Made by a program: the position numbers and the translations under genes. This document shows, in pieces, positions 1 through 4,211 of a DNA stretch of 4,211 bases (positions are counted from its first letter, which is position 1; each line of letters opens with the position of its first letter). This DNA is from a virus (lineage: Duplodnaviria; Heunggongvirae; Uroviricota; Caudoviricetes). The stretch is from IMG/VR virus record IMGVR_UViG_2684622618_000024, one strand, 5' to 3'. Below the pieces are notes generated by a model, which was not told the origin of the DNA, searched no databases, and was given only the letters and a program-made list of their open reading frames with translations.

Positions 1-1119
1 TCAAATAACCAACTTAACCCATTCCTGACCTCGAGTATCGTTATAGCGATCGGTGGTTGCCTGGACTTTATGTCCTAGTAATGTTTTTGTATCGATACCC
101 TGTGCACGGTACAGCCGTTCTGATAGAGAGCGTTGTTCATGAAATGTTGGCGGAGTTTTTCCTGCTGGTGGAATTACCCCAGCCAGATCCCGTGCTTTGG
201 CAAAGTAGTCGCTCAGGTTGTCTTTACTCATCGGCTTCGGTTGTTTCTGGTGCCGACTATGGATTAGATATGGACTTAATATTCTGTCTCGGCACCCATC
301 AATAACTTCTTTTAACGTTATCCCAATGGCATCACAGCGTAGTGTAAGCGGTAACGCCAGACGCATTCCGGTTTTTCCCTGGGTGATATGCAAGTGTTCG
401 TTCCACACATCTGAAAAACGCATGTGGCAAATGTCATCACGGCGCTGACCAGTAACAATCGCAAGAAGCATTGCGTTACGGATAAAGTGTTTTTCAGGCG
501 TTGCATTGTAAATTTTTTGCCAGTCTTCCATGGTGAGCCTGGCTCTGGTTACTTTAGGGATCGGTTTACGGGTAGCCTCCGGAGGATTCCATCCAGGAGG
601 AACTTCCCCTGCATGCTGTGCTTCTTTATAAATATCAACCCATAATCCACGATTTACTCTCGCTGTACTGACCATGTCTTTATCCAGCCACTCATCCAGT
701 ATTAATGCAAAGTCTCTTACTTCCAGTTCTTTCAATGGGTGGTTTCCCAGACGGGAAACCAGGTATGCAGCCATTCGAGTTTTTTCTTTGTGAGTTGTAG
801 CTGCAATATCTCCATTTTTCAGTCGCGTGTCCTGTATTTTCAGATATCGATCAACCCATGCCTTTAATCTGATACCCCGACGTTTTGTTGCTGACGGACT
901 TTCATCAATTTTGCGCATGAAATATTCAGCTTCTGCTGCAGCTATTCGCTGATTGGCTGTGGAAGCGATTTTTTCTGCCTTACCTTTGTCTGTTCCGAGT
1001 CCGTGAAATTTTCCAGTCACAGGATTTTTATACTGGTAGTAAACTCTGCCAGTTCTGCGATCAAACTTTTCGTAAAGACCGGCTACGTCAGTGCTGTTTT
1101 TTCGTGGCCTCGGTGACAT
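1..1119 (-). CDS. int: Tyrosine site-specific integrase, lambda Int family
   Basis: 372-aa ORF, ATG at 1119-1117, TGA stop at 3-1. Catalytic-core motifs line up with lambda Int: TGQRRDD (Arg), HITQGKTG (Lys), HEQRSLSERLY (His-x-x-Arg), LGHK (His), TTDRYNDTRG (Tyr nucleophile). N-terminal arm-binding-like region also present. Start overlaps the 3' end of xis, as in lambda. Family call is from recalled similarity, not a search. Confidence 0.94.
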   Translation of the reverse strand: MSPRPRKNSTDVAGLYEKFDRRTGRVYYQYKNPVTGKFHGLGTDKGKAEKIASTANQRIAAAEAEYFMRKIDESPSATKRRGIRLKAWVDRYLKIQDTRLKNGDIAATTHKEKTRMAAYLVSRLGNHPLKELEVRDFALILDEWLDKDMVSTARVNRGLWVDIYKEAQHAGEVPPGWNPPEATRKPIPKVTRARLTMEDWQKIYNATPEKHFIRNAMLLAIVTGQRRDDICHMRFSDVWNEHLHITQGKTGMRLALPLTLRCDAIGITLKEVIDGCRDRILSPYLIHSRHQKQPKPMSKDNLSDYFAKARDLAGVIPPAGKTPPTFHEQRSLSERLYRAQGIDTKTLLGHKVQATTDRYNDTRGQEWVKLVI

Positions 1120-1357
1120 GAGTTAAAATCTCCTTCAGTGCATCATCATCGCCAGTATGAATTTCCGGCGCAATTCCCGTTTCACCAGGCCCAACAAATA
1201 CTGCTCGGCGATCTATCAGCCAACGCCCACGAATTTTTTGTGGTCTTGGAACGATGTATCCTAGTTTTCCGTATTTCACCAGGGTAGTGTTTGTTATTGG
1301 GAGACTGAACCGTTTTGGTTTCCACTCGTCGAGCGTTATCAGGTACTGTTCGCTCAT
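1088..1357 (-). CDS. xis: Excisionase, lambda Xis-like
   Basis: ATG at 1357-1355 preceded by GGAG about 7 nt upstream; TGA stop at 1090-1088. Protein MSEQYLITLDEW...PRPQKIRGRWLIDRRAVF follows the lambda Xis pattern (YLTLQEW ... P-x-K-x-GR-x-L). The ORF track's 1366 start is a GTG three codons upstream. Overlaps int by 32 nt. Confidence 0.8.
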   Translation of the reverse strand: MSEQYLITLDEWKPKRFSLPITNTTLVKYGKLGYIVPRPQKIRGRWLIDRRAVFVGPGETGIAPEIHTGDDDALKEILTHVTEATKKQH

Positions 1358-1375
1358 GGCTATCACTCCGGAACG

Positions 1376-1407
1376 CGCCAGTTGCAGAATATCAACGACA
1401 ACTGGCG
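1376..1407. repeat. Perfect 9-bp inverted repeat CGCCAGTTG / CAACTGGCG with 14-nt spacer, just upstream of xis
   Basis: Read directly: 1376-1384 CGCCAGTTG and 1399-1407 CAACTGGCG. No flanking U-run on either strand, so not a classic intrinsic terminator; more likely a protein-binding site or RNA stem. Confidence 0.5.
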
Positions 1408-1418
1408 ACGGTTGAACA

Positions 1419-1682
1419 TTAAAAATCAGCCTGACTCGGGATCAGTTTTTGCCAGATAACTGAAACGTATTTTGCCTGGTAACGGGCGTCATCAAGTNNN
1501 NNNNNNNNNNNNNNNNNNNNNNNNNNNNNNNNNNNNNNNNNNNNNNNNNNNNNNNNNNNNNNNNNNNNNNNNNNNNNNNNATCGGTCATAATGGCAGATT
1601 GCGCTTCGCGTGATTGCTTAAGCCACCATTTAATGGTGTCCCTCGCCGTGTGCTTTCGTGTTGTGTGCCTGCTTTTTACCAC
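1419..1682 (-). CDS. Possible small basic protein, interrupted by an N-run; doubtful
   Basis: 87-codon ORF with a GTG start, spanning the 1498-1580 N-run so frame continuity cannot be verified. Sits upstream of xis in the same orientation, where lambdoid phages often carry small early-left genes. N-terminus MVKSRHTTRKHTARDTIKWW is basic; no recognisable family. Confidence 0.25.
   Translation of the reverse strand: MVKSRHTTRKHTARDTIKWWLKQSREAQSAIMTDXXXXXXXXXXXXXXXXXXXXXXXXXXXXLDDARYQAKYVSVIWQKLIPSQADF
1498..1580. other. Run of 83 N (assembly gap or masked sequence)
   Basis: Read directly. True length and content unknown. Confidence 0.99.
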
Positions 1683-1706
1683 GTCAGGCGAGGTGGTCCC
1701 CGTTAT

Positions 1707-1719
1707 TCCCCAACAACAA
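1707..1719 (+). repeat. Direct repeat copy 1, TCCCCAACAACAA
   Basis: Exact 13-mer repeated at 1740-1752, period 33 bp, in the region upstream of the 1767-2282 gene. Overlaps a small inverted repeat AACAAG-GAT-CTTGTT (1715-1729) that contains a GATC. Confidence 0.6.
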
Positions 1720-1729
1720 GGATCTTGTT

Positions 1730-1742
1730 AATCTGGATATCC
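1730..1742. repeat. Left arm of 13-bp perfect inverted repeat AATCTGGATATCC flanking the 1767-2282 gene
   Basis: 1730-1742 AATCTGGATATCC is the exact reverse complement of 2297-2309 GGATATCCAGATT. The core GGATATCC is itself palindromic. Confidence 0.6.
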
Positions 1743-1752
1743 CCAACAACAA
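1740..1752 (+). repeat. Direct repeat copy 2, TCCCCAACAACAA
   Basis: Exact copy of 1707-1719; overlaps the right end of the 13-bp inverted repeat at 1730-1742 and lies 15 bp upstream of the GTG at 1767. Confidence 0.6.
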
Positions 1753-1766
1753 TAAGAGTATTGAAT

Positions 1767-2282
1767 GTGATCGCTGAATTAACGGCAGCAATGACGGCTA
1801 TTCGTGAAACCGCCCAGATTGCAAAACTAATGAACGAGGCAAAAACTCAAGCTGAAGTAAATGCGGCTATTGGTGAACTGAACTCAAAGCTTGCATCTAT
1901 TCAGCGCGAATGCGTGTCTCTCGTTGAGCTGGTGGGCACTTATCAAGAAATAAATGCTTCTCTCAAAGCTAAAATTGCAGAATTTGAAAACTTTGAGGCT
2001 CAGACGGAAGGTTATATCCTTAGCCAACTTGAGTCGGGAACTTTTGTGTACTCGAAGGAGGTAACCGTGAACGGCGGCAGCATAATCATGCATCTTTGTC
2101 CAAAATGTTTTGGACAAAAGATAGTATCGATACTTCAGCCATTCCCGGTTAGAGAATATGAATTTTTTCATAAAAGCAGGTGCCTGTACTGTGAAAATCA
2201 GTTTCTTATGAATAAAAATCCGGATTACGTATCACCTCCATCTATTGAAGAGTTGGCCAGAAAACTGAACGGCAATCTGTAG
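1767..2282 (+). CDS. Uncharacterised protein: N-terminal coiled-coil-like region plus C-terminal paired-CxxC (zinc-ribbon-like) motif
   Basis: Longest ORF in this interval; TAG stop at 2280-2282. Likely start is GTG 1767 (AAGAG 8 nt upstream) or ATG 1791 (MTAIRETAQ...); the TTG-initiated extension back to 1614 is probably untranslated. N-terminal ~90 aa is helical and heptad-like (AKLMNEAKTQAEVNAAIGELNSKLASIQ...KAKIAEFENFEAQ). C-terminus has CPKC-x24-CLYC. No TM segment evident. By eye the 3' half is clearly more AT-rich than neighbouring genes. Opposite strand to int/xis and the PL-like operon. I do not recognise the family. Confidence 0.7.
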   Translation: MIAELTAAMTAIRETAQIAKLMNEAKTQAEVNAAIGELNSKLASIQRECVSLVELVGTYQEINASLKAKIAEFENFEAQTEGYILSQLESGTFVYSKEVTVNGGSIIMHLCPKCFGQKIVSILQPFPVREYEFFHKSRCLYCENQFLMNKNPDYVSPPSIEELARKLNGNL

Positions 2283-2296
2283 ATTTTTACTGTTAT

Positions 2297-2309
2297 GGAT
2301 ATCCAGATT
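2297..2309. repeat. Right arm of 13-bp perfect inverted repeat (GGATATCCAGATT)
   Basis: Exact reverse complement of 1730-1742; starts 15 bp after the stop codon of the 1767-2282 gene. Confidence 0.6.
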
Positions 2310-2396
2310 GTTAAAGAGCATGCCGGATGCTTGCTTGTGTCCGGCGCGTGTGCACCACTCTCCCCCCGTGGAGGATTCCTTAATTACCAGATTTCA

Positions 2397-2627
2397 TTAG
2401 TCAGAGTTTCTTGCTAACCAGCGACGCGCGCCAGATTCGGTTTTAAACGTTTTGCTTTTGGTATACGTCATCGCGGTGAACGTGCCGTCCTGGTTGGGAA
2501 ACACGCCGCACACCAGAGATTCGTTGTTGCCAAGATCAAGAGTATCCATGCTGACCTCATATCCCCTTAACGCCGGGGTAGCGGAACAAAAACCTGCTGC
2601 ATAGTTAAAGTTGAACCCTGCCGTCAT
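2397..2627 (-). CDS. Hypothetical 76-aa protein, first ORF downstream of the PL-like promoter
   Basis: ATG at 2627-2625 with GAGG/AAGAA purine-rich stretch upstream; TAA stop at 2399-2397. Sequence MTAGFNFNYAAGF...ESGARRWLARNSD is not arginine-rich at the N-terminus, so not an N-type antiterminator. Resembles the small uncharacterised genes left of racR in Rac-type prophages, but I cannot name the family confidently. Confidence 0.62.
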   Translation of the reverse strand: MTAGFNFNYAAGFCSATPALRGYEVSMDTLDLGNNESLVCGVFPNQDGTFTAMTYTKSKTFKTESGARRWLARNSD

Positions 2628-2679
2628 GTTCTTACGCCTCGGGCTGGCTACTTAATCCCTGACCACTGCCGGGTAACTC

Positions 2680-2769
2680 TAGGTATTGCCCTGTATTGTG
2701 TGGGACGGGATGGGTTGGTATGGGAAAACTATAGGAAATGCCTAATTGCTTGTCAATAGGCTACGCCTA
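2680..2769. promoter_or_regulatory. OL-like operator array: TAGGC-N3-GCCTA palindromes
   Basis: 2757-2769 TAGGCTACGCCTA (perfect arms); 2732-2744 TAGGAAATGCCTA (one arm mismatch); 2680-2692 TAGGTATTGCCCT (degenerate). Centre-to-centre spacing 25 and 52 bp, in phase. Same motif as the array right of racR. Confidence 0.5.
2728..2756 (-). promoter_or_regulatory. PL-like sigma70 promoter directing leftward transcription
   Basis: On the minus strand: -35 TTGACA (plus 2756-2751), 17-bp spacer, -10 TATAGT (plus 2733-2728). Operator-like palindromes overlap the spacer/-10 and abut the -35. Predicted leader of about 95 nt to the ATG at 2627. Confidence 0.55.
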
Positions 2770-2828
2770 ATGATTTGGGTGCGACCTAATAGGTGATGGT
2801 TTGTGGGAGAGGTAGTAGGAGTTAACTA

Positions 2829-2850
2829 ACGGGAACTAGGAATTTCCCGT
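2829..2850. other. Hairpin-capable inverted repeat ACGGGAA / TTCCCGT just 3' of racR
   Basis: 2829-2835 ACGGGAA and 2844-2850 TTCCCGT, 8-nt loop. Lies 15-36 nt downstream of the racR stop on the minus strand. No clear U-tract, so a terminator role is uncertain. Confidence 0.3.
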
Positions 2851-2864
2851 CGGACCATATAAGT

Positions 2865-3341
2865 TTAAGTTCCTGTCTTGGTGATGTTCTGGCTTTTCCG
2901 TTTTGATTCTTGATTTTTCAGATAGTTAGCTACCTTCATTTCCATTGCGGCAATGTAGGCACGAACGTCATGATCAACCCAACTAGGCTCCGTAGCATTT
3001 CCAGATAAGAGGAAAGCCACAATTGCTCTTTTTTCATCAGAGGCGGCTTGATAAAGGCTGTTTATGTCTAAAAGTTCACTTTTTGTATCTGAAGTGGATG
3101 GGGTTGGTATGGGGTATTCGTTAAGCCCCCAATGCTCTGGACCAACCACATCAGAAAAGAAACGCCATAGTTCTGGAAGTTTGTCTTTACTTATCGAACC
3201 TTTCTTAATCCAGTCATGGATTGATGGTGGTTGGACTTTGAAATGACGTGCGATTTCCGCCTTTGATTTGACGGCTCCTGATGCAATTTTTTTGTTAATG
3301 GCCTGCTCTATCGCTCGGCCTAAGTCTTTACCACTAAGCAT
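2865..3341 (-). CDS. racR: RacR-like prophage repressor (HTH, cI functional analogue)
   Basis: 158-aa ORF, ATG at 3341-3339 with AGGAGA about 10 nt upstream. HTH segment AEIARHFKVQPPSIHDWIKKG. Length, sequence as I recall it, and position divergent from ydaS/ydaT match RacR of E. coli Rac-type prophages. Too short to carry a LexA/cI-type S24 autocleavage domain. Confidence 0.85.
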   Translation of the reverse strand: MLSGKDLGRAIEQAINKKIASGAVKSKAEIARHFKVQPPSIHDWIKKGSISKDKLPELWRFFSDVVGPEHWGLNEYPIPTPSTSDTKSELLDINSLYQAASDEKRAIVAFLLSGNATEPSWVDHDVRAYIAAMEMKVANYLKNQESKRKSQNITKTGT

Positions 3342-3370
3342 TGCTTAATAGTCTCCTATGCGCATCGCAT

Positions 3371-3434
3371 TAGGCAATGCCTACTCTCGAAGTGTTAGGC
3401 ATAGCCTATTGACAATTGCATTAGGCTAAGCCTA
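3371..3434. promoter_or_regulatory. OR-like operator array: three TAGGC-N3-GCCTA palindromes between racR and ydaS
   Basis: 3371-3383 TAGGCAATGCCTA, 3396-3408 TAGGCATAGCCTA, 3422-3434 TAGGCTAAGCCTA; all have perfect 5-bp arms. Centres 25 and 26 bp apart, comparable to the three-site lambda OR layout. The third site overlaps the spacer and -10 of the PR-like promoter. Confidence 0.62.
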
Positions 3435-3438
3435 ATAT
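3409..3438 (+). promoter_or_regulatory. PR-like sigma70 promoter for ydaS/ydaT
   Basis: -35 TTGACA (3409-3414), 18-bp spacer, -10 TAATAT (3433-3438); GGAG at 3454-3457; ATG at 3466. Confidence 0.6.
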
Positions 3439-3465
3439 TATTGTGTGTTTTTTGGAGTTCATTCG

Positions 3466-3789
3466 ATGAAAAAAGATAACTATTCATTCAAACGAGCTTG
3501 TGCTGTTGTCGGTGGGCAATCAGCAATGGCTAGGCTTTTAGGTGTATCTCCTCCAAGCGTAAATCAATGGATCAAAGGTGTACGTCAGTTGCCTGCTGAG
3601 AGATGTCCTGCGATTGAACGAGCAACAAAAGGTGGTGTCCTGTGTGAAGAACTTCGTCCTGATGTTGATTGGACATACTTACGACGCTCGTCATGTTATT
3701 CGCAGAATATGTCGATGAAGCAACCAAATGACGAAAACGATCATACCCGAAGCATCAAGAGGCAAATGATTCATGAAAATCAAACATGA
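3466..3789 (+). CDS. ydaS: Cro/YdaS-family HTH regulator
   Basis: ATG at 3466 with GGAG 8 nt upstream (the ORF-track 3445 start is a GTG further up); TGA stop at 3787-3789. MKKDNYSFKRACAVVGGQSAMARLLGVSPPSVNQWIKG is a Cro-like HTH that closely matches E. coli Rac YdaS as I recall it. Its recognition segment PPSVNQWIKG is near-identical to RacR's PPSIHDWIKKG. Confidence 0.85.
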   Translation: MKKDNYSFKRACAVVGGQSAMARLLGVSPPSVNQWIKGVRQLPAERCPAIERATKGGVLCEELRPDVDWTYLRRSSCYSQNMSMKQPNDENDHTRSIKRQMIHENQT

Positions 3790-4060
3790 GCACATCCGCA
3801 TGGCGATGAATGCCTGGGCATATCCTGATGGTGAGAAAGTTCCTGCAGCTGAAATAGCCCGGACTTATTTCGAACTGGGGATGACGTTCCCGGAACTGTA
3901 CGACGACAGCCATCCGGAAGCCCTGGCTCGTAATACNNNNNNNNNNNNNNNNNNNNNNNNNNNNNNNNNNNNNNNNNNNNNNNNNNNNNNNNNNNTTGAC
4001 CAACAATATTCATGCCGGATTTCTTCCGGATGTTCGAGGGTAAAGTTCGGTATCAGATGA
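3773..4060 (+). CDS. ydaT: YdaT-like protein (CII functional analogue in Rac-type prophages); 3' part and length uncertain because of the N-run
   Basis: ATG at 3773 overlaps the ydaS stop by 17 nt. N-terminus MKIKHEHI... matches the YdaT N-terminus as I recall it. Sequence is reliable only to 3936. After the gap the frame is unknown: one frame stops at 4058-4060, another at 4041-4043. Recalled YdaT is about 140 aa, so the gap probably under-represents the real length. Confidence 0.6.
   Translation: MKIKHEHIRMAMNAWAYPDGEKVPAAEIARTYFELGMTFPELYDDSHPEALARNXXXXXXXXXXXXXXXXXXXXXDQQYSCRISSGCSRVKFGIR
3937..3995. other. Run of 59 N (assembly gap or masked sequence) inside the ydaT-like gene
   Basis: Read directly. 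Confidence 0.99.
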
Positions 4061-4067
4061 GGTGAGT

Positions 4068-4211
4068 ATGGCTAATGCCTGGCTCAGATTGTGGCATGAC
4101 ATGCCAAATGATCCCAAATGGCGAACCATTGCCAGGGTCTCAGGACAGCCAATCGCAACAGTGATGGCGGTGTATATCCACCTTCTGGTGAGTGCGTCAC
4201 GAAATGTCACG
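4068..4211 (+). CDS. 5' fragment of a rightward gene (48 codons, runs off the window); possibly a YdaU-like replication-region protein
   Basis: ATG at 4068 with GAGG at 4059-4062; open to the window end. Translation MANAWLRLWHDMPNDPKWRTIARVSGQPIATVMAVYIHLLVSASRNVT. Position after ydaT matches the replication-gene slot in Rac-type prophages; family assignment is tentative. Confidence 0.5.
   Translation, partial: MANAWLRLWHDMPNDPKWRTIARVSGQPIATVMAVYIHLLVSASRNVT

Follow-up and report, generated by a model that had tools for sequence, protein, structure and literature searches.

The early-left region of prophage Sp6 of Escherichia coli O157:H7 Sakai was very probably shortened by a single deletion that left a remnant exonuclease gene and retained the putative leftward promoter PL, xis, int and a Rip1-type gene. 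The stretch of DNA analysed here (the window, 4,211 nucleotides) matches NC_002695.2 1541767-1546350 with 100% identity over all unmasked bases, inside the annotated Sp6 span of 1541611-1590033, and carries genes ECs_1501 to ECs_1509. By this match, the window covers the end of Sp6 that holds its integration, early-left and immunity regions. Sp6 is a defective lambda-like prophage at the potB/potC junction, listed in the Sakai annotation as 'prophage Sp6; lambda-like phage'. Every feature named in the initial annotation was found where it had been placed, and the window contains the following:

1-1119, minus strand: integrase gene ECs_1501, 372 aa, complete (Pfam Arm-DNA-bind_1, E 3.8e-21; Phage_integrase, E 3.6e-18; Sakai annotation)
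1088-1357, minus strand: excisionase (xis) gene ECs_1502, 89 aa, start codon at 1357 (Pfam Exc, E 7e-5; phrog_629, E 4.6e-26)
1419-1642, minus strand: exonuclease 3' remnant ECs_1503, with an N-run inside; annotated as 114 aa with ATG at 1589 (ORF bounds 1419-1589/1682)
1498-1580: run of 83 N, masking 257 bp of coding sequence of the exonuclease remnant (flanks mapped exactly onto Sakai)
1642-1643: deletion junction, where 2,876 bp of the collinear O91 RM7190 prophage are absent in Sp6
1730-1742, plus strand: left arm of a 13-bp inverted repeat (AATCTGGATATCC) flanking the rip1-like ORF
1767-2282, plus strand: rip1-like gene ECs_1504, 171 aa, GTG start, candidate single-protein anti-phage defence
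2297-2309, minus strand: right arm of the 13-bp inverted repeat
2397-2627, minus strand: DUF1391 gene ECs_1505 (YdaF/YdfA family), first of the leftward operon (Pfam DUF1391, residues 28-75, E 6.6e-30)
2728-2769, minus strand: putative leftward promoter PL, TTGACA-17-TATAGT, 11/12 (promoter scan)
2731-2744 and 2756-2769: two operator-like palindromes of repeat family D1, overlapping putative PL
2865-3341, minus strand: racR-type repressor gene ECs_1506, 158 aa (NCBIfam RacR equivalog, 246.8 bits against a cut-off of 200)
3370-3383, 3395-3408 and 3421-3434, plus strand: three operator-like palindromes (region 3370-3438)
3409-3438, plus strand: putative rightward promoter PR
3466-3789, plus strand: ydaS-like Cro-type regulator gene ECs_1507 (Pfam YdaS_toxin, E 3.8e-30; P22_Cro, E 1e-8)
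3773-3999, plus strand: ydaT-like (CII-like) gene ECs_1508, 141 aa in the genome (Pfam YdaT_toxin; phrog_163, CII-like activator)
3937-3995: run of 59 N, masking 258 bp within the ydaT-like gene (flanks mapped exactly onto Sakai)
4068-4211, plus strand: 5' end of replication initiation gene ECs_1509, cut by the window edge (Pfam DnaT; phrog_1408)

The interval between xis and racR had been described as strongly compressed, at about 1.5 kb. The compression is real, and the figure needs correction: because the N-runs are compressive masks, shorter than the DNA they replace, the true interval is 1,681 bp once the masks are restored. K-12 Rac has 6.3 kb in the same interval, and the nearest relatives, with a full-length layout, have 4.4-4.5 kb.

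We found what is missing by comparing Sp6 with the collinear prophage of strain O91 RM7190 (NZ_CP015244.1), which occupies the same att site. Positions 2801-4816 of the Sakai locus (L001) correspond to 161-2176 of the RM7190 locus (L012), and 4817-5893 correspond to 5053-6129, with 94% identity on both flanks of the missing segment. The 2,876 bp absent in Sp6 comprise the 5' 2,005 bp of the exonuclease gene, the DUF1482/ydfD gene, dicB and a 405 bp spacer, and at the junction the 398 bp that remain of the exonuclease gene's 3' end abut sequence starting 124 bp upstream of the rip1-like gene. No microhomology was found at the junction in this comparison. An ORF search of the deleted spacer gave nothing convincing. 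Rfam models run over both the window and the undeleted relative gave no hit that reached the gathering score, and DicF was not detected in the spacer. The truncated reading frame points to a deletion in Sp6 as the direction of change, not an insertion in the relatives. At only 94% identity and with another type of immunity region, the RM7190 prophage is a cousin of Sp6 and not its parent. These results bear out the reading of the element as deleted and probably cryptic, map the lesion to the base and show that dicB and ydfD were lost in the same deletion.

The exonuclease remnant fits this lesion. Homology of ECs_1503 to the intact gene extends to window position 1642, and the intact protein has about 800-813 aa (an 813-aa gene in a relative, locus L003; a 2,403 bp gene in O91 RM7190). 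ECs_1503 covers only positions 77-177 of 177 of the Pfam Rv2179c-like domain and 710-823 of 823 of phrog_2082. In the intact exonuclease the Exo I motif is 'DLET', at about aa 634-637; it falls upstream of the junction and is missing from the remnant, which is not a complete DEDD (Rv2179c-like) 3'-5' exonuclease domain with Exo I, II and III motifs. Lambdoid general recombination and kil-type genes are absent from the leftward operon: the 114-aa remnant is left, and dicB and ydfD are gone. The remnant, lacking the Exo I motif, would be inactive, and Sp6 presumably has no recombination function of its own.

That Sp6 is defective is already known. It was published and annotated as a defective prophage from the Sakai genome onwards, and Asadulghani et al. 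2009 (PMC2669165) tabulated its disrupted ExoVIII-type module, finding this system intact in Sp10 only. In their scoring, Sp6 has defects in its recombination, portal, head, minor tail and host-specificity functions, and they reported that its repressor is without a peptidase domain. The alternative suggestion of an accessory island does not hold, as the Sp6 prophage measures 48.4 kb, still has its replication, lysis and terminase genes and most of its tail genes, and is able to excise and be transferred. The left attachment site had been expected left of int, and we located the att core CCTT[T/C]TTATTCA at both annotated Sp6 ends with a degenerate pattern (12-bp core, one mismatch); attL lies beyond the window, 145-156 bp left of its left edge. 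An exact 12-mer search found no att repeats, and a candidate from local alignment was rejected as an unrelated weak match.

Near the junction lies the gene that had been read as orphan cargo, ECs_1504, annotated as hypothetical. Sequence and structure prediction together place it among the pore-forming anti-phage proteins of the Rip1 family, a family described only recently. Rip1 (ring interacting pore 1) is from Escherichia phage HK446 (PDB 9oox; Patel et al. 2026 Nature 651:1060, via review PMC13434031). ECs_1504 matched the 9oox chain by phmmer (E 3.6e-7), and a profile of 46 homologues matched it at E 1e-23 (profile positions 6-152, chain 16-160 of 164). The AF2 model (pLDDT 91.2) starts with helices at 2-23 and 28-79, after which comes a beta-rich domain with four Cys; four Cys are invariant, and Foldseek aligned it to 9oox_M with E 6.3e-7, probability 1.0 and a TM of 0.72 normalised by target. 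ECs_1504 is also 30% identical to JBD30 gp30, and its gene stands alone in the prophage on the strand opposite to its neighbours, as in Rip1-type systems. No transmembrane segment was predicted in ECs_1504, and its helices are moderately amphipathic. Pfam, NCBIfam and PADLOC (2023) gave nothing significant for it, PHROGs gave a family of unknown function only, a literature search on ECs1504, ECs_1504 and hkaP returned irrelevant matches only, and a consensus promoter and terminator scan gave no signal for the gene. Recognition of this protein as a Rip1 family member is new here and may help phage-resistance and phage-therapy work on O157:H7.

Could the short interval be an artefact, with N-runs or mis-assembly concealing several kb of recombination and kil genes? 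The window does hold two N-runs, one of them within the interval, and their lengths differ from the DNA they replace; however, they mask the 257 and 258 bp listed above and nothing more. Many O157:H7 genomes, each finished independently, have the identical unmasked sequence, and a 160-mer spanning the junction is contiguous in 267 of 5,426 complete E. coli genomes. Because the identical junction is present in these 267 genomes, the short interval is not an assembly artefact, and we give that explanation practically no chance. Those of the 267 with a named serotype are O157:H7, and several thousand other genomes match the exonuclease half alone, stopping within a base or two of the junction; across the complete genomes searched, the junction is shown to be confined to one lineage. 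Nearly as hard to credit is a short early-left region as the native design of a compact inducible phage that has lost no function. Spontaneous excision of Sp6 does occur, and a marked derivative passed at low frequency into K-12, where it lysogenised (PMC2669165), but no particles were seen from the K-12 Sp6 lysogens, and several morphogenesis functions were scored defective in the same study. The exonuclease ORF is moreover a C-terminal fragment that starts mid-domain, and in the rest of Sp6 the J host-specificity gene is absent, gene I is truncated and IS2 is inserted. We found no recombination genes elsewhere in the prophage, contrary to the possibility, left by the initial annotation, of an intact inducible phage carrying them outside the interval.

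A better case, still an improbable one, can be made that the plus-strand gene arrived as a mobile cassette that displaced the exonuclease-dicB segment, gain and loss being one event. A 661 bp segment with the gene (L001 4833-5493) has a 93.6% identical copy in unrelated DLP12-type prophages, where it adjoins a different repressor; hence, it behaves like a module that can be transferred. Chance would give 0.01 matches in the window to the conserved 13-bp inverted repeat that flanks the gene; two are present, and the pair is kept in every other examined locus with a close homologue (four other genomes). However, O91 RM7190, with the same att site, int and xis, and 2013C-4282 (ompW att site) keep a close homologue between dicB and the DUF1391 gene with the exonuclease intact, and the RM7190 copy is 98% identical. 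Collinearity between Sp6 and the O91 prophage begins 124 bp upstream of the gene and takes in the DUF1391 gene and PL region; a simple deletion is enough to explain the difference. Because undeleted relatives carry a copy in the same slot, the rip1-like gene was not gained with the deletion, and both its displacement of the missing genes and the earlier view of it as cargo acquired with the loss are rejected.

A single deletion in the leftward operon, our preferred explanation, left the immunity region with the lambdoid layout: a repressor gene between divergent putative promoters and operators, xis and int read leftward, and cro-like, cII-like and replication genes read rightward. ECs_1506 is 92% identical to K-12 RacR. 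Five TTAGGC-N2-GCCTA palindromes (repeat family D1), two left and three right of racR, are common to the PL region and the racR-ydaS intergenic region and overlap TTGACA-type promoters, and these palindromes and sites would function as operators and promoters. ECs_1505 probably starts at the ATG at window 2549 and so encodes 50 aa, not 76 aa; identity to K-12 YdaF is 84% from Met27, and the gene annotated in relatives is 153 bp.

We propose that the ancestral leftward operon would have read PL, the DUF1391 gene, the rip1-like gene on the opposite strand, dicB, ydfD, an exonuclease gene of about 800 aa, xis and int. One illegitimate-recombination event of 2,876 bp would have taken out ydfD, dicB, the 405 bp spacer and five-sixths of the exonuclease gene, counted from its 5' end, and with them presumably the DicB and YdfD host-killing functions. 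Transcription from RacR-controlled PL could still reach intact xis and int, in keeping with the spontaneous excision that has been reported. The Rip1-type protein probably shields the lysogen by forming a pore on meeting the ring-shaped packaging proteins of an incoming phage; characterised Rip1 homologues are activated by oligomeric small terminase or portal, form a 12-mer pore and cause abortive infection (PMC13434031). A tentative extension, to which we give somewhat less than an even chance, is that ECs_1504 works as an abortive-infection pore of the Rip1 type, has a trigger specificity of its own and is fixed in O157:H7, and that the 2.9 kb deletion was a domestication step. If so, host-toxic dicB and ydfD and the recombination gene were lost, and the defence gene with its 124 bp upstream, immunity and xis-int mobility were kept. 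Selection for the loss of dicB and ydfD is speculation.

Among known prophages, that of O91 RM7190 has the same potB/potC att site as Sp6, and its int, xis, exonuclease 3' end, rip1-like gene, DUF1391 gene and PL region are all collinear with those of Sp6 at about 94%. Unlike Sp6, it has the 2,876 bp (full exonuclease, ydfD and dicB), and its immunity region is different, without racR. Similar undeleted prophages are present in strains 005008, E17 and 2013C-4282.

K-12 Rac shares with Sp6 its RacR, YdaS, YdaT and a YdaF-type DUF1391 gene, as well as a plus-strand gene adjoining the DUF1391 gene (sieB in Rac, rip1-like in Sp6). Rac lies at ttcA whereas Sp6 lies at potB/potC, and the 6.3 kb between xisR and racR in Rac holds rcbA, ralR, recT, recE, racC, ydaE, kilR and sieB. 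In the Sp6-lineage exonuclease, resemblance to RecE is limited to the N-terminal ~590 aa; the protein terminates in a DEDD 3'-5' exonuclease domain, and its gene is not accompanied by recT. Judged from these gene comparisons, Sp6 has Rac-type immunity, with the RacR/YdaS/YdaT module present, yet is not Rac, as its att site and nuclease domain differ and recT is lacking.

Rip1 of HK446 and ECs_1504 are both small single proteins (164 and 171 aa), prophage-encoded on the strand opposite to their neighbours, and in both, long N-terminal helices precede a beta-rich C-terminal domain with four Cys, although their identity is only about 28-30%. In the Pseudomonas phage homologues the gene lies between terminase genes, whereas in Sp6 it lies in the early-left sieB slot. 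HK620 hkaP, annotated 'putative superinfection exclusion protein', is a distant homologue of ECs_1504 (29% identity, E 1e-12). The hkaP and sieB genes (lambda, P22, Rac) occupy a slot like that of ECs_1504, a plus-strand gene within a leftward operon near the immunity region; ECs_1504 is without a predicted membrane segment and is likened to SieB by position and orientation alone.

By megablast against complete E. coli genomes, we found that every unmasked base of the window matches many O157:H7 chromosomes (100% identity), and its match in strain Sakai (NC_002695.2 1541767-1546350) lies within the stretch annotated as 'prophage Sp6; lambda-like phage'. The Sakai stretch spans 4,584 bp versus 4,211 bp for the window because the N-runs are shorter than the sequence they replace: with the three unmasked segments mapped exactly, 83 N (1498-1580) replace 257 bp and 59 N (3937-3995) replace 258 bp. 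Hence, both N-runs are compressive masks without hidden genes, not gaps of undefined length. Distances in the window that span either run come out too short. The genes are as follows.

1-1119, minus strand: int (ECs_1501)
1088-1357, minus strand: xis (ECs_1502)
1419-1589, minus strand: ECs_1503, small ORF interrupted by an N-run
1767-2282, plus strand: ECs_1504, 171-aa gene
2397-2627, minus strand: ECs_1505, 76-aa gene
2865-3341, minus strand: racR (ECs_1506)
3466-3789, plus strand: ydaS-like gene
3773-3999, plus strand: ydaT-like gene
from 4068, plus strand: 5' part of a replication gene

For ECs_1505, the DUF1391 domain, the alignment with K-12 YdaF and the 153 bp annotations of relatives all begin at Met27 (ATG at window 2549, GAGG 6 nt upstream), and the 26 aa before it were probably annotated in error.

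With the masked bases counted, the interval between the start codon of xis and the stop codon of racR measures 1,681 bp (4358-6038 of L001, the Sakai Sp6 left-end locus), which confirms the short interval noticed in the initial annotation and corrects its size from 1.5 to 1.68 kb. In K-12 Rac, by comparison, the same interval is ~6.3 kb and holds rcbA, ralR, recT, recE, racC, ydaE, kilR, kilS, sieB, ydaF and ydaG. Xis and cI lie ~8 kb apart in lambda. The prophage at the ompW att site of strain E17, with a racR immunity region 97% identical to that of Sp6, keeps the full layout, and its xis-racR distance is 4.4 kb.

Comparing Sp6 with the potB/potC prophage of O91 RM7190 (L012) by BLAST, we found two abutting alignments, of L001 2801-4816 with L012 161-2176 (94.3%) and of L001 4817-5893 with L012 5053-6129 (94.7%). 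Hence, relative to this prophage, which is collinear on either side of the segment, Sp6 is missing exactly 2,876 bp (L012 2177-5052). The segment comprises the 5' 2,005 bp of an exonuclease gene, ydfD and dicB as well as a spacer of 405 bp, in which neither a convincing ORF nor an Rfam match was found. The junction lies between window bases 1642 and 1643, and the absence of microhomology there points to deletion by illegitimate recombination. A junction-spanning 160-mer is present in 267 of 5,426 complete genomes, those sampled being O157:H7 or unserotyped isolates. Several thousand further genomes match the exonuclease half alone, with homology ending within 1-2 bases of the junction. In O157:H7 strain 2149 (NZ_CP017436.1, hit H145), the right half alone is matched (positions 79-160), which suggests that an additional rearrangement or deletion took the exonuclease-remnant side of its Sp6.

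ECs_1503 covers just positions 77-177 of the 177-position Rv2179c-like 3'-5' exonuclease domain and, in a phage exonuclease family of 823 positions, just the final 114; judged by this coverage, it is a C-terminal stub of a far larger gene. The intact gene is present in potB/potC prophages that share int and xis with Sp6, those of strain 005008 (2,442 bp, 813 aa) and O91 RM7190 (2,403 bp), and in both ydfD (DUF1482) and dicB come next. The N-terminal ~590 residues of the 005008 protein (9062-11503 of L003, the locus of this strain) are 59% identical to K-12 RecE; RecE ends in the RecE 5'-3' nuclease, whereas the Sp6-lineage exonuclease ends in a DEDD-type 3'-5' exonuclease domain. The 'exonuclease VIII' of the 005008 prophage lineage is thus a chimera of a RecE-like N-terminus and a DEDD C-terminus, and recT is absent beside its gene. 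The Exo I motif DLET (~residues 634-637 of the intact protein) lies upstream of the deletion junction and the Sp6 remnant, retaining the Exo II and Exo III motifs alone, is most probably inactive.

We exclude the N-runs and misassembly as the source of the short interval, since the runs replace only 257 + 258 bp, not the several kb of genes that the initial annotation allowed for, and since the junction 160-mer recurs in 267 complete genomes. Alternatively, an inserted plus-strand cassette might have displaced the missing genes, but this is unlikely because ECs_1504 already sits at this position in undeleted relatives, with which Sp6 is collinear starting 124 bp upstream of the gene. Nor is Sp6 a natively compact, fully functional phage, a reading excluded by an exonuclease truncated mid-domain and by missing tail genes. 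The reading first proposed, a deleted and largely cryptic prophage, holds and is in substance published (PMC2669165).

Sp6 is 48.4 kb long, and each of its annotated ends carries the 12-bp core CCTT[T/C]TTATTCA; attL, expected left of int, lies 145-156 bp left of window base 1. To the right, replication, Q, lysis, terminase, portal/head and most tail genes are retained, the J host-specificity gene is missing, gene I is truncated and IS2 is inserted; type III secretion effector genes espX7, espN, espO1-1 and espK are present. In the right arm (37597-48250 of L002, the Sp6 locus), gene I is cut to 186 bp, and I and J are replaced, in order, by espX7, espN, the IS2 insertion, an nleB2-2 pseudogene, espO1-1 and espK. 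Asadulghani et al. 2009 (PMC2669165) reported the recombination, portal, head and minor tail functions of Sp6 as disrupted, host specificity as absent, the repressor as lacking a peptidase domain, and the ExoVIII-type system as intact in Sp10 only. In the same study, Sp6 excised spontaneously, mitomycin C did not induce it, and it could be transferred at low frequency to K-12, where it integrated at the same locus; particles were not seen from the K-12 lysogens (PMC2669165). We found no recombination genes elsewhere in Sp6, and this and the missing J gene speak against an intact inducible phage with such genes at another position. The observation is therefore real and its interpretation essentially right, for an already published defective prophage; added here are the base-level deletion map, the finding that dicB and ydfD were lost too, and the assignment of ECs_1504 to the Rip1 family.

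Around racR, we found five TTAGGC-N2-GCCTA palindromes and two putative promoters.

2731-2744 and 2756-2769: palindromes left of racR
2756 to 2728: putative leftward promoter TTGACA-17-TATAGT, overlapping the left palindromes
3370-3383, 3395-3408 and 3421-3434: palindromes right of racR
3409-3438: putative rightward promoter TTGACA-18-TAATAT, overlapping the right palindromes

This arrangement suggests an OL/PL - repressor - OR/PR design like that of lambda. In the deleted state, PL is ~1.4 kb away from xis, and both xis and int are intact, in agreement with the reported spontaneous excision.

For ECs_1504, nothing was found in Pfam, NCBIfam or PADLOC (2023). By phmmer, it matches 'ring interacting pore 1 (Rip1)' in PDB 9oox (E 3.6e-7), and a 46-homologue profile matches the same chain over almost its full length (E 1e-23); C111, C114, C139 and C142 are invariant. 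In its AlphaFold2 model (pLDDT 91.2), two long helices at the N-terminus precede a beta-rich C-terminal domain, and the only significant Foldseek entry (two chains) was 9oox_M, 'Escherichia phage HK446 Rip1 in complex with T6 small terminase' (E 6.3e-7, probability 1.0). Sequence, predicted fold and context thus make ECs_1504 a Rip1 family member and candidate defence protein.

This gene did not arrive together with the deletion: the undeleted O91 RM7190 prophage has a 98% identical copy between dicB and the DUF1391 gene, and the strain 2013C-4282 prophage (ompW) has an equal-length copy in the same slot. The same 661 bp module occurs beside a different repressor in DLP12-type prophages and phage PhiR49_1, and by this distribution behaves like a transferable moron. 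A perfect 13-bp inverted repeat, AATCTGGATATCC (window 1730-1742, plus strand; 2297-2309, minus strand), brackets the rip1-like ORF at a spacing of 567 bp; 0.01 matches are expected in the window by chance, and the pair is kept in all other examined loci with a close ECs_1504 homologue (four other genomes). It may mark a cassette end or serve as a regulator site. A direct repeat, CCCCAACAACAA, is present at 1708-1719 and 1741-1752, 33 bp apart and shortly 5' of the rip1-like start codon; a consensus sigma-70 promoter was not found in this repeat region.

Rip1 is a single-protein prophage defence, by itself non-toxic, in which oligomeric small terminase or portal rings trigger a 12-mer pore and premature cell lysis, and its relatives are reportedly widespread across proteobacterial prophages (review PMC13434031). 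JBD30 gp30 (164 aa), whose gene sits between those for the small and large terminase on the other strand, is 30% identical to ECs_1504, and HK620 HkaP, annotated as 'putative superinfection exclusion protein', is 29% identical. In Rac, sieB fills the slot that ECs_1504 takes in Sp6.

What the first reader, a model, noticed from the sequence alone, without database searches (positions are those of the whole stretch)
1707..2309. Orphan plus-strand gene for a coiled-coil plus paired-CxxC protein, bracketed by a 13-bp perfect inverted repeat, in the exclusion-gene slot
Seen: the 1767-2282 ORF encodes about 165-172 aa with a heptad-like helical N-terminus and a C-terminal CPKC-x24-CLYC motif. It is antisense to int/xis and to the PL-like promoter, and its 3' half is visibly AT-rich. 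AATCTGGATATCC (1730-1742) and its exact reverse complement (2297-2309) sit 25 bp before the start and 15 bp after the stop. Established: lambdoid prophages carry lysogen-expressed exclusion or defence genes on the opposite strand at this position (sieB in lambda and Rac). Inference: this is a moron, possibly a defence, exclusion or abortive-infection factor with a zinc-ribbon sensor or effector. Alternatively the inverted repeats mark an invertible cassette that would flip the gene into the PL transcript.
Basis: partly seen in the sequence, partly recalled or inferred. Interest (0 to 1): 0.78.

Follow-up and report, generated by a model that had tools for sequence, protein, structure and literature searches.

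The report
Rip1-type phage-defence gene in prophage dock
The gene is a prophage copy of the recently described Rip1 pore-forming anti-phage defence protein. Its flanking inverted repeat is not a flip switch but the conserved closing stem of a slot in the phage's early operon where different defence genes are swapped in.

Summary
ORF 1767-2282 (GTG start, 171 aa; ECs_1504 of E. coli O157:H7 Sakai prophage Sp6) has a helical N-terminus and four invariant Cys. It is bracketed by an exact 13-bp inverted repeat (IR).

It is not an orphan. It belongs to the Rip1 ('ring interacting pore 1') family (Patel et al., Nature 2026). The family profile hits PDB 9oox (phage HK446 Rip1 with T6 small terminase) at E=3.8e-29. 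The AF2 model (pLDDT 92) has 9oox as its only significant fold match. It sits in the sieB slot of a Rac-like prophage, so the defence-moron reading is supported.

The invertible-cassette reading is not supported. None of 5426 complete E. coli genomes shows the flipped arrangement, and no invertase gene is seen.

The IR belongs to a conserved frame present in 20-28% of complete E. coli genomes. That frame holds at least five unrelated cargo gene families, and the arms stay complementary when their sequence changes.

On the early-operon (minus) strand the right arm directly follows an exact rrn-type boxA (UGCUCUUUAACAAU). I infer a Nus-dependent antitermination and processing leader that lets early transcription cross the antisense cargo.

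The gene is a new member of a known kind. I found no description of the dock.

The parts
1653..1729 (+). Conserved upstream leader block of the cargo frame. It contains the hairpin GCCUG...CAGGC and the first TCCCCAACAACAA copy. It presumably carries the cargo promoter and 5' leader, but no consensus sigma-70 promoter was found.
   Evidence: Homology between Rac-like and DLP12-like contexts starts at about 1653-1659. The block is conserved across genera more strongly than the coding sequence. It is present in 1513 of 5426 E. coli genomes. It is homologous to the K-12 Rac sieB leader, with a compensatory change in the hairpin. No promoter was called.
1730..1755 (.). Left arm of the inverted repeat: 13 bp exact at 1730-1742, extended arm to 1755. 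On the minus-strand early RNA this is the 3' strand of the long-range stem.
   Evidence: The arm sits at a fixed 24 nt before the start codon in 15 or more genera and loci.
1755..1759 (+). Shine-Dalgarno-like AAGAG, 7 nt before the GTG start codon.
   Evidence: Read directly from the sequence. GAG is invariant in the alignment.
1767..2282 (+). Rip1-family gene (ECs_1504), 171 aa. N-terminal amphipathic helices 2-79; C-terminal beta domain with the four-Cys motif C111/C114/C139/C142.
2284..2309 (.). Right arm of the inverted repeat: 13 bp exact at 2297-2309, extended from 2284. On the minus-strand early RNA this is the 5' strand of the stem.
2307..2320 (-). Exact rrn-type boxA (UGCUCUUUA, 2320->2312) plus spacer ACAAU (2311->2307) on the early-operon strand, overlapping the start of the stem arm.
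   Evidence: One search gives the exact 14-mer as the only match in the window. rrn boxA and the rrnG boxA-spacer sequence come from PMC2724277. The same motif is the boxA of the annotated HK620 nutL and nutR. GTTAAAGAGC is nearly invariant in all frames.
2322..2345 (-). Hairpin GCCGGA-N12-UCCGGC immediately upstream of boxA on the minus strand, in the rrn-like order hairpin then boxA. In DLP12-type frames its place is taken by the antisense of the cargo's intrinsic terminator.
   Evidence: Read from the sequence. Frame variants. Terminator called.
2397..2627 (-). DUF1391 (ydaF-like) gene, the first gene of the leftward early operon. It lies between the PL-like promoter and the boxA.
   Evidence: Pfam PF07151, E=6.6e-30; annotation.
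2728..2756 (-). PL-like sigma-70 promoter (TTGACA-17-TATAGT) that drives leftward transcription through the frame.
   Evidence: 11 of 12 matches. This is a consensus match only.
1419..1682 (-). C-terminal remnant of recE (exonuclease VIII). A roughly 2.9-kb deletion relative to strain M8 joins it to the frame at about 1642, removing most of recE plus the DUF1482 gene, dicB and the spacer.

Best explanation
**(A) The gene (shown by homology).** ECs_1504 is a Rip1-family anti-phage defence protein.
- By analogy with the characterised Rip1 proteins, it is made in the lysogen as a harmless soluble protein.
- When a superinfecting phage reaches late gene expression, its C-terminal four-Cys domain docks around a ring-shaped phage oligomer, either the small terminase or the portal.
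- The templated roughly 12-mer of N-terminal amphipathic helices then forms a membrane pore.
- The pore kills the cell before progeny are completed, which is abortive infection.

**(B) The inverted repeat (inferred).** The repeat is not a property of this gene. It is the closing stem of a conserved 'cargo dock' built into the early operon of lambdoid prophages in which no N gene is annotated.
- Read on the early-transcript (minus) strand, the order is: hairpin, exact rrn-type boxA UGCUCUUUA with spacer ACAAU, 5' stem arm, about 0.55 kb of antisense cargo, 3' stem arm, leader block, early genes.
- I propose that boxA loads the host Nus factors, as in rRNA operons. RNA polymerase can then cross the untranslated, Rho-sensitive antisense cargo and its terminator.
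- I propose that the 23-26 bp stem loops out the antisense cargo, as the RNase III stem does around 16S rRNA, and is probably processed by RNase III.
- Defence genes can therefore be exchanged inside the loop without breaking early-gene expression.
For: **(A) The gene**
- The family profile against the PDB hits 9oox 'ring interacting pore 1 (Rip1)' at E=3.8e-29 over residues 4-152. The single sequence gives E=3.6e-7.
- BLASTP against HK446 gp37 gives 27% identity and E=5e-13. hhalign gives probability 98.9%.
- The AF2 model has pLDDT 91.9. Foldseek against the PDB gives 9oox_M and 9oox_L as the only hits with E<=0.001 (probability 1.0, TMt 0.71).
- The four Cys are invariant, including in HK620 HkaP and JBD30 gp30.
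- There is no TM segment, and the N-terminal helices are amphipathic (muH about 0.4).
- Homologues always lie on the strand opposite their neighbours:
  - the lambda sieB slot in HK446, HK620 and HK630;
  - after cro in Salmonella.
- The Rip1 mechanism is summarised in PMC13434031.

**(B) The inverted repeat**
- The IR is conserved with the left arm at a fixed 24 nt before the start in Salmonella, Citrobacter, Klebsiella, Kosakonia, Symbiopectobacterium and Enterobacter, although the proteins are only 45-70% identical.
- The same frame holds five unrelated cargo families.
- Three arm versions keep complementarity (ATATCC/GGATAT, ATGACT/AGTCAT, GGT../..ACC). Nine pairs change on both sides: 20 cells against 7.2 in shuffles, reached by 0 of 500 shuffles. 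The slid controls score lower.
- The exact boxA-plus-spacer 14-mer lies on the minus strand. It is the only boxA-like motif in 13 kb of Sp6, and the same motif marks the annotated HK620 nutL and nutR.
- In phage PhiR49_1 the boxA lies about 100 nt downstream of a PL-like promoter, the nutL position. In Salmonella the frame lies just after cro, the nutR position.
- On the minus strand 57 cells are G-U compatible against 17 on the plus strand.
- The minus-strand fold has 23 consecutive pairs and z=-6.0. The plus-strand fold has 13+4 pairs and z=-3.5.
- HK620 hkaP (N gene annotated nearby) and Pseudomonas JBD30 gp30 were tested and show no such IR.
Against: **(A) The gene**
- Identity to the solved Rip1 is only 27%.
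- Nothing was tested here about expression, toxicity, trigger or phage range.
- I could not read the primary Rip1 paper; I used only a review and PDB titles.
- Sp6 carries a deletion next to the gene and may be defective.

**(B) The inverted repeat**
- This part is entirely computational.
- No compensatory change was seen within the Rip1-type cassettes alone.
- The covariation across cargo types rests on about three arm lineages, so on few independent events.
- The same complementarity would also form in the sense mRNA if its start lies upstream of 1730.
- No plus-strand promoter could be located.
- No uninterrupted ('empty') dock was found.
- The K-12 sieB copy has the leader but neither boxA nor the right arm.
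- RNase III cleavage and Nus dependence are inferred only from resemblance to rrn operons.
Confidence: 0.72

Rival explanations
1. The repeat acts in the sense (cargo) mRNA. The 5' UTR arm pairs with the 3' UTR arm next to the terminator, closing the mRNA into a panhandle. That structure would stabilise the mRNA or throttle translation of the defence gene in the lysogen.
For: The plus-strand MFE also pairs the two arms. The left arm lies just upstream of the SD, and the right arm lies just before the intrinsic terminator. The leader is highly conserved. Arm complementarity is kept across cargo types.
Against: No promoter upstream of the left arm could be identified, so it is unknown whether the arm is transcribed in the sense RNA. 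G-U-compatible substitutions favour the minus strand, 57 cells against 17. The sense helix is interrupted after 13 bp, whereas the antisense helix runs 23 bp. This reading does not explain the exact boxA on the opposite strand. It is not exclusive of the main explanation.
Confidence: 0.25
2. The arms are DNA-level sites. They could be footprints or targets of a cassette-insertion mechanism: cargo inserted at the centre of an 18-bp palindrome AATCTGGAT|ATCCAGATT, with GGATATCC duplicated. Alternatively they are paired binding sites for a host or phage protein.
For: The two arms together reconstruct a perfect 18-bp palindrome. In the LprI-like cassette the cargo lies exactly between AATCTGGAT and ATCCAGATT. 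In Rip1 cassettes the 8-bp palindromic centre is present on both sides. The arm sequence, not only the complementarity, is strongly conserved.
Against: No uninterrupted palindrome was found in the viral collection. No transposase or dedicated recombinase travels with the frame. The inner arm sequences differ between cargo types yet stay complementary, as expected for a stem rather than a fixed protein site. Cargo exchange can be explained by homologous recombination in the conserved flanks.
Confidence: 0.12
3. The repeats mark an invertible cassette that flips the gene into the PL transcript.
For: The only support is the presence of an exact 13-bp inverted repeat around the gene.
Against: No genome of 5426 complete E. 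coli genomes, 646 of which carry the cassette, has the flipped arrangement. No flipped junction was found in 237 loci; the two pattern hits are point substitutions. No invertase gene lies nearby. The arms are conserved around different cargo in many genera in a single orientation relative to the leader and boxA.
Confidence: 0.02
4. The protein is not a Rip1-like pore former. It would be a different zinc-ribbon factor, for example a nucleic-acid-binding regulator, or a SieB-like exclusion protein that merely shares the fold.
For: Identity to HK446 Rip1 is low, 27%. The C-terminal domain is the variable part of the family. It occupies the sieB slot.
Against: Homology is full-length: both the helical and the Cys domains align, with invariant Cys spacing. 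There is no similarity to SieB (E=40). It has no Pfam DNA-binding domain. The only significant structural neighbour is Rip1.
Confidence: 0.07

Closest known systems
Rip1 (ring interacting pore 1): phage HK446 gp37 (PDB 9oox) and the Pseudomonas casadabanvirus Rip1 (Patel et al., Nature 651:1060, 2026)
   Same: It shares full-length homology and a helical N-terminal half plus a four-Cys C-terminal domain of about 165-171 aa. It is a single-gene, prophage-borne moron on the opposite strand. HK446 and HK620 carry theirs in the lambda sieB slot, as this gene does in a Rac-like prophage.
   Different: Identity to HK446 Rip1 is only 27% and to JBD30 gp30 about 28-30%. It belongs to an enterobacterial subclade (LKAKIAEFENF motif) that is embedded in the boxA/inverted-repeat dock, which HK620 HkaP and JBD30 gp30 lack. 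Its trigger and target phages are unknown.
HK620 HkaP / HK630 HkaP ('putative superinfection exclusion protein', annotation of 2001)
   Same: They belong to the same protein family (28-29% identity, four Cys conserved) and occupy the same slot between N and cIII on the opposite strand.
   Different: Those phages have N with nutL/nutR and show no flanking inverted repeat.
SieB of lambda, P22 and Rac
   Same: Slot, orientation and size are the same. The K-12 Rac sieB leader is homologous to the leader block upstream of this gene.
   Different: The proteins are unrelated: SieB is Pfam PF14163, and BLASTP gives E=40. A separate 2-TM cargo with no Pfam SieB hit also occurs in the dock.
rrn operon leader (boxB-boxA-boxC followed by the long-range RNase III stem around 16S rRNA) and lambdoid nut sites
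   Same: An exact UGCUCUUUA boxA with an ACAAU spacer is preceded by a hairpin and followed directly by one strand of a long-range stem, whose partner lies after a roughly 0.55-kb untranslated insert. The position matches nutL or nutR.
   Different: No N-like protein and no conserved boxB was recognised. The looped-out RNA is the antisense of a defence gene, not a structural RNA. The function is untested.
Noncontiguous operons and opposite-strand defence morons (Tab of JBD26; TaiEcA of phi80-like phages)
   Same: A lysogen-expressed defence gene interrupts a lytic operon in the opposite orientation, so lytic transcription runs antisense through it (PMC10884400; PMC11364771).
   Different: Tab (83 aa) and Tai are unrelated proteins, and no anti-defence partner gene is evident here. 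The boxA plus stem frame is not reported for those systems in the papers I could read.

Membership tests
Rip1 (ring interacting pore 1) anti-phage defence | Sequence homology to a characterised Rip1 over the full length | tested here: met
   Profile against PDB 9oox: E=3.8e-29, residues 4-152. Single sequence: E=3.6e-7. BLASTP against HK446 gp37: E=5e-13, 27% identity. hhalign: 98.9%.
Rip1 (ring interacting pore 1) anti-phage defence | Fold: N-terminal amphipathic helices plus a C-terminal ring-binding domain | tested here: met
   The AF2 model has pLDDT 91.9. Foldseek against the PDB returns only 9oox_M and 9oox_L as significant (probability 1.0, TMt 0.71/0.53). Helices 7-54 have muH about 0.4, and there is no TM segment. 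The solved chains cover about 125 residues, so the far N-terminus is not compared.
Rip1 (ring interacting pore 1) anti-phage defence | Conserved paired CxxC motifs (presumed metal site) in the C-terminal domain | tested here: inconclusive
   The four Cys are invariant in the family, including HK446, HK620 and JBD30. Whether they bind one metal ion could not be measured, because no coordinates were accessible.
Rip1 (ring interacting pore 1) anti-phage defence | Single prophage gene with its own expression signals, on the strand opposite the surrounding lytic operon | tested here: met
   No promoter was located.
Rip1 (ring interacting pore 1) anti-phage defence | Non-toxic alone; activated by oligomeric rings of phage small terminase or portal; forms a pore; abortive infection | not testable with these tools
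   Known only from the review of Patel et al. 2026 (PMC13434031). It needs wet-lab assays.
SieB superinfection exclusion | Membership of Pfam SieB (PF14163) | tested here: not met
   No Pfam hit for the protein. K-12 SieB hits PF14163 at 1.5e-31. The pairwise comparison gives E=40. Only the genomic slot and leader are shared.
Site-specific invertible segment (Hin/Gin/Cin or Fim type) | Both orientations of the segment occur in populations or genomes | tested here: not met
   No genome of 5426 has the flipped arrangement, and no flipped junction occurs in 237 loci.
Site-specific invertible segment (Hin/Gin/Cin or Fim type) | A dedicated invertase or recombinase gene next to the segment | tested here: not met
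   Only the prophage int and xis are present, 0.4-1.7 kb away. Other contexts also lack an invertase.
boxA-dependent (Nus factor) antitermination site (rrn leader or lambdoid nut) | boxA consensus on the transcribed strand of the operon | tested here: met
   UGCUCUUUAACAAU at 2320->2307 on the minus strand is identical to 14 nt of the rrnG boxA-spacer. It is conserved in all frames. The motif coincides with the annotated HK620 nutL and nutR.
boxA-dependent (Nus factor) antitermination site (rrn leader or lambdoid nut) | Position shortly downstream of an early promoter | tested here: met
   It lies about 100 nt downstream of the PL-like promoter in PhiR49_1 and just after cro in Salmonella L011. 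In Sp6 it lies about 410 nt downstream, after the DUF1391 gene. The promoters are consensus matches only.
boxA-dependent (Nus factor) antitermination site (rrn leader or lambdoid nut) | NusB/NusE binding and suppression of Rho-dependent termination | not testable with these tools
   It requires nusB/nusE or boxA mutants and read-through reporters.

The most novel reading that the evidence does not exclude
The inverted repeat, the adjacent exact rrn-type boxA and the conserved leader together form an undescribed plug-in dock in the nutL/nutR-equivalent leader of lambdoid prophages with no annotated N gene. I read it as an rRNA-operon-like antitermination and processing module. It would insulate early transcription from an antisense, freely exchangeable defence-gene cargo. 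Cargoes seen are Rip1, the ECs1072 family, a 2-TM protein, an LprI-like secreted protein and others. Lytic antisense transcription through the dock might also shut off the defence gene when the prophage itself is induced.
Probability: 0.4. Interest if true: 0.72.

Novelty: new member of a known kind. Interest (0 to 1): 0.5.

Why it matters
The gene gives O157:H7 prophage Sp6, and about 12% of complete E. coli genomes, a candidate Rip1-type abortive-infection defence. That bears on phage therapy, on biocontrol of EHEC, and on competition among the many lambdoid prophages of these strains.

The more general point is the dock. A conserved leader, stem and boxA frame is present in 20-28% of complete E. 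coli genomes and carries interchangeable small genes. Three uses follow:
- The frame sequence could be used as bait to harvest new single-gene defence candidates.
- It would explain how phages tolerate an opposite-strand moron inside an essential early operon.
- It makes a concrete prediction that Nus factors and RNase III act on prophage early transcripts in phages that lack N.

Tried and rejected
**Searches that found nothing useful**
- Pfam, NCBIfam and PADLOC gave only weak coiled-coil noise for the protein. PHROGs gave phrog_1244, 'unknown function'.
- Rfam at E<=1 found nothing in the window.
- The sigma-70 scans found no plus-strand promoter for the gene in Sp6 or IHE3034. My manual candidates were all weak, so I name none.

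**Ideas tested and dropped**
- Tab of JBD26 shares the Pseudomonas slot but is an unrelated 83-aa protein.
- Within Rip1-type cassettes alone, RNAalifold and pair counting showed no compensatory change. Covariation appeared only when other cargo types were included.
- A search for an uninterrupted dock (arms 0-30 nt apart) in the viral collection found none.
- Strain OkiPb01712 first looked like an empty site. It is a remnant: 1804-2374 was deleted at an ATTC microhomology, and the first 37 nt of the ORF are kept.
- My first junction patterns for inversion were ambiguous because of the repeat's symmetry. I redid them with outer-flank bases.

**Literature limits**
- The primary Rip1 paper and two Pseudomonas moron papers are not held.
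- No paper mentions ECs1504.
- A literature search for a described sieB-slot hotspot or boxA dock found nothing specific.
- CsrA, Hfq or GcvB sites in the CA-rich leader were only recalled from memory and were not tested, so I make no claim about them.
Full report
**What is there**

The window is 100% identical to prophage Sp6 of E. coli O157:H7 Sakai, which sits next to potC. The layout in window coordinates is:
- int, 1-1119 (-)
- xis, 1088-1366 (-)
- a C-terminal remnant of recE / exonuclease VIII, 1419-1682 (-), a pseudogene in PGAP
- the target ORF, 1767-2282 (+), annotated ECs_1504
- a DUF1391 / ydaF-like gene, 2397-2627 (-)
- racR, 2865-3341 (-)
- ydaS- and ydaT-like genes (+)

Compared with strain M8, Sp6 has lost about 2.9 kb: most of recE, the DUF1482 gene, dicB and the spacer. 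The junction lies at about 1642, just left of the region discussed here.

**Checking the observation**

- The ORF starts with GTG, is 171 aa long, and has AAGAG 7 nt upstream.
- The motif is CPKC-x24-CLYC. All four Cys are invariant in alignments reaching 26-28% identity.
- The AF2 model (pLDDT 91.9) shows two long helices, 2-23 and 28-79, followed by a beta-rich domain.
- The 13-bp arms at 1730-1742 and 2297-2309 are exact. They are unique in the window, and no shuffle matched them.
- GC falls to 35-44% in the ORF, against about 50% outside.
- The gene is antisense to all its neighbours and to a PL-like promoter at 2756->2728.

**What the protein is**

Curated family libraries gave nothing. 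PHROGs placed it in phrog_1244, function unknown.

Homologues are abundant: 109 clusters in the indexed search and 3312 representatives at E<=1e-3 in the exhaustive search. A tblastn search of phage records found:
- 94% identity in ECOR13 phages;
- 51% in Klebsiella phages;
- about 29-31% in HK620/HK630 HkaP ('putative superinfection exclusion protein') and in Pseudomonas DMS3, JBD30 and D3112;
- 27% in HK446.

The decisive result came from the PDB. The family profile hits chain 9oox_L, 'ring interacting pore 1 (Rip1)', at E=3.8e-29. Foldseek of the AF2 model returns 9oox as the only significant match; that entry is the cryo-EM structure of phage HK446 Rip1 in complex with T6 small terminase. 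Direct comparison with HK446 gp37 gives E=5e-13 and an hhalign probability of 98.9%.

I could not read the primary paper, Patel et al., Nature 651:1060, 2026. A 2026 review summarises it as follows (PMC13434031):
- Rip1 is a prophage protein encoded between the terminase genes of a Pseudomonas phage.
- It is harmless on its own.
- Escape mutants map to the portal in Pseudomonas phages and to the small terminase in E. coli phages.
- Twelve Rip1 monomers ring an 11-mer of small terminase, and the assembly forms a pore that lyses the cell prematurely.
- The N-terminal half is an amphipathic helix, and the C-terminal half contacts the ring.

The Sp6 protein fits this description. It has amphipathic helices, no transmembrane segment, and a conserved Cys domain. 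I therefore file it as a new, untested member of the Rip1 family.

**Genomic slot**

In K-12 Rac the order is kilR(-), kilS, sieB(+), ydaF/DUF1391(-), ydaG, racR. In strain M8 it is dicB(-), the Rip1 homologue(+), DUF1391(-). HK446 Rip1 and HK620 HkaP lie between N and cIII on the opposite strand, which is the lambda sieB slot.

In every context examined the gene opposes its neighbours:
- the PL side in Rac-like and DLP12/yfd-like prophages;
- the PR side just after cro in Salmonella;
- between the terminase genes in JBD30.

**The inverted repeat is not an inversion switch**

A synthetic query with 1743-2296 flipped found no genome among 5426 complete E. coli genomes with a place covering 80% or more. 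The best place was 69%, which is the inner segment alone. Of those genomes, 646 carry the cassette. Junction-specific patterns found no flipped junction in 237 loci. No invertase gene is present.

The DNA shared between Rac-like and DLP12-like contexts runs from 1659 to 2319. The left arm therefore lies about 70 bp inside the shared module.

**What the repeat is**

Three findings change the picture.

1. *The arms are conserved far beyond the coding sequence.* In Salmonella, Citrobacter, Klebsiella, Kosakonia, Scandinavium, Symbiopectobacterium and Enterobacter the proteins are only 45-70% identical. Even so, the left arm sits exactly 24 nt before the start. The right arm follows the stop by 0-46 nt, then comes GTTAAAGAGC and, in most loci, an intrinsic terminator.

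2. *The frame is not specific to Rip1.*
   - The roughly 100-nt leader occurs in 1513 E. coli genomes and the right-hand block in 1090, against 655 with this gene.
   - Between the same arms I found five unrelated cargo families:

   | Cargo family | Loci |
   |---|---|
   | Rip1-like | 119 |
   | 'ECs1072 family' protein plus a small reverse gene | 64 |
   | 2-TM protein | 8 |
   | LprI-like secreted protein | 9 |
   | 98-aa protein | 1 |

   - The inner arm sequences differ between cargo types but stay complementary: ATATCC/GGATAT, ATGACT/AGTCAT and GGT.../...ACC.
   - On 40 distinct arm pairs, 9 of 20 pairs show changes on both sides: 20 cells against 7.2 in shuffles, reached by 0 of 500 shuffles. 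All slid controls score lower.
   - Within Rip1 cassettes alone there is no covariation. The events are few, about three arm lineages.

3. *The conserved GTTAAAGAGC next to the right arm reads, on the opposite strand, as boxA.*
   - In Sp6 the sequence is UGCUCUUUAACAAU (2320->2307). This is identical to 14 nt of the rrnG boxA-spacer; rrn boxA is UGCUCUUUA (PMC2724277).
   - The same motif is exactly what HK620's authors annotated as the boxA of nutL and nutR.
   - It is the only such motif in 13 kb of Sp6.
   - It lies on the strand of the early leftward operon and is preceded by a hairpin. In Sp6 the hairpin is 2345->2322; in other frames it is the antisense of the cargo terminator.
   - It is followed at once by the stem arm.
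   - In the functional phage PhiR49_1 it lies about 100 nt downstream of a PL-like promoter (TTGACA-16-CATAAT). In Salmonella it lies just after cro. These are the positions of nutL and nutR.

**Proposed mechanism of the dock (inferred)**

On the early transcript the order is: hairpin, boxA, 5' stem arm, about 0.55 kb of untranslated antisense cargo, 3' stem arm, leader, early genes. This is the architecture of an rRNA operon leader, where boxA is followed by the long-range RNase III stem that loops out 16S rRNA. That comparison rests on established knowledge from memory, except for the boxA sequences, which I checked.

An untranslated insert should provoke Rho-dependent polarity. According to PMC2724277 (citing Berg et al.), rrn boxA-spacer with a few upstream residues is sufficient to suppress Rho-dependent terminators.

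Three observations favour the early (minus) strand as the strand on which the stem matters:
- the boxA itself lies on that strand;
- G-U-compatible substitutions number 57 cells on the minus strand against 17 on the plus strand over 20 pairs;
- the minus-strand fold has a 23-bp uninterrupted helix and z=-6.0, against 13+4 bp and z=-3.5 for the sense strand.

A helix of that length is a plausible RNase III substrate, but that is an inference. The two more distant homologues tested for the repeat, HK620 hkaP (whose phage has N and annotated nut sites) and Pseudomonas JBD30 gp30, lack it. That fits the dock serving phages without N, although I did not test for unannotated N-like genes.

The arrangement is a 'noncontiguous operon' of the kind noted for TaiEcA (PMC11364771). 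Lytic antisense transcription might also silence the defence gene when the prophage itself is induced. That last point is speculation.

**Rivals**

- The same complementarity could act in the sense mRNA as 5'-3' UTR pairing. I cannot exclude this, because no sense promoter or TSS could be located. It may coexist with the main explanation.
- A DNA-level origin or function is suggested by the fact that the two arms reconstruct a perfect 18-bp palindrome, AATCTGGAT|ATCCAGATT, with cargo at its centre. However, no empty palindrome was found, and the inner arms covary.
- Inversion is effectively excluded.

**Novelty and verdict**

The gene is a new, uncharacterised member of a family published in 2026. 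The defence-moron reading is right, 'orphan' is wrong, and inversion is wrong.

I did not find the dock described in the literature I could search. The dock comprises the leader, the covarying long-range stem, the exact boxA and the interchangeable cargo. It is a computational inference that makes clear, cheap experimental predictions.

I score interest at 0.5. That is low for the gene's identity as such, and raised by the dock.

Noticed in passing
window 1498-1580 and 3937-3995: Two runs of N (masked sequence) interrupt the recE remnant and the ydaT-like region. The corresponding bases are present in the public Sakai record (L001).
   Followed up: partly
window about 1641-1643; L008 (strain M8) 522 to 3442: Sp6 carries a roughly 2.9-kb deletion relative to strain M8. 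It fuses the recE C-terminus to the dock leader and removes most of recE, the DUF1482 gene, dicB and a roughly 400-bp spacer. By analogy with K-12 kilS, that spacer might hold a DicF/KilS-like sRNA.
   Followed up: partly
L010 (E. coli OkiPb01712) 3445-3944: This is a remnant of the same cassette. The leader and the first 37 nt of the rip1-like ORF are kept, and window 1804-2374 is deleted between two ATTC microhomologies. This is gene loss, not an empty site.
   Followed up: yes
L009 (E. coli CUVM3) about 4095-4100: The right arm is cut after GGATA by a rearrangement that joins the cassette to a DUF968 fragment and quuD, removing the immunity and replication region of that DLP12-like prophage.
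   Followed up: partly
L113 (K-12 Rac) 7050-7171 compared with window 1653-1766: The sieB leader of Rac is homologous to the dock leader. It shows a compensatory change in the first hairpin (GCCUG/CAGGC here, CCCGG/CCGGG in K-12), and the CCAC/GUGG segment is kept. Together the two helices would be interleaved, either as a pseudoknot or as alternative structures. K-12 lacks the right arm and boxA.
   Followed up: partly
L115 (EC25) 2599-3211; L117 (HB37) 2599-3111; L134, L181 and L228 types: Alternative cargo in the same dock:
- an 'ECs1072 family phage-associated protein' (144-151 aa) with a 68-aa reverse gene;
- a 170-aa signal-peptide protein with a weak LprI (lysozyme inhibitor) match;
- a 150-162-aa 2-TM protein;
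- a 98-aa protein.

None has a PADLOC match above noise, so all are candidate exclusion or defence genes.
   Followed up: partly
window 1707-1719 and 1740-1752: An exact 13-nt direct repeat, TCCCCAACAACAA, flanks the left arm. Both copies are conserved across genera. The CA-rich (AAC)n tracts lie just upstream of the SD. Their role (translation enhancer, or an sRNA or Hfq site) is unknown.
   Followed up: no
window 2095-2118: A perfect 11-nt palindrome, TTTGTCCAAAA/TTTTGGACAAA, with a 2-nt loop lies inside the ORF, over the CPKCFGQ codons. It is also present in the 65%-identity homologue L014. It may be incidental to the coding sequence.
   Followed up: no
window 2275-2310: A local 7-bp hairpin, CAATCTG...CAGATTG, joins the last codons and stop (GGC AAT CTG TAG) to the right arm. 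It competes with the long-range stem. It is conserved only in the E. coli and Salmonella Rip1 subclade. On the minus strand it would sit where a boxB hairpin follows boxA.
   Followed up: partly
L116 (O145:H28 strain 16003) 2501-2900: Here the dock leader and left arm are followed by different short ORFs and then an IS3-family insertion. The right arm and boxA were not found within the stretch read.
   Followed up: no
window 2865-3789: The immunity region is of the Rac type, with racR(-) divergent from ydaS- and ydaT-like genes(+). No N-like gene is annotated between the PL-like promoter and the dock.
   Followed up: partly

Follow-up and report, generated by a model that had tools for sequence, protein, structure and literature searches.

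The immunity region of a Rac-like prophage in Escherichia coli O157:H7 carries TAGGC-N3-GCCTA palindromes on both sides of the repressor gene racR, and these are very probably RacR operators, set in a lambda-like pair of PL/OL and PR/OR under the control of RacR. In the proposed mechanism, one promoter module would be used in two copies, each with an operator abutting the -35 element TTGACA and a second operator that fills the spacer and touches the -10 element. The left copy, downstream of racR, would be the PL/OL equivalent and would drive a ydaF-like gene (in intact Rac, kil, recET, xis and int), and the right copy would serve as PR/OR for ydaS-ydaT and the replication genes. RacR at both modules would occlude RNA polymerase and keep the prophage silent, while two further operators, over the racR -35 region and its leaderless start, would give negative autoregulation. 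The Cro homologue YdaS, with a homologous helix-turn-helix (HTH), would probably act at the same sites, and a RacR octamer may loop OL to OR. Experimental support comes from K-12 only, in the form of a right-side RacR footprint, the PydaS and racR promoters (PMC9638921) and the RacR octamer (PMC11014345).

The right half of this arrangement, the motif and the analogy with lambda are already known; the correspondence of RacR, YdaS and YdaT to CI, Cro and CII was argued earlier (PMC5917428). The left promoter-operator module, recognised by sequence comparison, is apparently a modest new annotation of an expected kind and reveals no new kind of regulation. A literature search returned no Rac PL/OL, no promoter or operators downstream of racR and no RacR loop, and an earlier mention in older work on Rac kil is possible.

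A Rac-type immunity region in E. coli O157:H7

The stretch of DNA analysed as a whole, here called the window, is 4,211 nucleotides long. The 1.5 kb around the palindromes matches E. coli O157:H7 strain PA20 at 100% identity, and the region serves a Rac-like prophage of this serotype as its immunity (repressor/operator) region. According to the annotation of an identical O157:H7 record, the prophage runs from integrase, excisionase, a truncated exonuclease and a hypothetical gene to a DUF1391 (ydaF-like) gene, racR, a ydaS-like HTH gene, ydaT and the replication genes. The alignment with K-12 Rac spans 2562-3796 at 86.7% identity, and the window prophage differs from K-12 Rac in its place next to potC and in its truncated left arm. 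The early-left operon is mostly lost from this O157:H7 prophage, so PL may control little in it. Masked runs of N occur at 1498-1580 and 3937-3995, within the truncated exonuclease region and ydaT.

The repressor gene racR (2865..3341, minus strand) encodes 158 aa that are 92% identical to K-12 RacR, and the protein carries the RacR annotation in an identical RefSeq record. It had no match in Pfam-A or PHROGs, nor to a solved structure by sequence, even though this essential repressor has been studied. As judged with Pfam, its C-terminal domain is not an S24 peptidase, and RecA-mediated cleavage is therefore not expected. Several features mark the region as Rac-type. Besides the RacR orthologue as repressor, these are (T/A)TAGGC-n3-GCCTA(T/A) operators over PydaS and the racR promoters, and a divergent ydaS (PF15943) ahead of ydaT, whose start carries a YdaT-box. 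The ydaS-like gene (3466..3789, plus strand; 107 aa) encodes a Cro homologue, with matches to Pfam PF15943 (E 3.8e-30), P22_Cro and the Cro structure PDB 3bd1 (E 2.8e-10). The YdaT-box, ATGATTCATGAAAATCAA, overlies the ydaT start codon at 3766-3783 and matches the K-12 box exactly, to which YdaT binds, activating a reverse promoter within ydaS (PMC11879457). The -10 element (TACGCT) of the reverse promoter PracR4 is present at 3561..3556.

To the left of racR, the first leftward gene is the DUF1391 (ydaF-like) gene (2397..2549, minus strand; Pfam PF07151, E 1.9e-30). It is annotated with 50 aa, and the in-frame ORF from 2627 has 76 aa (2397-2627, minus strand). The DUF1391 PHROG profile has 70 positions, and the annotated 50 aa align to 20-69; the annotated start is tentative. 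Further along, an ORF at 1767-2282 (plus strand), convergent to PL transcription, encodes 171 aa with a coiled coil and C-terminal CxxC pairs and belongs to phrog_1244 (function unknown). Its product had no PADLOC match, and the corresponding position in K-12 is occupied by sieB.

Operators and promoters on both sides of racR

Searching the 4211 bp with TAGGCNNNGCCTA and at most two mismatches gave six matches against 0.99 expected, a count that none of 200 shuffles reached (0/200). Five of them are the TAGGC-N3-GCCTA sites listed in a preliminary description, which stand far above chance: 2732-2744 has one mismatch, and 2757-2769, 3371-3383, 3396-3408 and 3422-3434 have none. The sixth match, TAAGCATTGCTTA at 3335-3347 (two mismatches), was absent from that description. 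The degenerate site that it gave as a sixth, 2680-2692, has three mismatches, is no better than chance and lacks conservation; 11 matches have exactly three mismatches, and 17 have three or fewer against 10.3 expected. It was rejected as a third left operator, being 52 bp from its neighbour and more degraded in K-12 (GAAGTATTGCCCG). The spacing of 25-26 bp, measured centre to centre, likewise holds for the left pair (25) and the right array (25 and 26) and fails for this site. From the right array to the site over the racR ATG, the distance is 36 bp centre to centre.

That the immunity region is lambdoid in style, with repressor operators flanking racR, is borne out. The proposed OL-like and OR-like arrays stand in so far as both sides carry operators, but the left array has two sites, not three; the right side has four in E. 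coli, including the one over the racR ATG. Two more candidates on the left were rejected as unsupported outside E. coli. One is TGGGTGCGACCTA at 2776-2788, with three mismatches and 19 bp from its neighbour. The other is CCTAATAGG at 2785-2793, which consists of two everted half-sites and is kept between O157 and K-12 within a diverged stretch; no equivalent was found in other taxa, whose upstream flank carries only 0.63 bits.

The conserved operator unit is about 17 bp, ATTAGGC-N3-GCCTAAT. At the left, a PL-like leftward early promoter (2728..2756, minus strand) matches consensus at 11/12 positions, with its -35 element TTGACA at 2756..2751, a 17-nt spacer and its -10 element TATAGT at 2733..2728. 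The operator TAGGCTACGCCTA (2757..2769), with a perfect core, abuts the upstream edge of the -35 element. The operator nearest the PL start, TAGGAAATGCCTA (2732..2744; 17-bp form 2730-2746), has one half-site base off consensus, occupies the promoter spacer and overlaps the -10 element by 2 bp.

At the right, PR (PydaS; 3409..3438, plus strand) reads TTGACA-18-TAATAT and matches at 10/12, and its hexamers are identical to those mapped and mutated in K-12 PydaS (PMC9638921, PMC11879457). Here, TAGGCATAGCCTA (3396..3408) abuts the upstream edge of the -35 element, just as 2757-2769 does at PL. TAGGCTAAGCCTA (3422..3434) lies between the -35 and -10 elements within a perfect 17-bp palindrome (3420-3436). 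Both promoters thus share one layout, in which an operator abuts the upstream edge of TTGACA and a second fills the spacer and reaches the -10 (left, 2757-2769 / 2756..2751 / 2732-2744 / 2733..2728; right, 3396-3408 / 3409-3414 / 3422-3434 / 3433-3438). This shared layout accounts for an inverted repeat that was noted as 13 bp and is in fact longer, with 2750-2770 and 3395-3415 being 95% complementary over 21 nt. In a promoter scan of 2300-3600, the two promoters named at the outset were the only promoter-like sites. The sole 'terminator-like' match in the promoter/terminator scan was the operator palindrome itself.

Two further operators lie on the racR side of the right module. TAGGCAATGCCTA (3371..3383) lies across the racR promoter's -35 region, and its equivalent in K-12 is within the RacR-protected region (PMC9638921). 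The weak operator TAAGCATTGCTTA (3335..3347) covers the racR start codon and leaderless start and corresponds to the published operator O3 (PMC9638921); it is identical in K-12 and nearer consensus in other genera (TAGGCAATGCTTA). The earlier statement that racR has no obvious promoter of its own did not survive comparison with K-12, where PydaS (TTGACA/TAATAT) and three racR promoters, PracR1-3, have been mapped (PMC9638921). The strongest of these is leaderless. Its -10 element, GAGAAT in K-12 PracR3 (mapping and mutagenesis, PMC9638921), aligns with GAGACT at 3355..3350 (minus strand) and is conserved here in that form, whereas PracR2 is not conserved in the window.

Much of this right-hand side has been characterised in K-12. 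RacR binding to the 123 bp between racR and ydaS proceeds in three steps (PMC5700373), and DNase I footprinting gave the consensus (T/A)TAGGC-n3-GCCTA(T/A) and placed operators on PydaS and the racR ATG (PMC9638921). At the lowest RacR concentration, the PydaS promoter region was protected first (PMC9638921). K-12 Rac and the window share the operator consensus, the PydaS hexamers, the palindrome at the racR ATG, the leaderless racR promoter -10, the YdaT-box and both left-side sites, in addition to RacR proteins that are 92% identical. They differ in that the K-12 intergenic sites carry one mismatch, whereas all three intergenic cores of the window are perfect. Published descriptions of K-12 Rac cover only the racR-ydaS intergenic operators (three, later four).

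Transcription from PL probably starts near 2721, which would give a leader of about 170 nt before the DUF1391 gene (2550-2721). This interval is well conserved with K-12, and no structured leader was found in it (z = +1.05). The first ~30 nt of the predicted transcript (2690-2721, minus strand) are C-rich and nearly G-free, and the start of the leader resembles a Rho-loading tract, a likeness of possible relevance to the known silencing of Rac kil by Rho (PMC4150792). A 13-nt direct repeat without mismatches, GGGTTGGTATGGG, occurs at 2712-2724 and 3101-3113, and the RNA of both copies, on the same strand, reads CCCAUACCAACCC. One copy is at the predicted PL transcript start and the other is in racR, where it encodes a PIPTP linker. 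By estimate, chance is unlikely to produce such a repeat within 900 bp; K-12 retains the leader copy only in part. Between racR and PL, a hairpin of 8 bp at 2830-2851, just 3' of the racR stop codon, was considered as an intrinsic terminator and rejected, as it has no U tract (z = -1.8). K-12 retains its stem in altered form, and the hairpin does not qualify as a canonical terminator.

Conservation of the left module across RacR-family loci

RacR-family loci were gathered from species genomes, viral contigs and phage records (n=213). The conservation of TAGGC-N3-GCCTA in relatives, proposed earlier as a check, was confirmed by a motif scan, with exactly one site/TTGAnn/site module per strand in 200 of the 213 loci. 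Two sites at PL and two at PR are the invariant count across the loci. The 13 exceptions include L040, with a left module whose CTGACA -35 falls outside the pattern, several loci with too little downstream DNA, and L010 and L014, which are exceptions without explanation. Representative loci labelled Escherichia, Mixta and Proteus, Klebsiella phage KpF5 and a Pseudomonadota MAG each carry a single pair of sites beyond racR, as do viral contigs retrieved by searching with RacR homologues from Yersinia, Klebsiella and Salmonella.

The left pair lies 93 bp to 2.6 kb past the racR stop codon, and its own spacing is a constant 25 bp in 29 distinct sequences from several genera. Across these 29 sequences, the half-sites carry 1.95 bits and the -35 element 1.96, compared with 0.92 in N3 and 0.4-0.6 in the flanks. 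Except for CTGACA in L040, the genera do not differ in the PL -35, and they have either TAATAT or TATAGT as -10. Among 25 distinct E. coli sequences, nearly all flanking positions vary while the module is fixed, its variation being limited to N3, the stretch from the -35 to the second operator and one half-site base. Similarly, K-12 Rac has both left sites and keeps all half-sites, with changed N3 spacers and flanks. This conservation of half-sites and -35 amid free N3 and flanks argues for a functional operator-promoter unit rather than a recent duplication, and by cross-genus conservation the left pair is strongly supported as functional.

The counterpart of 2732-2744 is found at the same place in RacR-family loci, usually as TAGGCATTACCTA, which is off consensus at the same position. 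Indeed, most lineages share one off-consensus base in the second left operator (ACCTA or TCCTA), which speaks for selection rather than recent copying and looks like tuned affinity. On the right, loci outside E. coli have three sites, not four.

The DNA-binding domains of the two regulators can be set against this pattern. Across the compared taxa, the N-terminal domain of RacR is 64-96% identical to that of the window, with PSI-DWI-KGSI invariant, and its mean column identity is 83% vs 52% for YdaS. The conservation of this domain matches the invariant half-sites better than that of YdaS does. The two recognition segments had been called almost identical, which overstates their likeness: 12/29 residues are shared (BLASTP E 5e-6; 41% local identity), the recognition stretch reading PPSIHDWIK in RacR and PPSVNQWIK in YdaS. 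The two domains are homologous nonetheless (hhalign probability 95%, E 3e-8, 35 columns), which makes shared operators plausible, and YdaS probably uses the same sites as RacR. A YdaS-family gene is divergent from racR in 17 of 20 representative loci.

The RacR DNA-binding domain is also found fused to a Peptidase_S24 (LexA/CI-like) C-terminal domain, in proteins of 225-366 aa, and alone, in 77 aa (L134, L011, L013, L014, L135; P0101, P0102, P0114). Both TAGGC-N3-GCCTA modules are kept in L134, which has the S24 C-terminal domain, and in L135, which has the N-terminal domain alone. L011 and L013 show right-hand sites only, the available downstream DNA being too short, and L014 has no site at one mismatch or fewer. 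One immunity specificity thus comes with various C-terminal domains and presumably with more than one route of induction.

RacR, YdaS and the question of a loop

The suggestion that RacR and/or YdaS bind these palindromes agrees with published data for the right-hand sites, which are bound by the 92%-identical RacR of K-12 (EMSA, PMC5700373; DNase I footprint, PMC9638921). For the left pair, we infer that RacR binds it and represses PL. In K-12, when racR transcription is blocked by C protein or dCas9, ydaF, ydaG, kilR, racC, xisR and intR rise 40-100 fold (PMC6765115, PMC11014345, bioRxiv 10.64898/2026.09.06.749655). These leftward genes rise while the racR promoters are blocked, which suggests a RacR-repressed promoter downstream of racR and not read-through. 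The RacR regulon itself has been described as 'not yet characterized in detail' (PMC11014345).

The sites could instead be mainly YdaS operators, the left pair especially, through which this Cro homologue would shut off early transcription in lytic growth, with RacR acting chiefly on the right. A divergent YdaS-family gene is indeed the rule in the representative loci, its HTH is homologous to that of RacR, and YdaS represses PydaS 16-fold in K-12 (PMC11879457). RacR, however, footprints the same palindromes (PMC9638921), its depletion derepresses the leftward genes, and its N-terminal domain is far more conserved than YdaS, all of which make a mainly YdaS-directed role unlikely. It is also reported that YdaS does not repress racR in K-12 (PMC9638921), so the RacR/YdaS switch is no simple copy of CI/Cro and operator sharing between the two proteins may be partial. 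Much less probable still, to the point of being hard to credit, is that the left module is a non-functional by-product of PL/PR promoter duplication or recombination. The 95% complementarity of the modules over 21 nt in the window would fit such an origin, but several genera retain the module although its flanks have diverged and N3 is free, and the off-consensus base of its second operator is the same in most lineages.

Lambda CI binds OL and OR on either side of cI, with looping between them. A RacR octamer may likewise bridge the PL and PR modules, with two dimers on each side, and loop out racR and any cargo; on the present sequence comparison this is a tentative proposal, somewhat below an even chance. 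The left module offers a second reading of the octamer, which was detected by size exclusion and interpreted by its authors as four dimers on four intergenic repeats (PMC11014345). According to that published interpretation, four contiguous repeats need no loop, and the left pair would be an independent local operator at which RacR represses PL, with no long-range OL-OR contact. This second possibility comes close to an even chance. The distance from racR to the left pair varies between 93 bp and 2.6 kb without evident conservation of phasing, and the 77-aa homologue of L135, which has only the N-terminal domain, still has both modules; these two points weaken the case for looping. On the other hand, relatives outside E. 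coli have three right sites, so the equation of an octamer with four intergenic repeats does not generalise, and the invariant 2 + 2 count favours a lambda-like bridge without showing one.

The resemblance to lambda (summarised in PMC8630535) extends beyond a repressor gene between operator clusters that overlap PL and PR. Both systems have 17-bp operators spaced 23-26 bp apart, a leaderless repressor mRNA, a divergent Cro, a CII-like gene after it and an octameric repressor. However, lambda has three operators per side, whereas Rac has two on the left and, on the right, three, or four in E. coli. RacR also lacks the self-cleaving S24 C-terminal domain, although homologues with the same N-terminal domain have Peptidase_S24, and YdaS differs from Cro in its reported failure to repress the repressor gene.

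Another comparable system is PaaR2/YdaS/YdaT of CP-933P (E. coli O157:H7), a lambdoid cryptic prophage in which YdaS is Cro, YdaT is CII and the repressor is octameric (PMC8630535). It has an intergenic PR and PRM and, beyond the repressor operon, a PL with OL operators that was tested experimentally (PMC8630535). By contrast, PaaR2 and its GTTTAGTAA-type operator repeats are unrelated to the RacR system, a toxin-antitoxin pair lies between repressor and PL, and three OL operators were reported. Bistability, which had also been proposed for the region studied here, has been demonstrated for CP-933P only (PMC8630535).

The interval between racR and the left operators differs among relatives. 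Several phages carry 0.8-2.6 kb of co-oriented genes there (L016 3649-4800, L098, L127, L146 3794-5017, L169 3517-4470, L134 1912-2533). Those of Klebsiella phages include a nuclease-like protein of 384 aa with an HSDR_N domain, and the others include ORFs that carry no annotation. These genes are candidates for lysogen-expressed cargo; a role as defence genes was considered and set aside, as they had no PADLOC match. The slot between repressor gene and OL is the position of rexAB in lambda.

The left module provides a direct explanation for the switching on of the leftward Rac operon (kilR, recET, xis, int) upon loss of RacR, and 2728-2769, or its K-12 equivalent, gives a defined fragment for work on Rac. 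The interval from racR to the left operators would be a slot in which lysogen-expressed cargo accumulates in related phages. If the octamer does bridge the two modules, 2 + 2 sites, plus the autoregulatory site, would be the conserved core of a repressor family with a non-S24 oligomerisation domain. The long-range cooperativity of lambda would then have been reinvented independently, and the model of four contiguous repeats would be revised.
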